A DNA stretch of 64,000 nt from Promethearchaeota archaeon. GTDB taxonomy: Archaea; Asgardarchaeota; Heimdallarchaeia; Hodarchaeales; Hodarchaeaceae. The notes below the pieces were generated by a model, which saw only the letters and a list, made by a program, of their open reading frames with translations, was not told the origin of the DNA and ran no database searches. The position numbers and the translations under genes were made by a program. Positions 1 to 64,000 of this stretch are shown here, in pieces. Every line of letters starts with the position of its first letter. Positions within the stretch are counted from its first letter, which is position 1. Location of the stretch: positions 169,270 through 233,269 of the forward strand of contig JBHLMN010000009.1 of NCBI GenBank assembly GCA_048938105.1. The letters run 5' to 3'.

Positions 1-2342
1 ACCGCTTTAGGAATAGTTTCCGCCTTCAATCCGCCCGCTACTGCAATAGGAATCTTGATTGTTTCCCTTAATTTCTTTAATGTGGGAAATGGAATTTTAT
101 CAAAATCTGAACGCAATTGTTGGTCAATACCAATATGTAATCCAATGATATCGACTCCTAGTTTTTCTAAATGAATAGCTCGGTTGATAGGATCTTGGAC
201 GCCAATAAGATCTGCAAAGATTTTAACATCAAATTTCTTCCCTGCCCCAACCGCATCTTTAATAGTACTATCAGGAGCTATCCCTAAGATGCAAATAACA
301 TCAGCACCTGCTAACGCAGCCATCTCTGTTTCTAGGTAGCTAGCATCCATTGTTTTGAGGTCTGCAACAATTATTTTATGAGGAAAAAGCTCTCGTAATT
401 TTCGTACAGATTCCATACCAGTAGCTTTAATCAATGGAGTTCCTGCTTCAATCCAATCTACTCCTCCAAGTGCACTTTTTTGAGCAATTTTAAGCGCCTC
501 ATTGAGATCTCTGAGATCTAAAGCGATTTGTAGTTTTGTGCTGGTTTGAATAGGTTGAATGGATAGTTCTTTTAATTTACGCTCTGAAGGGACACCCAAT
601 TCATCCCAACCGCGGATGTGATAATATTCCTTGAGAAGATTGTGAATATTTACTTTGTGACCTTTTGCTGGCCCTTCAGGTAATGGTTCATTCAGAAATC
701 TTGGGGAGAGATTATCATGGTCTCTTGTTAGCCCTTCTCGGATATTAAATAAGCGTTCTAAATTATAAATTCTTTCACCAATTCTTTTTAATTCTTTTTC
801 ATCAATATAAAAACCAGTAGCAGTAGTTAAAAGCTTCGCATAGATATCAACCTCACACTTTAATGTTGTGAATACCGCCAATGATGTGAATTTGCACCAT
901 TCAGCTGAATCTAGTACTGCAAATACATCTTGCATTTCTTTAACCAATTCTGCTTTTCCTTCCTCAGTAAAGGGATCAACAAAATGAGGTAAGCTTAAAA
1001 CCTCTTGAATAACCGTATAACCTTTTAAATGAGTTCCCCCACTGTTTGAAGTGGCATAACTTAGTGCCATCCCTTTAATCCCTCTTGGATCATATGCAGG
1101 CATTTCAAGTCCTTTAACATGACAGGCAAATGATTGTGATCCCTTCCCAATCCGTTTAGCGGCTTTTTGTACTCCATTCGCTAATAAATCACCCTCATCC
1201 TTCCTAATAGCAATATTTTCGATTAATGATAGTAATGCTTGACCATCTCCAAATGATATAGAGTTAGATATAATTCCTTTGTCACAACACTCCATGAACC
1301 ATCCAATAGTATTCCCTGTAGAAATAGTATCTAATCCAAGTTGGTTACAAAGAGAATTGGCTTTAAAAATGGTTTCTAAATCGCTTATACCACAATTAGG
1401 ACCTAATGCCCATAAAGATTCAAATTCAGGACCGTGTGTTTCGATATCTTTATATTTCATTATACGACCGCAGGCAATAGGACACCCATGGCAAGGTTTT
1501 CTCTTTACTAAATATTCCTTGAGGGTTTCTCCTGCTATTTCACGCACATTCCCGAAAATGCCAGTACTGTAATTTCTTACAGGGAGAACCCCGTGTTTGT
1601 TGACAATATTAACTAGAATAGGCGTACCATACAATCTCATCCCTGTTCCCGTCACTGGGTGACCCTTCAAGGTTTCTATGAATTTCATTTGGATCTTTTG
1701 AAACGCATATTCGTTGACAGGCATAACTTTACCAGATCCATGAACAACAATAGCTTTGAGATTTTTTGAACCCCATACTGCTCCGATACCCCCTCTACCT
1801 GCGGTTCTTGTGTCATTGATAACACAAGCAAAATGTACTAAATTTTCTCCTGCTGGGCCTATCGCGGCAACAGAGTGATTTGTATGGATCTCTTTTAGTA
1901 TTTTAATTGTTTCATTTATTGTTTTGCCCCACAAACTCGAAGCATCTTGAATGGAAACGTTATCATCATCAACTAAGAGATATACAGGAGTTTTTGACGA
2001 ATTCTCAATAATAATCCCATCATAACCAGCACGTTTCAACTCAATTCCTAATCTACCACCGCAATGAGTGTCATTTAATGTTTTTTCAGTTAAAGGGCTT
2101 TTGAAAATCATACACCATCGAGACGAAGTTGGAGAAGTAGTTCCTGTCATTGGGCCCGTTAAGAGCACTAGTTTGTTATCGGGACTTAACGGATCTATTC
2201 CTGGTTTTAGTTCATCATAAAGGATTTTAATACCGTAACCTCTTCCTCCAAGGTATTTTTGCGCAGTATCGAGGTCTAATGGTTCCTTTTGGATTTTTTT
2301 TGTCATTATATTGATTCTTAAAATCTGTTTAGCATATGTCAG
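1..2342 (-). CDS. Fusion: W/Mo aldehyde:ferredoxin oxidoreductase (AOR family, about 2342-560) plus 3-hexulose-6-phosphate synthase domain (about 540-1); runs off the window edge
   Basis: Manual translation of the minus strand. AOR motifs YLGGRGYG, TAGRGGIGAVWGSKNLKAIVV, CHGCPIACGR, QLGLDTISTG, EMPAYDPRG and EYYHIRGWDELGVP continue in frame into HPS motifs KLQIALD, IEAGTPLIK, ADLKTMDA, HIGIDQQ and AVAGG. Absent from the ORF track, consistent with no stop inside the window. Start (CTG at 2342) is approximate. Confidence 0.9.
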   Translation of the reverse strand, partial: MTYAKQILRINIMTKKIQKEPLDLDTAQKYLGGRGYGIKILYDELKPGIDPLSPDNKLVLLTGPMTGTTSPTSSRWCMIFKSPLTEKTLNDTHCGGRLGIELKRAGYDGIIIENSSKTPVYLLVDDDNVSIQDASSLWGKTINETIKILKEIHTNHSVAAIGPAGENLVHFACVINDTRTAGRGGIGAVWGSKNLKAIVVHGSGKVMPVNEYAFQKIQMKFIETLKGHPVTGTGMRLYGTPILVNIVNKHGVLPVRNYSTGIFGNVREIAGETLKEYLVKRKPCHGCPIACGRIMKYKDIETHGPEFESLWALGPNCGISDLETIFKANSLCNQLGLDTISTGNTIGWFMECCDKGIISNSISFGDGQALLSLIENIAIRKDEGDLLANGVQKAAKRIGKGSQSFACHVKGLEMPAYDPRGIKGMALSYATSNSGGTHLKGYTVIQEVLSLPHFVDPFTEEGKAELVKEMQDVFAVLDSAEWCKFTSLAVFTTLKCEVDIYAKLLTTATGFYIDEKELKRIGERIYNLERLFNIREGLTRDHDNLSPRFLNEPLPEGPAKGHKVNIHNLLKEYYHIRGWDELGVPSERKLKELSIQPIQTSTKLQIALDLRDLNEALKIAQKSALGGVDWIEAGTPLIKATGMESVRKLRELFPHKIIVADLKTMDASYLETEMAALAGADVICILGIAPDSTIKDAVGAGKKFDVKIFADLIGVQDPINRAIHLEKLGVDIIGLHIGIDQQLRSDFDKIPFPTLKKLRETIKIPIAVAGGLKAETIPKA

Positions 2343-2584
2343 TGTTTTAACCCACCATTGATCTCCTATAATACTTACATAATTCGATAACAACGCCTCA
2401 TGAAAATCTTGTAATGATTTATAAAAGAAATTCACTCTTTCTAAAAAATTCAATAGCTCTCTCATTAATGATTAATCAATATAAGCAAGTTGAATTTTCT
2501 TAAGAAAACATCCTACCAAAATGGTAAATCCTTTATTCATTATCCAAAATGAGGTTTTTATCTTTGAAATGGTGATGAATAATT

Positions 2585-3697
2585 TTGTACGCGGATTATA
2601 ATGAAAAATTAGCGAAATTAATAGCTCAATACGCTGTAAATGTCCAACCAAACGATCTTGTAATGATCCAAGCTCCAATTAATGCAGAAAATCTTGTCAG
2701 GGAAGTTTATAGAGAGGTTATACAAGCAGGAGGTCACATTCTAAGGATGAAGCTTTCATTCGATAGTCAAGATGAAATGATGTATAAATTAGCTACTGAT
2801 GAACAACTGACATACGTTGACGACCTTGAGGTAGAATACTGGAAAAAAGCAGACGTCCTGATAGCTATTCACTCTGATTACAATACTCGAGCTTTAACAA
2901 ATGTCCCCGCAGAGAAAAAAGTAATGGTGAGACAAGCTCGAGAGGAGATTACTAAAATATATCTTGAAAGAGCCGCAAAGAAGGAATTGAGATGGAATTT
3001 AAGTCCATACCCTTGTGATGCATTTTCTCAAGAAGCAAATATGGGGAGACTAGAATACTTAGAATTCGTATATAAAGCACTGAATCTGCATCAAAGTGAC
3101 TCTATAGAGTTTTGGAAACGTATTGAAGCAAATCAAGAAGACATTGTTAATATTTTAGACAAAGGTAAAGAATTCCGGATTATAGGAGAAGATACCGATT
3201 TAACATTAGCGATTGAGAATCGTAAGTGGAAAAATTGTTGTGGCCATGAGAATCTTCCTGATGGGGAGGTCTTTACAGGACCACATGAAGATGGGGTAAA
3301 TGGAAACATAAGATTCACATATCCTGGAATATATGAGGGACAAGAGGTTGAGGACATCTTTTTATCCTTCAAAGAGGGTAAAGTTGTGGACTTTGACGCT
3401 GCAAAGGGAAAAGATCTCTTAAAGAAGATGCTTACCATCCCAAATGCGAATATTCTCGGAGAGCTGGCCGTAGGAACTAATTTTGGTATAACTAAATTTA
3501 CTAAGAATATGCTTTTTGATGAAAAAATGGGTGGAACCATTCACCTTGCCTTAGGCTCTGGTTACCCTGAAACTGGTTCAAAAAACCAATCATCTATTCA
3601 TTGGGATATACTAAAAGACATGAAAGGTTCTGAAGCAAAAATTCTTCTTGATAGTGAGGTTATCTATCAAGCAGGAAAGTGGTTAATTCCTAAATAA
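2585..3697 (+). CDS. Aminopeptidase, M29 (AmpS/AmpT) family
   Basis: NLPDGEVFTGP, LFDEKMGGTIHLALG and IHWD motifs. Confidence 0.92.
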   Translation: MYADYNEKLAKLIAQYAVNVQPNDLVMIQAPINAENLVREVYREVIQAGGHILRMKLSFDSQDEMMYKLATDEQLTYVDDLEVEYWKKADVLIAIHSDYNTRALTNVPAEKKVMVRQAREEITKIYLERAAKKELRWNLSPYPCDAFSQEANMGRLEYLEFVYKALNLHQSDSIEFWKRIEANQEDIVNILDKGKEFRIIGEDTDLTLAIENRKWKNCCGHENLPDGEVFTGPHEDGVNGNIRFTYPGIYEGQEVEDIFLSFKEGKVVDFDAAKGKDLLKKMLTIPNANILGELAVGTNFGITKFTKNMLFDEKMGGTIHLALGSGYPETGSKNQSSIHWDILKDMKGSEAKILLDSEVIYQAGKWLIPK

Positions 3698-3703
3698 ATC
3701 TAA

Positions 3704-6019
3704 TTATGATAGATGAATAACCTCACCACTTTGAAGAGATTTGAGAGCTGCACAAGCCACTCGAAGGGCCAATATTCCATCTTGAATGGGTATTGGACTT
3801 GGGTTATCATTCAATATAGCCTTAGCGAAAGCACTAACTTGTTCAACAAAAAATGGGAGTTGATCAATTTCTTCAAAAGTAGGTTCAGATCCATCCAATT
3901 CTGTATTCTTGATTGAGGGTTGCTTGGAGGGATCAATTCTGATTGTACCATCTTCACCATAAATTATCATTCCAGTATTGCTTCCTACCTGATCTGTTAG
4001 ATCTGGTTCAGACCAAGATGCTTCAATAGTAATAAGGACTCCAGATTTTGACCGAAGACTAATTTGCACTGTATCCCAGGTTTTTATTTCGGGATAAACT
4101 CTATTTGAGCCAATTGCATAAACAGTTGTTATTGGATCAGCAGGCCCTAGAAACCATTGCACTAAATCAATATCATGGATTGCTAGATCGACAGCTATTC
4201 CTCCACTTTTTGTTTCATCCCAAAACCACTTAGAAGAGGGAGGACCACGACCCCGACGATGAGCATGAATAGAAACTATGGGGCCAAGCTCGCCTTTGTC
4301 AATTACCTTTTTTGCTGCAGAATAATGGGAAATGAACCGACAAATCATTGCAACCATTAATTTAACATTATTGTCTCGTAATATTCCTGAAATTTCCTCT
4401 AATTCATCCGGATGTAACAAGATGGGTTTTTCACATAAGATATGTTTCCCTGCCTTTGCTGCAGCAATAATATATTTCTTATGTACAAAGGTTGGAACAC
4501 AAATCGATACTGCTCTCAATTCAGGGTCTTGAAGGGCTTCTAGATAGTTTTCATAGATGTTAATCACTCCAAAGAATAAAGCTGCTCCTTGAAGGGCTAA
4601 TGGGTTTCTGGTAGCTATTGAATGTAATTCTGTCCAAGAACAAGCTGAGTATGCTGCAGCATGTATTTGGCCAATTCCCCCTAATCCAATTATACCGACT
4701 TTTAAGGGATTCATGACCTTTGGAACATCTTTAATGAGTTCCTGAATTTTTGGGGTTGTACCTGTAGAAATCATGGTTCCAATGATTCTACTCTCAATTT
4801 CTAGATCAATATTCAGAATTATCTCCATCTCTTGAAGAAATTTCGCTGCCACTAATGATAATTCAATGTAGGATAATTGATGCCAATTGGGAAGCCCAAT
4901 GATGTTTTCAGCTATTTTATCAGTATTAGGACAGTTTGGTTCGTTGTAGACTGCTTCCTCCTCCAAAAAAGGACATGTAAACGGACATTTACGTTCCCCG
5001 TATCCCTTTTGTTCTTGGAAAAGAGGAGAAGTATAGAGACCAGCGGGATAAATCAATTGAGTGATCTGAAAGTCACGGTTCAAATGGTCAGCTAATTCTT
5101 TCCCAGTCATTCCAACAATTGAAGGATCAATTTGGATTGCATACGCATGAAAAACATGTTTTCCATACTCTGGTACTTGAGGTAATCTTACTCCTGGGAT
5201 GTCTTTTAGTAGTGAATTTAAGTATAGAGAGTTTTTAATCCGCCCTTCGTTCATTTTTTCAAGTTTTTTTAACTGTTCTATCCCTATAGCTGCTTGTATC
5301 GTTGTCATTCGATAATTAAATCCTAATCTCTCATATTTATACCAAGAAGGCTCCCCATGATGTCTAACCAATCGACATTGTTTTGCAAAATCGTCATCAT
5401 CAGTAATTATAATACCACCCTCTCCTGTCATCATATTCTTTGATTCAAAGAAACTGAAACATCCCGCTTTTCCAAGACTCCCCACTTTTTTTCCTTTGTA
5501 TTCAGCCCCATGAGCCTGACATGCATCTTCAATTACTATAAGATTATGTTGTTGAGCAATTTTAATAATGGGATCCATATCTGCAGGATGACCAAAAAGA
5601 TGTACAGGAATAATAGCCTTGGTTCGATCTGTTATTTTATTTAGCAAATCAGTAGGATCCATACAAAAGGAAGTTGGATCAATATCTACAAACACAGGAA
5701 TAGCATTTTGATGTAACACAGCAGTTGCTGTGGCAACGAAGGTATATGGAGGGATTAAAACCTCATCACCAGCCCCTACTCCAGCAGCAGCTAAAGACGC
5801 ATGTAGTGCAGCTGTTCCAGAACTAACAGCTATAGCTTGCCTAATATCCATGTAGCTGGCGAAATCAGCTTCAAATTCTTCAATTTCAGTACCACTCATG
5901 AATGTCAATCGTTTATTGCGCATTACTCTTTTTACAGCAAGAATTTCTTCCCGTTCTACTTTACGATCCATTGGAAATAAATCGTGTGGTTTAATTTTAC
6001 GAGTCATAAACGCACTCAA
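3704..6019 (-). CDS. Fusion: DegT/DnrJ/EryC1/StrS PLP aminotransferase plus Gfo/Idh/MocA NAD(P) oxidoreductase
   Basis: N-half has SSGTAALH, IEDACQAHGA, FSFFESKNMMTGEGG (PLP Lys) and GFNYRM; C-half has VGIIGLGGIG, HILCEKP and DLAIHDID. Confidence 0.92.
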   Translation of the reverse strand: MSAFMTRKIKPHDLFPMDRKVEREEILAVKRVMRNKRLTFMSGTEIEEFEADFASYMDIRQAIAVSSGTAALHASLAAAGVGAGDEVLIPPYTFVATATAVLHQNAIPVFVDIDPTSFCMDPTDLLNKITDRTKAIIPVHLFGHPADMDPIIKIAQQHNLIVIEDACQAHGAEYKGKKVGSLGKAGCFSFFESKNMMTGEGGIIITDDDDFAKQCRLVRHHGEPSWYKYERLGFNYRMTTIQAAIGIEQLKKLEKMNEGRIKNSLYLNSLLKDIPGVRLPQVPEYGKHVFHAYAIQIDPSIVGMTGKELADHLNRDFQITQLIYPAGLYTSPLFQEQKGYGERKCPFTCPFLEEEAVYNEPNCPNTDKIAENIIGLPNWHQLSYIELSLVAAKFLQEMEIILNIDLEIESRIIGTMISTGTTPKIQELIKDVPKVMNPLKVGIIGLGGIGQIHAAAYSACSWTELHSIATRNPLALQGAALFFGVINIYENYLEALQDPELRAVSICVPTFVHKKYIIAAAKAGKHILCEKPILLHPDELEEISGILRDNNVKLMVAMICRFISHYSAAKKVIDKGELGPIVSIHAHRRGRGPPSSKWFWDETKSGGIAVDLAIHDIDLVQWFLGPADPITTVYAIGSNRVYPEIKTWDTVQISLRSKSGVLITIEASWSEPDLTDQVGSNTGMIIYGEDGTIRIDPSKQPSIKNTELDGSEPTFEEIDQLPFFVEQVSAFAKAILNDNPSPIPIQDGILALRVACAALKSLQSGEVIHLS

Positions 6020-6226
6020 CTCTTTTAATCTTTTAACTTAGTAAATATCTAGTTTTGGTTACAATTCGGTCTCTTCAATGCTTGAATAGCTAATTTATGT
6101 TTTTAGCCTTATACGATTCAATCACTAATCAAAATTCCGATTTTAATTTCAAAATCATTTTATTCTAAACAATTATTTGATTCAATATTCGCCTTAACTT
6201 GATAGCTTTATGCGACCTAATCAGCT

Positions 6227-6239
6227 GAAAGTTTATATA
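6227..6239 (+). promoter_or_regulatory. Putative BRE-TATA promoter upstream of ssb
   Basis: GAAAG-TTTATATA matches the archaeal BRE/TATA consensus; implies a long 5' leader. Confidence 0.4.
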
Positions 6240-6399
6240 GTATCATTAGATGAAATAACATAAGCCCAACTTCTAGAATAAAAGAGTAATTGTGCGAATG
6301 GAACAATTTAAGTCTCAAAAGTCAGTAGAGACCAAAAATTAGAACATGTAGGATAATTTTGCTTTTTTTAAAGGATTTGGGTTCTATTCGTCGTTAGAT

Positions 6400-6918
6400 G
6401 TGTATAAAATGTCGTATGAAATAGAAGATGAGACGCATGACGTCCAAATTGAAGAGGTTAAGCCTCTCGAAAAAAGATTAAATGTCGTTTTTCAGGTCAC
6501 CGATATTGGTGAAGAAAGAGAAATTAACAAAAGATCAGGGGAAACTCATAGAGTGTGTGACTTCACGGTCGCTGATCAGACCGCTTCTATAACCTTAACG
6601 TTATGGAATGAAGATATTGATGCACTCGAAGTTGGAAAAGTATACAAACTTAGTAATGGTTTTGCTAATGTTTTTCAGAATTCTCTGCGATTATCAAAGG
6701 GGAAATTTGGTTCGATAGCTGAAGATTCAACAGTCTTTGAAGAAATTAACCAGGATAACAATAAGTCTTCTGAATACGTTGAAGACCCTCGTAGGAGAAC
6801 CTATAGGCAACGAGGAAGTTATGGCAGCCGAGGTGGCTATGGCAGTGGAGGAAGATCATCTAGTTATGGTGATCGCCGTTCTCGAAATTCCGATCGGGAC
6901 TCTCGTTCACGTTGGTAA
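6400..6918 (+). CDS. ssb: Single-OB-fold single-stranded DNA-binding protein with R/G/S/Y-rich tail (likely start ATG 6409)
   Basis: VADQTASITLTLWNE, GKVYKLSNGF and LRLSKGKFGSI are typical of Sulfolobus SSB/hSSB1-type OB folds. Confidence 0.88.
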   Translation: MYKMSYEIEDETHDVQIEEVKPLEKRLNVVFQVTDIGEEREINKRSGETHRVCDFTVADQTASITLTLWNEDIDALEVGKVYKLSNGFANVFQNSLRLSKGKFGSIAEDSTVFEEINQDNNKSSEYVEDPRRRTYRQRGSYGSRGGYGSGGRSSSYGDRRSRNSDRDSRSRW

Positions 6919-6989
6919 TCATATTAATTCTTTTTGGGATAGACAAAGAACAGCCAATTATAAATTCCGTACTTTTTAATACAAATTAT

Positions 6990-7021
6990 CACTCGTGAAT
7001 CCACACGAGTGTACTTTTTTT
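6990..7021 (+). terminator. Hairpin plus T-tract between convergent genes
   Basis: Perfect 8-bp stem CACTCGTG-aatcca-CACGAGTG followed by TACTTTTTTT. Confidence 0.5.
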
Positions 7022-7076
7022 CCTTAATGGATCTTTTTGTCTTTTCTTAGTTCCATTCCCAATTTTTTAGCTATAA

Positions 7077-7889
7077 TCATTTATTCTTACGGAATTGTTC
7101 AGCAGCAACCAAAGCTCTTGTAGTATCCACTTTAACTTTCTTTTGAGCCCAAAATAAATCAATACCTCCTGCTAAAAGGGCACAAATGAAAAATGACCAT
7201 ACAAATGGATTGATTATTCCAATTAATAATTCAACTATCATTTTGGACCAGAGGATAATCAAAGAATACCCAAAAGAAATGAAAATATAGCTCATTGTAT
7301 CAATATAAAGCCAGTTCTTTATCCATTCAACCCCCGCAAACTCAATATACGCTCCAACAAAACAAGCAATAAACATTAAGCCCAAGCTGTTTGAAGCAAG
7401 AAAAGCAAGGAATGTAAAGATAACTCGGGCAAATAAAAAATATTGGTCTTTGCGTGTTTCTCCAAACTTCCATTCAAAAAAGAAAGTAGGCAGAATAAAT
7501 ACTACTCCAGGTAGAAATGCAGCCTCAGGGAGAGCTATGACCACTTTCCCAATATTATAAGTAAAAATGGAAACCATTCCCCACGCGAAGCCGACATACG
7601 CCGAGTAACCATAATTTGGATCCCATGGATGATATTTCCACTTTTTAGAGTTAACGCCCCAATAATCGGTAATGTAACCTACTGTTAAACCAAAGAAGAA
7701 GAAAAACCATTCATCCCAACCTGGTTGTGCGATGATACCATAACACACCATGTATATTGTGCCTAACACAAGACAGATCCAGTCATTCTGAGTTTTGTTA
7801 TTTAACCATAAAACAAAGGGAACTCCAGCGAGAAAGAAGATTAGATTAAATAAAGGGATAAAAGGAGCGAGTTGAGTAAAAAGAACCAT
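7077..7889 (-). CDS. Polytopic membrane protein with internal duplication (D/E-x-x-GV...W-x-Y motif twice)
   Basis: About 8 hydrophobic segments; GYITDYWGVNSKKWKY vs GAYIEFAGVEWIKNWLY. Confidence 0.75.
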   Translation of the reverse strand: MVLFTQLAPFIPLFNLIFFLAGVPFVLWLNNKTQNDWICLVLGTIYMVCYGIIAQPGWDEWFFFFFGLTVGYITDYWGVNSKKWKYHPWDPNYGYSAYVGFAWGMVSIFTYNIGKVVIALPEAAFLPGVVFILPTFFFEWKFGETRKDQYFLFARVIFTFLAFLASNSLGLMFIACFVGAYIEFAGVEWIKNWLYIDTMSYIFISFGYSLIILWSKMIVELLIGIINPFVWSFFICALLAGGIDLFWAQKKVKVDTTRALVAAEQFRKNK

Positions 7890-8129
7890 TATATTATCAC
7901 TTCAAAAGGAACAATAATTTTAATATAGTTTCTGATTGTTCTAAAAGCATTCAACCAACCTGATAAATCTATCTAAGATTTTTCGATAATAGTACTAGTC
8001 ATGAAATTTGCAATGAATAACAATAGAAAGTCACCAGTAATTTATACCTTAGAATTCTTATTTCATAGGGTGGTCAATTTAAGTAACTAGTAAAAACATT
8101 GTTTCAGATCAATTGATCAGGATCATTCT

Positions 8130-8483
8130 TTGGGGATGATAAATGTGGCCCGAATAATCGATGAGAAAGAATTTGCAGACATTATTAAGACTAATACACA
8201 ATCGAATTCATCCCGGCCCTTAGTTGTGGATTGTTTTACCGATTGGTGTCCCCCATGTAAAGCAAGTGCTCCTATCTTTGAGCAATTTAGTCAGAAATAT
8301 ACTGAAGCCGATTTTGTGAAAATAAATGTAGATAAAAACCAGGGAGTAGCTATAAAATTACGGGTTCAAGGTGTCCCAACTTTTGCAATAATAATAGGTA
8401 ATAGATTAGTTTCTAAGATTGTAGGTGCAGATATGAGAAAACTGGAGAGAGAAATTAAAAAAGCAATTAATGGAAAAGAATAA
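8130..8483 (+). CDS. trxA: Thioredoxin
   Basis: WCPPC active site, FVKINVD, GVPTF. Confidence 0.9.
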   Translation: MGMINVARIIDEKEFADIIKTNTQSNSSRPLVVDCFTDWCPPCKASAPIFEQFSQKYTEADFVKINVDKNQGVAIKLRVQGVPTFAIIIGNRLVSKIVGADMRKLEREIKKAINGKE

Positions 8484-8850
8484 ATAATTTTCCCGTTAAA
8501 ATCTCCGATATGTTGAATATTCTAATCGGTCTATTGTTTTATTTTCTAATTTCCAATTAAATCTTAAATTATTTCTTCTTTCCCAACTATTTTAAGTTTC
8601 AAAAGGATTAATTAGGTTTTAAGTGTTTTTCAGAAATAAGAAAAGTATTTTCGATCGTCTCGAGAATAGTATGATTTTATATGGATTTATACTTTATAAG
8701 AAAGAGGAGATAAATTTAAGATATCAAAAACAAAATTGTTTCTCAACCACCTTATTAATTTCAAAAAAAATAGCTATCAAGTTCATTCATCAATGATCGA
8801 TTAAGAATTAACTTCAGATAATCATTAAATTTCCTTATGAGGGCTAAGTT

Positions 8851-9747
8851 TTGGTTAGAGATTATTATGACGCTCTTGGAGTTTCTCGTGATGCAGATCT
8901 ATCAGCAATCAAAAAAGCATATCGTAAGATGGCTTTGAAATACCATCCTGACAGAGCGAAGGACAGTGGAATGGATCCGAAGGCTGCAGAGGAAAAATTT
9001 AAAGAGATCTCTGAAGCTTATTCAGTCCTTTCAGATAAAGAAAAAAGAAAACAATATGATATGTTTGGACATGACGCTTTTTCACAATACGGACGAGGAG
9101 GGAAGGGGGGATTTAGGATGGATATTGATCCATTTGAAATTTTTTCACAATTTTTTGGTGGGGATGATATTTTCTCATCTTTTGGAACAAGAGGATCACC
9201 ATTTTCAAGCCGAGGAACTCCTTTCAGCAGAACTCAACCACCACAAAGAGGTACAGATGTGAAAATCTCCCTTAACATTAAGATATCAGAGATTGAAGGG
9301 AGAACAACGAATTTGAAGAAAACTATTAGTCTAAAACGTAAATATCAGGATGGAACCGTTAAGAAAGAAAAAATCCGCATCCCAATTCCCTCAAACATTG
9401 AAAATGGAAAAGTATTGCGCATAGCTGGGAAGGGAAATCAGGGTAAAATGGGAGGGCCTTCTGGAGATTTATTAATTGAAATTTCCTTAATAGATGACAT
9501 ACTAGAGATACCTGTATCTGTTTTTTTGGCCATTCGAGGTTCGGATCTTACGATCAAGACCCCTCTAGGGGATCAATTATCAGGAACTATTCCGAGAAAT
9601 ACGAGAGAAAATGCCATACTTACTTTTATTACTGCTGATGGTCAGAGTAAGAAAGTTAGAGTGAAATATCGGTATCCAAAGACTCTATCAGAGAGTCAGG
9701 AAGATCTTTTAACAAAATTACTTGAGCTTGATAGGAAGAAGGAATAA
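8851..9747 (+). CDS. Class B J-domain protein (DnaJ/CbpA-like, no zinc finger)
   Basis: [15 protein letters not shown]-rich region, C-terminal LRIAGKG...GDLLI; no CxxCxGxG repeats. Confidence 0.9.
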
Positions 9748-9785
9748 ATTCATTCCATTTTAAACGTTTTTCCAGATTCAATTCC

Positions 9786-10124
9786 TTATTGCAGCTGGAT
9801 TTTCGTTTTCGCTTTCTTTTGGGCTCTTATGATGGTTTTTTTGCCTATCCTAGTTATAACATTATCAAATCCTTCTTCTATTATCTGCTTCATGGTAAAT
9901 TGAAACGTGGGTTTGATGTTGTGAGCAAACTTCTTATCCACAAATAATAGAAGATATTTAACTGTAAAATTACCTAGATTCGTTTCAATTGTACGAGATA
10001 GAATCCCTATTCCTAAACCAGAATTATCTTGTGTGCTTTGTTCGCAATATTCCTTAATTTCTGGCCATTGATCAAAAGAGTCACCAATAATAGCCAAAGA
10101 AGTGACAAGATTGGTATATTTCAC
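9786..10124 (-). CDS. Hypothetical protein, possibly a truncated/degenerate small-GTPase fold
   Basis: SLAIIGDS, LGIGILSRTIET and DKKF...PTF echo Rab beta1/switch I/switch II; no intact G1, G3 or G4; GGTGA SD before GTG. Confidence 0.6.
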   Translation of the reverse strand: MKYTNLVTSLAIIGDSFDQWPEIKEYCEQSTQDNSGLGIGILSRTIETNLGNFTVKYLLLFVDKKFAHNIKPTFQFTMKQIIEEGFDNVITRIGKKTIIRAQKKAKTKIQLQ

Positions 10125-10332
10125 TTATTTCACCTATCGACTAATTAATTGTAAATTAGTTGTAAATGATAATGTTTATAATTTCCAACACTGAAAAACA
10201 TATATATATTAATTGACAAAATTAGTGATTTCCAAATATTTTTATCTATAACAAAAAAATTGATTTTGGAGCTATTAAATAGTAACTTTCAAAAAATGAA
10301 GAAAAAGTCATAACTAATAGGAGAAAAAAAAT

Positions 10333-10614
10333 ATGGTTAGACTAGTTTTTAAGAATAAATCATTTACAGAAGGTAGAGAGGAGGCAGGTGAAGCGGTTTT
10401 GTTTTTAGATGAAGCAACACAGTCAGGAAAATTAGAATACTCACCCGAAGCTAGCTTAATTTTGCGTAGAACAGCACGTAGGCAAGCTGAAAGCATTTGT
10501 AAGTCGGGATTTTTATTAGCGACTGGAAAGAGAGTTGGAGCAGGATTCACCTTAGTTGATGAAGAAGACAAAATTGATGAACGTTTACTCCAAGAAGGAC
10601 ATAAGTACCGATAG
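10333..10614 (+). CDS. Small hypothetical protein, possibly a divergent single gelsolin-like domain
   Basis: GEAVLFLDE...LEYSPEASLILRRTARRQAESI resembles the gelsolin-repeat pattern; GGAG SD; co-oriented with the GTPase. Confidence 0.6.
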   Translation: MVRLVFKNKSFTEGREEAGEAVLFLDEATQSGKLEYSPEASLILRRTARRQAESICKSGFLLATGKRVGAGFTLVDEEDKIDERLLQEGHKYR

Positions 10615-10642
10615 TTAACTGTTAAGATATAGGCAAACCTAA

Positions 10643-11182
10643 ATGGAAGCTATTACGTCAAAAATAGTCATGTGTGGGGATTTTGCAGTAGGGAAAACAA
10701 CATTTGTCAAGCTGTTCTTAGGAGGAGAAATAATAGGGGGTTATAAACCCACAATTGGAGTTGACATTGGCAGAAAAAATTTCAATATCAATCAAAGAAG
10801 AATTGTCTTCCAAATTTGGGATCTTTCAGGGCAACAATCATTTCAATCTATTAGACGCCAGTTTTACAGCCGAACAAATGGAGCAATCCTAATTTTCGAT
10901 GTTTCTAGACGTGAAACTTACCAGAATATTCAAAATTGGACTGATGAGCTGATAGATCAGACGGGTAAATTGCCAATGGTGTTAGTTGGAAATAAAATAG
11001 ATCTACGTGATCAAACTAGTGAGGCTGTGACAACTGAAGAAGGAAAATTATTATCTGAAGTCATCTCAAATAAAATTGGAATACAAATACCCTTTGTCGA
11101 AGCTAGTGCTATTAATCAACAAAATAATTTGGAGCCTTTCATTCTTTTGGGAAAAACGATTCTCGAGCAATTTGACACATAA
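10643..11182 (+). CDS. Rab/Ras-like small GTPase (eukaryotic signature protein)
   Basis: G1 GDFAVGKT, G2 YKPTIGVD, G3 WDLSGQ, G4 NKID, G5 EASA; no C-terminal prenylation Cys. Confidence 0.95.
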   Translation: MEAITSKIVMCGDFAVGKTTFVKLFLGGEIIGGYKPTIGVDIGRKNFNINQRRIVFQIWDLSGQQSFQSIRRQFYSRTNGAILIFDVSRRETYQNIQNWTDELIDQTGKLPMVLVGNKIDLRDQTSEAVTTEEGKLLSEVISNKIGIQIPFVEASAINQQNNLEPFILLGKTILEQFDT

Positions 11183-11308
11183 TAAAATTATTTTTAACTA
11201 GGAAGTCATCGGAAGTAGATAAAAGGTTATTGAGTTTTTTTCAGGCATAGGGAGCTTTAAACTCAGCTATCTAGGAAAAGATATTTGAATTAAGGTAAGA
11301 ATTACATT

Positions 11309-12214
11309 ATGGATTGTGTGATGAGTACATTTCGTATTTTAGTTCTTGCTGATATCCACGGAAACGTCAAAGCTGTTACTAAAATCATATCAATAATTCA
11401 TAAAAGAAATTTAAGAATAGATTTGATTGTTATTGCTGGGGATCTTCCTGAAACCACACCAATCCGTTTAATGCTCCAATATATATTAACTCATGGTAAT
11501 CTATCCAAAACAAAATACACACGGTGGGTCTATAAAGAACAAGGAAGACAAAAATTTGTCCAGATTCAGATAAAATCTATTAAAACCATCCTATCCTTAT
11601 TAAGTTCTCTTGATGTGCCTATAATTTATGTACCTGGTAATGTAGACAGTTATGAGGTGCAACAAATACTTAGCACCTGGCCCTCATCCGAACTAATTTT
11701 TCTAGCGGCTGAAATAACTCAAATCGGACCATTAAGAATTTTGGGTTTTGGCGGATCATTATTTTCGCCAGATAGATATAAGCAACCATTGTGTGATATG
11801 GAATTCTATTCACATGATTTTTCAACCCGTCTAAAACCTTTATACAGGTTAAGTAAAACTACTGAATCTAATACAATTGATGTTCTAATCAGTCATGAAC
11901 CACCAGCATTTCACTACAATACAACCATTGGTGACATAACAGGAGGTTCATCTTCGATTTCGAAATTTATAAATCATATAAAACCTAAAATAGTAATTTT
12001 TGGACATTATCATGAACTACCTCTCATAAAAAAAGCAAATAACATAATATATATAAATCCTGGACCGCTTACCTGTTATCATTTTGCTTTACTTGATATT
12101 GAAAAGAAACATATTCATGTAAGCCTAAAAAAGATGAATCCTGTTAGATTTGATTATAAAAATATGATATATAGTTACCGATCAATAAACATTCGAAATT
12201 TAGCGTTTGAATAA
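11309..12214 (+). CDS. Calcineurin-like metallophosphoesterase
   Basis: ADIHG, AGD, VPGNVD, SHEPP and FGHYHE motifs. Confidence 0.88.
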   Translation: MDCVMSTFRILVLADIHGNVKAVTKIISIIHKRNLRIDLIVIAGDLPETTPIRLMLQYILTHGNLSKTKYTRWVYKEQGRQKFVQIQIKSIKTILSLLSSLDVPIIYVPGNVDSYEVQQILSTWPSSELIFLAAEITQIGPLRILGFGGSLFSPDRYKQPLCDMEFYSHDFSTRLKPLYRLSKTTESNTIDVLISHEPPAFHYNTTIGDITGGSSSISKFINHIKPKIVIFGHYHELPLIKKANNIIYINPGPLTCYHFALLDIEKKHIHVSLKKMNPVRFDYKNMIYSYRSINIRNLAFE

Positions 12215-12256
12215 TGTATAATATTTTGGCTGAATTTTATAGTTAATTTCAATCTT

Positions 12257-13036
12257 TTATACTCGAACTGTTGTTTCCAAACGAATTCCTCGTCGATCTA
12301 TCGTTACTGGAACTGAAATTGGTAAAAGGGTGCTTTTCCAAGATTTTTGGACTGCAAAATTAATTGCTATCTTCCCCCCACCAACACGACCAAATGATAT
12401 ATCAAACACGAAATCCGCCAAATGTGATGCGAGTACTTCAACAGCAGGACCATGTAAGTTTTTAACCATTAATATGAAGTGAATACCAGATCCACGCTCT
12501 CTTACAACGTGTTTTAAAGCTTCAATAGCTATACTCACACTTTCAATGGAGTTACTACGAATTAATGATGAGATTGAATGAATACAAGTACATACCTTAT
12601 CATGCAGAATTAGTTCAGGAATAAACACTCTAGTAAAGAACCGAAGTGAATCTTGTGCATACTCATCTCCTAAATCTACTCCAGGAACCGATTGTAACCC
12701 AATAACAGCTCCTTCAGCTGATATTCTTGCAGTAAAAGCGTCCATAAACTTCCATTTCTCACCAGCAACGATATATGGCTGAAGATTAAAATTATAGATC
12801 GCCATTTCTTCCACTATTTCTTTAGGCCGACCATCATAAGACAAGTAGACAACTTTTTCAGTTGCTTCTGTTTTCAACATCTGAAATAGCACCTGTTGCG
12901 TGAATAATTCAAATTTAGTACCTGGTTCACCTAGTACAAGAATGACGCTCTTATTCGGAATTCCAGGGTTATCTTCCCCTCCGAGAAACATATCTAACGA
13001 TAGAACACCTGTACGAATAGTCTGATTAGATTCCAC
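12257..13036 (-). CDS. RAD55/KaiC-like RecA-superfamily protein, degenerate ATPase motifs
   Basis: IRTGVLSLDMFLGG..GIP and HLADFVF; Walker A GEPGTKFE lacks GKT/S. Confidence 0.8.
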   Translation of the reverse strand: MESNQTIRTGVLSLDMFLGGEDNPGIPNKSVILVLGEPGTKFELFTQQVLFQMLKTEATEKVVYLSYDGRPKEIVEEMAIYNFNLQPYIVAGEKWKFMDAFTARISAEGAVIGLQSVPGVDLGDEYAQDSLRFFTRVFIPELILHDKVCTCIHSISSLIRSNSIESVSIAIEALKHVVRERGSGIHFILMVKNLHGPAVEVLASHLADFVFDISFGRVGGGKIAINFAVQKSWKSTLLPISVPVTIDRRGIRLETTVRV

Positions 13037-13239
13037 TTCTGATCACCTAATTCATTAATTACTTACTCGTTTTATAAGTATTAAAATTTTCTTTTTTTCA
13101 GCCTCTTTTTGGTGATGAACTTCTATGGCAAAGTAAATATTTAAGAGCAAAAGACATCTAATTTAACGTGATTTATCATTCTTTTGTTATCATGATGAAT
13201 TTAAATTAAACATAAAAAAACACTAATGAGCGTCTAGAT

Positions 13240-14016
13240 ATGTATGATGTCGATCCATTAGCCCTACCTTTTGAATTCAAGGGATTTGGTCCTAAACGCG
13301 AGGTGGGTTGCCTTCTCCTTCATTCATTTACTGCAAGTCCAAGCGAAGTTCGACCGTTAGGAGTATTTTTACGAAACTGCGGTTATTCAGGGATTGCACC
13401 ATTATTACCCGGACATGGTAGTGTTCCAGAGGAGCTAAGACAAACTACTTGGTTAGACTGGTATTCAAATGCGAGGGAAGGGCTCTTTTATTTACTTCAG
13501 AATTATTCTAAGATTATTGTTATCGGGGTTGCTTTAGGGTCTGTTTTGGCAACAATGTTAGCTGCTTCTCCAGAGAGAGACCAAATTAATGGGTTAGTTC
13601 TCATATCTCCAAGTCAACATTCTCCATCAACATTAGTTAAAACAGTCTTACCATTTCTCAAGTTTGTGAAGAAGGACTTTTCAACCGTCTCGGATTTAGA
13701 AATGGAAATGATAAAGGTCTCTGGTGAGGAACGAGAACAATTTTATTATACTAAAAGACCAACAGAATCATTGATCGAACTTTACAGAGTAATTGGGTTC
13801 ACTAATCGGCGATTATCTCTCATTACTCAACCAACTTTAATCATTCATAATGAGAATGATAGCCTTTCTCCAGATTTTATTTATGACAAATTAGTAAATT
13901 GCCCCTATAAAGAACGCTGGACTCATGAGAAAAGATCTCGTTGGTTTTTTTACTCTGAAGAAGCTCAACCAGCATTTGAAAAAATAGATTCTTTTTTAGA
14001 AAAATACTGTATTTAA
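13240..14016 (+). CDS. Alpha/beta-hydrolase (Est30/monoacylglycerol-lipase-like), probably catalytically inactive
   Basis: GCLLLHSFTAS, PLLPGHG, TWLDWY and ITQPTLII; nucleophile elbow reads GVALG. Confidence 0.82.
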   Translation: MYDVDPLALPFEFKGFGPKREVGCLLLHSFTASPSEVRPLGVFLRNCGYSGIAPLLPGHGSVPEELRQTTWLDWYSNAREGLFYLLQNYSKIIVIGVALGSVLATMLAASPERDQINGLVLISPSQHSPSTLVKTVLPFLKFVKKDFSTVSDLEMEMIKVSGEEREQFYYTKRPTESLIELYRVIGFTNRRLSLITQPTLIIHNENDSLSPDFIYDKLVNCPYKERWTHEKRSRWFFYSEEAQPAFEKIDSFLEKYCI

Positions 14017-14063
14017 CTAAAATAAGACATAATTAATATGAAAATTGAAGAAAAGACGATAGA

Positions 14064-15707
14064 TTATCTGAGTTTCTTAGGTAAAATTCGATAAAGTATT
14101 CCTACGAGAGGGGAACCCATCCAGAAGACGAAAGATAATGGAATAAAAGGAAAGAATCGGGGAATTCGAGTACCCCAGACTTTTCCTGGGTTAAATATAC
14201 CTTGTGGATCGATTTCAGTTTTTAGTTGTTTCATTTTATGTAATTGTTGGCCATAAATCAAACCAGAATACGAACTAAACCAAAGACCACTACTGTATGG
14301 CCTGCCTTTCCAGCGACGAACTTTATGAATAATATCAATAAACCTTAACCAGTGAAATGCATAAGTAAAAGAGCCAATAAGAGGTAATGACCAGCGTCTC
14401 ATATCAACGGGGAACCATACAAACATTACACTTAGGTGATCTGAAGTAGGAAGAATTTCTAACGCATATGATTCTTTTTCATAACGTTTAGATATTACCC
14501 CAATTATCTTCTCTAAGTAAATAGTAGGTAGGAGTATCTCTATTATTATTAGAAATGGTCCTCGACGTTTGAGCTTAATTGTATTGAATCTCTCATTCCA
14601 GAATTTCTTCCCCAGGTCATTTGATTGTTCAACAAGCTGAAATTTATCTTTTATTTCATTGAATTCTCCTTGATTCCAGTCCTCCTCCAGAAAACTCATT
14701 GAAATAACGCCTCCAGTGCATTCTTGAGACCCCCCTAGTGATTGATTAGGTTTAGAATTCTTCCAAATCAGGTTATTATAATCATCATACCGTAAAAAGA
14801 ATGGTAATAAACCTTGATACTCTGAGATTGCTTTCAATAGCTGGCTTTGGCGAGTAGAGGAGACAATTTTGTGAATCATTGTTGAATAATTCATTATTTT
14901 CAAAGTAACTTTCCAAAGAATACCTAACCTTCCGCAGCTACCGATGAACACTTCAGGATCTTCAAGTTGAAATTCTTTTCCCTCGGTTCCAATAATTGTG
15001 ACATTTATCATACTCTCGTTAATACTCCCAAATTTGGCTGACCCCACTCCCCAACCACCTTGAGTAACCCAACCACCAATTGTTGAGGATGGCGCAGATG
15101 AAGGATATGTTTTTAAAGTCTTCCCGTTGGACTCTAGGAATTTGCGAAGATGTTCCCAAGTTATTCCACATTCGGCTTCAACTGTATCATTTTCCTCATC
15201 TATATCAATAATCTTGTCGAAGAGGGTCATGATAACGATAATTCCGTTCTTAATAGGTAAAACACCTCCATAACCACTGGTTCCTGCACCACGGGGAATA
15301 AGAGGGATCTTGTATTTTTCACAAAGACTAATAATTTCTTTCAATTCTTCAATATTCTTTGGCTGTATAACTGCGAGACAGTTAAAATTAAAGATGAAAC
15401 GTGCGATTTTAGGAAGATCACCTACATCTCTGCTATAAAGGAGTTTCTCATATTTTTCGATAAAGACCTGCATTCCTGCTTCTTGAAAAGCTTTAAGATG
15501 AATGTGAATCTGATTTCGTTGACGTCTCAATCCTAAGAAGTAGAAAAGCAGGATAACTAAACCCAGTAATGTTATGAATAATCCAATTAGGAGATACTCA
15601 TGGCTCACAGATGATTCATATAGAAAAAAAGACGGAATGACAAAATAGCCCAAAATGAACACTATTAGTAACATAAACCACATGAAAAGTGTATCATATG
15701 TGCGCAA
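14064..15707 (-). CDS. Membrane-anchored FAD-binding oxidoreductase (VAO/PCMH, GlcD-like)
   Basis: LIPRGAGTSGYGG, PSSAPSSTIGGW, GSCGRLGI and DPQGIFNPGK; two N-terminal TM helices and a hydrophobic C-terminus. Confidence 0.88.
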   Translation of the reverse strand: MRTYDTLFMWFMLLIVFILGYFVIPSFFLYESSVSHEYLLIGLFITLLGLVILLFYFLGLRRQRNQIHIHLKAFQEAGMQVFIEKYEKLLYSRDVGDLPKIARFIFNFNCLAVIQPKNIEELKEIISLCEKYKIPLIPRGAGTSGYGGVLPIKNGIIVIMTLFDKIIDIDEENDTVEAECGITWEHLRKFLESNGKTLKTYPSSAPSSTIGGWVTQGGWGVGSAKFGSINESMINVTIIGTEGKEFQLEDPEVFIGSCGRLGILWKVTLKIMNYSTMIHKIVSSTRQSQLLKAISEYQGLLPFFLRYDDYNNLIWKNSKPNQSLGGSQECTGGVISMSFLEEDWNQGEFNEIKDKFQLVEQSNDLGKKFWNERFNTIKLKRRGPFLIIIEILLPTIYLEKIIGVISKRYEKESYALEILPTSDHLSVMFVWFPVDMRRWSLPLIGSFTYAFHWLRFIDIIHKVRRWKGRPYSSGLWFSSYSGLIYGQQLHKMKQLKTEIDPQGIFNPGKVWGTRIPRFFPFIPLSFVFWMGSPLVGILYRILPKKLR

Positions 15708-15935
15708 ATTAACTTTGCTCCAAAGAGAAGTGCAAATATATCTTTTTCAAGCTCTGATTGAATAGCACACTTTACCTGTACATAATTTAGATATTTTCGA
15801 ACACCTTGTAAGAGGCTTTTAAAAACATTTGATAACTACTTTGATTGATTAGATCAATTGATAAAAAAAAATAATATCGAATTAAGAGAAAAAAGATTTG
15901 ATTAAAGGAATATAACATAGAGGTATCAGATAATA

Positions 15936-16589
15936 ATGAAGAAATTATTTGTAAATCTTCGTAAAACTCAGTATATCATGTTTGATTTCGATGGAACCAT
16001 CGTAGATTCAATGTCTTTTTTGGAGAATAACGCAGTCTATCTTCTGACAAAATACTATGGATTTTCTGCTGAAGAAGCTCAGAAAAGCTATCGCGAAACA
16101 ACTGGGCTTCCATTTATTCAACAAATGGAAATTATCGCTCCAAAAAAAGATAATAGTAAAATAGTTGCTAAATTTGAGAAAATGAAGATTGAACGAATTT
16201 ATGAACAACGACTATTTACAGATTCATACGAGGTACTTCGAGAACTGAAACAACGTGGATATAAAATAGGAATTTCTAGTGGTTCAATTGAGTCAATAAT
16301 AACTAATTATCTTCAAAAATATGGATTAGACATAGTTGATGACATACTTGGCTGGCGACCTGGATTTGAGAAGGGTAAAGATCATTTTGAGTTTGTTTTA
16401 TCAAAATATAATTTTTCTAGCTCAGACATTATTTTTATTGGAGATTCACTTCATGACCTTAGAAGAGCTAAAATGAATGATATTTACTTTATAGGTAGAA
16501 AGGGAATGTTTCAAAAAGATGATTTTAAGCAAATTTTTCCTGAAATTATTGTGATTTCATCATTAACTGAGATTTTAAATCTACTTTAA
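15936..16589 (+). CDS. HAD-superfamily hydrolase (phosphoglycolate phosphatase-like)
   Basis: FDFDGTIVDS, ISS and FIGDSLHD motifs. Confidence 0.9.
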   Translation: MKKLFVNLRKTQYIMFDFDGTIVDSMSFLENNAVYLLTKYYGFSAEEAQKSYRETTGLPFIQQMEIIAPKKDNSKIVAKFEKMKIERIYEQRLFTDSYEVLRELKQRGYKIGISSGSIESIITNYLQKYGLDIVDDILGWRPGFEKGKDHFEFVLSKYNFSSSDIIFIGDSLHDLRRAKMNDIYFIGRKGMFQKDDFKQIFPEIIVISSLTEILNLL

Positions 16590-16602
16590 GAATTGGTTTA
16601 AA

Positions 16603-17007
16603 ATGAAGCTTAACTCAAAATATATGATCGGATTCAGTGTTATAATAGCCCTTAGTCTTGGTTTCTTTCTTTCAAGCCTCATAATTAACATTTCTCCATC
16701 ACTTAGATTGTTAACGCTAGGAATTGTTACTACAATAACTGGAATGATATTTATTGTTCTCTTATTTGCACCAGAAAGGATAAAAGGATATCAAGCTGAG
16801 TATGAGGCTTCCCCTGATTTAACAAACTTCAAAGTGGTAAAAGTTTACGCTGATAAGGTACAAGAACGACCAGAAATTCCAGAAGTTGCATTTTGCAGCG
16901 CTTGTGGAAAGAGGATTTTCAAACCATTTTATTGTGCGAAATGTGGCCAGATCCTCTGTGGAACTCATTATCTTCCTGGTAGTCATACGTGCAAGGAGGA
17001 GTTATGA
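16603..17007 (+). CDS. Membrane protein with C-terminal AN1-type zinc finger
   Basis: Two TM helices then CSACG...FYCAKCGQILCGTHYLPGSHTC. Confidence 0.85.
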   Translation: MKLNSKYMIGFSVIIALSLGFFLSSLIINISPSLRLLTLGIVTTITGMIFIVLLFAPERIKGYQAEYEASPDLTNFKVVKVYADKVQERPEIPEVAFCSACGKRIFKPFYCAKCGQILCGTHYLPGSHTCKEEL

Positions 17008-17703
17008 ATGGATAAAAAGCCTGATTGGGAAAGTGATTTCACAAAAAAATCTATTCTTGATAGACTCCATCTATCTGTTCAAGAAATTTCAGAACTAGGA
17101 ATTGGCTGGTTAATCACCAGTTTTGTTATTCTCTATTTAACTGGAAATATTTTTACTGTTATTCAAGAAGGGAAGATCCCAGATGAATTATTGATCTATC
17201 TATTTATCCTAGGTATTAGCTTTTTTGCTCATGAATTATCTCACAAATTTATTGCTATAAAGTACGGTGCGAGAGCTTACTACAGGCTTAGTAAGGAAGC
17301 ACTTTTTCTTACTTTAATCAGTGTTCTCATTGGTTTTCCAATTTTAGCAACTGGGGCCGTTTTTTGGTGGGGGGAAGCCACTGCATCTCAAGGTATTCGC
17401 GGTAGGGTCTCTGCATCTGGGCCAATAACTAATTTCATTCTCGCAGGTTTATTTCTTACTCTACAAGGAATAGGATATTTAATGGTTTATGATGATACTA
17501 TGATGACGTTAGGTGTACTGTTAATATTCATCGGATTTGTGGGTGTTTCCTTGAATGTTTTTCTAGGAGTTTTTAATCTCCTTCCTATTGGAGTTCTAGA
17601 TGGTGCCAAAGTATTAGCTTGGGATCCACGAATTTGGATTTCTCTAATTGGGAGTCTACTTGTAATAGGTTTTTTTGGTGGTGGATTTTCCCTATTTCTA
17701 TAA
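17008..17703 (+). CDS. Site-2 protease (M50 intramembrane metalloprotease)
   Basis: HELSH, SASGPITN and FNLLPIGVLDG. Confidence 0.92.
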   Translation: MDKKPDWESDFTKKSILDRLHLSVQEISELGIGWLITSFVILYLTGNIFTVIQEGKIPDELLIYLFILGISFFAHELSHKFIAIKYGARAYYRLSKEALFLTLISVLIGFPILATGAVFWWGEATASQGIRGRVSASGPITNFILAGLFLTLQGIGYLMVYDDTMMTLGVLLIFIGFVGVSLNVFLGVFNLLPIGVLDGAKVLAWDPRIWISLIGSLLVIGFFGGGFSLFL

Positions 17704-17711
17704 AAGAAAAT

Positions 17712-19157
17712 TCATTCGATTATTGATGACCAAGGATATCGTTTTCTAATCTCTTGGAAGAGTCTTCCAATCTTTTGCTCTTCAAATGTCTTACCATAAC
17801 ATAAGCATAGTACGAGGCCTCCACGTGTTCTCTTAAATCTCTGGTACATTGTTTTTACAGTATTGACAACATCATAAACGATTAGGAGATTTGATTGAGG
17901 TATGTCAATGTCCCTCTCACCTACACTGGTCATTACTAAAACTGCTTTATTCTCTGATTCTTTGAAGTGATTGAGAATAGCTATTTTATTCCGTACTTGA
18001 CCAGTTATTTTGAAAGTGGAAAGCCCTAATTCCTGAATTTCTTCCTGAAGCTTCTGGGCTGTATCCAAAAATGAACACAGTACAACTGTTTTAGAATTCT
18101 GGGATTGTTTTTTAATAAGATCGAGTACTGCATCAATCTTAGCGTTATGTTCAGGTAAATCATAAATTAGATCCTTAGTTATCCCGAATTTGGTTAATCT
18201 AAAGAGAAATTTTCGGAATTTTGGGGGTTGCATTGCGGTACAGTATTTTCGGACAAGTAATAAGCCTTGATACTTCTGAGTGTTTCCAGATTCAAGCATT
18301 CCGGAAACTAGAGCGAGCTGCGAAGAGGGAATTGTTTCAAGAAGAGTTGGATGTTGCTCCAGAGTCTCCTCGATGATTTCCTTTCTTAATTCCTGAATAC
18401 CCTGATCTATTAAATTCAAAATTTTTAGTAGTTCAGGGCTTATCTTCACTTCATATCGCTGAATATAAGTATTTTGAATATAATTTTTAATATCAGTCTG
18501 CGCTAGAAGTGTGTCCATCCGAATAATGTGAAGTTTAGGAATACGCTTATCAAGTGAATCAATTTCAGGTTGAATCTCGATTTGATCTTTCAAATGATTA
18601 TAGAGAATGTGAGAGTCTCGTATAGTACCCGTCATTCCTACTATCCAAGCACCAGAACGAATGAAATATGGAATGAGGCTATTATAGGGAAAAATCAATA
18701 AACGAGAGCCACCATACCGTCGAACTATTTTATCTATTTCGTTAATTATTACAACGTTAAATCTTGGCTTTTTAGATTCGAGGAGTTTGTTAAAGACATT
18801 AGCAAATGTTTGGGGAGTTGCAGCAACGATTCGTGCTTCATTAAGGATTTTGTGTCTAAGCTGTCCTGAAGTTTTAGAAGAGAAAGCTTGAAATTCTGAA
18901 TCATGAAAACCGCCATACTCCTCCTGAAAGTAATGAATTGTTTCAGAGTAGCTAATTGTAGAATGTAAGAGAATGAGAATTCTTTGTTCAGAAAGATCTT
19001 TAATTAAAAGAAATGCTAGAACGCGCTTTCCAAGTCCTGTATCTACTTCAACGACCGTGTGACGACCCTGTAAGAAGTTTTCTTTGAGTTTGGAAAGTAT
19101 TATCTGCTGATATTGACGATTTTGAATCATACTTTCCTTTGGATCGGGGGAGGACAA
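17712..19157 (-). CDS. SF2 helicase, Hef/FANCM-like helicase core without nuclease, degenerate motifs
   Basis: NRQYQ, DTGLGKR, ATPQT, NEID (motif II), GMTGT, TSVGERDIDIP and QRFKRTRG. Confidence 0.8.
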   Translation of the reverse strand: MSSPDPKESMIQNRQYQQIILSKLKENFLQGRHTVVEVDTGLGKRVLAFLLIKDLSEQRILILLHSTISYSETIHYFQEEYGGFHDSEFQAFSSKTSGQLRHKILNEARIVAATPQTFANVFNKLLESKKPRFNVVIINEIDKIVRRYGGSRLLIFPYNSLIPYFIRSGAWIVGMTGTIRDSHILYNHLKDQIEIQPEIDSLDKRIPKLHIIRMDTLLAQTDIKNYIQNTYIQRYEVKISPELLKILNLIDQGIQELRKEIIEETLEQHPTLLETIPSSQLALVSGMLESGNTQKYQGLLLVRKYCTAMQPPKFRKFLFRLTKFGITKDLIYDLPEHNAKIDAVLDLIKKQSQNSKTVVLCSFLDTAQKLQEEIQELGLSTFKITGQVRNKIAILNHFKESENKAVLVMTSVGERDIDIPQSNLLIVYDVVNTVKTMYQRFKRTRGGLVLCLCYGKTFEEQKIGRLFQEIRKRYPWSSIIE

Positions 19158-19295
19158 TTCAAAAGAATTAATTCTATAATAATTATAAATCTACAAGTTC
19201 GCGTAAAACTATTTGATATTATTTTTAATTTAAACTAACAAATAGGATCTTCCATCTTTAGGTTTGATTGACACTAAGTTGGATTAAAATAAGGG

Positions 19296-22200
19296 ATGAA
19301 TATGACTACAGATTTATATAATCAATTAGGGCTTACAGCAGAAGAGGGTCAAGTCTACACTATTATTGTTTCTAAATCGGTGCGAACGGCCGAAGAAATT
19401 ATGATATTAGCTAGTGATCTAGATCTTGAAGCTATTCAAGACGCCTTAGATGGATTAGAAAAAAGAAAATTCATAAGAGTTATCCCAGGAAAGGTGCCAC
19501 AATACATCGCATTGGCTCCAGCAATCGCTGTAACTAGTGAAATTGACCTTCAAGTAGAAAGCGAATTAAACCAAATTCAGGAAGAAATCAAAAATCGATG
19601 GGAAGAAGGGCAAAAAGAACTAATTAATATAGTAAGTGATCTCCAGAAAGGGCCAGATTTAGTCTTAAAATCCGAAAAAGAATTTCAATCTCATATTCAG
19701 GCTTATTTAGAGCGAATGAAAACTAAAACTACTGAAGTTCAACAACAAATCAAAAGTCAAATCTCAAATCAAAACCAGAAAAATTCTGAAAAGCTAGAGA
19801 ATTTAATTACCGAATTTTCTAACAATTTGGAAACTGAACTCAATAGAAATACTATTCAACTTGAAGCTGATCTTAAAAATGCTAAAGAATCTCAGGTAGA
19901 AGAAAGAAAACAGCACGTTGACAGAATAAATGAAATCTATTCAGAAAGAATTGAAAGTTTGAATGCTCTTTCCTCTCAGATGAGGCAAACGATCCAAACA
20001 CTTCAGAATCAAGTTGTAAATACAACGGAGAACTTAAACTCAACCGTTTCAACTATCAACGAACAAATCAACGGAAATATTAAACAAAATAAACTTTCAG
20101 GAAGAGATAACCTTAGTTCAATTGGAGGAGAAATGACCAAAAAAGCTTCTGATAGGTTGGCTATAATCAGGCAACAAATTGAAGCAATACAGACGGAGCT
20201 CATTAATCTAGGTGAAGATTCATTAAGATCTATCCAGGAAATGGTTCAGGATTTCAGTGAGTGGGCCTCTAAAAGCTCTCTTTCGGTTATAGATTCAGCA
20301 AATGAGGCTAGTGAAAATCTTTGGAATAAGTTACTAGAAATGTTTCATTCATTAGTAGGAATCAGTAATAGACTAGATGAAGCCAAAGAAAAATTAAACT
20401 CAGAAAATATAACATTAGTTTTAACTGAAGTTTTAATGAATGCCAAAGAAGAGTTGATTAGAGGATCAAAGGCATTTAAATCTATTCAGACAAAAGGATT
20501 GATGGATATAAACACAGATGTAACCACCCAAATATCTTATTTCCAAGAAAAAATAAGCTCTGATATTTCTCAGTTATTTCAAGAATTAGAGGAATCTATT
20601 CAAACACAATATAATAAGGGAATAAAAGAGTTACTAAAATTAGAAGCTGATATCTCTTCCCTCTTGGAAGAAAATGGAACTGTTATTGTGCAAGAAAGCT
20701 CAGAGACAATAAAAAAAATAATACAAGATCTAAAACAACAGACTCAACCATTAGTAGAGTTAAATTCCAATTCTTTCTTGGAAATGATAGAATTAGTGTC
20801 TAATACTGAGAAAACGCTTGAAGAGGATTCTGAATTAAATCTAATTGATATAATAACGGTTATAGACGAATTACACCTAAGAATAAGTGAAACACTTTCT
20901 GAAAGAAGTAATAAACTCTCTGAATCTTTGCAATATCTTCAAAATGTTGCGAATGAGGAATTTTCTTCTTTTGGGTCTTCGGCAAACATGATGCTTGGCC
21001 AAATGCAGTCAACGCTAACAGAAAATGTCGCTGCTAGAACAGAAGAAATCACCCAAAACTTTGATGTCATTAGTCGAGTGTCAGAGGATTTAAACCGAAT
21101 CTCAAAAAATTCTCAGAATGAAATTTCAAGGATTCTTGACCAATTTAAAACTAATATAGAGGCCGGAAATCAAACAATTTCCGAAACATTTGATCAGGAT
21201 ATTTCTAATCTCGCTATGGACGTTACAGAAGTTAGTGAAGCGGCAAAAAACGAGCAAGAAGAACAAATTATTGCTTCAAAAGAACGATTAAAATCTCTCT
21301 CTGAAAAAATAGAGAAATCAACATTGGAACTGAGTCGTAATATCCCTACTCAACTTGAGGAATACCAAGCAAGACATACTGATGATTTCAACACCTTTGA
21401 TCGAGCGGTAAAAGCTGAACTCAACAAGATTAGAACTCGTTTGACTGAAATAAATACTGAGGTTGGTGAAAGATTAAGTAAAAGAGTCAGTCTAGGGAAA
21501 GGAGGTTTCCAAGATATCGAGAAGATTGTTACTTCTGCAATGAAAGATTTCGAGAGTGCTCAGAAGCGTACAGAAAAGTTGATCGATGATCAGATTAACA
21601 ACTTCAAGATTTCAAGTGATTCATTTGCTTCCACAATAAACACGACTTTAAATACACAAAATTTAGAAATTCAGAGGTTAATGGATACTATTGAAGAGGA
21701 TCTAGTATATTCGATAAATTCTTCTTACAAATTGACATTGAAAAATATCTCAGATTTTTCAGATCGAGTAAAAGAGAGATATAACACACGAAAAGCTAAT
21801 CTTATTGACCAATTAGGGTTTCTTCTCTCGACTATTTCAGCTTCACTTGATGAAAGTCTTAAACAAAGTCTTATTAAAGAATTTAATGAGCTAAATACAT
21901 CCCTAGGACAATTAGATCAAACAAGTCAAGCTCCACAAGAACTGGAAGCAATTCTTAATGCTGAAGTGGAAAATTTCATCCAAAACCTTCAACTTGCTTT
22001 TCAATCTGCAAGTGAGTCTGGAGGAGCACGAATTGCAGAAGTAATTAACGAATTTATAATTTCTGAGATAAATAAGACCTTTACTAGTCTCAAAATTCAA
22101 TCCGACCTTTCTAATCTCAAAGAAGTTATGTCTTCTCATTGGAAATTGACTTCTCAAAAGGTAAGTTCCATCCTTTCTCAACTCAATGAAGAACTGGACA

Positions 22201-23912
22201 AAAAATCAAATACATTTCTAGAATCGACAAGGAACAACTTGCAAAATGTAATTAAAGTCTTAGAAGAAGCACAAACTCACTTAAAGACGATTATAGATAC
22301 AAAAATCCAAGCTGTAAATTCGTCTCAAAAAGAAAAATATCAAGAAATTCCTACTAGTTTAGAGGAAAATGGTAAGGAAATCATTACTAACCTAGACATA
22401 ACTAATGAAAAACTTCAAGATTCTATGAAAACTATTACTGAAACCACTAATGAGTCGATCAAAAAAATCTCCACACAAATTATAGCGACCACAGATGAAC
22501 AGTTGAATGATATTCGTTCTCTTCTCACTAGGATTGAGGAAACCTCAGTTCAAGTGGTAACAGATATTAAAGAACAATACAACAATTCAAAAGAAGTTAT
22601 TGATAACTTAAAGTCCGAGAGCTTAAATCATATCAAGACAATTGAACAACAAGCTTCATCTGAAAGAACAGAGTTTATAGATCAAGTTGAAAAGATTAAT
22701 ATCAGATTGGAAAGCGAAATAAATAGCTTAAAATCAAAAGTTACTGAATTAGACAAAAATTTCCCACAAAAGAAGACTCAAATGGAGAAAGAGATTCAAA
22801 AAGCAATCGAAATATTTAGTTCTAATGTTCAAGATATTTTTTTAAAAATGCAATCGGATATTAATTCTGGTAAGATTCAATTAAGTCAAAATGTTGACCA
22901 TTTGTATCAGGATTTTCAAGCTTCTCTTGAAACATTTGTCGCAACTGCTCAAAATTTTATTTCATCTTTGAACAGTCGTCATGATTCACTTCTAAACCAA
23001 ACCAGTGATTTCTTAGATGATAGAGTCACGAATAGTATAAATACTTTGGAAATAGAGAAAAAAACCATTACAGACCGCCAACAAATATTATTCAAAGAAA
23101 TTGATCAAAATCTTACCAGTTTTTCGAACACTTATAGTCAAATAATAACTGATAGTATGGAAGTAATCTCAACCAATTTGCAGGAAAACATCACAGAAAT
23201 TCAGAATATGGTTAATGAAGGGAGTAGTTCTTATTATGACGACATTGATTCTATACTTACAGAGACTTATTCCTTCTTGGAATTAGAAAGTCAAGAAATA
23301 TCTAAAATATTAGAACATGATATATTGAATCTTGTTTCAGAAGTTGATAAAAAGGCAACACAGACACAAGACACAATTTCAAGTGACCTTACACGAATTA
23401 TTAGAACAATTCCAGAGAAAATTGGCTCAGGACTGACAAAAAGCAAAACATTAATGTCATCAATTTCTGATATTCAGAAGATTGCAATGGAAGTCCCAAT
23501 AGCAAGCGTTGAGGAGACTTATCTCCAAACTCAACCTGTAGAAAGAGTTATGCTAACTCTCGAAGCAATGTTAAATCGAACGAAAAGTACTATTCAAATT
23601 ATGGTACCTAAGCTATCGATGATTCCTTGGGACTTACTACAACAAGCAGGAACTCGACGACGAATACAGATTCTTACTAATGTCGATTCCCAAGAAACGG
23701 CTGCAAAAATTACTCAAGAGCTCGGTAATGTCCAATTAAAACACTACGAAAACGTGGAAGTCTATGCTTTTGCGAGAGACGGTACAGAAGAGGCTGCGAT
23801 CGGTTCCGATGATATCAGTGGAGTACAATTGATTATTACAACGGACAGTCGCCTTATTGGAGTTCTAAAAGAAATCATACAAGATTTATGGCCCCGAGGA
23901 AAAACAGTTTAA
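19296..23912 (+). CDS. Giant TrmB-family protein: N-terminal wHTH, about 1300-aa helical coiled-coil, C-terminal TrmB/PLD-like domain
   Basis: LGLTAEEGQVY...LEKRKFI...PQYIALAP (TrmB HTH); E/S/Q/L/I/K-rich helical middle; C-terminal AMLNRTKSTIQIMVP...FARDGTEEAAIG. Confidence 0.82.
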   Translation: MNMTTDLYNQLGLTAEEGQVYTIIVSKSVRTAEEIMILASDLDLEAIQDALDGLEKRKFIRVIPGKVPQYIALAPAIAVTSEIDLQVESELNQIQEEIKNRWEEGQKELINIVSDLQKGPDLVLKSEKEFQSHIQAYLERMKTKTTEVQQQIKSQISNQNQKNSEKLENLITEFSNNLETELNRNTIQLEADLKNAKESQVEERKQHVDRINEIYSERIESLNALSSQMRQTIQTLQNQVVNTTENLNSTVSTINEQINGNIKQNKLSGRDNLSSIGGEMTKKASDRLAIIRQQIEAIQTELINLGEDSLRSIQEMVQDFSEWASKSSLSVIDSANEASENLWNKLLEMFHSLVGISNRLDEAKEKLNSENITLVLTEVLMNAKEELIRGSKAFKSIQTKGLMDINTDVTTQISYFQEKISSDISQLFQELEESIQTQYNKGIKELLKLEADISSLLEENGTVIVQESSETIKKIIQDLKQQTQPLVELNSNSFLEMIELVSNTEKTLEEDSELNLIDIITVIDELHLRISETLSERSNKLSESLQYLQNVANEEFSSFGSSANMMLGQMQSTLTENVAARTEEITQNFDVISRVSEDLNRISKNSQNEISRILDQFKTNIEAGNQTISETFDQDISNLAMDVTEVSEAAKNEQEEQIIASKERLKSLSEKIEKSTLELSRNIPTQLEEYQARHTDDFNTFDRAVKAELNKIRTRLTEINTEVGERLSKRVSLGKGGFQDIEKIVTSAMKDFESAQKRTEKLIDDQINNFKISSDSFASTINTTLNTQNLEIQRLMDTIEEDLVYSINSSYKLTLKNISDFSDRVKERYNTRKANLIDQLGFLLSTISASLDESLKQSLIKEFNELNTSLGQLDQTSQAPQELEAILNAEVENFIQNLQLAFQSASESGGARIAEVINEFIISEINKTFTSLKIQSDLSNLKEVMSSHWKLTSQKVSSILSQLNEELDKKSNTFLESTRNNLQNVIKVLEEAQTHLKTIIDTKIQAVNSSQKEKYQEIPTSLEENGKEIITNLDITNEKLQDSMKTITETTNESIKKISTQIIATTDEQLNDIRSLLTRIEETSVQVVTDIKEQYNNSKEVIDNLKSESLNHIKTIEQQASSERTEFIDQVEKINIRLESEINSLKSKVTELDKNFPQKKTQMEKEIQKAIEIFSSNVQDIFLKMQSDINSGKIQLSQNVDHLYQDFQASLETFVATAQNFISSLNSRHDSLLNQTSDFLDDRVTNSINTLEIEKKTITDRQQILFKEIDQNLTSFSNTYSQIITDSMEVISTNLQENITEIQNMVNEGSSSYYDDIDSILTETYSFLELESQEISKILEHDILNLVSEVDKKATQTQDTISSDLTRIIRTIPEKIGSGLTKSKTLMSSISDIQKIAMEVPIASVEETYLQTQPVERVMLTLEAMLNRTKSTIQIMVPKLSMIPWDLLQQAGTRRRIQILTNVDSQETAAKITQELGNVQLKHYENVEVYAFARDGTEEAAIGSDDISGVQLIITTDSRLIGVLKEIIQDLWPRGKTV

Positions 23913-23945
23913 ATTGAAATTGTTATTATCAAAATAATACGGTTT

Positions 23946-24899
23946 ATGATAATGGCTGATGTAATAGCTATAGGAGAACTCTTGATTGATCTAATCGCGG
24001 ATAATCCGTCAGCACGTATGGAGGATCAAACCACATTTAAACGATTTGCTGGAGGAGCTCCAGCAAATTTTATTGTTGGAATAAAAAAATTAGGATTTTC
24101 AGCTGGTTTGATTTCAAAAGTCGGAGATGACTTCTTCGGACGTTTCTTAATTGAAACTTTAGAAAAGGAAGGGATCGATATCAGTCAAATTATCATAACT
24201 AATGAATATAAGACTGCTCTAGCGTTTGTAGGTCTAGATGAATTAAAAAGACCTTCTTTTTCATTTTATCGATCTCCATGCGCAGATATCATGTTAAAAG
24301 AATCAGAAATTAATACAGGGTATATAAAGTCAGCAAAACTTTTAATGTATGGAACAGTCTCAATAGCGGATGAACCAGCTAGGTCCGCAGTAAAAAAGGC
24401 CGTTCATGTCGCAAAACAAAACGATGTGTTAGTCGCTTGTGATCCAAATCTTCGAGATGATCTCTGGCATCATCAAGATCCGCGAGAGTATTTACTTGAA
24501 TTATTAGAAATGACAGATATTTTTCTACCATCTTTGAGTGAAGTTGAATTAATTACTGGAAAAAAGGAAGAAAAAGCGATTGAAGCAATTTTTGAAATTG
24601 GCCCAAAGGTAATAGGTGTAACTTCAGGTGAGAAAGGTTCAAGAATTATTACCAAGGAAAAAACATTTTTTGCACCTTCTTTTAATGTTCCTGTTATGGA
24701 CACAACAGGCGCAGGTGATGCCTTTGCGGCTGGCATGATCACAGGACTTCTTTTAAAGTTAAATATGAATAATATCCCCTATTTTGCCAATGCTGTATCA
24801 GCTTTGAAAATTATGAAAAAAGGAGCAATGTCTTTACCCACGATGAAGGAAGTAACAGATTTTTTAAAACAAAGAAAGATAAGAATATCGAATTTGTGA
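23946..24899 (+). CDS. PfkB-family carbohydrate kinase (fructokinase-like)
   Basis: IGELLID, GGAPAN, DPNLR and DTTGAGDAF. Confidence 0.93.
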   Translation: MIMADVIAIGELLIDLIADNPSARMEDQTTFKRFAGGAPANFIVGIKKLGFSAGLISKVGDDFFGRFLIETLEKEGIDISQIIITNEYKTALAFVGLDELKRPSFSFYRSPCADIMLKESEINTGYIKSAKLLMYGTVSIADEPARSAVKKAVHVAKQNDVLVACDPNLRDDLWHHQDPREYLLELLEMTDIFLPSLSEVELITGKKEEKAIEAIFEIGPKVIGVTSGEKGSRIITKEKTFFAPSFNVPVMDTTGAGDAFAAGMITGLLLKLNMNNIPYFANAVSALKIMKKGAMSLPTMKEVTDFLKQRKIRISNL

Positions 24900-24946
24900 G
24901 TAGTAAGCAAGAATAATGATTCTTAGGCTTTTAATTAGGTAGGGGT

Positions 24947-26140
24947 ATGAAATTCAAAGAGAAATCAACTGATGATAATATGTTAGACCTTACTTTGAGT
25001 GAAATGAATCGTTTAGTTTTATACAAACAGCATTTAGTAAATGAATCAAGAACTAAGAATATTGTTAAAATAGTAAAGGAGATTGGTGGGTTACATGCCA
25101 CCAGTACCAAGGTTCCATACCAGTCCCTATTTGCTAGAATACCTAATTTTTCAAAAAAAGATCTAGATGAAGAGCTACTTGTTAAAAGAAATTTGGGTAA
25201 GATTCGGAGTATTCGAGGAACACTTTATATTTTCCCTAAAGAAGTTATCCCAATAATTCATGTCGCAACAAACAAAATCGTTGAATCACAATCTAGAAAA
25301 GCTTTAGAATTTAGGGGGATCTCATCTGATAAATATAAAGAGATTTCAGAATCAATAATTAGTATCTTAAGAGACAAAAAAGAAGAAATGAGTGCTTCGG
25401 AAATAAAAAAAGCTCTTCAAGTAAACTATGAGTCGATTTCGTATATTTTGTATTTAATGTGTGATCAAGCATTATTGATAAGAAGTAGTCCCCGTAAGTA
25501 TACCTCTTTCAACGTATATTTCCCAGATATTGATTTTTCTCAAATTGACGAGGAACAAGCGATTACTCAGTTAGTACAATATTATTTAACTGCATTTGGC
25601 CCTGTTTCTGAAAATGATGCAGTATGGTGGACTGGATTATCTAAAACAAACATAATCCAGGCTTTAAATCATATTCAAGATCGAATTTTGTATGTCAAAA
25701 TAACAAATCTTAACACGGATCTTATGATGTTAGCTTCTGATAAAGATATGATAGATTCCATACCTAGTTCTAAAAACCAAATAGTAAATTTCTTACCAAT
25801 GCTAGATCCATATATAATGGGATATAAAGAACGTGATAGATATATCAGTTCAGCGCGTTATAATTTCGTTTTTGATCGTACTGGAAACGCTACATCCTCA
25901 ATTTTACTCAATGGAAGAATTATCGGAGTTTGGGATGTTTTCCAAGGTGGTAAACCACAATTAAAGCTATTTCTCTTTGAAAAAACTGAAAAAAATATAA
26001 AAAATGAAATAAAAATACAAGCAAAGAGGCTTGGAAGGTTCATTACCAATAAAGACGTTTTAATACAAGAATGTGACTCTATGATTCCACTAACAGAGAG
26101 ATCAGCAGGATCATTCATGTCACCTCTCAAAGAGTTTTAA
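24947..26140 (+). CDS. HTH_42 winged-helix protein (AlkZ/YcaQ-like DNA glycosylase family)
   Basis: GGLHAT..PYQSLFAR, IRGTLY, YLTAFGPVS..D..WWTGL, FLPMLDPYIMGYKER and GRIIGVW. Confidence 0.85.
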   Translation: MKFKEKSTDDNMLDLTLSEMNRLVLYKQHLVNESRTKNIVKIVKEIGGLHATSTKVPYQSLFARIPNFSKKDLDEELLVKRNLGKIRSIRGTLYIFPKEVIPIIHVATNKIVESQSRKALEFRGISSDKYKEISESIISILRDKKEEMSASEIKKALQVNYESISYILYLMCDQALLIRSSPRKYTSFNVYFPDIDFSQIDEEQAITQLVQYYLTAFGPVSENDAVWWTGLSKTNIIQALNHIQDRILYVKITNLNTDLMMLASDKDMIDSIPSSKNQIVNFLPMLDPYIMGYKERDRYISSARYNFVFDRTGNATSSILLNGRIIGVWDVFQGGKPQLKLFLFEKTEKNIKNEIKIQAKRLGRFITNKDVLIQECDSMIPLTERSAGSFMSPLKEF

Positions 26141-26166
26141 ATAGAATTTTGAAAATATATAACTTC

Positions 26167-27207
26167 TTACGATTTGAATTTTAGCTTACTGAATTTCTTC
26201 AATACAAAACAAGCTCTGAATGTTAACCATTTAGAAGGTGATTTCTTAGCTTCAATATCAACCAACATTGGATTTCTGAAATTATTTTCATTTATCCAAT
26301 ATCCCGAAGGATTCATTCGATTAATTACCAAATTAACAGCTTCTTCAATCTCAGGACACTTGCAAGAATTGGTTTTTGCCAACCAATAAAGAGTTTCAAG
26401 CGCGTCTGAAGTGTAAGAATGAGGAAAGCCAAATCTTGTCCAACTGCTTTTAACAATCGTTTTCTTCAACTTCTCGGTTTGCTTTAACATTCGAGCCTTG
26501 ATTTGACGAATTTCAGTTGTTTTTTTTCCTTTTATTGCGTTATAATACTCTCTAGCTCCAATTGGAACATATTTAAAGACTTTATTTTCAACAATTCTCT
26601 TTCTAATAATTTTCATTACTTGTTGAACATCTGAAGAATGATACTTCTCATCTAAGAAAGAATACATTGCAAGTACCTTTGTGAGAGACATCTGACAATC
26701 AGGTAGTAGGGTATAGATTGGATCAATACATACGACACTCTGATGCTCCAGAACATGTTGCGTAATCATATCGATTCCTTTCTGGACACGTTCATCATTT
26801 TGATACCCAAAATAAATAAGCGAACGAAGAATATTCGCTGATAAACACATTAACGGTTTTTTGAATCCTATTTTATGAGGGAACCCACCATCGGGCAACT
26901 GGTATGAGAAAATATTCTCAGATGCTAATTGAATAGCCTCTGACAATCGATTAGCGCTTAAATCACAGAGAAAAATGAATTGCCAGTAATTTCCTGTATA
27001 TTTCTTGTAAGGATTCTTTGGGTCAGACCAAGTACCGTCTGGTTTCAGTAAAGAGAGAATAGTCTTAATAGGGAGATAATTATTTACTTGCGCTAATTCA
27101 GTTTTCGTGGGTTTATTATTCTGTAGATATTCTTTTGTTAAATTTCTCACCGGAGGATTATTTTCTTCTAGGAGCCAATGGAGGGTTTCTTGGGGGATTA
27201 TTACCAT
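26167..27207 (-). CDS. Alpha/alpha-barrel prenyltransferase/squalene-oxidase-repeat-like hypothetical protein
   Basis: WLLEENNPPVR, QLPDGGF, FGFPHSYTSDALE and SKWLTFRA; probable start MVIIPQ at 27207. Confidence 0.75.
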   Translation of the reverse strand: MVIIPQETLHWLLEENNPPVRNLTKEYLQNNKPTKTELAQVNNYLPIKTILSLLKPDGTWSDPKNPYKKYTGNYWQFIFLCDLSANRLSEAIQLASENIFSYQLPDGGFPHKIGFKKPLMCLSANILRSLIYFGYQNDERVQKGIDMITQHVLEHQSVVCIDPIYTLLPDCQMSLTKVLAMYSFLDEKYHSSDVQQVMKIIRKRIVENKVFKYVPIGAREYYNAIKGKKTTEIRQIKARMLKQTEKLKKTIVKSSWTRFGFPHSYTSDALETLYWLAKTNSCKCPEIEEAVNLVINRMNPSGYWINENNFRNPMLVDIEAKKSPSKWLTFRACFVLKKFSKLKFKS

Positions 27208-27402
27208 TTGAATTTCTCCAAATGTTTTTTTATTTAAAAACCTTCCATAAAGGCAAAAGAACGAGATCCCACCTATATTCGTCATATAGATGTTGATTTC
27301 TAAAAGAATAATATCAAGACAAAAAAAACTTTTGAATTTGCCCTGTTGGAAAGTATTAAAAATACCTAAAATCATGAAAACTAAAAATTTAATTTAAGTG
27401 AA

Positions 27403-27903
27403 TTGAAAATGGGCTCTTCAAATCTTGGAAAATATCATTTATGGGCAGGTAATGAATCTAGAAAACAATTAAGAAAATTGAATGCAGAAGAGTTTTCACA
27501 AAACCTTGGACCAATAATTGGAAGTATTAGAGGAAAAGTAGAGCATATCATATTAGCAATAGAATCTTGTATAAGTAGAATCAGTAATGATTCTAATTCT
27601 CCTGAAGAAATAATTAATCGGATCAGATCTATGTCAATGAAGGAATTATTAAAACATTGGGAACAAAGAGACAATGAAATTGCCAATAGCCTTCAACAAA
27701 CCGCCAGGAAGACTATAACAATAAAAAGAATGGATGGGAGCTCTTTTATTATGAGTAGAAATGATTTCTACCTTCAATATGTTCTACATACAGTTTACCA
27801 TAGGGGTCAACTTAACTACTGTTTAAAAGAGTTGAATAAAGAGAGAATTGAAGCAGATTATCTCTATTTTTTTGATGAGTTGAATATTCAACAAGAAAAC
27901 TAG
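27403..27903 (+). CDS. DinB-family protein
   Basis: YHLWA, SIRGKVEHI and HTVYHRGQL. Confidence 0.85.
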   Translation: MKMGSSNLGKYHLWAGNESRKQLRKLNAEEFSQNLGPIIGSIRGKVEHIILAIESCISRISNDSNSPEEIINRIRSMSMKELLKHWEQRDNEIANSLQQTARKTITIKRMDGSSFIMSRNDFYLQYVLHTVYHRGQLNYCLKELNKERIEADYLYFFDELNIQQEN

Positions 27904-27923
27904 GATGATTGTTGGTGATTTAG

Positions 27924-28397
27924 ATGATCCAAGTTCGACGTGCAAGTTTAAATGATATAAATTCATTAGTTCGCTTTAGAACAGCTTTATTTAAAGAAAT
28001 GAAATTGTTAGAGGGAGAACAACAAGAAAAATCTTTTCAAAAAGCCTGTAAAGACTATTTCTATGAATTCATTCCCAAACAAAAATTCTTGTCATGGATT
28101 GCAGAAAATGATGGTGAAATTATAGCGGTTAGTGGCGTAGTATTTTTTCAGAAACCTCCCTCACCAGGAAATAATACTGGAAAAGAAGCCTATATAATGA
28201 ATATGTATACATTAACTGAATGGCGAAAGAAGGGGATAGCATCAAAATTGCTAGAAGAAATTATTGGCTTTTTAAAAAGGAAAGGTATCACTTCTATTAG
28301 TTTACACACTACAGAAGTTGGGAAAAGTGTATATGAGAAAATAGGTTTTACCCTTGTGAATACAGAGATGAAATTAACTATCAAACACAACCAATGA
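27924..28397 (+). CDS. GNAT N-acetyltransferase
   Basis: YIMNMYT..EWRKKGIAS and VYEKIGF. Confidence 0.9.
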   Translation: MIQVRRASLNDINSLVRFRTALFKEMKLLEGEQQEKSFQKACKDYFYEFIPKQKFLSWIAENDGEIIAVSGVVFFQKPPSPGNNTGKEAYIMNMYTLTEWRKKGIASKLLEEIIGFLKRKGITSISLHTTEVGKSVYEKIGFTLVNTEMKLTIKHNQ

Positions 28398-28443
28398 ACC
28401 AAAAAATTAATGATTCTTATCTTACAATAAGAGAATTATCAGT

Positions 28444-30213
28444 TTAATCTGATGATTCTTTAATAGAAATATGAGCTGATAACAAGTCAGTATGTAATTT
28501 AATTAGGAATAGTTTATCCATTTTTAAAATCTCACGATCATACGTGTAATACCCATTAATTTCTCCTTCAATATCAGTTAACTGGGTATAGACAGCAGCA
28601 GTCAGCCCTTGGTTAATTAATGGTTTTAGTTTCATCATTAATTGCTTATATTTCCTTTGTAATTCTGCGATAGTATTTGATTTACTATAAGACCAATAGA
28701 TCCTTTTTCCTGTCCAATAGTGATCATTAATTTTCATTCCAAGGCCTCCAAATTCACCCAATACCGCTGCACGGGTAGAATCAATTTGTAATGCTGGTCC
28801 TGGGTATTTATGTATGTCTTTAATATCGCCTACATTCTTATCGAACCAACCACTTGCAGCATTAACAAGTCGTGTTTGATCCTGTTCATTTATTTGTTTC
28901 ACAATTCTTTCAGTCTCAAATTGACCCCATCCTTCGTTGAAAGGTATCCAAACCACAATAGAGGGATAATTGTACAAGTAATTAATCATCTCTAACAATT
29001 CTTTTCTAAACTGTTTCCTTATTTCTTTACATCTTCGTCCTCTAGACATAAACTTAAAGGTCAATAAACTGAAAGCCCCACCATTAGGCATATCTTGCCA
29101 CACTAATAACCCGATTTTATCACACCAATAATACCATCTAGCAGGTTCCACTTTGACATGCTTTCTGGTCATGTTAAAACCTAATTCTTTTGTTATTTCT
29201 ATATCATAGCGTAATGCTTCGTCTGTAGGGGCGGTGTACAATCCATCTGGCCAATATCCCTGATCTAATGGGCCAAACTGAAATAATTGTTCATTATTTA
29301 AAAAAATATGAGGAATCTCTTTTTCATCTAATTGTACTTCGATCTTTCTCATGCCAAAATAACTTTCTACACAGTCTAATGATTTATTTTCTGCAATGAG
29401 CGTTAATTTAAGGTCATAAAGATGAGGAAACTTAGGACTCCACAATTTTGGTTGGGGTATAGCTATGGAGAATTCATTTTCTCCTTCTATAGATAGAGTT
29501 TTTTTACCCTCCTCTAATACCTCAATAATTACTTTCTGTTCGGACTGCATATTATTAATATGGACTTTTAGATTGACCAACTGGTTATCAATGTCTGAAG
29601 TAACTTTAATTGATTCAATATATGATACTGGGACAGGTTCCAACCATACTGTTTGCCAAATACCTGAAATTGCTGTATAAAAAACAAAAGACGGCCTTAA
29701 TGATTGTTTCCCTCGCTCTTGTCTGCCTTTATTTGTTGGATCCCAGACTATAACTTCCAGTTCATTTTTTTCTTCATATGTAATAAAATCAGAAATATCA
29801 AAGGAGAAAGGAATAAAACCCCCTTTATGAGAACCTACCTCTATTCCATTAATCTTTAATTTGGCTTCCCAATCAACGGCTCCAAAGTGGATAAGAATTC
29901 TTTTTGATTTCCAGGCCTGGGGAACTGAAAAGAATCTTCTATAGAACAGTTGTTGTTTATGACCTAATTTCTTTTTTACTCCAGATAAAGCGGATTCAAG
30001 AGGAAAGGGAACTAGAATCTTCCCATCGTATGAATTAACTTCTGATTGCGTTTTTGGACGAATTGCATAATCCCAAAGCCCATTAAGATTCAGCCACTCT
30101 TTTCGACAAAGTTGTGGTCTAGGATATTCAGGTAACGGGTTTAAAGGGTCGAGATCTTTTCCCCAACGGGTAATTAATTGGCCTGGAACAGGTTGCCAGT
30201 CTTGAGAACTCAA
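28444..30213 (-). CDS. Glycoside hydrolase family 2 (beta-galactosidase/galactofuranosidase-like)
   Basis: [61 protein letters not shown] and GEFGG. Confidence 0.92.
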
Positions 30214-30215
30214 TT

Positions 30216-31550
30216 TTAAGGCACCTTGTTAATTTTTAGATGTTCTAGTCCTTGTTCCATGGTAATAAAAAAGAGTATGATAATTGAAGCTAGAGAAGCA
30301 AGGGCCGAAACAAGAAAGATTTCTGGTGGAGGAATATACCCAGGTTCACCATTCAGAAGAGTTGGCACCCCAAATGTTTCAACAACAAAAGCACCAATTG
30401 GGGGTCCTATCACCATTGGGATAAGAACAAAAAAAATCATACGAGGGCCTTGAAATCTTCCTATGTCCTCAGATGGATAGTTGTCTTGTATCCATGCTCC
30501 AAGAGTTATTCCTGAGACCATCCACAAACTAATACTCGATCCTGCGACTAGAATAATAGGAAATAAGTCTGCTGTTTGTACTAACATATATCCTATTCCA
30601 GGAATTAATCCTAGAATGGGTATTATAAACAGTACAACTTTTCTATTGAATTTATGACTTATAAAACCATAGAAAATCGAAATAATAACGGCAATTAAAA
30701 TAATTGCGGCTCCTATTATACTGATTTCTGATTTTGTGAAGCCTAAGTGATGTTCGAAGTAGATAAATTGATATGGGTAGGAAATATTCGATGCTATCCC
30801 CGTTAGGGCCATATAACTGAATAATAAATACAATAATCTGTTTTCTTTCATTGTCGACGGTTTTAAGGTATCAATTAAATCCTGAAGTATGGGTTTACCT
30901 GTTGTTTGTACTTCAACTGTAGGAATTGGTTCTTTCAAGATAAACGCAGTTATAATTCCAGTTAATGACACAAAACCCCCTAATATATAGAAAAAAATGA
31001 AATACCCATAAGTGTCGATGACAAACCCTGCTGCTCCAAGAGCAATAAGATTAGCTAACAAAGTAGTCGTTGAAATAATACCTTGTAAACGTCCCCTGTT
31101 GGTTGGATCAGTGATGTCTGTGACCCAAGCATTATATGCTGCATCATTAGCAGTCGAACCGAAAAAGGTCATTATTGCGTCAGCAATTATCACCATAACA
31201 ACAGCAATCCCAACATCATCAATCCAAGAGGCGGTAGGAAATAGAGCTGTAGTAACCCCCCAAAAGATATAACCAACAACTAAATAAGGCTTACGACGCC
31301 CCCATCTAAATTTGGTTCTATCTGAAAGAGATCCCATGATATAAGTTGTAACAGTAGCGATTATAGCACTTACAGCGACCATCCAAGCAACAGGTTGAGG
31401 ATTGGGAGTTAATTCATCAAATACAAATGTATTAAACCATGAGTTCTCTACTGCCCAAGCGATTTGCCCTGAAATACCCAAGATGAAAATAATGAACCAG
31501 TTTCGTGAACTAATACTTTTTATCTTGAACTTCTCTGCATTATTATCCAA
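30216..31550 (-). CDS. MFS transporter (GPH/sugar-glycoside-like)
   Basis: About 12 TM; [15 protein letters not shown] motif. Confidence 0.9.
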
Positions 31551-31615
31551 AATAATTACCTTTAATTAGCAGATGTTTTAGAAAGACAGATGTGAAATGG
31601 ATAGACCCTCTCTGA

Positions 31616-33982
31616 CTAAAAACTTCCATGTTCAGTTCGTCTAATGATTTCATCCTGTAATTCAGGTATCAGATCAACAAAATAATCGCTATAACCAGCA
31701 ACGCGAACTATCAAATCACGATACTTCTCTGGATTCATCTGAGCTTGTCGTAAGGTATCTGCAGTTACTACATTAAATTGGATATGGTGACTATCAAGTT
31801 TAAAATGAGCTCGTATTAGATGCATCAATTTCTCAATACCTTCCTCTGTTGACAAAAGCTCTGGACTGAATTTTTGATTCAGAAGAGTCCCCCCCGTCCT
31901 TAAATGATCAATTTTTGATACAGATTTAATCACTGCAGTCGGTCCTTTTCTATCAGCTCCCTGCACAGGAGAAATGCCTTCAGAAAGAGGTTCGCCATTT
32001 TTCTTCCCATCAGGCATAGCACCAGTCATTTGTCCAAAATAGATATGAACAGTTGTGGGAAGAAGGTTGATCCTATGATGACCACCCTTCGTATTGGGAC
32101 GTCCGTCAATAGCATTAAAATAACTCTCAAAAATTCGTTTAGTAATACTATCAGCATAATCGTCATCATTACCATATCTAGGAGTATCATTCACGAAGCG
32201 GTTTCTAAGTTCCTCAAATCCAGTAAAATCTGCTTTTAGAGCTTGAAGAAGTTCCTCCATACTAATAAAAGTATTATCAAAAATATTGTATTTAATTGAG
32301 GTCAATGAATCAGTCATACTACCTAAACCCACACCTTGGATATAGGTGGTGTTATATCTAGCTCCACCCGCATTATAGTCTTTACCATTAGCTATACAAT
32401 CATCAATCAAGAGAGAGAGAAAGGGAGCGGGCATATATTTTGCATAAATCCGTTCAATGATATTATTTCCTTTAATTTTGATATCTATGAAATATCTCAA
32501 CTGTTCCTCATAAGCAGCGTAAAGTTCATCGAAGGTACTGAAAGTTGTTGGATCACCAGTTTTTATACCAATTTGTTTACCTGTTTTAGGGTCAGTACCG
32601 TTGTTAAGAGTAATTTCCAACACTTTTGGCATATTAAAATAACCAGTTAAAATATAGGATTCTGTTCCGAAGGCACCAGTCTCTACACATCCACTAGCCC
32701 CTCCTTTTCGTGCATCTTTCAATGATTTCCCTTGACGAATCATTTCTTGAATAATTGCTTCACAGTTAAAAATGGAAGGTTGACCATAACCAGTTTTAAT
32801 GATTTTCAAAGCTCGTTTAATTAAGCGGTTGGGATTCTTCTTACTTAATTGAAGCATGGAACTAGGTTGTACTAACCGCATTTCTTCGACAATATCTAGC
32901 AGTAAATATGAGAGTTCATTTGTTGCATCTGATCCATCTTCCTTCACTCCCCCAATATTAATCAGGGTAAAATCTGTATAAGTATTACTTTCTTTAGCAG
33001 TTACACCAACTTTGGGTGGGGCTGGTTGGTTATTAAATTTAACCCAAAAAGCTTGGAGTAGTTCTATGACTTTCCCTCTAGTTAATGTTCCCTCCTCCAG
33101 CTCTTTTTTATAGAAAGGATAAAGATGCTGATCTAGACGTCCAGGATTAAATGAGTCCCAGGTATTCAACTCGATAGTTACTCCCAAATGCACAAACCAA
33201 TAATATTGCAATGCTTCCCAGAGAGTTCTAGGTGCATGAGCTGGTACCCATTGGCAGATTTCAGCCATTTTTAATAATTCTATAGCACGATTACTATCTT
33301 TCTCCTCACTTGCCTGTTCCTTTAATGCTTTAGAGTAGCGATGAGCGTAAGTAATTAACGCAGTAGTAGCAATATCCATTGCTTTTAATTCTTCTCTTTT
33401 ATCAAAGGCTTCGGGGTCATTATAGAAATCTAGGTTGTTAATAGACTGTTTAATTTCTTCTTTAAGATCCAAAAATCCTTTCCTGTATATTATATCACCT
33501 AAAACTGTATGACCTGGAGCTCTTTGCTCTTGAAATTCAGTAAATACACCCGCTTCATATGCAGCTTTCCATTCTTCTGAAACTGAACCAAATATTATGT
33601 CCCTGATGGATCTTCCTTTCTCCCAAAAAGGAATGATAGTGTTTCGATATATATTTCGTGTTTCCTCAATGACATTAAATGATATTTTTTTCCTAGATTT
33701 TAATATTTCAAGGTCTCTCAGGCTATGGACACATAACTCAGGATAAGTAGGCGCAGCTTTAGGTTTTGATCCTTTCTCTCCAACTATCAGTTCCCCATAG
33801 TTAATACAGAGCTTCTTATTCTCTAAGATGTACTTGAAAGCTAATGCACGCTTTACAGGGATTGAAACGCGGTCAGCAATTTCGCTTTGATAAAATTGTG
33901 TAAGTAATTCTGCTCTTTCAGGATCTAACCAAGGTTTTGCTTCTAAGCTTTGTTCACGTAGCCGCTTTATACGCTCATTCAT
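31616..33982 (-). CDS. hypD: Glycyl radical enzyme, trans-4-hydroxy-L-proline dehydratase
   Basis: RAPGH, NTWDSF, ESNTYTDF, SGCVE, LPTT and RVAGYS match HypD signature residues. Confidence 0.88.
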   Translation of the reverse strand: MNERIKRLREQSLEAKPWLDPERAELLTQFYQSEIADRVSIPVKRALAFKYILENKKLCINYGELIVGEKGSKPKAAPTYPELCVHSLRDLEILKSRKKISFNVIEETRNIYRNTIIPFWEKGRSIRDIIFGSVSEEWKAAYEAGVFTEFQEQRAPGHTVLGDIIYRKGFLDLKEEIKQSINNLDFYNDPEAFDKREELKAMDIATTALITYAHRYSKALKEQASEEKDSNRAIELLKMAEICQWVPAHAPRTLWEALQYYWFVHLGVTIELNTWDSFNPGRLDQHLYPFYKKELEEGTLTRGKVIELLQAFWVKFNNQPAPPKVGVTAKESNTYTDFTLINIGGVKEDGSDATNELSYLLLDIVEEMRLVQPSSMLQLSKKNPNRLIKRALKIIKTGYGQPSIFNCEAIIQEMIRQGKSLKDARKGGASGCVETGAFGTESYILTGYFNMPKVLEITLNNGTDPKTGKQIGIKTGDPTTFSTFDELYAAYEEQLRYFIDIKIKGNNIIERIYAKYMPAPFLSLLIDDCIANGKDYNAGGARYNTTYIQGVGLGSMTDSLTSIKYNIFDNTFISMEELLQALKADFTGFEELRNRFVNDTPRYGNDDDYADSITKRIFESYFNAIDGRPNTKGGHHRINLLPTTVHIYFGQMTGAMPDGKKNGEPLSEGISPVQGADRKGPTAVIKSVSKIDHLRTGGTLLNQKFSPELLSTEEGIEKLMHLIRAHFKLDSHHIQFNVVTADTLRQAQMNPEKYRDLIVRVAGYSDYFVDLIPELQDEIIRRTEHGSF

Positions 33983-33985
33983 TGA

Positions 33986-34771
33986 TTAACCTCCAAGTTT
34001 AGTTGTGAATCCAAGACCTCTAAATGTATCTAATAATTGATCCAACCTATCTGGCGATGGTGGGTCAAGATCAAGCATTTTATTTTCGCGATTCAATTTT
34101 TTGTACTTGCTGTAACCAATTTTGTGAAACGGAAGAAGATTAATTTCTCTTACAGTTTCAAGTTTGGATATCCATTCAGCCAATTGGTTAATATTTTCTT
34201 CTGTTTCTGTAATTCCAGTAATAACAGGGAAGCGAATAATTATTTTCTTTTCCTCTTTATCAAGTTTCTTCAGATTAGAGAGGATGGGTAAAACTGATAC
34301 TCCAGTATATTTCAGATGTTTTTTATCATCAATCATCTTAAGATCATATAAAAAAAGATCTACTTTATCCTTAACTTTTTTAACAATCTCCCAGGATGCA
34401 TATCCACATGTATCGAGTGTTGTAGTAAGTTCCCTCTCCTGACATGCAATTAATAAGCAATCCAAAAAGTCAGGTTGCATCAAAGGTTCTCCACCAGAAA
34501 AAGTTACTCCACCACTAGATTCATCGTAAAAAATCAAATCCTTTTCTATTTCAGCTATAACCTCTTCAACGCTTATCTCTCGTCCAATAATCTCCTTTTG
34601 TGTATTCTGATTATTCCAAATTATCTCTGGTTTTGGATTTTGACCTTCTGGATTATGACACCACCAGCAATTTAATGGGCAGCCCTTCAAAAAAACAGTT
34701 GTACGAATACCAGGGCCATCATGGAGAGCATATTTCTTGATGTCAAAAATAACTCCTTTCGTTTCCATCAC
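33986..34771 (-). CDS. Glycyl-radical enzyme activase (radical SAM), short form without ferredoxin insert
   Basis: HDGPGIRTTVFLKGCPLNCWWCHNPE, GVTFSGGEP and LLPFH. Confidence 0.93.
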   Translation of the reverse strand: MMETKGVIFDIKKYALHDGPGIRTTVFLKGCPLNCWWCHNPEGQNPKPEIIWNNQNTQKEIIGREISVEEVIAEIEKDLIFYDESSGGVTFSGGEPLMQPDFLDCLLIACQERELTTTLDTCGYASWEIVKKVKDKVDLFLYDLKMIDDKKHLKYTGVSVLPILSNLKKLDKEEKKIIIRFPVITGITETEENINQLAEWISKLETVREINLLPFHKIGYSKYKKLNRENKMLDLDPPSPDRLDQLLDTFRGLGFTTKLGG

Positions 34772-34903
34772 GTATACACATTTTAAGAGGATGTGGACTT
34801 GTTATAAAGGTCAGTATGGAATTTGATTTAACTTATTCTTTACAATTTCACTTTTTAATCAATTGTAAAATAGATCTATTGTTAAATATTTGGATGAATT
34901 TGA

Positions 34904-35338
34904 ATGGTAATATTTGCTACACCGATTACGCACAAAGTATTAATCAGAGTAGAACGAACAAAAGTCTTTGATAGTCTAACAACTGCTGAGGGTTTAGACG
35001 GATGGTTTACAAACGGAGCTTATGTTGATAGACGACCAGGAGGTAAAATTATCTTCAAATGGGTAGATTGGGGACCTGATAAAATTAATACGCAAGCAAT
35101 ATGCCCAATTGTTGAAGTCAATGTTCCTGAACGTTTTGTGTTTAAATGGTGGGAAGATCATTATACAACCGTTGAAATAGACTTTATAGAGGTGGAAGAG
35201 GGAACATTAGTTAGTGTCAAAGAATATGGATACATGGATACCTTAGAAGGGCACCAACGTTGCCTTGAATGTGCTGTAGGGTGGGGGGAAGCACTGACTC
35301 TCCTCAAATTTTATTGCGAACATGGATTAAGATATTAA
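34904..35338 (+). CDS. SRPBCC/AHSA1-like domain protein
   Basis: VFDSLTTAEGLDGWF, PERFVFKW and GWGEALTLLK. Confidence 0.85.
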   Translation: MVIFATPITHKVLIRVERTKVFDSLTTAEGLDGWFTNGAYVDRRPGGKIIFKWVDWGPDKINTQAICPIVEVNVPERFVFKWWEDHYTTVEIDFIEVEEGTLVSVKEYGYMDTLEGHQRCLECAVGWGEALTLLKFYCEHGLRY

Positions 35339-35596
35339 TAAATATGAAAGGAATAATGAAAGAAGGAGAAATGTAAATAAAATCTTTAGATAATACCTAG
35401 GAGAGCTAGAGACTTAGGACTCATGTTGAATGGTGAAGCTAGTAGAAAAATGCTATTACTGATATAGAAGAAGTGAAAATTGGACATTATACGATTATAA
35501 AGGCCAAAAAAAGGCTTCTTATTGTTGGAGAAAATCTTAATAGAACAGGATTTAGTGCATTTTTTCATTCCTTGAATATTGTAAATCGGGATAAAT

Positions 35597-36829
35597 ATGA
35601 ACTCTACATTTAAAAATCGAATAATTATATTAATTTTCTTTTTTGGTTTAGTTTCCATCTATCTGCCAGAAATTACTTGTAATACTAATCCTTCTCATAG
35701 TTTTATAACTGTAGAAGGCAAGACTTCATTTCCTAACAATGACCTTAGCTGGAACCTTAAATCGATCAGTGTGGATGGAGCATGGGAACTTACAAATGGT
35801 TCAAAAGCCGTAACTATTGCAATTATAGATTCTGGTATTGATTTCTCGATTCCTAACCTTCAAGGTTCAAATTGGATAAACAAAAACGAAACAGCCCTAA
35901 ATGGTATCGATGATGATAATAATGGTTATATTGATGATATTACAGGATGGGATTTCGTTTCCGTTGATAATACTCCATATGAAGGGGATAGTCATTGGCA
36001 TGGATCATATGTGGCTAATTGGGCGAAGGAGGTGGCTCCTAATGTTTCAATTATGGATCTCCGAATTCTCGATAGCGAAAATAGCTTTAATGGATCTTTC
36101 TGGAAGCACATTGTTGCAGCAGTAAATTATTCTATTAACATGGATGCTGATGTTATTAATCTCAGTATTTGGTGTTATGGTGTACCTCCATCAAGTTTTC
36201 ATGATATATTAAAGCGAGCGATCGCTGAAGGGATAGTAATTGTTGGAACAACAGGAAATACATGGGATGATTCCTCCACAAAAGGGGTTCAATATCCTGG
36301 TAAATTTCCTGAAGTTATTGCAACTTCATCTATAAGTTCAAATCAAAAAATATCAACTTTTTCACGTAAAGGCCCTGAAAATGAAATTTGCGCTCCTGGG
36401 GAAAATCTAGCACCACTTGGATCAATAAGAGCTAACGGAACATCTTTTGCAGCACCACATGTTTGTGGTTGCATAGCTCTTATGAAGTCGATAAATAAGA
36501 GTTTGACTCCAGTTGATGTTCGTACCATCCTAGCTTCAACTGCTAATGATAAAGGTCTACCAGGTAGAGATGAGAGCTATGGATATGGTTTACTCAATGT
36601 AACCAATGCAGTTCGAGGAGCAGCAGGATTACAGATTTGGAATTATACAATGGTTCCAGTAAGCACTACAACTGATGATATCACTCGTACAGCAACAACT
36701 TCAAAAGAGAATTCCTCAACGATGATTACAACAACGACTGAAACATCAACTTCTCACCAGACTAATTTCTTAATCCTAGAAATGATCTGTATTGTGTTTG
36801 TATTACTTAGGAAAAAGAAGAGAACTTAA
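35597..36829 (+). CDS. Secreted, surface-anchored S8 subtilisin-like protease
   Basis: Signal peptide; triad IIDSG / HWHGS / GTSFAAP; S/T-rich linker, TM and basic tail. Confidence 0.92.
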   Translation: MNSTFKNRIIILIFFFGLVSIYLPEITCNTNPSHSFITVEGKTSFPNNDLSWNLKSISVDGAWELTNGSKAVTIAIIDSGIDFSIPNLQGSNWINKNETALNGIDDDNNGYIDDITGWDFVSVDNTPYEGDSHWHGSYVANWAKEVAPNVSIMDLRILDSENSFNGSFWKHIVAAVNYSINMDADVINLSIWCYGVPPSSFHDILKRAIAEGIVIVGTTGNTWDDSSTKGVQYPGKFPEVIATSSISSNQKISTFSRKGPENEICAPGENLAPLGSIRANGTSFAAPHVCGCIALMKSINKSLTPVDVRTILASTANDKGLPGRDESYGYGLLNVTNAVRGAAGLQIWNYTMVPVSTTTDDITRTATTSKENSSTMITTTTETSTSHQTNFLILEMICIVFVLLRKKKRT

Positions 36830-36964
36830 TCTATAGTTCCTCTATGATATCTAGGCAAATTTATTTTCGTTAAGTATTATTAAACAAATAAGATTGTTAT
36901 TAACAATGCAATTTATGCTGTAGAAATGCCTATAATCCCTTATGGAATCCCATGAGCTGAATAT

Positions 36965-38017
36965 ATGAAGAAACCAAAATTATTTATAAACACTTTTGAC
37001 CCACAAACTGCATCTGATGATGTTTGGGAGAAGTTTTTTGAAGCTTATAAGAAATATCAGGAAGAGATGTATCCTGGTGACCCTCTACCTTCAAATGATA
37101 GATTGAAGAAAGAAATGAAGAATCCAGGTCCAGATCCTAAGGATTTTCGTTGGTTAGTCTTTTCAGAGGAAACAAATATGAATGTTATCGGGTATGGGAG
37201 AGTTACAATATACAACGAATCGTCCCCAGCTTATCAGTCGAATAAACACGTTGCCTCTGGAATGCTCTTCATCGATAAGGAGTACCGACGTCTCGGGATT
37301 GGCACTGAATTACTCATGATCCTTGTAACTAAAGTGAAACGAGAACAAAAGACTGTATTTCAGGGAGGAAGTCAACATGAATCTGGAAAGGAATTTTGTC
37401 AAAAATTTGGGGCTAAAATTGCTTTAACAGAAGAGGAAAACAGATTGAACCTTGAAGATGTTGATTGGGATATGATAAATGAATGGAAAATTGAGGGGCC
37501 AAAACGAGCGGAGGGAGTAACTATTGAAATGTTTGAGACTGTACCAGAGAAAGATATCGAAGAATATTGTAAGATTTACGCTGAAACTTTAAATCAAGTT
37601 CCAAAAGGAGAATTGGAATGGGAGGCTGTAGAGACGCCTAAGACAAGAAGAATTCGAGAAAAACGTCGTAAGCTACTAGGAGCAACCTGGACCACAATGA
37701 TCACAAGAGAAGAGAATGGAGTAATCAGTGGATTGACAGAAACGATTTACAATCCTGATCGCGAAACTCTCTTATTTCAAGCATTAACTGGTGTAAAAAA
37801 AGAATACCGGGGGAGAGGACTAGGAAAATGGTTGAAAGCCGAAATGGTAACTTATATTAAGAAGACGTTTCCAGAAGTCAAGTACCTTGTTACAGATTTC
37901 TCTATTACTAATGCACCCATGATAGCTATTAATAAACGATTAGGTTTCAAGAAACATATGATGTGGACTGAATATAAGTTCAACGTAGAGGATTTATGTC
38001 AGCGCTTAGGACTTTAA
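36965..38017 (+). CDS. Tandem GNAT acetyltransferase
   Basis: EYRRLGIG, TGVKKEYRGRGLGKWLK and NAPMIAINKRLGF. Confidence 0.88.
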   Translation: MKKPKLFINTFDPQTASDDVWEKFFEAYKKYQEEMYPGDPLPSNDRLKKEMKNPGPDPKDFRWLVFSEETNMNVIGYGRVTIYNESSPAYQSNKHVASGMLFIDKEYRRLGIGTELLMILVTKVKREQKTVFQGGSQHESGKEFCQKFGAKIALTEEENRLNLEDVDWDMINEWKIEGPKRAEGVTIEMFETVPEKDIEEYCKIYAETLNQVPKGELEWEAVETPKTRRIREKRRKLLGATWTTMITREENGVISGLTETIYNPDRETLLFQALTGVKKEYRGRGLGKWLKAEMVTYIKKTFPEVKYLVTDFSITNAPMIAINKRLGFKKHMMWTEYKFNVEDLCQRLGL

Positions 38018-38050
38018 ACGAAAAAGAGATTATCCTCTGAAAAAAGAGAG

Positions 38051-38740
38051 TTAATCTTTGCGATTGACATAGATTACACAAAAAATACTAGATTGATCAA
38101 CCTCCTCAATTGTAACATTTAATCCCATTTCTGAAGTAATAGTAGAAAAATCTTCAACAGTGTACGTTGTCGCCTTAAAACCATCTTTGCATATAATAAC
38201 ACCCCTACCAGTCTTTTCTAAATCAATTTCCCCAAGTAAACCCTCTTCTGATTGTTTAATAAACCAATCGAGTCGTGCTTCCCAAATTTTATCGGAATAA
38301 CTAGAAAAAAGAACTTTCCCTCCTGATTTAGTGACCCTAATGCTTTCTTGAATTAGTTTTTGAGGATTAACTTTAAACGCAGATATTCCGTTTTGAATAG
38401 CCATAACTACATCAAATGTTTTGTTCTTAAAATTGAGAGATGCAGCATTCATTTTATGCAACTTAACGTTAAGGAACTCTGCTAGGAACTCATACGCATA
38501 CAGAAGACTATCCTTTGAAGTGTCAATACCATAAATAGAACTTGCTTTCATTGCTAATCTAGCTAATACTCTTCCATACCCACAACCAAGCTCAAGTATA
38601 ACATCGGTTGTCTTAATATTATCCAGGACATATTGGATTTCAGCTTCTAAATATTGTTGAATTCGGGGAGGAGCTATATCGTAACATCGCTTCAAATTTA
38701 ATGCAGAAAGTTTTTTCAAGTAATATTCTTTCTCATCCAT
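38051..38740 (-). CDS. Class I SAM-dependent methyltransferase
   Basis: ILELGCGYGR, GIDTS, FDVV and RVTKSGG. Confidence 0.9.
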   Translation of the reverse strand: MDEKEYYLKKLSALNLKRCYDIAPPRIQQYLEAEIQYVLDNIKTTDVILELGCGYGRVLARLAMKASSIYGIDTSKDSLLYAYEFLAEFLNVKLHKMNAASLNFKNKTFDVVMAIQNGISAFKVNPQKLIQESIRVTKSGGKVLFSSYSDKIWEARLDWFIKQSEEGLLGEIDLEKTGRGVIICKDGFKATTYTVEDFSTITSEMGLNVTIEEVDQSSIFCVIYVNRKD

Positions 38741-38777
38741 TTCTTTGACCTTAAAGTTTCAAATTAGAGGATATTTT

Positions 38778-39290
38778 CTAGTCACACGACCAAAAATGTT
38801 CATATTTTTTTAGATACGGCCTTTGTTTCACAATTTCATTCCATTCTAGGTTCGACACCATAGGCTGACAGTGAAGAGCTTTCTTAACAATCATTTTAGT
38901 GTATTCAGGAACTTCTAGATCCTCATTTAACTCATTCATTGTAACCCATCGAATTTCTCGGATTTCTTCATTTTCTTTAATTAGAGGTTTTGGATCAGAT
39001 TCAAGCTGACAAAGAAAAATGCAGTAAAGATCAGTTAAGTTATCTGTTGCACGAACCATACTCCTCATTCCAATTATTCCAAGTGGTTTTATTTCCTGTC
39101 CAGTCTCTTCTGAAATTTCTCTTTTTATTGCTTCTTGTAATGTTTCCCCAGGATCAACAAGACCCCCTGGAATTAACCACTTGCCTTTTGCTGGACCATA
39201 AGTCAGTTTAACTAATAAGACTCTAGCGTTATGAAATATCACACCTCCAACCCCAATAAAGTGACACGCTACTTCCTTTGGATAAGACAT
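38778..39290 (-). CDS. Nudix hydrolase
   Basis: GGLVDPGETLQEAIKREISEETG Nudix box. Confidence 0.92.
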   Translation of the reverse strand: MSYPKEVACHFIGVGGVIFHNARVLLVKLTYGPAKGKWLIPGGLVDPGETLQEAIKREISEETGQEIKPLGIIGMRSMVRATDNLTDLYCIFLCQLESDPKPLIKENEEIREIRWVTMNELNEDLEVPEYTKMIVKKALHCQPMVSNLEWNEIVKQRPYLKKYEHFWSCD

Positions 39291-39389
39291 AGTAAAAATA
39301 CCTCTCTCGGAGCTCCTCTGATCATAATTTCATCTGAGAAGGGGGAATATTATTATAAATGACTATAACTAGGTATTCCGAGGATACAT

Positions 39390-41555
39390 TCATTTTATGG
39401 TTTCTATGATGTCATCCGTGTCTTTTAGAATTGTTTTCACGGATGTCACAACATTCTCTGTGTTGGTGGTGACGTTCATTGTAAGCGTTTCAGAGGCAGT
39501 ATCAATAGCTGTATTTAGTTCTTCAAATTTAATATCTAAAGTACGACGCTGATCATCTACTCCCTCACGATGATTCCGATTAGCCTCTAGGAATGAATCA
39601 AGACTTTGCTGTTGATCATCAAAGAAACGAGTAAACTTCTCTTGGAGATTATCTCGATAATTATCAACAATCTCTATATTCTTATTAAGTTCTTTGGTAG
39701 CATTAGCTCGGAACTTTGCAATTGAGCTTTTATGCTCATCCTCTAATCCTTCAATAAGGTCTTTTGTACTCTGTTCACTGGTTTTTACATTTTCATCTAA
39801 CTTGTGATGAGTTTCACCGACAATTGATCTAATTGAACTCATTCCATCTTGCTCAATAGCAGTTACTTGTTTCCTAAGATCATCAAATGCTGCAGTACTT
39901 GTCCTTGTTACTTCAGATTTCTTATCCTCGATGTATTCTAGATTTGATTCGATATGATCTTCAGCTGCAGGTGAGATGCTACTAATAGTAGTGACCAATT
40001 CACTCTGTTTAGTTCGCAAGGTACTCCGAATGTCTGTGAGTGTAGTTTCGATATTTTTTTCCTGACCAGATTGAAGAGTTCTAAATGATTCATTTACAGT
40101 ATCTCCTAATTGATCAAGTGTACTTGCGTTTTTGCTAATTGTAACACCGATAATTGTTTCTGTATTATCAAAAAAATCCATCAGAGAAACATCTATATCA
40201 GAAGCAGTTTTATCAAACTTAGTCGCTGTAGTCTCCTTGTATTGAACTATTGATGAATCTATAGCACTGAATCTATCTTCAACAGCATTCATTAAACTAG
40301 AATACATATTCTCACGGGTCTTCTTATACTCATCGGAGACTTTAGAAATGACTCCTGAGACCTGATCCTCGAGTTGTTTTCCTATACCACCGATTTTATT
40401 TAAATTACTTACGAGAAGGCCATCTAAACTCCCTTTCATCTCCTCACGGGCACTGGTTAATCGAGAAATAAGCGCATCAATTTGATTAAGAATCGAATCT
40501 TGGAATTTAGTGAATGAAAGGGTAATATTGTCAATTTCATTATATAAATTTGTCATAAGCTGGTTTTCTAGGTCTGTTAACATATTAGTCTGGGAGTTTT
40601 CATTCGATTCCAAAATATTCTGAAAAGTTTTAGCAGATGTTTCTTTAATCGTGGAGAGAGCACTTGAATGTTCCTCTTGTACCGATTTCCAATCCTCAAT
40701 CGCTTCAAGTAATTGGTTCTCAATCCTAGCCTTAACATCTGACTTTGCTTTTATTACTGCTTCATGAATGGCTTTTTGCATCTCTGTATTGTTGGATTTT
40801 TGACTTGTAAGACTTTCTTCAAGATTGTTCATCACCCCATCGATACCTGCTAATAAATCTTCTTTAGCCATCTCTAACCGCCCCACAGAGTCACTGACGG
40901 TGCCTGCAAAGATTGCATCGACATTAGTTTCTTTGGAGTCACTAAGGTCTCTAATTTTAGCTCGAAACTCATTTAATGATTCTATAAATGAGGAGGCAAT
41001 ACTCTCAGTCATTTCTCGTTGATTAGCACTTTCACTTTCAACTGTACTGACAATGTCACGTTGTATCTGTGATAATTTATTAGAAATAGAATCTTCAAAT
41101 TCAGAGATTTGATCCCGTTGAGTAGAATAAATATCACTCAAACCAGTGTTGACTTTTCCCGCCATTTGAGAATAAATAGAAGAGACATCTTCTTCCTGTT
41201 GTGTTGATAAATTAATCATTGCTTTCTGAAGTGTCTGAACACCAGAACTGATTTGTCCTAATAAATTGTTCAAGCGGTCGTTTAATGCAGCTTTATCTGA
41301 AAGTAGGGTTTTTTTCTTATAATCCTCTAATTCTCTTGTAAAATTATCGATACTATTCATTAAAATGTTGATTTCAGAAAGAGTACTATCCTTGGATTTG
41401 GCTAAACTGTTAGTAAAACTTTCCAATGCCTTTTTACTTTCTTTTCCAAAATCAAGAATCCTTTTCTGAAGTTGACTATTTTCACTTTCAATTTTTGCTT
41501 TATGGTCTTTTATTCTACTAATTTTTTCATCCTGTTCTGTACTCATAATTCTCAC
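39390..41555 (-). CDS. 721-aa all-helical coiled-coil/apolipoprotein-like repeat protein
   Basis: Only one Pro, no Cys, S/E/D/T/L/I-rich, apparent 11/22-residue periodicity; 3-nt gap after the upstream ATPase. Confidence 0.8.
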   Translation of the reverse strand: MRIMSTEQDEKISRIKDHKAKIESENSQLQKRILDFGKESKKALESFTNSLAKSKDSTLSEINILMNSIDNFTRELEDYKKKTLLSDKAALNDRLNNLLGQISSGVQTLQKAMINLSTQQEEDVSSIYSQMAGKVNTGLSDIYSTQRDQISEFEDSISNKLSQIQRDIVSTVESESANQREMTESIASSFIESLNEFRAKIRDLSDSKETNVDAIFAGTVSDSVGRLEMAKEDLLAGIDGVMNNLEESLTSQKSNNTEMQKAIHEAVIKAKSDVKARIENQLLEAIEDWKSVQEEHSSALSTIKETSAKTFQNILESNENSQTNMLTDLENQLMTNLYNEIDNITLSFTKFQDSILNQIDALISRLTSAREEMKGSLDGLLVSNLNKIGGIGKQLEDQVSGVISKVSDEYKKTRENMYSSLMNAVEDRFSAIDSSIVQYKETTATKFDKTASDIDVSLMDFFDNTETIIGVTISKNASTLDQLGDTVNESFRTLQSGQEKNIETTLTDIRSTLRTKQSELVTTISSISPAAEDHIESNLEYIEDKKSEVTRTSTAAFDDLRKQVTAIEQDGMSSIRSIVGETHHKLDENVKTSEQSTKDLIEGLEDEHKSSIAKFRANATKELNKNIEIVDNYRDNLQEKFTRFFDDQQQSLDSFLEANRNHREGVDDQRRTLDIKFEELNTAIDTASETLTMNVTTNTENVVTSVKTILKDTDDIIETIK

Positions 41556-41558
41556 CCG

Positions 41559-43289
41559 TTAAATATTGGTTTCGGGAGAAGTCTCCACCGATTTAGGTGT
41601 TGTACTTTTTAACAGATTTTTAAAGAATTTAGCTTGTGTAACGGAAGAATAAGTTTTAATAGCTTTATTTGCTGCATCTGTGGCTGAATTAATATCATCT
41701 GCTCCTTCAAACAGTTTGAAAGCATGGTAATATGATGATCGGGCCAATTCCAATTGTTTCTGCTTATCATATCTTTCCGCATTTTGCAGATACAGCATTG
41801 CCGTACGTTGGCTGATATCTTTACGTTTCCGCTCATTCTTAACAAGACGATAAGATTCGATACTTTTTCGATAAAGAGCCACTGTATACGGGGTCTTTTC
41901 CTGATTGTAAAACTCTTGGGCACATTCTTCAAAGAAAATCCCGCTACCCTCCGTATCTTTCGCCATTCGTAAAAAATTACCTGTTAATAATGCTAAACGA
42001 TATGCTTCATAGAATTTCCTGGCCTCAAAAGCACTTTGGTAAAGAGACTTTGTTCGGTTAGGGATAGATTTGTCTTCCAGCCTCTCTGTTGAGTATGATG
42101 CTTGTTCTAACCGTTCTAGAACCTTTGGATTTATTTCAAATCCCATCATCATATCTGCTTCGAGAATCTGTAATAATAAACTAGCTTCAGCCTTCAAATC
42201 TACAACTGAAAGTCCAGAACCTAAAAGAGAAAACATGGCATAACTTGAAAATTGGTAGTAATCACCTAGTTTTATGATTAAACCTTTAGTTTCTAACTTA
42301 TTAATAGCCTCTTTTGGAGTTCTTGCTGAGTCAAATGTATCCTGTGGAATAGCATTTCGAGGAGAGCTTAACATTACTTGAAGTACGAGGTTTTCTTCTT
42401 CATCAATTTTATATACATCCTGAAGAAATGCGCGGAGAGCAAAAGTACGAATGAAGGATTGAGCTATTTCTTGGATTGAGCTCTCACTTTCATCCAATCC
42501 TTCTCGTTCAATTTTATCTTCAGCCCATCGTACGACATCTACGATGAAAACAAGGTTAAATGGTGAACGATCGCTTTGTTTCACAAGTTCATCACGCAAT
42601 TGACTACTGCTTTGCAATTTTCCGTGAGCAATTTTTGAAAGAAGAAGTTTTGAGTCAGAAAAATCTAATCTGTCCAATACAAAGTGCTCACTAATTTGGA
42701 CAAGCTCTTTAATCTCGTTTAAGTTATACTCTTGGATTGTACCAATAAATAATAACTGTGGAAACCTGCTTTGAAGAACTTTTAGCAGGTCTACTAACCC
42801 ATCAATGACATATTTTTGTCCAGAATCCAATATCCGGTCAAGAGGATCTAATGCAATTACGATTGGAGATTTAGGGGGACGAGCAGTTAAATTATTCGAA
42901 AAATTGCCGATTATTTCAGACATTTTAGATTTCGGAGAAAATAATTTTATCTCCTCTTCCCTTGATTTCTTAAGGAAACCCTTCTTTTCTTCTGTTAAAT
43001 GAGGTGAAATTACTTGATAAACATCACGGAATAAGTTGCGATTCATTTTCCCGCCCATTCCGATTGAAACTTGACCAAAAGCCATCATCTCATTTCTAAT
43101 GATCTCAGCAAATACATTCAGTAAGCTGGTTTTCCCAATACCTGGTGATCCTGAAATGAGAACAAAATTTTCCTTTAGTTTTTTTTCTTTAAAATCGGAC
43201 AATATCGTTTCAAAGCGTTTCTCGTAACTTCGACGACCAACGACTAAATGGGGCTCACATGGCTTTAAAAAACTATCATAAGGACACAT
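41559..43289 (-). CDS. STAND/AAA_16-like P-loop NTPase with winged helix and C-terminal TPR/alpha-SNAP-like repeats
   Basis: VVGRR, ISGSPGIGKTS, Walker B IVIALDPLD, SPF, LETKGLI; helical repeats such as GIFFEECA, LYRKSIESY and YYHAFKLF. Confidence 0.78.
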   Translation of the reverse strand: MCPYDSFLKPCEPHLVVGRRSYEKRFETILSDFKEKKLKENFVLISGSPGIGKTSLLNVFAEIIRNEMMAFGQVSIGMGGKMNRNLFRDVYQVISPHLTEEKKGFLKKSREEEIKLFSPKSKMSEIIGNFSNNLTARPPKSPIVIALDPLDRILDSGQKYVIDGLVDLLKVLQSRFPQLLFIGTIQEYNLNEIKELVQISEHFVLDRLDFSDSKLLLSKIAHGKLQSSSQLRDELVKQSDRSPFNLVFIVDVVRWAEDKIEREGLDESESSIQEIAQSFIRTFALRAFLQDVYKIDEEENLVLQVMLSSPRNAIPQDTFDSARTPKEAINKLETKGLIIKLGDYYQFSSYAMFSLLGSGLSVVDLKAEASLLLQILEADMMMGFEINPKVLERLEQASYSTERLEDKSIPNRTKSLYQSAFEARKFYEAYRLALLTGNFLRMAKDTEGSGIFFEECAQEFYNQEKTPYTVALYRKSIESYRLVKNERKRKDISQRTAMLYLQNAERYDKQKQLELARSSYYHAFKLFEGADDINSATDAANKAIKTYSSVTQAKFFKNLLKSTTPKSVETSPETNI

Positions 43290-43678
43290 GTGGAGTAACC
43301 TCGGTTACAACAACTAGTTTGTACTTCAGTTATAAAAAATTTCACGAAAACAGTCGTAAATACTCATTAAAAAATCAACAAGCTTTTGAAGCTTTTTAGC
43401 AAAATTTGTGCCAACGATTTGGAATAACATGAAAAAAAATAAAGAGAAGACCAATGTCTAGATAAAGAGAAAAATACAGTTTCAGACTTAATTCAGTTAT
43501 AATCAAGACGAAAGAATATGCTTTTAATAGTTTTTAAGTGGTTAAAAGTATTTTAAAAAAATTCTATAAATAATTGGAAAAAGTGCAAAGCTAAGGTAAT
43601 TTCTAAGATAAATCTTCACACATTCAGCCTCATGATCTACAAACTATAGAATTTGCTTATTAATACGGAGAAATAGAT

Positions 43679-46432
43679 ATGAAAGATGGACTTGCCACGT
43701 CCTACGAACATCATGACCTTGAAGAAGAAATCTATCAATGGTGGGAAAGAGAGGGCTTCTTCAAACCTGATAAACAAATTGAATTGGGATTAGTAGATAG
43801 AAAAAAGAGCCCCAGATTTTGTATCACTATTCCATTACCAAATGTAACGGGAATTTTACATTTAGGTCATGCAGTCACTATATCCATTGAAGATCTCATG
43901 ACTCGATATGAACGGATGAAACAAAAAGAAGCATTATTCATACCTGGTACTGATCACGCGGGAATTGCAACACAAAACGTGGTTGAAAGAGAGTTATTAA
44001 AGCAAGGAATTAAGAGAAAAGACTTGGGCCGTGAAAAATTTGTTGAAAAAGTGTGGGAATGGAAGGATATATATCAAGCTCGAATAACAGAACAGTCAAA
44101 ACGAATGGGAATGAGTAGCGACTGGAACCGTGAACATTTTACGCTGGATCCAGGTTATGCGGAAGCTGTTCGAGAGGCTTTTTATCGATTATATACCAAA
44201 GGCTTGATTTATAGAGGAGAATACATGATAAATTGGTGTCCTCGGTGTGAATCCGCTATTTCTGATCTAGAAACTGAATCTGAGGAAAAAGCAAGCCACT
44301 TATGGTATATCAAATATCCAATTGTAGGTGAGAGTTGGGAAAAACCCATTCATGAATGGGGAAGCGGAAAGTGGGCCGAAGGCGCATCAGATTTCATTGT
44401 AGTAGCTACAACTCGGCCTGAGACTCTTTTAGGGGATACAGCTGTTGCCATAGCAGCAGATCATAAGGAATATGGAAAATTTGTTACTAAGAAAGCTATC
44501 CTACCTGTAAATGCTCGAGAGATTCCAATACTCGTTGATGATTATGTAGATCCTGAATTTGGAACAGGAGCATTAAAAATTACCCCTGGCCATGATCCTA
44601 ATGACTTCGAAATTGGCCAAAAACACAATTTAGAAGTAATAACTGTTCTAGATGAAGCAGTAACTATGCTTCCTGAATATTCAGGTCCTTATGCTGGAAT
44701 GGACCGATTTGAATGTCGGGAAGCAATTGTTAAAGATTTAGAAAAAGAAGGGTTATTGGAAAAAATCGAACCCTATCTTCATCAAGAACCTTATTGTCAA
44801 AGATGTCACACTTTAGTTGAACCAAGAATTTCTATTCAATGGTTTGTCAGAACCAAACCTCTAGCAGAAGCAGCTATGGCCAAAGTCCGAAAGAAAAAAA
44901 CAATAATTATTCCTAAAAGGGAAGAAAAGAGATTTTTCCAATGGATGGAGAATATTCATGATTGGTGCATAAGTAGACAACTTTGGTGGGGGCATAGGAT
45001 ACCAATATGGTATTGTACTGATTGTTCTGAAGAGATCTGTCCTCCTCCAGATATAGATGCCCCTCAAAAATGTCCAAAATGTAGTAGTAGCAATTTGACA
45101 CAAGAAGAAGATGTTTTAGATACATGGTTTTCGAGTGGGTTATGGCCCTATGCAACACTGGGTTGGCCAAATATTAAGAGTGTAGATTATCAACGATTTT
45201 ACCCCACAAGCACTCGTGAAACAGGTTATGACATTTTATTTTTTTGGGTCGCCAGAGAAATGATGTTAGGGATTGAACTGACAGGGAAGGTACCTTATGA
45301 GACAGTCTATCTCCATGGGCTCATTCGAGATGAGAGAGGTAGGAAGATTAGTAAGTCTATGGAGGATGTCGATAAATATGATCCATTACATATCATATCT
45401 GAACATGGAGCCGATTCATTACGATATGTTCTAATATCTAATAGTATTCCTGGTATAGACACAAATCTAGATCCAAGACAACTGGATAGTGCTCATCACT
45501 TTCTAAATAAAATTTGGCAATCAACTCGTTTTGTACTCAATAATATCCAAAAAGATGAAAAAATCCAAAAAATAAATGAAATCAAGAATGAAGACTTCAG
45601 TATTCCTGATAAATGGATTTTATCCCGATTAAATCAACTTGTAAGAACAGTTTCAGAATGTATGGAGTCATTTGATTACCTAGGGGCCTCACGCGAAATT
45701 AAGAACTTCTATTGGAATGAATTCTGTGACTGGTACATTGAAATATCTAAAATTCGTCTATATAGTGAAAATGAAGAAGAGAAGATCATTCCTAAAGCTA
45801 TTTTGGTCCATATTTTAGATATTACATTTAAATTACTACACCCGATTATTCCGTTTATTACTGAAAAATTATGGCAGAATCTACCTGCTAATATTAGAAG
45901 TGGACCAGCATTAATTGTTGCTAAATGGCCAGAATATGCTGATACGTTCATTGATGAAAAACTGGAGGAGGAGTTCCAGTTCACAACAGACTTAGTTCAT
46001 GAAATAAGGCGCATTAGGGCTGTCTTTAACGTTGGATTAAGTAAAAAAATCCCCCTACAAATAAAAACAGGTGAAAATATCAATTCATTCGAAAAAACAA
46101 GAAGAGAAATAATTGCTTTAGCGAAAATCGATCCCTCGAAAATTACAGTTTCATCTGAAGTAGAACCACCAAAACGAGCTGCTCGAGTTGTCATACCTGG
46201 TTTAACTGCATACATTCCTCTAGAAGAATTAATTGACCTAGAAAAAGAGAAGAGAAAAGTAGAAAAACAATTAACCAAAGTTAAAAAGAATATAGAACAG
46301 AAATCTAGAAAATTAAAAGGCCCCTTTGCGCACAAAGCACCTCCTGAGATCGTAGAAAAAGAAGAAGAGAAATTGGCAGAATTAAGAAGTAAAAAATCTC
46401 AATTAAAAGAACAATTAGAGATATTAACATAA
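43679..46432 (+). CDS. valS: Valine--tRNA ligase, bacterial-type with C-terminal coiled-coil arm
   Basis: PNVTGILHLGHA, GTDHAGIATQ, ATTRPET, DWCISRQLWWGHRIP, KISKS and C-terminal FAHKAPPEIVEKE. Confidence 0.96.
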   Translation: MKDGLATSYEHHDLEEEIYQWWEREGFFKPDKQIELGLVDRKKSPRFCITIPLPNVTGILHLGHAVTISIEDLMTRYERMKQKEALFIPGTDHAGIATQNVVERELLKQGIKRKDLGREKFVEKVWEWKDIYQARITEQSKRMGMSSDWNREHFTLDPGYAEAVREAFYRLYTKGLIYRGEYMINWCPRCESAISDLETESEEKASHLWYIKYPIVGESWEKPIHEWGSGKWAEGASDFIVVATTRPETLLGDTAVAIAADHKEYGKFVTKKAILPVNAREIPILVDDYVDPEFGTGALKITPGHDPNDFEIGQKHNLEVITVLDEAVTMLPEYSGPYAGMDRFECREAIVKDLEKEGLLEKIEPYLHQEPYCQRCHTLVEPRISIQWFVRTKPLAEAAMAKVRKKKTIIIPKREEKRFFQWMENIHDWCISRQLWWGHRIPIWYCTDCSEEICPPPDIDAPQKCPKCSSSNLTQEEDVLDTWFSSGLWPYATLGWPNIKSVDYQRFYPTSTRETGYDILFFWVAREMMLGIELTGKVPYETVYLHGLIRDERGRKISKSMEDVDKYDPLHIISEHGADSLRYVLISNSIPGIDTNLDPRQLDSAHHFLNKIWQSTRFVLNNIQKDEKIQKINEIKNEDFSIPDKWILSRLNQLVRTVSECMESFDYLGASREIKNFYWNEFCDWYIEISKIRLYSENEEEKIIPKAILVHILDITFKLLHPIIPFITEKLWQNLPANIRSGPALIVAKWPEYADTFIDEKLEEEFQFTTDLVHEIRRIRAVFNVGLSKKIPLQIKTGENINSFEKTRREIIALAKIDPSKITVSSEVEPPKRAARVVIPGLTAYIPLEELIDLEKEKRKVEKQLTKVKKNIEQKSRKLKGPFAHKAPPEIVEKEEEKLAELRSKKSQLKEQLEILT

Positions 46433-46508
46433 GTTAAATCTTTAGGGGAGATGGATTGATGATTACTCACTTCATTCTTGAATGTATTAACCAGATTTAT
46501 TCACTTAA

Positions 46509-46574
46509 TTTCAAACTACTTAACTCACAAGCAATATAACTTATTGGAATATTTCATCGGTTATGTCGCAAAAT
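46509..46574 (+). repeat. Dispersed repeat of about 65 bp, copy 1 (other copy 57928-57992)
   Basis: AACTTATTGGAATATTTCATCGGTTATGTCGCAAAAT vs AACTTATTAAAATATTTTATCAGTTATGTCGCAAAAT, plus shared upstream TTTCAAA..ACTTAACT. Confidence 0.75.
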
Positions 46575-46586
46575 TACTGTTATAAT

Positions 46587-47025
46587 TTTGTGTGCTATTC
46601 TGATCGCTTAGTTGATTTATTAATACATAATAAAATCACTCCTGTTGTGAATCAGGTTGAAACGCATCCCTTTTGCCAACAGATTGAAAGTGCTAGAATA
46701 ATGAAAGAAAATGACGTTCAAATAGAATCATGGGCTCCACTTGCAGAAGGTAAAAGTAATATCTTCCAAAATGAACTATTACAGACGATTGATGATAAAT
46801 ATGAAAAAACAGTTGTCCAGGTTATTTTACGTTGGTTGATACAAAGAGAAATTATTGTGATTCCGAAATCAATTCATAAAAAACGGATTATTGAAAATAT
46901 TAGTTTTTTTAGCCAGTGAAGATATGAATCAAATCTCAACATTAGATACGAAAAAATCTTGTTTCCTCTCACATCGTGATCCAAAAGTAGTAAAATTGAT
47001 TGGAAAACTAAAACGAGATATTTAG
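46587..47025 (+). pseudogene. Aldo/keto reductase C-terminal fragment, 5'-truncated and frameshifted
   Basis: DRLVDL..PVVNQVETHPF, ESWAPLAEG and VIPKS; another frame continues EDMNQISTLDT...HRDPKVVK to TAG 47025. Confidence 0.85.
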
Positions 47026-47100
47026 CAATCATCACATAATTCAAAAATAAGGAGACAAAGAGATTTAGAGGATTAAAAAACAATAAAGAAGGATTATCAA

Positions 47101-47571
47101 ATGTTCCAGAACCATCAAATTTTGATAGCCTACTATTCTCACTCCGGAAATACACATAAAATTGCTCAGAGGATCAAAGAGATTGTTGGAGGGGAACTCT
47201 TTCGGATTGAACCTGTTAAATCTTATCCTGAAAGTTATCAAGAGGTATTAAAAGTAGCTAAGAAGGAAATAGGTCAAAATTATAAACCTCCATTAAAAAA
47301 TAAGGTGAAAAACATCGATAAATTCGATATTATTTACATTGGTTCCCCAAATTGGTATAGTACGATAGCTCCACCAGTCACATCATTTCTATCAGCACAT
47401 AATTTCTCTGGAAAAAAAATTATTCCATTTATCTCTCATGGTGGAGGAGGAAAGGGACTTTGTATTCCTAACCTCAAAAAAATGGTTCCTAATGCAATTA
47501 TTCTTGAAGGTATCGTTGTTTATGGAAGCAATGTTAAATCTCTAAACATAAAAACAGTAAAAATTCAATAA
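47101..47571 (+). CDS. Flavodoxin (Flavodoxin_4 type)
   Basis: YYSHSGNT, IGSPNW and PFISHGGGG. Confidence 0.9.
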   Translation: MFQNHQILIAYYSHSGNTHKIAQRIKEIVGGELFRIEPVKSYPESYQEVLKVAKKEIGQNYKPPLKNKVKNIDKFDIIYIGSPNWYSTIAPPVTSFLSAHNFSGKKIIPFISHGGGGKGLCIPNLKKMVPNAIILEGIVVYGSNVKSLNIKTVKIQ

Positions 47572-47602
47572 GCGATCAAGATCAATGTGAAAGTAAATTG
47601 GT

Positions 47603-48874
47603 TTGAGACAAATGAAATCAGATTTTTTAAGTTTAACAAAGATAAGTTATGTTCTAATATTTGGAGCTAGTATTGGTAATTTAGCAGCAGGCTTAATTGA
47701 ACCAACTGTTGCTCCATATTTAGAAATTCTTGGGTCTAGTTCTGAAGTCATTGGAATTATTTTAAGTGCTCGTTGGCTTATGGTAGCCATTTTCTCACTA
47801 CCCTTAGCTTTATTTGCTTCAAGATTTGGTTTGAAACGTTTTTTATATTTTGCAGCAATTTTCATGATGTTAGGAGGATATATGATTTTCTCTGGAGGAA
47901 GAAATGGAGTTTACTGGTTTTATTTGTCGATTGGTATTGTTAGTTCAGTTTTTAATGGTCCAGGAGTTGCTATTCTTGCTGAGAATAAAGGTTCAAAACG
48001 TATTGCAGCACTTAGCTTATTTTATGCCACTTGGATGATCCCAACGGGCGTAGGAGCCCTTATATCTACATTCTGGTTTTGGGGGGTCGATTCTTATACA
48101 CCCGATAACTTATCAAGTATTTTTCCTGTAGCAATGATATTTATGATTATTGGAGGAGTATTATTCTTATTCTTATTATTTGTATTGAATAGACAAACAA
48201 AATCTCAGACGAATTCAAAAAATGGAACTAAATTATATGATGCTAAAACTTCCGTAATTAGCCAATTTCAAATTCTATTTGCTCCCACAATAGCTTTACC
48301 GCTGATTTTATTAATTTTCGCTGAATTCATATCTGGAGCTGGCGCTGGGTCAAGTATCCCTTATTTAACTCCATATTTAAAAAGTTTGGGCGCTACACCG
48401 AGTGAATTATCTATATTAGTTGTTATAATGAATATTTTTATCGGTTTTGCGACGCAATTAACCCCATTTTTTGCGAAAACTTTTGGAGATCTAAGAGTTA
48501 TTGCTACAACAATATTGTTATCTGTTGTTTGTTTATTGGGAATTGTTTTTTCAGATTACATGATGTTATCTGCAATATTCTATGTTCTTCGTGGAACGTT
48601 TGCTAATATGAGTGTTCCGATTTCTCAATCAAGAATGCTTACATATATTGATTCACGTACTCGAGCTACTGGAGCTGCTACTTGCTCAACAATTAGATGG
48701 ATTGGTTGGGTGTTATTTTCTCCTGTCTCCGGTAGGATTATTGATAATTATGGTTACAATGTTGCCTTTATATTTACAGCTATAATATATACAGTTTATT
48801 TGATCATATTTCTAAGCGTTATTACTCGATTTAAGCCATTAGAAGAAGATGAAAAAGAAGAATCTTCAATTTAG
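47603..48874 (+). CDS. MFS transporter
   Basis: About 12 TM; ASRFGLKR and GRIIDNYGY. Confidence 0.87.
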   Translation: MRQMKSDFLSLTKISYVLIFGASIGNLAAGLIEPTVAPYLEILGSSSEVIGIILSARWLMVAIFSLPLALFASRFGLKRFLYFAAIFMMLGGYMIFSGGRNGVYWFYLSIGIVSSVFNGPGVAILAENKGSKRIAALSLFYATWMIPTGVGALISTFWFWGVDSYTPDNLSSIFPVAMIFMIIGGVLFLFLLFVLNRQTKSQTNSKNGTKLYDAKTSVISQFQILFAPTIALPLILLIFAEFISGAGAGSSIPYLTPYLKSLGATPSELSILVVIMNIFIGFATQLTPFFAKTFGDLRVIATTILLSVVCLLGIVFSDYMMLSAIFYVLRGTFANMSVPISQSRMLTYIDSRTRATGAATCSTIRWIGWVLFSPVSGRIIDNYGYNVAFIFTAIIYTVYLIIFLSVITRFKPLEEDEKEESSI

Positions 48875-48927
48875 CTAATTCTGTGAAGATTTTGTAATTT
48901 AACTGGTATTTAAGGAGAATAAAAAAA

Positions 48928-49332
48928 ATGAATGAATTAAATGATTTGAGTAAAAGTGTGATATTTCCCAAAGGAGAAAAAGCTACAAGCGACTATTTCA
49001 CTGGGAATGTGTGGGTTCAAATGTTAGTGACAGAAGATTTTTTTAATTGTCCAGTATACAATGTGACCTTTGAACCAAAAGCAAGAACTAAATGGCATTC
49101 ACATCCAGGAGGTCAAATTCTTCTTGTAACAGGAGGTAAAGGATATTATCAAGAAGAAGGCAAACCAGCACAATCGCTTCAGGAAGGAGATGTTGTGAAA
49201 ATACCGCCAAATGTGAAACATTGGCATGGGGCATCAAAAAATAGTTGGTTTGTTCATGTTGGAATAAGTACGAATCCTAATTTAGGAAATGCTGAATGGT
49301 ACGGACCAGTAACAGAGGAGGAATATCAATGA
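48928..49332 (+). CDS. Cupin-domain protein
   Basis: FEPKARTKWHSHPGGQIL and VKHWHGA. Confidence 0.9.
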   Translation: MNELNDLSKSVIFPKGEKATSDYFTGNVWVQMLVTEDFFNCPVYNVTFEPKARTKWHSHPGGQILLVTGGKGYYQEEGKPAQSLQEGDVVKIPPNVKHWHGASKNSWFVHVGISTNPNLGNAEWYGPVTEEEYQ

Positions 49333-49400
49333 AAGCAGCAATATTCAGAGGTAAGGGTAAGATAGTGATTGAAGAGCGACCAAACGAAAAAAAGCTTTAA
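49329..49400 (+). pseudogene. N-terminal stub of a zinc-dependent (MDR) dehydrogenase
   Basis: ATGA overlap with the cupin stop; MKAAIFRGKGKIVIEERP then stop. Confidence 0.6.
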
Positions 49401-49454
49401 TTGCATATTATTCCCGAAGAGGGAATAATTATGCAAATAGACTGATTAACAAGG

Positions 49455-51179
49455 ATGAACTTAATGACAAAAATCATAATCGAAAAAAATATCATGGTTC
49501 CCATGCGTGATGGGGTAAAGCTCGCCACTGACATTTATCGGCTGGAAGGCGCATCTCCAGCACCTGTGCTGGTTGTTCGCACACCATACAACAAAGACCA
49601 CGTGGTCATAAATGGTGATATCTTCAATATTTTACAGGGAGTACAAAATGGTTATACGGTAGTGGCTCAGGATGTGCGGGGACGCTATGCCTCCGAAGGG
49701 ATATTTAATCCGCACGTTCAAGAAACAGCTGACGGCCTCGATGCCTTTGCTTGGGCAGCTGCTCAATCTTGGTCAAACGGTACAGTAGGCACTTTCGGAG
49801 GTTCTTATCTGGGTAGTACCCAGTGGCTTCCGGCTCGTGAACAACCTCCAACGTTACGGGCAATAACGCCATCGATCACCTTCTCCGATAGCTACGAGGG
49901 TTGCGCATACCAAGGTGGAGCTAAGGTACTCCATGATCTACGCTGGGTGGCCGTAGATATCGTTCCAACAGAAATTGAGCGACGTATAGCTCGCGGTGAG
50001 AAGCCATTAGATAGTGAGACCCCTTTGGACGTGGATATGGTACTGACTGAACTCCCACTCGCCACACATCCATTGATACAGAAGTATGCAGCTTTCTACC
50101 TTGATTGGTTGGCTCACCCAACTGCGGATGACTTCTGGTTACCTTCATCACCCAAGGCGGGATATGAGCAAATTATTGTACCTGCTCTCAACATCAGTGG
50201 CTGGTACGATATCTTTCTCTGGAGCACCATCCAGAATTACTTGGGCATGAAGTTACGAGGTGGAACGGAAAAGGCTCGTCAGAACCAGCGATTGATCATC
50301 GGTCCTTGGAGTCATATGAACTTTAGCGGTAGCTTCCCAGAACGTGAATTTGGTTGGGGTGGTAGTAGCGCTGCCATCGATCTACCTGGTATCCATATTC
50401 GTTGGTTCGACCGTTGGTTGAAAAATGTAGACAATAGTATAGACCAAGAGCCACCAGTGATGATTTTTGTGATGGGTGTTGACAAATGGCGCCATGAGGC
50501 TGATTGGCCGCTACCCAAAACGCAATACTGCCCTTTTTACCTGCACAGTAATGGAACAGCACATACACTTCATGGTGATGGAATACTCTCAACCGAATTA
50601 CCAAGTAATGAACCATCGGACATGTACCTGTACAACCCGCTACGCCCGGTGCCAACAGTTGGTGGACAGGTTATCTTACCTGGTGGAAATGCTATAGGAC
50701 CTCGCGACCAGCGTGAAGTTGAATTGCGCGACGACGTTCTAGTGTATAGCACTCCGGTCTTGGAGCAAGCTGTCGAAGTAATAGGCCCAATCGAGTTGTG
50801 GCTATTCGTGTCATCTTCAGCACCTGATACAGACTTTACGGGTAAGTTGGTAGATGTCTACCCGGATGGACGGGCAATAATCCTGACTGAGGGCATCTTA
50901 CGAGCGCGTTATCGCAATTCATTCATCGAGCCTGAACTTCTTGAACCGAATAAAGTACATAAACTCCGACTAAACCTGTGGGCCACGGCAAATGTGTTTC
51001 TACCTGGTCATTGTATCCGACTGGAGGTTTCGAGCAGTAATTTTCCACGTTTTGACCGTAACAGCAACACAGGTGGGGTTATCGCCAGTGAAAGCAGCGA
51101 TCAATATCAACCGGCGATCAATCGCATTTTTCATGACGCCACGCATCCGTCTCATCTACTTCTTCCCCTAATCGTTTGA
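49455..51179 (+). CDS. CocE/NonD family hydrolase (S15), GC-richer than surroundings
   Basis: MRDGVKLATD, RTPY, QDVRGRYASEG, GGSYLG, GWYD, IGPWSH and SSNFPRFDRN. Confidence 0.93.
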   Translation: MNLMTKIIIEKNIMVPMRDGVKLATDIYRLEGASPAPVLVVRTPYNKDHVVINGDIFNILQGVQNGYTVVAQDVRGRYASEGIFNPHVQETADGLDAFAWAAAQSWSNGTVGTFGGSYLGSTQWLPAREQPPTLRAITPSITFSDSYEGCAYQGGAKVLHDLRWVAVDIVPTEIERRIARGEKPLDSETPLDVDMVLTELPLATHPLIQKYAAFYLDWLAHPTADDFWLPSSPKAGYEQIIVPALNISGWYDIFLWSTIQNYLGMKLRGGTEKARQNQRLIIGPWSHMNFSGSFPEREFGWGGSSAAIDLPGIHIRWFDRWLKNVDNSIDQEPPVMIFVMGVDKWRHEADWPLPKTQYCPFYLHSNGTAHTLHGDGILSTELPSNEPSDMYLYNPLRPVPTVGGQVILPGGNAIGPRDQREVELRDDVLVYSTPVLEQAVEVIGPIELWLFVSSSAPDTDFTGKLVDVYPDGRAIILTEGILRARYRNSFIEPELLEPNKVHKLRLNLWATANVFLPGHCIRLEVSSSNFPRFDRNSNTGGVIASESSDQYQPAINRIFHDATHPSHLLLPLIV

Positions 51180-51218
51180 TAAGGATTATTAAAAGATTGA
51201 ATCTATCGAGTTAAGCAT

Positions 51219-51353
51219 ATGATGAAAATGAGTTCCAATGTAAAATGTGTCAGCTTTCTTGTATTAGCCATACTGGTCATTTCTACTCAGAATATAGTCA
51301 TAAAATGGATTGGTGGATCAGTTCCCGTCTTACGACTAGAAAATCAGCTATAA
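51219..51353 (+). pseudogene. N-terminal fragment of a DMT/EamA-like transporter
   Basis: MSSNVKCVSFLVLAILVISTQNIVIKWIGGSVPVL resembles the first helix of EamA proteins; truncated at the LRR gene end. Confidence 0.5.
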
Positions 51354-52267
51354 TCCATTCCTGTTTGACCATAAAGCTCCTGAAGAGGGGTGGGTAAGTT
51401 ATCGTTGGATGAGATCGGTTCATCATTCCAAATGAGTTTTACAGCGTCATCTATGAGTAATTTTTTTAAATTCCAACACTCTTTTAACGGAGATATATCT
51501 AATTCAGGTAATTTATTCTTTGATAACATTAAAGTGTGTAATTGGGGGCATGATCTCAGAGGGGAAATGTCTAGTGAGCTTAACTTGTTATCTCGTAATT
51601 CTAATGATTCAAGATTCAAACAATTACTTAGAGGAGTAAGGTTGATGTTGGTTAACTTATTCTTATTTAATTCAATTATCCTTAAGTATTTAAGTCCGTT
51701 TAAGGGTGAGAGCTCGCATGATGATAATTTATTATCTCTCAATCCTAGAAGTTCTAAGTTATGGCAAGAACTCAAAGGAGATAGATCAATTCTTGAGAGT
51801 TTATTGATAGAAAGTGATAAAACACGTAATCCTATACAAGAACTCAAGGGAGTAAGGTCAACGTTCAGAAATTTATTTCCAAATAAATGTAACTCTTTAA
51901 GTGCATTGTGGTCTTTCAAAGGTGCGAGATCTATATTCAATAGTCTATTCTTTTGCAATGAGAGAGTTTCAAGTTTTTTACATTCTTCTATTGGGGAAAG
52001 ATCGATTTCTGAAATAGAATTAAACTGTAATTCCAATCGTTTTAGTTCATTACTAAATGTGGGAAGCAAAATATTTTCGATTTTATTATGGCTGATACAT
52101 AAAGTTTCTAGATTCAGACATCGGTTTAAGGATGATAGATCAATAGCTTTTAAACGCTGATTTCCTTTTTTAGGACCTCTAAGATTGATTGTTTTAGTGA
52201 TGTGATCAATATATGTTTCCCAAGGTGATCCATCTAGAAAAATTCCTTTGATTTTAACTTTAGACAT
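51344..52267 (-). CDS. Leucine-rich repeat protein (22-aa IDLSPL-type repeats)
   Basis: About 9-10 repeats of LxxLxLxxNxLxxIDLxPLxxC. Confidence 0.92.
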   Translation of the reverse strand: MSKVKIKGIFLDGSPWETYIDHITKTINLRGPKKGNQRLKAIDLSSLNRCLNLETLCISHNKIENILLPTFSNELKRLELQFNSISEIDLSPIEECKKLETLSLQKNRLLNIDLAPLKDHNALKELHLFGNKFLNVDLTPLSSCIGLRVLSLSINKLSRIDLSPLSSCHNLELLGLRDNKLSSCELSPLNGLKYLRIIELNKNKLTNINLTPLSNCLNLESLELRDNKLSSLDISPLRSCPQLHTLMLSKNKLPELDISPLKECWNLKKLLIDDAVKLIWNDEPISSNDNLPTPLQELYGQTGMDYS

Positions 52268-52372
52268 TAATCATTTCCTCTGACTTGATTCGATGGCATC
52301 AGTTTCAGTAATAAAAGGGTTGGTAACTGTTCACATTTTTCTAGGAAAATATCGGTTTTTAAATCCTTTCAT

Positions 52373-52414
52373 GAGCCCATTAAGATGCGGGTTCGAGTCC
52401 TGCCCGGGCCGTCA
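52373..52414 (+). pseudogene. Orphan 3' half of a tRNA gene (T-arm plus 3' acceptor strand)
   Basis: T-stem GCGGG/CCTGC with TTCGAGT loop, then CCGGGCC-G; no complementary GGCCCGG 5' strand or D-arm seen upstream. Confidence 0.7.
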
Positions 52415-52421
52415 ACCTTGG

Positions 52422-52535
52422 TTATTCTTCTTCATTTGTTGTTTCTTTATGCTTCTCAAGTAGTTCACGGATTTTTTTCAATGAAAAATCCGAACCACAT
52501 GCTTCATCAATGATTTGTTTGTTTTCGTCGACCAT
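52422..52535 (-). CDS. Putative 37-aa small protein
   Basis: MVDENKQIIDEACGSDFSLKKIRELLEKHKETTNEEE*, preceded by GGAGAGTGA; below the ORF-track cutoff. Confidence 0.4.
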   Translation of the reverse strand: MVDENKQIIDEACGSDFSLKKIRELLEKHKETTNEEE

Positions 52536-52700
52536 ACAAACTTCACTCTCCCCAATAGACATTTAAGATCTTTCTTTTATATAAGTCGCACGGTTACAAC
52601 TTATGATCGAACCACTTTTGATGTTCAAGCTATTGTGAAATATTAAAAATTTCGTTAAATGGAAAAAGGAGAACATACTTTTAAAAATTCTTTAAAACAG

Positions 52701-52728
52701 ATCTGATATAACCAACGTTAAATGAAAT
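52701..52728 (+). repeat. dif-like 11-6-11 site A
   Basis: ATCTGATATAA-CCAACG-TTAAATGAAAT; arms 8/11 inverted. Confidence 0.65.
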
Positions 52729-52951
52729 CATATATAGGAACATGTATAGCTTTCTTAACGTATCCAAAGTGTAATGTAAAATTAATGTCTTATCAAGAAA
52801 AACGGATCAAGTCAATAAATGTCAAGGTATCTCGCTTTTTTAAGCTCCAATAATTAATATTAATTAGAAGCGATCCTTGTTAATCTTAATCAGGTTGCTT
52901 AGAAAGAATACCAACAATGTAATCCTAGAGTAAAGTAAAATTCTTTAACCT

Positions 52952-53443
52952 TTATTTGAGGGCTTTATCATTTGCTTCTGAAAGATGTTGTTGGCAAATT
53001 TTCCAACTTACATCACGTTTTTCCAGAATACCAGTCCATCGAATATTTTTTGATCCCCAAGGTTTTCCATCAAATTCTCCTTCATCATCTACTATTGCAG
53101 AGAACCAAGCAACATCTTTATTTTGCGAGATTACAATTTTAAGGTTTCTTATTTCAAATCCTTTAGCGATATTACGTGGATCCATCCATCCCTCTAAAAA
53201 TTTCTCAAATTCGTTCCAGCCTGTAGCTGTACTCTTAGAGTCTGGAAAATATGAAAAAAAATCATCGTCTTGTGCAAAGATACTTTCAAAGAGCGCACGA
53301 TCTTTTGTCAAAGCCCAACCAAAAGCATCGTGGAGTATTCTGCTAATCTCCTGCTTAATTTTAGTTTCATTTAACGAGGACATATTAAGTTCAACAAATT
53401 TGTCATGATTTGAAAATAAATATACATTATTTGATTGTGGCAT
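52952..53443 (-). CDS. NTF2/SnoaL-like domain protein (likely start 53383)
   Basis: DVAWFSA, IRWTGILEKRD..WKICQQHLS. Confidence 0.85.
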   Translation of the reverse strand: MPQSNNVYLFSNHDKFVELNMSSLNETKIKQEISRILHDAFGWALTKDRALFESIFAQDDDFFSYFPDSKSTATGWNEFEKFLEGWMDPRNIAKGFEIRNLKIVISQNKDVAWFSAIVDDEGEFDGKPWGSKNIRWTGILEKRDVSWKICQQHLSEANDKALK

Positions 53444-53552
53444 TCAGTCTACTCATAATCCGATATTATTTTGATCCAGTTTTCTGATTTGAGTTCTCTC
53501 TCAACTCGAAGTTAAAACACCACTGAATTATAAATATATATGTGAGACTATG

Positions 53553-54605
53553 TTATCGTCTCCTCTCTGTTAGAGCTTTTAGCCGGTCATATGCATCAGA
53601 GCTCTTTGAAAATGGGCATACCTTCACACACACTGAGCACCCAAAATATTGTGCAAAGTATTCGAAACATTTCTCTTGCGAGATATTGGTGACTCGGCCA
53701 GAATAATGTAGGATGGAGTCTCTTAGTATTGCTTTTGGGGGGCACTGCTTGATGCAGATCCCGCAAATGTTACAGTAATCTGCAATCCATTCATGGTCGT
53801 TTGAATCCGCGAATGGGAGATTCTTAATGCTCGTATAGACAGCTGCTAACCTCACTCTAGGGCCAAAATCCCGCGTTATCAGGAGCCCATGTTTCCCAAC
53901 CCAACCAATTCCAGCTTTCTGAGCTAGAGGAGGAAATAGGCTCAATCCTCCAAGTGGATGATCTGCCTGAGCTGCATAGCCCTGGTCTCTGAGAAACTCT
54001 GCAAGTCTGTTGGCTGCTTTTCCCAAATCGTCATAGGTTCCGAACACCATATTCAAGGTTGCTTGGCTTGGCGCTTTGTCGATTTTCTCTTTACTCATTT
54101 CCATTGCGAGAATGATGGCATTATCATAGAGAACTCCATAGTGGTGAAAGATGAGATCTTGTGGTAACTTCACGAATCCAACTTGGCTTACCCCTAAACT
54201 TCGGGAGTAGTCCTGAAGCTGCTCCAAAAACTCCTGAGGAACGTCTGAATTTGGATCCAGTGGATTTTCTTGAATTGAATCGACAGAGAGATGAATGTTT
54301 CTCAATATTGAAAGAAGGCGTCTAATGGGAAATATGTGCCTCATTTCGATATCATCTCGCTCTTGAAAGAGACTCAACATCTCCAGAGGTATCTCGAACC
54401 TAGTCGGAGAATTTGATGTCGAATGAAGAATCCCAGACATCTCAAGTAGCGATCTCTGCTTCGCAATCATTCGTGTGACTCTTGGTATACCGAATCTCAT
54501 GACGAACATTTTCGTGAACATGTGCTTTATTCTTATTTTCATCTTCTCACAAACTAGATTCATCCATTGTTTATTAAAATTCACCCAGATTATGTTATAT
54601 AACAA
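53553..54605 (-). CDS. Reductive dehalogenase/QueG-like cobalamin and 2x[4Fe-4S] protein (true start probably downstream of 54605)
   Basis: FLRDQGY, LAQKAGIGWVGKHGLLITRDFGPRVRL, CNICGICIKQCP and C...GCSVCVKVCP; no Tat signal. Confidence 0.85.
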   Translation of the reverse strand: MLYNIIWVNFNKQWMNLVCEKMKIRIKHMFTKMFVMRFGIPRVTRMIAKQRSLLEMSGILHSTSNSPTRFEIPLEMLSLFQERDDIEMRHIFPIRRLLSILRNIHLSVDSIQENPLDPNSDVPQEFLEQLQDYSRSLGVSQVGFVKLPQDLIFHHYGVLYDNAIILAMEMSKEKIDKAPSQATLNMVFGTYDDLGKAANRLAEFLRDQGYAAQADHPLGGLSLFPPLAQKAGIGWVGKHGLLITRDFGPRVRLAAVYTSIKNLPFADSNDHEWIADYCNICGICIKQCPPKAILRDSILHYSGRVTNISQEKCFEYFAQYFGCSVCVKVCPFSKSSDAYDRLKALTERRR

Positions 54606-54932
54606 ATACCAATATCTAATTGTGGAGTATTTTGCTAAGTGCCTATATTGCTAGATAAACTCAATGCTAGGTTCATGATTTATATAAAACTAGTTGGTTA
54701 TTCAATGAAGAACTATCCAATGATATCTGTAGAATTATATAGCATTTTACTAACGAACGGCGGTTTACTCATTAATGAATTATCCGTGAATATTTTATAT
54801 TTTAGCGTATAGATTAGTTGTTTTAGACAAAATTTTAAATTTACCACCTCTTATTATTGCATTAAAAGTCAGTTATAAATACTAATCCTACTATTGTTCA
54901 TCATTGATTATCTAATATATGGAGATACAAAA

Positions 54933-55885
54933 TTGTCTTAAGAGGAGATTGTCATAAAAACTACAGATCTTACTAAATATATAACGATGTTATTGCTCTA
55001 AAAAAATTAAATCTTGAAGTGAAAAAGCATTCAATCTTTGGATTTCTTGATCCAAATGGAGCTGGGAAGACTACGACGATTAAACTGTTAATTGGCTTAA
55101 TTCAACCCACTTCTGGTAGTGGGGAGATTTTTGGACTTAATTTCAAAAGTGAAAGCATGAAAATTCGCTCCCGAATTGGATATTTACCTCAAGAACCCTC
55201 TTTTTATGATCATCTTTGTGCTCAAGAAATATTAGACTTCACCGCTCGATTTTTCTTTAAGGGCCCTAAAATTGAAATAACTAAACGTATATCTGAAATG
55301 CTTGAGTTAGTTAGTCTTTCAGATAAAGCAAATCGGCCTGTAAAAGGTTATTCTACAGGTGAGAAACAACGATTGGGGATTGCACAAGCGATGATCAATT
55401 ATCCTGATCTCTTGATTTTAGATGAACCGGCTGCTTCTTTGGATCCAGTTGGTCGTCAAGACGTATTGAATATCATGTCAAAACTCCGTGAATATACCAC
55501 GATCTTCTATTCAACACACATTTTAGATGATGTCCAAAGGGTAAGTGATAATGTAGCAATTCTGAATAGAGGAATGTTGGTATCAGAGGGATCAATCGAA
55601 GAAATATTATCAAAAAAGGAGGAAATAATTTTCAGTGCTAAAATCCAAGGAGATATTTCTAAAATTAAATCACTGGTTTCCTCTTGTGAATGGATCTCTG
55701 ATATTCATACTACTCAATTAAAAGAAAAAGACAAATTCCGTGTAGAGTTTACTGTATCAAATGAAAAACAAGCAGAGAAATACCTGCTTAGAGAATTAAT
55801 GAAGGATAATTCTTTAGTAATCAGTGATTTTCGACGTCAAGAATATAATTTGGAAGATATTTTTATGACAATAGTTGAGGGATAG
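54933..55885 (+). pseudogene. ABC transporter ATP-binding subunit, disrupted
   Basis: TTG-TCT-TAA early stop; IVIKTTDLTK is out of frame with YNDVIALKKLNLEV; Walker A reads DPNGAGKT; remainder intact (LILDEP, STH). Confidence 0.75.
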
Positions 55886-55887
55886 AG

Positions 55888-56679
55888 ATGTATACAAATG
55901 AGAAAATGGAAGAAAAGCTATCATTAAATTGGACTCGTGGATTTGATAACCAATTTCGAATTGAATTGTCAAGATGGTTCAAAGGAAAAAAATTTGTAAC
56001 TCACTTGCTTTTGTGGTGTGGAACTATAAACGGCCTCATACAATTACTCTGGTTACAATCACCTCATATAGAAACATACCTCCCGATAATGCTGTTTAGT
56101 ATTCTAGAAGGTTTAGTCCCCTCAATTGGAATAATAATTTTAATGCAAGAATCAATTGCTGGTGAGATTAAGACTGGTACCGCGTCATGGATACTTTCGA
56201 AACCTATCTCAAGAGAATCCTATATTCTTGCCAAATGGTTAGGAAATTTGATAGGGGCTACCGTAACAATGATTATTATACCTTCTATCATATTTCATCT
56301 TCAATTATTGATATTTACTGACTTGACAATAAATTATAGTATGTTAATCCCAGTAATTTTAGTATTAACGCTAAATATGCTACTTTATTTATCATTTACA
56401 CTTTTTATGGGTTCATTTCAACGAAATTCAGCTTTAATTATTGCTTTACCAATTGGAATCTATTTGTTACAACAGTTTATCCTAGTGATTTTTGATTTTA
56501 TGGTTGATTATATTCCGTGGGGATTAACAGCACCATTATTAGATGATACACCAAGTATTGTAGTATCACTAATTTCAGGACTAGATCCTTTCTCATTAAT
56601 GCCAATGATTTCAATTTCAGTGTACATTCTCGTGTTTTTGATATTAGCTAAAATGATAATGCAGAGGCAGGAGATTTAG
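55888..56679 (+). CDS. ABC-2 type permease
   Basis: 6 TM; SIAGEIKTGTASWILSKPISRESYILAKW. Confidence 0.88.
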   Translation: MYTNEKMEEKLSLNWTRGFDNQFRIELSRWFKGKKFVTHLLLWCGTINGLIQLLWLQSPHIETYLPIMLFSILEGLVPSIGIIILMQESIAGEIKTGTASWILSKPISRESYILAKWLGNLIGATVTMIIIPSIIFHLQLLIFTDLTINYSMLIPVILVLTLNMLLYLSFTLFMGSFQRNSALIIALPIGIYLLQQFILVIFDFMVDYIPWGLTAPLLDDTPSIVVSLISGLDPFSLMPMISISVYILVFLILAKMIMQRQEI

Positions 56680-56866
56680 GACAGTTTTTACCTCTATTTT
56701 TCTATCGAATACTCCAGTGTTTCGATTTCTTCTTTTGTTCCACAAAAAAAATCTACAGTTTAATGTTAGCTGATTTATCTCCGAAAATTTCTCCTATATC
56801 CCTGCTGTCATCCTTTCTCTCAAACCAGAACTAATTGATTTGATCTTTCAACTTTATATATAACAG

Positions 56867-56894
56867 ATGTGCAATAACCAACGTTCATTGACAT
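56867..56894 (+). repeat. dif-like 11-6-11 site B
   Basis: ATGTGCAATAA-CCAACG-TTCATTGACAT. Confidence 0.7.
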
Positions 56895-56929
56895 TTTCAG
56901 GGATTCCCCCTGTTTGTAGATTCTGGATC

Positions 56930-57676
56930 CTACATATTTGTTTCATATGATCTTCCTAATCGTAGCAGGTCTAATCCAAGAAAGATATACCAAGGAATGT
57001 AAAATATCCCAGCAACAAGTAAAAGAGGGGCTGATATGGAGGGAAGGAAAATATGAAATGCATGTTGGAATAAATCCAATCCTGTAGCAAGGATTCCTGA
57101 GATAACAGTTCGTTTTTTGAATTCATTACTTTGTAACATCAACATAGAAATCATTAAGAATGACCCTAAGAAAAGAATACCCATCACATAACCTGCAGTA
57201 TTATGCCACAAGCTATTGGCTAAAACAGCTTCCCCTGCTGCTAATAATTGTTCTTTCAGAGCATCTGTAGAAGCAGCAGCATATCGATCACTAAGGTAAA
57301 AGAGAGAAAAAATTTCATTTGCGATAAGTCCCATAGTTGTTGAAATAAAGATAAATGCTGTAAACATACTTATTAGTGCTTCATTTCTCTTTCTAAGGAC
57401 TGCAAAAATACCTAAACTGGTAAAATAATTACAAATCATAAAAGCCACCATTGGAAGATCCATTAGAAAAATGGCTGCCAACCTATCATTATTGATCATG
57501 TTAAAATAATCACTAGCAGAATCTAATGGTAAATAATCAGTAGCTATTGATAAAGGCATCTCTATTGCAAAGACTATTGCTAAATACGCTAATTGTATAA
57601 ACACAGCTATACTTGCAATCTTTATTATGTCATTCCAACTCTTATATGTCTCCTTTATTGCTAATTTCTCACTCAT
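56930..57676 (-). CDS. DUF4386-like membrane protein
   Basis: About 6 TM; LSDRYAAASTD..K.QLLAAGEAVLA motif. Confidence 0.75.
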   Translation of the reverse strand: MSEKLAIKETYKSWNDIIKIASIAVFIQLAYLAIVFAIEMPLSIATDYLPLDSASDYFNMINNDRLAAIFLMDLPMVAFMICNYFTSLGIFAVLRKRNEALISMFTAFIFISTTMGLIANEIFSLFYLSDRYAAASTDALKEQLLAAGEAVLANSLWHNTAGYVMGILFLGSFLMISMLMLQSNEFKKRTVISGILATGLDLFQHAFHIFLPSISAPLLLVAGIFYIPWYIFLGLDLLRLGRSYETNM

Positions 57677-57927
57677 TCTTTTTTCAACTCATTATTTTTT
57701 CATGAATAATATTTGTTATACTATTACTCATCTATATATGAGTTATAGTATGAGCTATTTAAAGGAAGCTATTGTGTCATCTTGTATAAAATTACAAGAA
57801 AATTAGAAAAAATTAATTGCTAGAGCTTTTCCGAATGTGGTATATTTTGCATTATACTTAAAATATTCGAATTTTGAGATACACAGATACCAATTACTAA
57901 AAAAAAAACAACACTACGATGTATTTT

Positions 57928-57992
57928 TTTCAAAAACTTAACTTACACACATTTGAACTTATTAAAATATTTTATCAGTTATGTCGCAAAAT
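57928..57992 (+). repeat. Dispersed repeat of about 65 bp, copy 2
   Basis: Matches 46509-46574. Confidence 0.75.
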
Positions 57993-58234
57993 AATTGATT
58001 TAACTCTCCAGTTAAAGAATTATACTTTAATTTTAAGTCTGGATTTGTTTCCAGAAGCTCAGAAATCTGATTCTTAAGATTATCTACACTTTTTTGTTTT
58101 TCATCAACTTTTCTTGATAATATCCCACGAATCCTACGGTTTTTCTCTAGCTTTTGTTCAAGTTCTGTCTTTTTTTGTTGATAGAGATTTTCAAGCTCCT
58201 TATCCGATAACTATTCAAGTTTTTCTCTTGTCAA
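57962..58234 (-). pseudogene. Small coiled-coil ORF with in-frame TAG at codon 8
   Basis: MTREKLE*LSDKELENLYQQKKTELEQKLEKNRRIRG...DKIF*. Confidence 0.5.
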
Positions 58235-58791
58235 CAACGAAATTTACTCTTATAATGAGTAGGGAAGTTGATTTTTTAAATTATTAGTTGAAAAATGAAG
58301 CCTTGTTAAGAAACTATCTATAATATTGCTAAGAATCTCATTTTGATTAATAGATAAGAAATTAGAAGCTAATAGTTGATCGTTTGGATATTTAGAGCCT
58401 AAAATTCTAAGAAAGTCAACACAAAACATTCTAAAAAGATTAATTGCGTCTGGTTCTAGGTATATTCAGTCATTTAGTATATAATATTATTGTATTGGTT
58501 TTCCGATTTTATTTAGAATAGAATTGTTTTGTAATAGTTGGAGGTAAAATGAACTGAATTGAAAATAAAACCAGAATAATTGTTATTAAAAATTTAAAAA
58601 ACCATACAAGGATCATCAAACCACTATTATAGTAATATTTGTCAATACCAGTTGAGTATAAGTATTTTAGGATATTTTATCCTCTTAGCTTGAATTACCT
58701 TAGGATTAAGTTCATAAAGACTTATCATCTGAAATTTCTGTTTACGAGAAGAATTATTATAGTGATAATTTCATATTAAAACTCTTCCTTT

Positions 58792-58808
58792 TCAACGTTT
58801 AACGATGT
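58792..58808 (+). repeat. dif-like half-site E (spacer plus right arm)
   Basis: TCAACG-TTTAACGATGT; 13 bp CAACGTTTAACGA identical to site C. Confidence 0.5.
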
Positions 58809-59192
58809 CAGCCTTATCAATTCGTGTTATAATAAGTCCATTTGAATACACGCATCCATATACACCTTTTTAATAATGTACTCATACCCAAGAAAAGTTT
58901 AAATAACGGAAAAGGTATTTTAAGTATAGTTCACAAATTGAGAAAATTCACATAGAAAATTGTATAAATTGAACAGAATGATAAAATCGCTTATTTATCT
59001 AACCTTTCAGTAATTGAAACCATTAAAGATCTAATAATTAAAATCATTCCCAATCGGACTCTTACATTAAAAACAGCATCAAAAATAAATCTGGATCTAG
59101 GATATCAATTCAATCAATGATAGCAATAAATCCAAACAGAAAGGAAGAAGAAATATCGAGTTGACTGAACCTAGAAGAAGCTTGGATTAATA

Positions 59193-59387
59193 ATGTTCCG
59201 ACAGAAATATAGAGTTGGTATCGCGTTTGTGTTACTAACAACTTTGATGATTGGAATAATAACAGGAAATGCCATCGGAGATTATGTCTTAAGTAACACA
59301 GCACATATTAAGATTAAGATTAAGCTGCTACTTACTTTGGGGAATGGACAACTCTTACTTAAGTCTATAGTGGATTTTATTCTTTAG
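59193..59387 (+). pseudogene. Truncated paralog of the downstream surface protein
   Basis: VGIAFVLLTTLMIGIITGNAIGDYVLSN vs VGIAILATLMIGIMVGIAIDYLLLSN. Confidence 0.55.
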
Positions 59388-59405
59388 ATTCAAAAAACGA
59401 ATATA

Positions 59406-59972
59406 GTGGAATTAGAAATGACAAATATTAGAGGAATTAAAACCAAAAAAACTGTTGGGATTGCTATTCTAGCAACCTTGATGATTGGAATAATGGTAGG
59501 TATTGCTATTGATTATTTATTGCTAAGTAACGAGGCAAGTTTTAACATTACCCTACAGACTGGTTTACCGTTGAATTGCCAATTCACAAAGGAACCTAGC
59601 GGTAACATTTATGTAGATCAGTGGTATAATCAATCTATTGAAGTCACAGTAACAAATAACGACGATTACCAAGGATATAATATTCTTTACCACATAAATA
59701 TCACAGCAAGTGGGATAACTAGTGGAAACATTGAAATGCTTGCTCGCGTAAAAGGGCAAATAACAGGTGTCTGGTCTAGTAATTACACTTTATCCTTCAG
59801 TACAATAGACACAGATATAATCCATGCCACATTTCTTGCTAGTGAAACATTAATAGCCAAATCTGGTGAAAATGACGACGTTCTTATTGCACAAATATTT
59901 TTCAGAATTCTTAGCGGTGCACCAACTGGTCAATGGGATGTCGATCTCTGGATAGAAGGTTATCCTGAATAA
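59406..59972 (+). CDS. Exported beta-rich (Ig-like) protein with N-terminal signal/TM
   Basis: KTKK plus hydrophobic helix, then alternating beta-strand patterns and several NxS/T sequons. Confidence 0.75.
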   Translation: MELEMTNIRGIKTKKTVGIAILATLMIGIMVGIAIDYLLLSNEASFNITLQTGLPLNCQFTKEPSGNIYVDQWYNQSIEVTVTNNDDYQGYNILYHINITASGITSGNIEMLARVKGQITGVWSSNYTLSFSTIDTDIIHATFLASETLIAKSGENDDVLIAQIFFRILSGAPTGQWDVDLWIEGYPE

Positions 59973-60031
59973 TTACACATTTCTTCTTTTTCTCAATAAG
60001 CTTATCACAAATACTTTTTGGTGAAGAAGAA

Positions 60032-60760
60032 ATGAATAATAGATCGACAATCAGACTTTTTATAGTTGGTATTCTCATTCTGACCTTTTTTTTGTCCCAA
60101 AATTCGCTTTGGACCTCAAAAAGTAATGATCAAAGAACATCCCCTTTGAAATTCTCTCTCACTAAAGAAGAAGAAGAAGAGTATATTACATTTGGTGATC
60201 TCCAAAATTCAACTAATTATAAGGTAGTTGGTTCAGATCCTTCTGCAATTCCAGGAGAATTTCACAATGTTCAAGTAAATATAACCTTATACGCTATATC
60301 AATTTGGTTTAATACCACTAAACCCTTATTTAATATAATAAACCATAATGAAAATGATATAGACCTTGTTTTTAGGGCATCAAAAGGCAATAGGAAGTTC
60401 CAATGGATCGTAATGAAATTTTTGCAAATAGAAACAAATACATGGGCTTCTATTATCTGGAATGATACAGGTGACGTTACCTTTCAAGGTGATTGGAAAT
60501 CTCAAAGAGAAAACCCTCAGGAAGAAAGAGGATCTCTCCAAATACCTGGAACAAGAAATAAAATTACCAATTCAGTTAGTTTTTTCTCAATGTCTATACT
60601 ACTTGATAAGAACATTATGAAGTCAGATATTCAAAATCTCCATTGGCGTCTAGAGCTTATGCGGGTAGTAGAAGAAAAAAAATCTCCAGGATTCTCGCTA
60701 TTTCCAAGTATTATAACTCTTATAATTTTCTTCGTTTTCTTTAGAAAAAGAAAAAAATAA
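60032..60760 (+). CDS. Surface protein with signal peptide and PGF-CTERM-like anchor
   Basis: N-terminal signal; C-terminal SPGF-TM-RKRKK. Confidence 0.8.
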   Translation: MNNRSTIRLFIVGILILTFFLSQNSLWTSKSNDQRTSPLKFSLTKEEEEEYITFGDLQNSTNYKVVGSDPSAIPGEFHNVQVNITLYAISIWFNTTKPLFNIINHNENDIDLVFRASKGNRKFQWIVMKFLQIETNTWASIIWNDTGDVTFQGDWKSQRENPQEERGSLQIPGTRNKITNSVSFFSMSILLDKNIMKSDIQNLHWRLELMRVVEEKKSPGFSLFPSIITLIIFFVFFRKRKK

Positions 60761-60828
60761 AGAGAATCACCACAGAAAAAAATGATAATTTAAGAATGTT
60801 ATAAGTCTTGTTTGACGAAATCTAGAAA

Positions 60829-60856
60829 ATGTCGTATAACCAACGTTTAACGACAT
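60829..60856 (+). repeat. dif-like 11-6-11 site C (most palindromic)
   Basis: ATGTCGTATAA-CCAACG-TTTAACGACAT; arms 9/11 inverted. Confidence 0.72.
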
Positions 60857-61088
60857 ATTCAAGGATTTTCCACACTGAAATTTCAAGGAAGCTAGCTTTA
60901 ACAATTATAATCATCGTTTGAAGACAAAAAAAGGACTGTTCTATCAGAATTTATTTCAATTGATTGGTATCTATGATATATTTATAATATTGTAGAAGTC
61001 GAAAAATGTAATTTCAGGAATAGTATAGGAGTGTCGTTAAATTGATATACTATCATATTTCCTTTTTTAGTTATTAAATCTGTTTGCT

Positions 61089-63149
61089 TTATCCTTTAAA
61101 CACCAAACTTTTTACCGTTACAGGATATGTGTCACCACTGCGTAAAGGAGCCCCAATATCAATCCAATCTCCAGCCTCTAATGTTAACTCATCTAAACAG
61201 ATTAAATTATCTTGAATCGACGTTTCACGACGAAATGTAGTCCCTATAATTCTAGCCCCGTCCATTTTAAAAAGTAAAATGATTTTCTTCTTCTTAACAA
61301 CGGAGTTCGGAAGTGCTTCTTCAATAGCTTTTGTAAATTCAATAATTTTCTCACCAGATGACATAACAGGACGGATGAAATATAAGGCTACAAGATCTTC
61401 ACCTTCAATAAAATCAAAGTTTTTGAATGAGTTTTGAATTTCTTTTATTATAATTTCACAGGTAAAATTCCTAAAAGTAACATTTACTGGAAGAACTGGG
61501 ACATTTAAAAGAGGTAGTGTGATATTCTCCGAAACAAAGCAAGTTGAACCTGAGACATTAAGAGAAAACGCTCCTGCTCCTATGACCGTAGCTCGAATTT
61601 TATTTACTGGTTCGATAATTTTTAAATTCAGATCTTTCATCTGAATTGTAATTTCTTCCGCAAGATACTTACCAATGTCGTCGAATTCGCCCTCACTTCC
61701 ATAAATTAGCTCCGAAACTCCTCCTGTAAAAGAATACTCTGTGATAGGTATGGAGAATTCAAGATCCTCAGTTATCATAAGTCGTTTGGCTACATCACTT
61801 TTTGCTGGGCCTTTCATAACCTCCATAAGTATTTCAGCAAATTTCTTTGCAACAAATTTCACCTCAGCTTTAGAGATGATATCTCCCACGCGATAATTTA
61901 AGCCCAGTTCCTCCATCACGATATGGCAGGGTTCGTCAATTCTCCAGATCTTGAATTCTTTATCAATTCCTAATAATCGGGCTCCTACACTTATAGCTGC
62001 CGTGCTAAGAATCCGTCCTTTTGAAATAATAGAAAGTTTGCTAGAACCTCCTCCAACGTCTGCATTTAGAATCGTACGAGGAGGACTTTGAGACAGCCCG
62101 ATAACACCACTTCCCTTGGCACCTAGAAAAGCTTCAAAATTAGGTCCAGCTGTTGCACTTACAAATTTACCTGTCTCTGTAGAAATCTTATTTACAATTT
62201 CAGCGGCGTTTTGTTTTTTTGAGGCTTCTCCAGTAACAATAACAGCACCTGTATCTACCAAAGAAGGGTCAATATTAGCGTTCTTAAATTCTTTGTGAAT
62301 GAATTTAATCACAGCGTCAATCTCAATCGTATTACGATCGAGTAAAGGTGTAAAAATGATATTTCCTTCATAAATTACTTTTCGGCTGATAGGTATGAAT
62401 CGATTTGACATATTAAGAAAACCCTGTTCTCGTTTGAGGGTTATCTTAGAAAAGACAAGATGGGATGTAGACGAGCCTATATCTATCCCTACACTCAAAA
62501 CTTCTAAATATTCAGCATTAGAATCATCTGAATATGTATTTCCCATCACGTGCTCAGCTGAAAATTGGATTTCATCCAAATCAGATTTAATCTTGGACTC
62601 ACTTTCTCTACTAGAAGATTCTGGTTCAACTTTAACAATTATAATCTGCATTTCTGTATCATGATGTTTAGGCAGTTCTATTCCATCTGAGGAATCTAGG
62701 AGCTGAGCTTTAAGGTCAGCTGGAATATCGAATTTTTCTTTACATTCGGTACAAATGAACATGATATCTATAGAGGGGTCATGGCCTGGAAGAAGTGGTG
62801 ATCTTGTTTCAACAACATTAACTTCTCCTGTAATTTGGCGTCTCGCACTAGCCAACATAGCATTAAAATTCATCGAAACTGCTTCACAAGTGATATTAAA
62901 TACTTCTCCAGGTTCTAATACCGAGGCTAAGACAGGTTTAAAGGTAACAATTAGACGACGTAGTTTTAAATAATCTGTAATATCTTCTTCAGTATATTTC
63001 ATAAGTTGTTTGTCATATTTTCGATTAAATAGCTCTGCGAGTTCATCAGCTTCTTCTGGCATAAATTTCTTTAAAATTGTGTAAACAATGAAACAGGCTC
63101 CAGATTTTACACTGTCTACATGAATTTTTACATCTTTATATAGTTCCAA
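61089..63149 (-). CDS. eutA: EutA (ethanolamine ammonia-lyase reactivase)-family protein with an N-terminal extension of about 210 aa
   Basis: LSVGIDIGSSTSHLVFS, TGAVIVTGEA, FVSATAGPNFEA..GAKGSG, DVGGGS, IRATVIGAG, DWIDIG.PL and VTVKSL. Confidence 0.85.
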   Translation of the reverse strand: MELYKDVKIHVDSVKSGACFIVYTILKKFMPEEADELAELFNRKYDKQLMKYTEEDITDYLKLRRLIVTFKPVLASVLEPGEVFNITCEAVSMNFNAMLASARRQITGEVNVVETRSPLLPGHDPSIDIMFICTECKEKFDIPADLKAQLLDSSDGIELPKHHDTEMQIIIVKVEPESSSRESESKIKSDLDEIQFSAEHVMGNTYSDDSNAEYLEVLSVGIDIGSSTSHLVFSKITLKREQGFLNMSNRFIPISRKVIYEGNIIFTPLLDRNTIEIDAVIKFIHKEFKNANIDPSLVDTGAVIVTGEASKKQNAAEIVNKISTETGKFVSATAGPNFEAFLGAKGSGVIGLSQSPPRTILNADVGGGSSKLSIISKGRILSTAAISVGARLLGIDKEFKIWRIDEPCHIVMEELGLNYRVGDIISKAEVKFVAKKFAEILMEVMKGPAKSDVAKRLMITEDLEFSIPITEYSFTGGVSELIYGSEGEFDDIGKYLAEEITIQMKDLNLKIIEPVNKIRATVIGAGAFSLNVSGSTCFVSENITLPLLNVPVLPVNVTFRNFTCEIIIKEIQNSFKNFDFIEGEDLVALYFIRPVMSSGEKIIEFTKAIEEALPNSVVKKKKIILLFKMDGARIIGTTFRRETSIQDNLICLDELTLEAGDWIDIGAPLRSGDTYPVTVKSLVFKG

Positions 63150-63500
63150 GGTTAAGTACTCCAGTCATAATTTTCGGATTAAAGGCGATTTTATTTAATA
63201 AAATAGTAAGGATATCCTGTTTAATTTATAGAATTGATATAATTCAATCTTTTTGATTAATTAGAATTTCTAATAGAAGGAATACAGAATTTTTTTCTTA
63301 GATAGAATATAGCTAAAAAGATTTATATGATTATTTAATTAATTTAATCCAAATAATGGATATAAGACATGATATATCGAAAAATCTATAAAAATCGGAC
63401 CTAATCAACGTTTCCTCAGAACTCTTCTTTAACTTTGGTTTAAAGACAACATACATAGCAACATATATAGCTTCGGGATTAATTTTAAGGAAAGAAAAAA

Positions 63501-63731
63501 ATGAATTGCACAATTTGTAAAGGAAATCTTATGCAAATTAAAGAAAAGTTCCTAGTTACAATTAAGGGTCAGGATATTCTAATCAAAAATCTTGAAATAT
63601 TAGAATGTGAAAATTGTGGAGAACGCTATTTAACTCCTGAAACTGATGAAAAACTAGAGAGATTGATTCTTAAATATAAACAAGGAAATATTCCTATCAC
63701 ACATCAGGATATTATTCAATTGGAAGTTTGA
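63501..63731 (+). CDS. YgiT/MqsA-type zinc finger protein
   Basis: CTICKG...ILIKNL...CENCGERYLTPET. Confidence 0.85.
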   Translation: MNCTICKGNLMQIKEKFLVTIKGQDILIKNLEILECENCGERYLTPETDEKLERLILKYKQGNIPITHQDIIQLEV

Positions 63732-63764
63732 TCAGAAAAGCTCTACTTTTTTCTTTTATAATAG

Positions 63765-63781
63765 ATGTGCAATAACCAACG
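63765..63781 (+). repeat. dif-like half-site D (left arm plus spacer)
   Basis: AGATGTGCAATAACCAACG identical over 19 bp to site B; right arm absent. Confidence 0.65.
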
Positions 63782-64000
63782 AAAAGAGAATATACATAGT
63801 AATATGTCAGCTTCATTTATGAATCCAATATTATGCTCACGAAAATCTTTATGTTTTCTTTATATACTAATTCTGTGTCTCAAGAGAACCAAATATCAAG
63901 AGTGATATCATTATCACTATAAAAAAAAAGAGTTATCCCCCTAATATTCCTTCTTAAAGATGAATAATTTCCCAACACCTTCCTCAGGGCGCTCATTTAT

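Follow-up and report, generated by a model that had tools for sequence, protein, structure and literature searches.

An archaeal aldehyde:ferredoxin oxidoreductase fused in frame to 3-hexulose-6-phosphate synthase, a candidate formaldehyde sink of the reverse ribulose-monophosphate route

Background

Where does the formaldehyde go when an archaeon makes its pentoses by running the ribulose-monophosphate (RuMP) route in reverse? One formaldehyde is released per pentose synthesized in this way, and in methanogens a fusion of Fae to HPS (3-hexulose-6-phosphate synthase) accounts for it. For archaea without H4MPT, to our knowledge, the formaldehyde sink is guesswork in metabolic reconstructions. 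The question is raised by the left end of a 64,000-nt stretch of DNA (the window) from a Hodarchaeales-like Asgard archaeon; models of the archaeal ancestor of eukaryotes draw on the central carbon metabolism of such archaea. At that end, an initial annotation had read an aldehyde:ferredoxin oxidoreductase (AOR) through a short linker into an HPS barrel. That AOR oxidises the formaldehyde of the RuMP route has already been proposed in metagenome papers, where the two activities reside in separate enzymes (PMC8065059; PMC11291895). No description of an AOR-HPS fusion was found in our full-text searches, subscription journals and supplements lying outside their coverage.

Results and Discussion

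The reading frame and its ends

The AOR-HPS frame lies on the minus strand, is open from 3 to 2465 in the window and exits the left edge, as seen when ORFs are listed with open ends. Followed past the edge (G000:C53), it runs for 36 further codons and closes with a stop whose end lies 109 nt to the left of window position 1. The coordinates of the features are given in Table 1, in which, as in the text, residues are numbered along the 857-aa frame.

The codon CTG at 2342-2340 is homologous to the start codon of all relatives and gives a product of about 816 aa; the right-hand gene end previously placed at 2342 agrees with it. Two other starts were rejected. The relatives begin at the homologue of CTG 2342 and stops close their frame upstream of it, which rules out ATG 2465; moreover, this ATG is probably not the start because the TATA-like element TTTTATAAA lies downstream of it. 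M54 was discarded since it would remove the first conserved strand of AFOR_N and, again, is not where the relatives start. In congeners with a TTG start the Shine-Dalgarno-like element is retained as GTGGG or GGTGG, and a box similar to the TATA-like one is present in a congener.

Table 1. Features of the AOR-HPS gene in the window
Feature	Position	Strand	Residues and basis
AOR-HPS coding part inside the window	1..2342	-	from CTG start 2342-2340
TATA-like TTTTATAAA	2418..2426	-	about 80 nt 5' of start; read from sequence, putative function
Shine-Dalgarno-like GGTGGG	2351..2356	-	8 nt 5' of CTG start; read from sequence, putative function
AFOR_N	1737..2327	-	aa 47-243; Pfam PF02730, 1.9e-77, profile 2-198 of 199
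AFOR_C, domains 2 and 3	558..1691	-	aa 259-636; Pfam PF01314, 1.6e-141, profile 3-385 of 385
CxxCxxxC motif CHGCPIAC	1470..1493	-	aa 325-332; three of four 4Fe-4S Cys ligands
Catalytic Glu motif PEFES	1416-1430	-	Glu313 equivalent, alignment to P. furiosus AOR 1aor
Catalytic His motif GGTHLK	1023-1040	-	His448 equivalent, alignment to P. furiosus AOR 1aor
Fourth 4Fe-4S Cys ligand	894-896	-	aa 524
Fusion-clade signature 3' of fourth Cys	807..887	-	aa 527-553; about 6-residue insert T..A.F.TL..E, then LLTTATGFY
Inter-domain linker QPIQTSTK	534..557	-	aa 637-644
HPS barrel, residues 1-177 of 213	1..533	-	TIGR03128 match; remainder left of window

Both halves of the protein are complete

The earlier reading of a complete AOR with pterin and 4Fe-4S motifs is borne out, both Pfam domains being full length and all ligands aligning to 1aor. 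The AFOR_C span carries the pterin motifs, the catalytic Glu and the catalytic His. LGLDTIS and DSAEWC align with the pterin-binding DxxGL(C/D) segments of 1aor and are invariant in the fusions; C325, C328, C332 and C524 correspond by alignment to Cys288, 291, 295 and 494 of 1aor and are invariant in 44 fusions, and the equivalents of Glu313 and His448 are likewise present in 44/44. The AOR half scored 542 bits with 1aor, 531 with 9g7j, 530 with 9mqx and 455 with 8c0z, as compared with 360 for FOR (1b25), 230 for WOR5, 188 for BamB and 52 for GAPOR (NF040818). Among the AOR, FOR and WOR clades, in which a placement had been suggested, its nearest relatives are AORs sensu stricto (1aor 542 bits versus 1b25 360). 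On these alignments the AOR half is a relative of AOR sensu stricto, and the FOR clade is excluded. This genome holds 13 AOR-family genes, namely the fusion and 12 paralogues.

The HPS half is intact as well. The OMPdecase/HUMPS Pfam match begins at aa 643, the barrel shows the motifs LQIALD, IEAGTP, ADLKTMD, LHIGIDQQ and AVAGGL, and the complete domain matches TIGR03128 (RuMP_HxlA) over the full profile (1-205) with 218.3 bits, above the cut-off of 200. Against solved chains it scored 217 bits with the HPS-PHI fusion 9lj9 and 144 bits with HPS 3ajx. The catalytic residues D650, E673, D702, K704, D707, H777 and G811-G812 align with those of 9lj9, 3ajx and 3f4w and are invariant in the 44 aligned fusions, which share 50-85% identity. 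The barrel with intact motifs seen in the initial annotation therefore holds, its TIGR03128 score being above cut-off and its catalytic set invariant. That annotation had also left room for a PHI or RraA domain at the C-terminus; the chain stops 6 residues past the last helix of the HPS barrel, and no PHI/SIS or RraA domain follows it.

The two halves are joined in a single open frame, as first read, with no stop or frameshift at the junction (window 534-557). The linker has a constant length of 7-8 residues in 44/44 aligned fusions; the stretch originally quoted for it, ...KLKELSIQPIQTSTK, covers aa 630-644. A whole-chain AF2 model reached pLDDT 90.5 and pTM 0.89, the latter an indirect hint that suggests a defined arrangement of AOR and HPS, and predicting the two parts as a complex gave a score of 0.00, weighing neither way.

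Reality, spread and origin of the fusion

The junction is bridged by contigs from two other samples, one of them of another study, as independent support for it. A 207-nt contig from a second sample spans window 405-611 with zero differences, and a contig of 913 nt, which comes from a mangrove metagenome in a different study, spans 343-1255 with 61 substitutions and no gaps. A search for the domain architecture AFOR_N + AFOR_C + OMPdecase, as had been proposed, returned more than 110 protein clusters at 90% identity in several archaeal phyla (Hodarchaeales/Heimdall, Promethearchaeota, Thorarchaeota, Thermoplasmata, Methanomethylicaceae, Nezhaarchaeales and Thermoprotei), some of them on contigs of 1-5 Mb.

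In a tree of AOR sequences, 31/31 fusions and one truncated protein formed one clade (SH-aLRT 99; also recovered by FastTree), and 0/12 of the AOR paralogues of the same genome fell inside it. When 31 fusions were aligned with 66 stand-alone AORs and the 12 paralogues, the signature listed in Table 1 emerged; it is missing from most stand-alone AORs and from 12/12 paralogues. The best stand-alone AOR scored 552 bits against 649-672 for fusions. We concluded from the tree and the signature that the fusion is of single origin.

No close split form of the fusion clade was found among the stand-alone HPS relatives of the HPS half, and no HPS neighbour lies beside the nearest stand-alone AORs. The matches to the HPS half above 70% identity that resembled stand-alone HPS are contig-end fragments, and one apparently stand-alone protein (P0305) is a miscalled gene, in truth an intact fusion of 829 aa. 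In another genome (G240), the fusion gene is interrupted by 6.4 kb carrying aIF2-gamma and a P-type ATPase, which is more readily explained by a rearrangement or a scaffolding error than by a mobile element.

HPS, PHI and Fae in fusion-bearing genomes

The fusion is the sole HPS of this genome, and Fae was found neither in the fusion protein nor in the genome. A canonical PHI is encoded 66 kb from the fusion (G000:C53:102716-103243; 164 bits, cut-off 160). Since a 6-phosphogluconate dehydrogenase (428 bits) is present, RuMP need not be the only pentose route of the genome.

The same pattern extends to relatives. Within the genus, 20 genomes were compared: 11 have no HPS above cut-off other than the fusion, 7 have a stand-alone HPS instead, and Fae is found in 0/20. 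Three other genera contributed five Asgard genomes with the fusion, and in these too it is the sole HPS and Fae is absent. Of 100 sampled Asgard genomes, 66 encode Fae, mostly in ORFs that at about 400 aa are as long as Fae-HPS fusions; Fae was found in 0/13 sampled genomes of the window's class and in no fusion-bearing Asgard genome that was searched, an association that follows lineages, so that related genomes are non-independent counts.

The locus offers a further clue. A MoaD-like gene, which probably serves pterin-cofactor synthesis, adjoins the fusion in this genome, and one is also found beside a stand-alone AOR relative; PFK and a double-SIS PHI-like gene lie near the fusion. In sister species of the genus, the site of the AOR-HPS and MoaD cassette is occupied by a stand-alone HPS for which the best match, at 190-195 bits, is Fae-HPS (NF009833) in its HPS half. 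Across the loci of the genus the double-SIS PHI-like gene, which at 131 bits is below the PHI cut-off of 160, always adjoins the HPS gene, fused or stand-alone. In one genome (G291), AOR-HPS, MoaD and a decayed stand-alone HPS lie side by side, the last having lost its GG phosphate loop and part of its DxKxxD and HxGID motifs. Judged by these loci, the cassette replaces the stand-alone Fae-type HPS at the same site within the genus. The sole HPS, the absence of Fae and the replacement in situ together point to the Fae-independent formaldehyde handling originally put forward for the gene.

A proposed reaction and its alternatives

HPS strongly favours condensation, and its cleavage reaction therefore requires a sink for formaldehyde. 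Oxidising an aldehyde with ferredoxin is exergonic, and formaldehyde is one of the many aldehydes that P. furiosus AOR accepts. We consider it somewhat probable that the fusion couples the reverse RuMP step to the ferredoxin-dependent oxidation of formaldehyde to formate. It would then be a bifunctional enzyme of the reverse RuMP route. PHI, for which the double-SIS neighbour and the canonical gene are the candidates, would convert fructose-6-P to hexulose-6-P; the C-terminal HPS barrel would cleave this to ribulose-5-P and formaldehyde; and the N-terminal AOR module of the same polypeptide, with its tungsten/molybdenum pterin and 4Fe-4S centre, would oxidise formaldehyde to formate and pass two electrons to ferredoxin. 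Net, hexose-P would yield pentose-P, formate and 2 reduced ferredoxin. The AOR module would take up the formaldehyde at once, hold its free level down and draw the otherwise unfavourable cleavage forward, the role of Fae in Fae-HPS. We infer that the AOR half acts on formaldehyde, that flux runs in this direction, and that the two sites are near each other or channel the intermediate.

Several points speak against the coupled oxidation, the 6-phosphogluconate dehydrogenase and the lineage-bound association with Fae absence (above) among them. A formate dehydrogenase alpha subunit, FocA, formate-THF ligase and pyruvate formate-lyase were not found in this genome, so that no route for the predicted formate was found among these genes. 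The AOR half, moreover, is nearest by sequence to the broad-specificity AOR of P. furiosus and not to a dedicated formaldehyde enzyme.

The latter resemblance also favours a different explanation, in which no intermediate is handed over: the fusion would secure only co-expression or stoichiometry, or the halves would remove external formaldehyde side by side, HPS by fixing it and AOR by oxidising it, or the AOR half would serve other aldehydes. RuMP is indeed widely used in formaldehyde detoxification (PMC8065059). Nevertheless, we regard this explanation as unlikely, if worth keeping in mind, as the fusion arose once and persists in several phyla with a short linker of fixed length and an AOR signature particular to its clade, no close split form was found, the short matches being fragments or miscalled genes, and the fusion is the sole HPS, complementary to Fae. 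The whole-chain pTM, by suggesting a defined arrangement, argues in the same direction.

The architecture and its conservation fit either direction of flux, and the protein could run in reverse for C1 assimilation, AOR reducing formate with low-potential reduced ferredoxin and HPS condensing the formaldehyde with ribulose-5-P. Because this condensation is favourable and immediate, it would pull the unfavourable acid reduction; an aldehyde producer fused to a strongly favoured consumer is the arrangement that would make acid reduction feasible. AOR-family enzymes are reversible, acetogens use them to reduce acids, and PFK and the PHI-like gene are nearby. Against this, neither a formate source nor an uptake system was found in the genome (FocA, FdhA-type formate dehydrogenase, pyruvate formate-lyase), the sole PFL-like gene having been ruled out as a trans-4-hydroxy-L-proline dehydratase; the HPS replaced at the same locus belongs to the Fae-HPS lineage, which is linked to archaeal pentose synthesis; and the fusion is spread in lineages described as heterotrophic fermenters in which the Wood-Ljungdahl pathway was lost (PMC10307638). 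We therefore hold the reverse direction to be improbable, and it is a little more doubtful still that the fusion serves in nature to fix formate with ferredoxin as the driving reductant, the intermediate staying within the protein and formate entering sugar phosphates through one polypeptide without ATP. Should the reverse direction work as well, the protein would be relevant to the design of synthetic formate/formaldehyde assimilation.

An assembly chimera, frameshift artefact or pseudogene, to which a 65-contig assembly (99% complete) with 7% estimated contamination and a CTG as the homologous start codon might lend some colour, has a negligible chance of explaining the fusion and is already refuted as far as sequence data show, given two independent contigs across the junction, more than 100 homologous clusters, some on 1-5 Mb contigs, and invariant catalytic residues in both halves.

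Returning to the coupled oxidation, AOR-HPS probably shows, on the genomic evidence, how archaea without the usual formaldehyde carrier dispose of formaldehyde, and it provides a concrete candidate sink that is testable with one recombinant protein. If the proposal is true, the step would be energy-neutral or better because the electrons are kept as reduced ferredoxin, and anaerobic archaea would gain a ferredoxin-linked counterpart of the oxidative pentose-phosphate step. Public annotation names one half of the fusion or truncates the protein, and pathway inference therefore misses it.

Comparison with known systems

Among solved structures, P. furiosus AOR (1aor), followed by 9g7j, 9mqx and 8c0z, is the best match of the N-terminal 590 residues, with the cofactor ligands, Glu and His aligned. 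Those enzymes stand alone or form AorABC complexes, and their substrates are amino-acid-derived and other aldehydes, whereas AOR-HPS branches separately, bears an insert of its own past the fourth Cys and has an HPS barrel attached. The Pyrococcus/Thermococcus FOR (1b25) belongs to the superfamily too and carries a name that suggests the chemistry proposed here, but it is clearly more distant.

On the HPS side, the HPS-RraA-like fusion (NF005442) is another archaeal HPS fusion, with 45-50% identity in the HPS half; unlike AOR-HPS, it carries a C-terminal RraA/aldolase-like partner and no redox module. The HPS-PHI fusion of Thermococcales (NF041755; 9lj9) has the same type of HPS barrel in the same pathway and gives the best solved match (217 bits). 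Its partner is the next pathway enzyme, PHI, located C-terminally, and the fate of formaldehyde is left open there; in AOR-HPS, by contrast, PHI is a separate gene and the fused partner would handle the by-product. In line with this, AOR-HPS scored 177.6 bits against NF041755, for which the cut-off is 500, and has no C-terminal SIS/PHI domain.

The closest parallel is Fae-HPS (NF009833) of methanogens and other H4MPT-using archaea, in which HPS is likewise fused to an immediate taker of formaldehyde and which is thought to serve ribulose-5-P synthesis through the reverse RuMP step. It is the common form in Asgard genomes, and its HPS lineage is the one that the AOR-HPS cassette replaces in the genus. 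AOR-HPS is not a member of this family, as it scored 113 bits through its HPS half only (cut-off 274) and has no Fae domain. The N-terminal partner in Fae-HPS is a cofactor-free lyase that joins formaldehyde to H4MPT with no electrons gained, whereas the partner in AOR-HPS is a pterin and 4Fe-4S oxidoreductase of about 590 aa that would yield formate and reduced ferredoxin. By analogy, AOR-HPS may work like Fae-HPS.

An in-frame fusion of AOR and HPS

The initial annotation had described an aldehyde:ferredoxin oxidoreductase (AOR) fused in frame to HPS, a 3-hexulose-6-phosphate synthase, at the left edge of the window, and this was borne out: AFOR_N, AFOR_C and a full-profile HPS lie in one open frame (see table). 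The HPS barrel is complete, scoring 218.3 bits over the whole TIGR03128 profile (cut-off 200). A further C-terminal domain, of the partner isomerase PHI or of RraA, had also been considered; with the gene completed outside the window, neither is present beyond the barrel. The source genome, in which the window occupies C53:169270-233269, comprises 5.85 Mb in 65 contigs (99% complete, 7% contamination), and the closest named homologues of the fusion protein are from Hodarchaeales and Heimdallarchaeota MAGs.

All relatives share the N-terminus M-[TA]-Y-A-K-Q-I-L-R. Congeners have TTG, GTG or ATG at the corresponding position and stops that close their upstream frame, whereas in the source genome alone this frame is open as far as ATG 2465. 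GGTGGG is found 8 nt upstream of the CTG, and a TTTTATAAA box lies about 80 nt upstream of it, that is, downstream of the in-frame ATG 2465. On these grounds we took 2342 as the start, in agreement with the right-hand coordinate annotated initially; the predicted product is about 816 aa. M54 is too late to be the start, because the first conserved AFOR_N strand would be lost. Residue numbers refer to the 857-aa frame opening at ATG 2465.

Features of the fusion locus and of related loci
Feature	Location	Strand	Remarks
Fusion ORF	window 3..2465, past left edge	-	open frame; 36 further codons, stop 109 nt outside the edge
AFOR_N	aa 47-243		Pfam
AFOR_C	aa 259-636		Pfam
OMPdecase/HUMPS barrel	from aa 643		Pfam
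Homologous start codon CTG	window 2342-2340	-	position matching the relatives' N-terminus
Double-SIS PHI-like gene	L010:10436-11605	+	389 aa; ends 396 nt left of the window
Canonical single-domain PHI	C53:102716-103243		164 bits
Decaying stand-alone Fae-type HPS, congener G291	L023:3976-4584	+	between MoaD and double-SIS gene, behind intact AOR-HPS
Intact 829-aa AOR-HPS fusion, Verstraetearchaeota MAG GCA_029887765.1	L024:2207-4696	+	

Integrity of both halves and of the junction

In an alignment with the Pyrococcus furiosus AOR (1aor), CxxCxxxC (aa 325-332) with its three Cys, a fourth Cys at aa 524, the catalytic residues Glu (PEFES) and His (GGTHLK) and the two pterin motifs are all in position. 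In the HPS half, D650, E673, D702-x-K704-x-x-D707, H777 and the GG phosphate loop are in place by comparison with the solved structures 9lj9, 3ajx and 3f4w. All these elements are invariant across 44 aligned fusions (50-85% identity to that of the source genome), throughout which the linker is 7-8 residues long. An AlphaFold2 model of the chain from M54 gave a mean pLDDT of 90.5 and a pTM of 0.89.

The junction (about 534-557), where a stop, frameshift or misassembly had been envisaged, is intact and bridged by two independent contigs: one from a second sample, spanning window 405-611 with 0 differences, and one of 913 nt from the mangrove metagenome of another study, matching window 343-1255 with 61 substitutions and 0 gaps. 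With aa 560-857 alone as query, a search yielded more than 110 clusters (90% identity) with AFOR_N + AFOR_C + OMPdecase, their members 800-840 aa long and some of them encoded on contigs of 1.3 to 4.9 Mb. Hodarchaeales/Heimdallarchaeota, Promethearchaeota, Thorarchaeota, Thermoplasmata, Methanomethylicaceae, Nezhaarchaeales and Thermoprotei are among the names given to them. To the extent that sequence can decide, the fusion is not an artefact.

Placement of the two halves

Among AOR, FOR and WOR, the AOR half lies by bit score nearest to AOR sensu stricto (1aor 542 bits, 9g7j 531, 9mqx 530, 8c0z 455), with far lower scores for FOR (360), WOR5 (230) and BamB (188). In a search of 1.84 billion representatives, fusion representatives scored 672 and 649 bits versus 552 for the best stand-alone AOR. 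Trees built from the AOR part unite all 31 fusions, including the divergent 826-aa P0221 and the 990-aa forms, in one clade (SH-aLRT 99 in IQ-TREE; FastTree value 94), within which one protein truncated at a contig end also groups. Characteristic of the clade, after the fourth Cys, are about 6 inserted residues and then LLTTATGFY. The source genome carries thirteen AOR-family genes including the fusion; the 12 other paralogues are spread over several AOR subclades, none inside the fusion clade.

For the HPS half, the nearest match is the Thermococcales-type HPS of 9lj9 (217 bits). In a tree of HPS domains, those of the fusions, except for P0221, fall within one clade of 38, whose extra members are fragments, miscalled fusions, the middle barrels from the 990-aa forms, and a pair of short proteins, P0296 and P0290, the latter a stand-alone gene found on a contig of 2.8 kb. 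Stand-alone HPS proteins more than 56% identical to the fusion's HPS domain were all fragments. P0305, apparently a stand-alone HPS, is really an intact fusion of 829 aa, its gene call in the deposited record beginning internally. Of the Verstraetearchaeota fusion in the table, the deposited annotation covers only the last 231 residues, as 'DUF561 domain-containing protein', and the AOR part is unannotated. Such calls are one way in which pathway reconstruction can miss the fusion. Database names of fusion proteins are 3-hexulose-6-phosphate synthase, aldehyde ferredoxin oxidoreductase or orotidine 5'-phosphate decarboxylase. In the forms of about 990 aa (P0037-P0042), an additional OMPdecase-like barrel, degenerate and about 190 residues long, separates the AOR domains from HPS.

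Gene neighbourhood and replacement at the locus

In the source genome, a MoaD/ThiS/SAMP1-like gene (93 aa, GG C-terminus) overlaps the fusion stop (ATGA). Of 11 loci examined, ranging from Asgard to Nezhaarchaeales and Methanomethylicaceae, 9 have MoaD adjoining the fusion. The double-SIS gene, with two PHI-like domains, reaches 131 bits on TIGR03127, where the cut-off is 160 (single domains 76 and 58 bits). It was found in 18 genomes of the genus and adjoins the HPS gene in every one; it is usually convergent to the fusion and once upstream on the same strand. A paralogue, 47% identical, is located at G000:C48:12713-13828 in the source genome, and a phosphofructokinase gene lies near the fusion locus.

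Elsewhere in the window, 3704-6019 (-) encodes a 771-aa protein in which a DegT/DnrJ/EryC1 sugar aminotransferase is joined in frame to a Gfo/Idh/MocA oxidoreductase. A glycyl-radical enzyme at 31616-34771 (-) scores 1283 bits as trans-4-hydroxy-L-proline dehydratase (HypD, NF043068, cut-off 1100), with a radical-SAM activase directly upstream, an anaerobic hydroxyproline-degrading pair in an Asgard genome; such pairs are known mostly from gut and sediment bacteria.

The fusion is the only HPS above the cut-off in 11 of 20 genomes of the genus. In seven others its place is taken by a stand-alone HPS (about 205 aa), again convergent to the double-SIS gene, and two, both incomplete, have neither. 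This stand-alone HPS shares only 30-34% identity with the HPS domain of the fusion and matches best the corresponding half of the Fae-HPS family (NF009833, 190-195 bits). In G291 both forms occur in the row AOR-HPS, MoaD, stand-alone HPS, double-SIS gene, and the stand-alone HPS scores only 139 bits; gone from it are the GG phosphate loop, the third Asp of DxKxxD and part of HxGID. This locus looks like a gene displacement caught midway; we read the arrangement as an AOR-HPS + MoaD cassette probably inserted beside a resident HPS, which then decayed and disappeared. In another genome, G240, a block of 6.4 kb (L022:3873-10330) breaks the fusion gene within its HPS barrel (aa 711/722). It encodes aIF2-gamma, a PIN-domain protein and a P-type ATPase, besides a 604-aa ORF that matches no Pfam family; we consider rearrangement or an error of scaffolding likelier than a mobile element.

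Distribution of Fae and proposed role of the fusion

Fae, the formaldehyde carrier enzyme using H4MPT, was not found in the source genome, in any of the 20 genomes of the genus, in 13 sampled genomes of the class, or in five Asgard genomes from three other genera that carry the fusion, there too as the only HPS scoring above the cut-off. Among 100 sampled Asgard genomes 66 have Fae, mostly in ORFs that match Fae-HPS fusions in length (about 400 aa). Junction-spanning fusion matches occurred in about 16 of 300 sampled Asgard genomes; elsewhere, the ORFs containing HPS measure about 440-460 aa or about 230 aa.

HPS strongly favours condensation, and a sink is therefore needed for cleavage; the oxidation of aldehydes by ferredoxin is exergonic. 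The best-supported reading, which we regard as reasonably probable, is a coupled reverse-RuMP step. PHI would supply hexulose-6-phosphate, the HPS barrel would cleave it to ribulose-5-phosphate and formaldehyde, and the attached AOR module would oxidise formaldehyde to formate, reducing ferredoxin. The tethered AOR would thereby pull the cleavage, as Fae and H4MPT do in methanogens. This coupled step agrees with the limitation of the fusion to Fae-less genomes among those searched, and with the displacement of Fae-lineage HPS by the fusion. We infer the substrate of the AOR half, the direction of flux, any channelling and the role of MoaD. Two observations count against a simple story: the source genome has a 6-phosphogluconate dehydrogenase gene, so the reverse-RuMP route may not be essential, and no fate for the predicted formate was found there. 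A TAL/FSA-type protein is also encoded, the transketolase N-domain gave 0 matches, and FTHFS was not found in this genome.

We consider it unlikely that the domains are only loosely joined with no hand-over, or that the AOR half works on other aldehydes. That the fusion runs backwards, fixing formate, is chemically attractive but quite improbable, as the source genome has no recognisable formate source or importer (FdhA-type formate dehydrogenase and FocA were not found, and its sole PFL-like gene is the hydroxyproline dehydratase) and the background described for the class is heterotrophic and Wood-Ljungdahl-less (PMC10307638).

Comparison with known systems

Separate AOR enzymes have been proposed as formaldehyde oxidisers beside RuMP enzymes in Asgard, Brockarchaeota and other MAG papers (PMC11291895; PMC8065059), and one Asgard reconstruction has the reverse RuMP pathway generating reducing power (PMC10307638). 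No description of HPS fused to AOR was found in the searchable literature texts. New here are the Hodarchaeales-like context of the fusion, the locus-level displacement of a Fae-type HPS with an intermediate genome, the double-SIS gene as conserved neighbour, and the contrast of fusion and Fae within one phylum. In our view AOR-HPS represents a third type of HPS fusion, probably parallel in function to Fae-HPS.

Follow-up and report, generated by a model that had tools for sequence, protein, structure and literature searches.

Tandem gene modules bounded by Xer-type core sites, and a candidate integrase that serves them, in an Asgard archaeon

Gene modules and core sites of the window

The window is a 64,000-nucleotide stretch of an Asgard archaeal genome (contig JBHLMN010000009.1), and the part described here consists of gene modules separated by short sites on the forward strand. 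Module A-B (52770-56866) encodes four proteins with Pfam matches: SnoaL_3 (52952-53443, minus strand), a 4Fe-4S protein (53553-54605, minus), an ABC ATPase (55019-55885, plus) and an ABC-2 permease (55888-56679, plus). Of these genes, SnoaL alone recurs in 6 other species, at 91-94% identity and between unrelated flanks. Module B-E (56895-58780) holds a 248-aa protein of no known family (56930-57676, minus) and an ORF-poor stretch with a gene remnant (57980-58183, minus), and module E-C (58809-60828) holds three plus-strand ORFs, of 64, 188 and 242 aa, none of which matches a Pfam family. Module C-F (60857-63393) is occupied by an EutA-like protein identified by Pfam (61089-63149, minus), whose homologue in the related genome G011 has 82% nucleotide identity and lies in a core-genome context without sites. 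Module F-D (63422-63764) has a 76-aa zinc-ribbon ORF (63501-63731, plus). A first-pass annotation, made from the letters of this DNA, had named most of these genes. Pfam agrees with its SnoaL, 4Fe-4S, ABC and EutA calls and gives no support to its DUF4386 and "surface proteins"; its YgiT call survives as a match of the 76-aa ORF to the MqsA/YgiT antitoxin, but with a score below the Pfam threshold.

Sites A, B and C are on the plus strand, have 11-6-11 geometry and the spacer CCAACG, and read exactly as had been quoted. Site A (52701-52728, core 52712-52717) is ATCTGATATAA-CCAACG-TTAAATGAAAT and site B (56867-56894, core 56878-56883) is ATGTGCAATAA-CCAACG-TTCATTGACAT, both read directly from the DNA. 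Site C (60829-60856), ATGTCGTATAA-CCAACG-TTTAACGACAT, is more symmetric than any other copy (9/11 arm positions), and its right flank is kept in at least 5 other species. The half-site D (63765-63781, plus) was also described correctly, in that its left arm and core, ATGTGCAATAA-CCAACG, are identical to those of B and are followed by unrelated sequence, a right arm outside the known families. The same is true of the shared flanks, the left one common to B and D and the right one common to B and C. For half-site E (58781-58808, plus) the position stands, but the claim of a fixed spacer and a C-type right arm holds only in part: the core is TCAACG (58792-58797) and the right arm, TTTAACGATGT, differs from that of C at 2 positions. 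E is a degenerate site, and it falls below the threshold of the strict scan described below.

Several plus-strand elements had been missed. Site F (63394-63421), ATCGGACCTAA-TCAACG-TTTCCTCAGAA, has its core at 63405-63410 (C53:232674) and is followed by a conserved flank, R3, to about 63455. F divides the proposed single unit of EutA and YgiT in two. A degenerate second core, CCAAAG (52764-52769), lies 52 bp downstream of core A, and the two make up a 52-bp "double site" in which the right flank of A (52729-52769) is conserved; the unit has a 90% match to G020:C94:10132-10193, and in G020 that unit stands ~60 bp upstream of an operon of a ribbon-helix-helix (RHH) gene and an integrase. Another degenerate core, CCAATA (63825-63830), is directly 5' of the conserved 36-bp R2 flank (63831-63866).

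Also missed was the 3' fragment of a tRNA (T-arm and acceptor 3' strand; 52371-52413, plus), read directly and followed at once by an inverted core-like sequence, AACCTTGGTTAT (52414-52425). The module around the fragment matches G014 at 98% identity. Neither ARAGORN nor Rfam called a whole tRNA at 52330-52413, and the genome has no second copy of the fragment.

A chance origin of the repeats is excluded, because the counts of the 12-mer ATAACCAACGTT exceed both expectation and shuffled sequence. The window has 3 exact copies and, with at most one mismatch, 4 matches against 0.37 expected, a number that 0 of 100 shuffles reached; the genome as a whole has 10 exact copies where about 1.4 would be expected.

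Site arrays in the genome and homology breaks at the spacer

We scanned the genome for the core with at most one mismatch together with one known arm family, with the reversed genome as control. This strict scan gave 59 sites against 6 in the control, and the sites, at least 59 per genome, are spread over at least 10 arrays. Intergenic DNA makes up only about 15% of the genome but holds 46 of the 59 sites (78%). The sites within an array point the same way (10/10 on contig C56, 5/5 in the window, 5/5 on C3 and 4/4 on C61), as they also do in the genomes G008, G009 and G020, and the flanking genes occur in all four orientations, with convergent pairs at 18 of 56. A transcription-factor site scattered at promoters had been named as one outcome that would count against recombination; what we find is clustering in co-oriented intergenic arrays.

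The same sites and flank families reappear elsewhere in the genus, of which ~20 species were searched. The R3 flank is present at no fewer than 8 sites in this genome and also in G008, G009, G018 and G020, and the closed G009 genome has site clusters at 0.23-0.29, 3.07 and 3.93 Mb. The 12-mer is enriched in this genus only (47 versus 23 control copies), the rest of the class having 4 versus 26. A scan with the full 28-bp position weight matrix at a score of at least 18 returned 9 matches versus 2 in the control, few of them beyond the seeds, because most sites retain one canonical arm only. Several flank families (R2, R3, L2) are unlike recombinase arms, and many sites have a single recognizable arm. 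A search for a dif site conserved in the genus found none; an isolated A-like candidate at C52:448355 is not conserved there.

Homology between species ends exactly at the CCAACG spacer, as had been predicted for synteny breakpoints. Contig C37 of this genome (G000) and G009 have in common a 2.2-kb cassette (2201 bp, 96% identical) that runs from one CCAACG core to the final base of a second one, and the arms outside it are unrelated on both sides. An 821-bp match of C7 to G020 at 95% identity stops at the core, and the window matches G014 at 95-98% identity up to and through core A and is unrelated beyond the right arm. Among the one-sided alignments at all fetched loci, 35 stop at the core and 1 continues through it. 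For comparison, the housekeeping DNA of the XerA region has a background identity of about 74% between species. Clustering, co-orientation and breaks at the spacer together bear out the proposal that core sites of the tyrosine-recombinase type delimit mobile gene modules. Some module boundaries have no CCAACG site, namely both ends of a peptidase S15 block, the left end of an LRR block and EutA in G011; thus, other exchange routes are also at work.

The comparison with other samples covered Logan contigs. In these independent metagenome contigs, flanks of the window are joined to other arms, and the joint falls exactly at the core. A contig from a sediment metagenome, X3, joins 56883 (core B) directly to 63831, X2 and X5 have loose ends at 63831, and in other samples the R2 flank has other left arms with CCAACG directly in front. 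We considered the resulting 6.9-kb "skips" as a deletion of the window region and rejected this. Only 28-29 letters lie on the short side, and the skips therefore show arm/core pairing in other loci. X3, X5 and X6 have no cover over 57-60 kb, a gap that is not evidence of absence. A 13.4-kb Logan contig carrying the integrase was likewise rejected as a circle, since it ends inside a repeated right flank. The Logan contigs contained no excised circle, circle junction or empty site.

The RHH-integrase module and XerA

Contig C56 carries a module with an RHH gene and a divergent Xer-like integrase, and a CCAACG site is directly upstream of the operon. This integrase is located within a 13-kb module flanked on each side by sites, and integrase modules are bounded by co-oriented sites. 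The pairing recurs: in G000, G009, G011 and G020 a core site precedes the RHH-integrase operon by 45-110 bp. The C56 integrase has the Pfam domain PF00589 and a SAM_1 domain, and its alignment shows no variation in the catalytic R, H, R, H and Y. Its identity to the XerA of this genome, which is present and intact on C14, is 28%. Its top NCBIfam models are XerC and XerA, both under their cutoffs; against the XerA model it scores 119 bits (cutoff 220), whereas the C14 XerA scores 283.

Integrase homologues that are 59-64% identical carry Asgard or Hodarchaeales source names. No CCAACG 12-mer accompanies the integrase homologues in G012, G002, G017, G005 and G008. The G012 integrase is 70% identical, and the homologous upstream position there has a different sequence; on other Hodarchaeales contigs this position retains a ATGTCGTAAAA-like arm with another spacer. 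A scan of the contig collection with the integrase gave only an unrelated Bacillota match. The PF00589 search gave at least one tyrosine-recombinase match besides XerA in each of 5 relatives tested.

The first-pass annotation had proposed that host XerA moves the modules and that no recombinase is encoded locally. The window does lack a recombinase, but the inference to XerA is weakened because the genome has an RHH-integrase module with an upstream site, an arrangement repeated in three other species, and the 12-mer is enriched only in the genus. We favor the C56-type integrase over XerA as the candidate enzyme. The RHH protein may be a regulator or a directionality factor.

Interpretation, alternatives and related systems

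We suggest that these are probably integrative modules in tandem arrays, bounded by tyrosine-recombinase core sites, in which one is autonomous and the others are mobilized in trans. The core site would be double-stranded, with two roughly 11-bp inverted arms around the fixed asymmetric 6-bp spacer CCAACG, and strand exchange within this spacer would insert, excise and swap modules. Each array junction would then be a hybrid of the left arm of one module and the right arm of the next, which would explain the mosaic flanks. The autonomous type would be the RHH gene with its divergent Xer-like integrase and a core site at the promoter, represented here on C56. The remaining modules, including all of those in the window, would be cargo only, presumably mobilized in trans, and modules may pass via circular intermediates.

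The same module system could instead be run by XerA, the host resolvase of chromosome dimers, with the sites imitating dif, in the manner of IMEXs or pdif modules, and the RHH-integrase module as a passenger. The 11-6-11 geometry with inner ATAA/TT fits Xer sites (PMC2958812), XerA is intact, a recombinase is absent from the window and from most arrays, and some members of the genus have a few sites but gave no match to a C56-type integrase at E<=1e-20. We nevertheless consider this account unlikely, given the site at the RHH-integrase operon promoter in 4 species, the restriction of the motif to the genus and the further tyrosine-recombinase matches in all 5 relatives. In addition, 59 or more sites per genome would presumably be hazardous for a dimer-resolution enzyme. 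A past system, now inactive in this genome and leaving the sites as fossils of integration, would fit the degenerate E, F, CCAAAG and CCAATA cores and the gene remnants within modules. This is highly improbable when cassettes are 96-98% identical between species with 74% background identity, the integrase is intact with all catalytic residues, and contigs break at arrays, as population heterogeneity would predict.

Two alternatives remain. Modules open with a TTnAACGACAT-like sequence and close with its inverse, with the same 6 bp on both sides, as would non-autonomous transposons whose arms are 11-bp terminal inverted repeats and whose CCAACG is a 6-bp duplication of a preferred target site. 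Adjacent modules, however, have one core between them and not two, the arms belong to several unrelated families, and the sole recombinase physically tied to the sites is a tyrosine recombinase. No cassette annotated has a transposase, and none was present among the cassette proteins scanned. We regard the transposon account as very unlikely. Least probable of all is a regulon, in which the motif is a transcription-factor operator or a promoter or terminator element. It could draw on the TATA-like box that the L1 left flank has some 23 bp 5' of the core, on TTTATATA within the R2 flank and on the hairpin followed by a T-run in the L2 flank, but convergent genes surround 18 of 56 sites, orientation tracks the array and not the genes, and between-species homology breaks at the spacer.

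Returning to the modules mobilized by a C56-type integrase, we lean, with a little better than even confidence, toward a broader view of them as an undescribed archaeal platform for gene capture and exchange in a genus related to Hodarchaeales (Asgard). In each genome, dozens of simple sites of the Xer type would be served in trans by the RHH-associated Xer-like integrase, and kilobase-scale modules would be inserted, stacked, shuffled and passed between species. The function would parallel that of integrons, with an independent origin and a different site logic. The genomes of these archaea are unusually large and rich in genes, and contain a great deal of acquired DNA. Dedicated site-specific stacking and exchange of multi-gene modules would, if true, supply a concrete mechanism for this gene flow, in which modules are 96-98% identical across species whose housekeeping DNA is about 74% identical. 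An integron-like outcome would be reachable with plain double-stranded Xer-type sites, and such short, defined sites with a small recombinase are candidate genetic tools for archaea.

On our best reading, the system appears to resemble integrons, pdif modules and CIME accretion, and to belong to none of them. In the CIME accretion of ICESt1/ICESt3 in Streptococcus thermophilus, integrase-bearing and integrase-less elements with the same short att repeat lie in tandem and are mobilized in cis or trans. The C56 array, with 10 co-oriented sites and one module holding the RHH gene and integrase, is alike in this tandem accretion; unlike ICESt1/ICESt3, it belongs to a system with dozens of sites at many loci per genome in place of one attB, has no conjugation module and is found in an archaeon. 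The Acinetobacter pdif modules and the IMEXs, which hijack XerCD/dif, also have 11-6-11 sites, accessory genes and modules without their own recombinase. The pdif sites, however, are inverted (alternating), lie on plasmids and use host XerC/XerD, whereas all sites here are direct within an array; to our knowledge, archaea lack the XerC/XerD pair. IMEXs insert at the single chromosomal dif. The sites here are chromosomal and spread over many loci, and the genome has a candidate dedicated integrase. Archaeal XerA/dif (PMC2958812, PMC3646895) shares the single Xer-family fold and the near-palindromic 11-6-11 site, but dif occurs once per chromosome near the terminus, in contrast to at least 59 sites in 10 or more arrays, and the integrase paired with these sites has no more than 28% identity with the XerA of this genome.

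The term "integron-like", used in the first-pass annotation, is apt as an analogy but not as membership. As in integrons and CALINs (IntI, attI, attC; archaeal integrons in PMC9668308), co-oriented cassette arrays are split by recombination sites, cassettes are common to several taxa, and a tyrosine recombinase would act in trans on arrays that lack it. The integrase, however, scores 64 bits against the integron-integrase model TIGR02249 (cutoff 265). The sites are simple, double-stranded and 28 bp long, where attC folds as a single strand over 57-141 nt with R''/L''/L'/R' boxes, and an Rfam scan of the window at gathering thresholds found nothing. The integrase is inside a cassette and not beside a fixed attI at the array end. 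The cassettes measure 0.05-13 kb and often have several genes, in either orientation and with their own promoters. Integrons hold mostly promoterless co-oriented ORFs, whereas the modules of the window contain divergent operons.

Sites in the window and across the genome

The three full sites reported in the first-pass annotation, all on the + strand and with the spacer CCAACG, are borne out letter for letter: A at 52701 (ATCTGATATAA-CCAACG-TTAAATGAAAT), B at 56867 (ATGTGCAATAA-CCAACG-TTCATTGACAT) and C at 60829 (ATGTCGTATAA-CCAACG-TTTAACGACAT). Partial site D (63765) is the left arm plus spacer of B, as had been claimed. Site E is site-like, but weaker than described there, with the spacer TCAACG and two changes in the right arm. 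There is an additional site, F, with its core at 63405-63410 between EutA and a 76-aa ORF, together with a degenerate second core at 52764-52769, 52 bp past A, and a degenerate core, CCAATA, directly before a conserved 36-bp flank (63831-63866). The window has four matches to ATAACCAACGTT at one mismatch or fewer, a number that no shuffle attains; 0.37 are expected. Because contig C53 terminates where the window terminates, the array may extend further.

In the whole genome (5.85 Mb, 65 contigs), the 12-mer has 10 exact copies, where about 1.4 are expected. Scanning with a 28-bp position weight matrix gained little because most copies of the site retain a single canonical arm. We therefore used a strict scan that required a core with at most one mismatch together with one or more arms of an observed family; it returned 59 sites, compared with 6 in a reversed-genome control. 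Intergenic DNA is only about 15% of the genome, and 46 of the 59 sites are located there. The genes beside the sites are in all four orientations, with 18 convergent pairs among them, a pattern that speaks against a role as promoter or operator. Within arrays, co-orientation is strict (C56, 10/10; the window, 5/5; C3, 5/5; C61, 4/4). Cargo genes are a mixture with functions in accessory metabolism and transport. Many arrays are found at contig ends, as expected of a heterogeneous population there. In another species, G008, two site pairs with identical flanks (L026, from C89, 2340-6252) have a repeat spacing of 2991 bp, which may reflect a two-module unit duplicated in tandem or an artefact of assembly.

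Conservation and breakpoints among species

Enrichment of the 12-mer extends to the rest of the genus, with 47 copies in its 20 other species versus 23 in the control, and not to the remainder of the class (4 versus 26). G008, G009 and G020 carry the same core, the right arm TTnAACGACAT and the extended flank families, in co-oriented clusters. Among these families are L1 (TATATAACAGATGTGCAATAA) and L2, which ends in TTTGAGTATAA, on the left, as well as R2, R3 and R4; some families are non-palindromic. In L2 a perfect 9-bp hairpin (ATGACTTCA/TGAAGTCAT) is followed by a T-run directly before the core (copies at L023:18530; L024:63 and 1799; L025:10675; and C3:5809, C34:1616 and C61:203357 of this genome). 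It looks like a terminator that would close the preceding module.

Breakpoints at CCAACG, proposed earlier as a check on exchange, are indeed seen between species. Among the alignments to all the loci retrieved from other species, 35 end at a core and one continues through. Contig C37 and G009 have 2201 bp in common at 96% identity, starting at one CCAACG core and ending at the last base of another, and the arms and all sequence outside both cores are unrelated. Likewise, C7 and G020 have 821 bp in common at 95%, ending at a core. The window matches G014 at 98% over an LRR gene, a tRNA fragment and a small ORF, and at 95% through site A; homology ends past the right arm, which itself has two differences. 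Housekeeping DNA around xerA is only 74% identical between these species, far below the common modules, so that the modules are recent transfers. In Logan contigs from other samples, other left arms meet the R2 flank of the window directly at the core, and one contig joins the B core to R2. A 71-bp segment (52561-52631) is missing from G014 and from one contig of run X2; we read it as an indel polymorphism within the 98%-identical block.

Candidate recombinases and competing readings

The data are consistent with integrative modules arrayed in tandem, with exchange at a spacer common to them; one module type would be autonomous and all others cargo-only. The first-pass annotation saw no local recombinase. 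This holds for C53, where none of the three places in the genome matching Pfam PF00589 is located, but a Xer-like integrase is encoded on C56 with a core site (ATGTGTATTAT-CCAACG-CTATACGACAT) 56 bp upstream of its operon, in which a ribbon-helix-helix (RHH) gene precedes the integrase gene. The operon is within a 13-kb module that has co-oriented sites on both sides and belongs to an array of 10 sites. The integrase (289 aa; SAM_1 and catalytic domains) has the catalytic R, H, R, H and Y invariant in the alignment, is 28% identical to XerA and scores under all equivalog cutoffs. Core-type sites are also found 45-110 bp upstream of RHH-integrase operons in G009, G011 and G020, and in G020 this is the double-site unit also found at site A. 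Close homologues carry the label Candidatus Hodarchaeales. More distant homologues keep the upstream promoter and a ATGTCGTAAAA-like arm with a different spacer; differing spacers are usual within tyrosine-recombinase families. XerA itself, encoded on C14 (283 bits against the NCBIfam model, cutoff 220), is an unlikely enzyme for these sites and the less economical choice. The modules could also be read as transposons, with the arms as terminal repeats and the core as target duplication. Though the geometry fits, there is no transposase among the cassette proteins scanned, and a single core common to neighbouring modules is left unexplained.

Exchange of modules at a common spacer works like integron cassettes and CALINs, or pdif modules, and its closest likeness is ICE/CIME tandem accretion. 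Tested on defining features, the arrays fall outside integrons, pdif modules and single-dif systems: unlike integrons they are without attC and IntI, unlike pdif modules their sites are direct rather than inverted, and unlike a single dif the sites occur at many loci. Canonical attC integrons are known in Asgard archaea (PMC9668308), as are other mobile elements (PMC8813620, PMC11529989). We found no description of 28-bp site arrays in the literature searched, including work on Asgard integrons and mobile elements.

A recurrent 52-bp double site has two cores around TATACGTAT-CAA-TATACGTAT, in which a 9-mer ending in an 8-base palindrome (ATACGTAT) occurs twice (L023:18478-18530; L045:13374-13440; the C56:197796 region; L026:3150-3181). 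It is kept in three species, near the integrase module in G009, and the RHH protein may use it as an operator.

Several further observations concern the integrases. A second RHH-linked lineage in G009, G011 and G020 (L045:9657-10529, L046:10050-10943, L047:8799-9689) has an 8-10-residue insertion, e.g., QEAWWPKA, absent from the C56 lineage and XerA (alignment A3). The 5.9-kb contig C45 has at its start (377-844) a third tyrosine-recombinase frame, which contains an in-frame TAG. In one run, the integrase module is a separate Logan contig of about module length (L062, 13,399 bp) that breaks within the repeated R4 right flank.

Further boundaries and modules

Several mosaic boundaries are without sites, and neither circles nor empty sites were seen in the contigs. 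A peptidase S15 gene and the preceding 134-aa ORF (48909-51185) are 93-96% identical to G011:C14, where the block is inserted in a region syntenic with C11 of this genome and about 76% identical elsewhere. The block is mobile; there is no CCAACG site at either end. The SnoaL_3 gene (52952-53443) alone is 91-94% identical in six species (G006, G011, G012, G014, G018 and G020), with unrelated flanks in each; G011 and G014 have a site-like sequence about 100 bp upstream of it. The region 57677-59190, about 1.5 kb in which degenerate site E is found, has no ORF longer than 59 aa. A 68-residue gene remnant is located at 57980-58183 on the - strand, and its intact copy is at C36:45066-45653.
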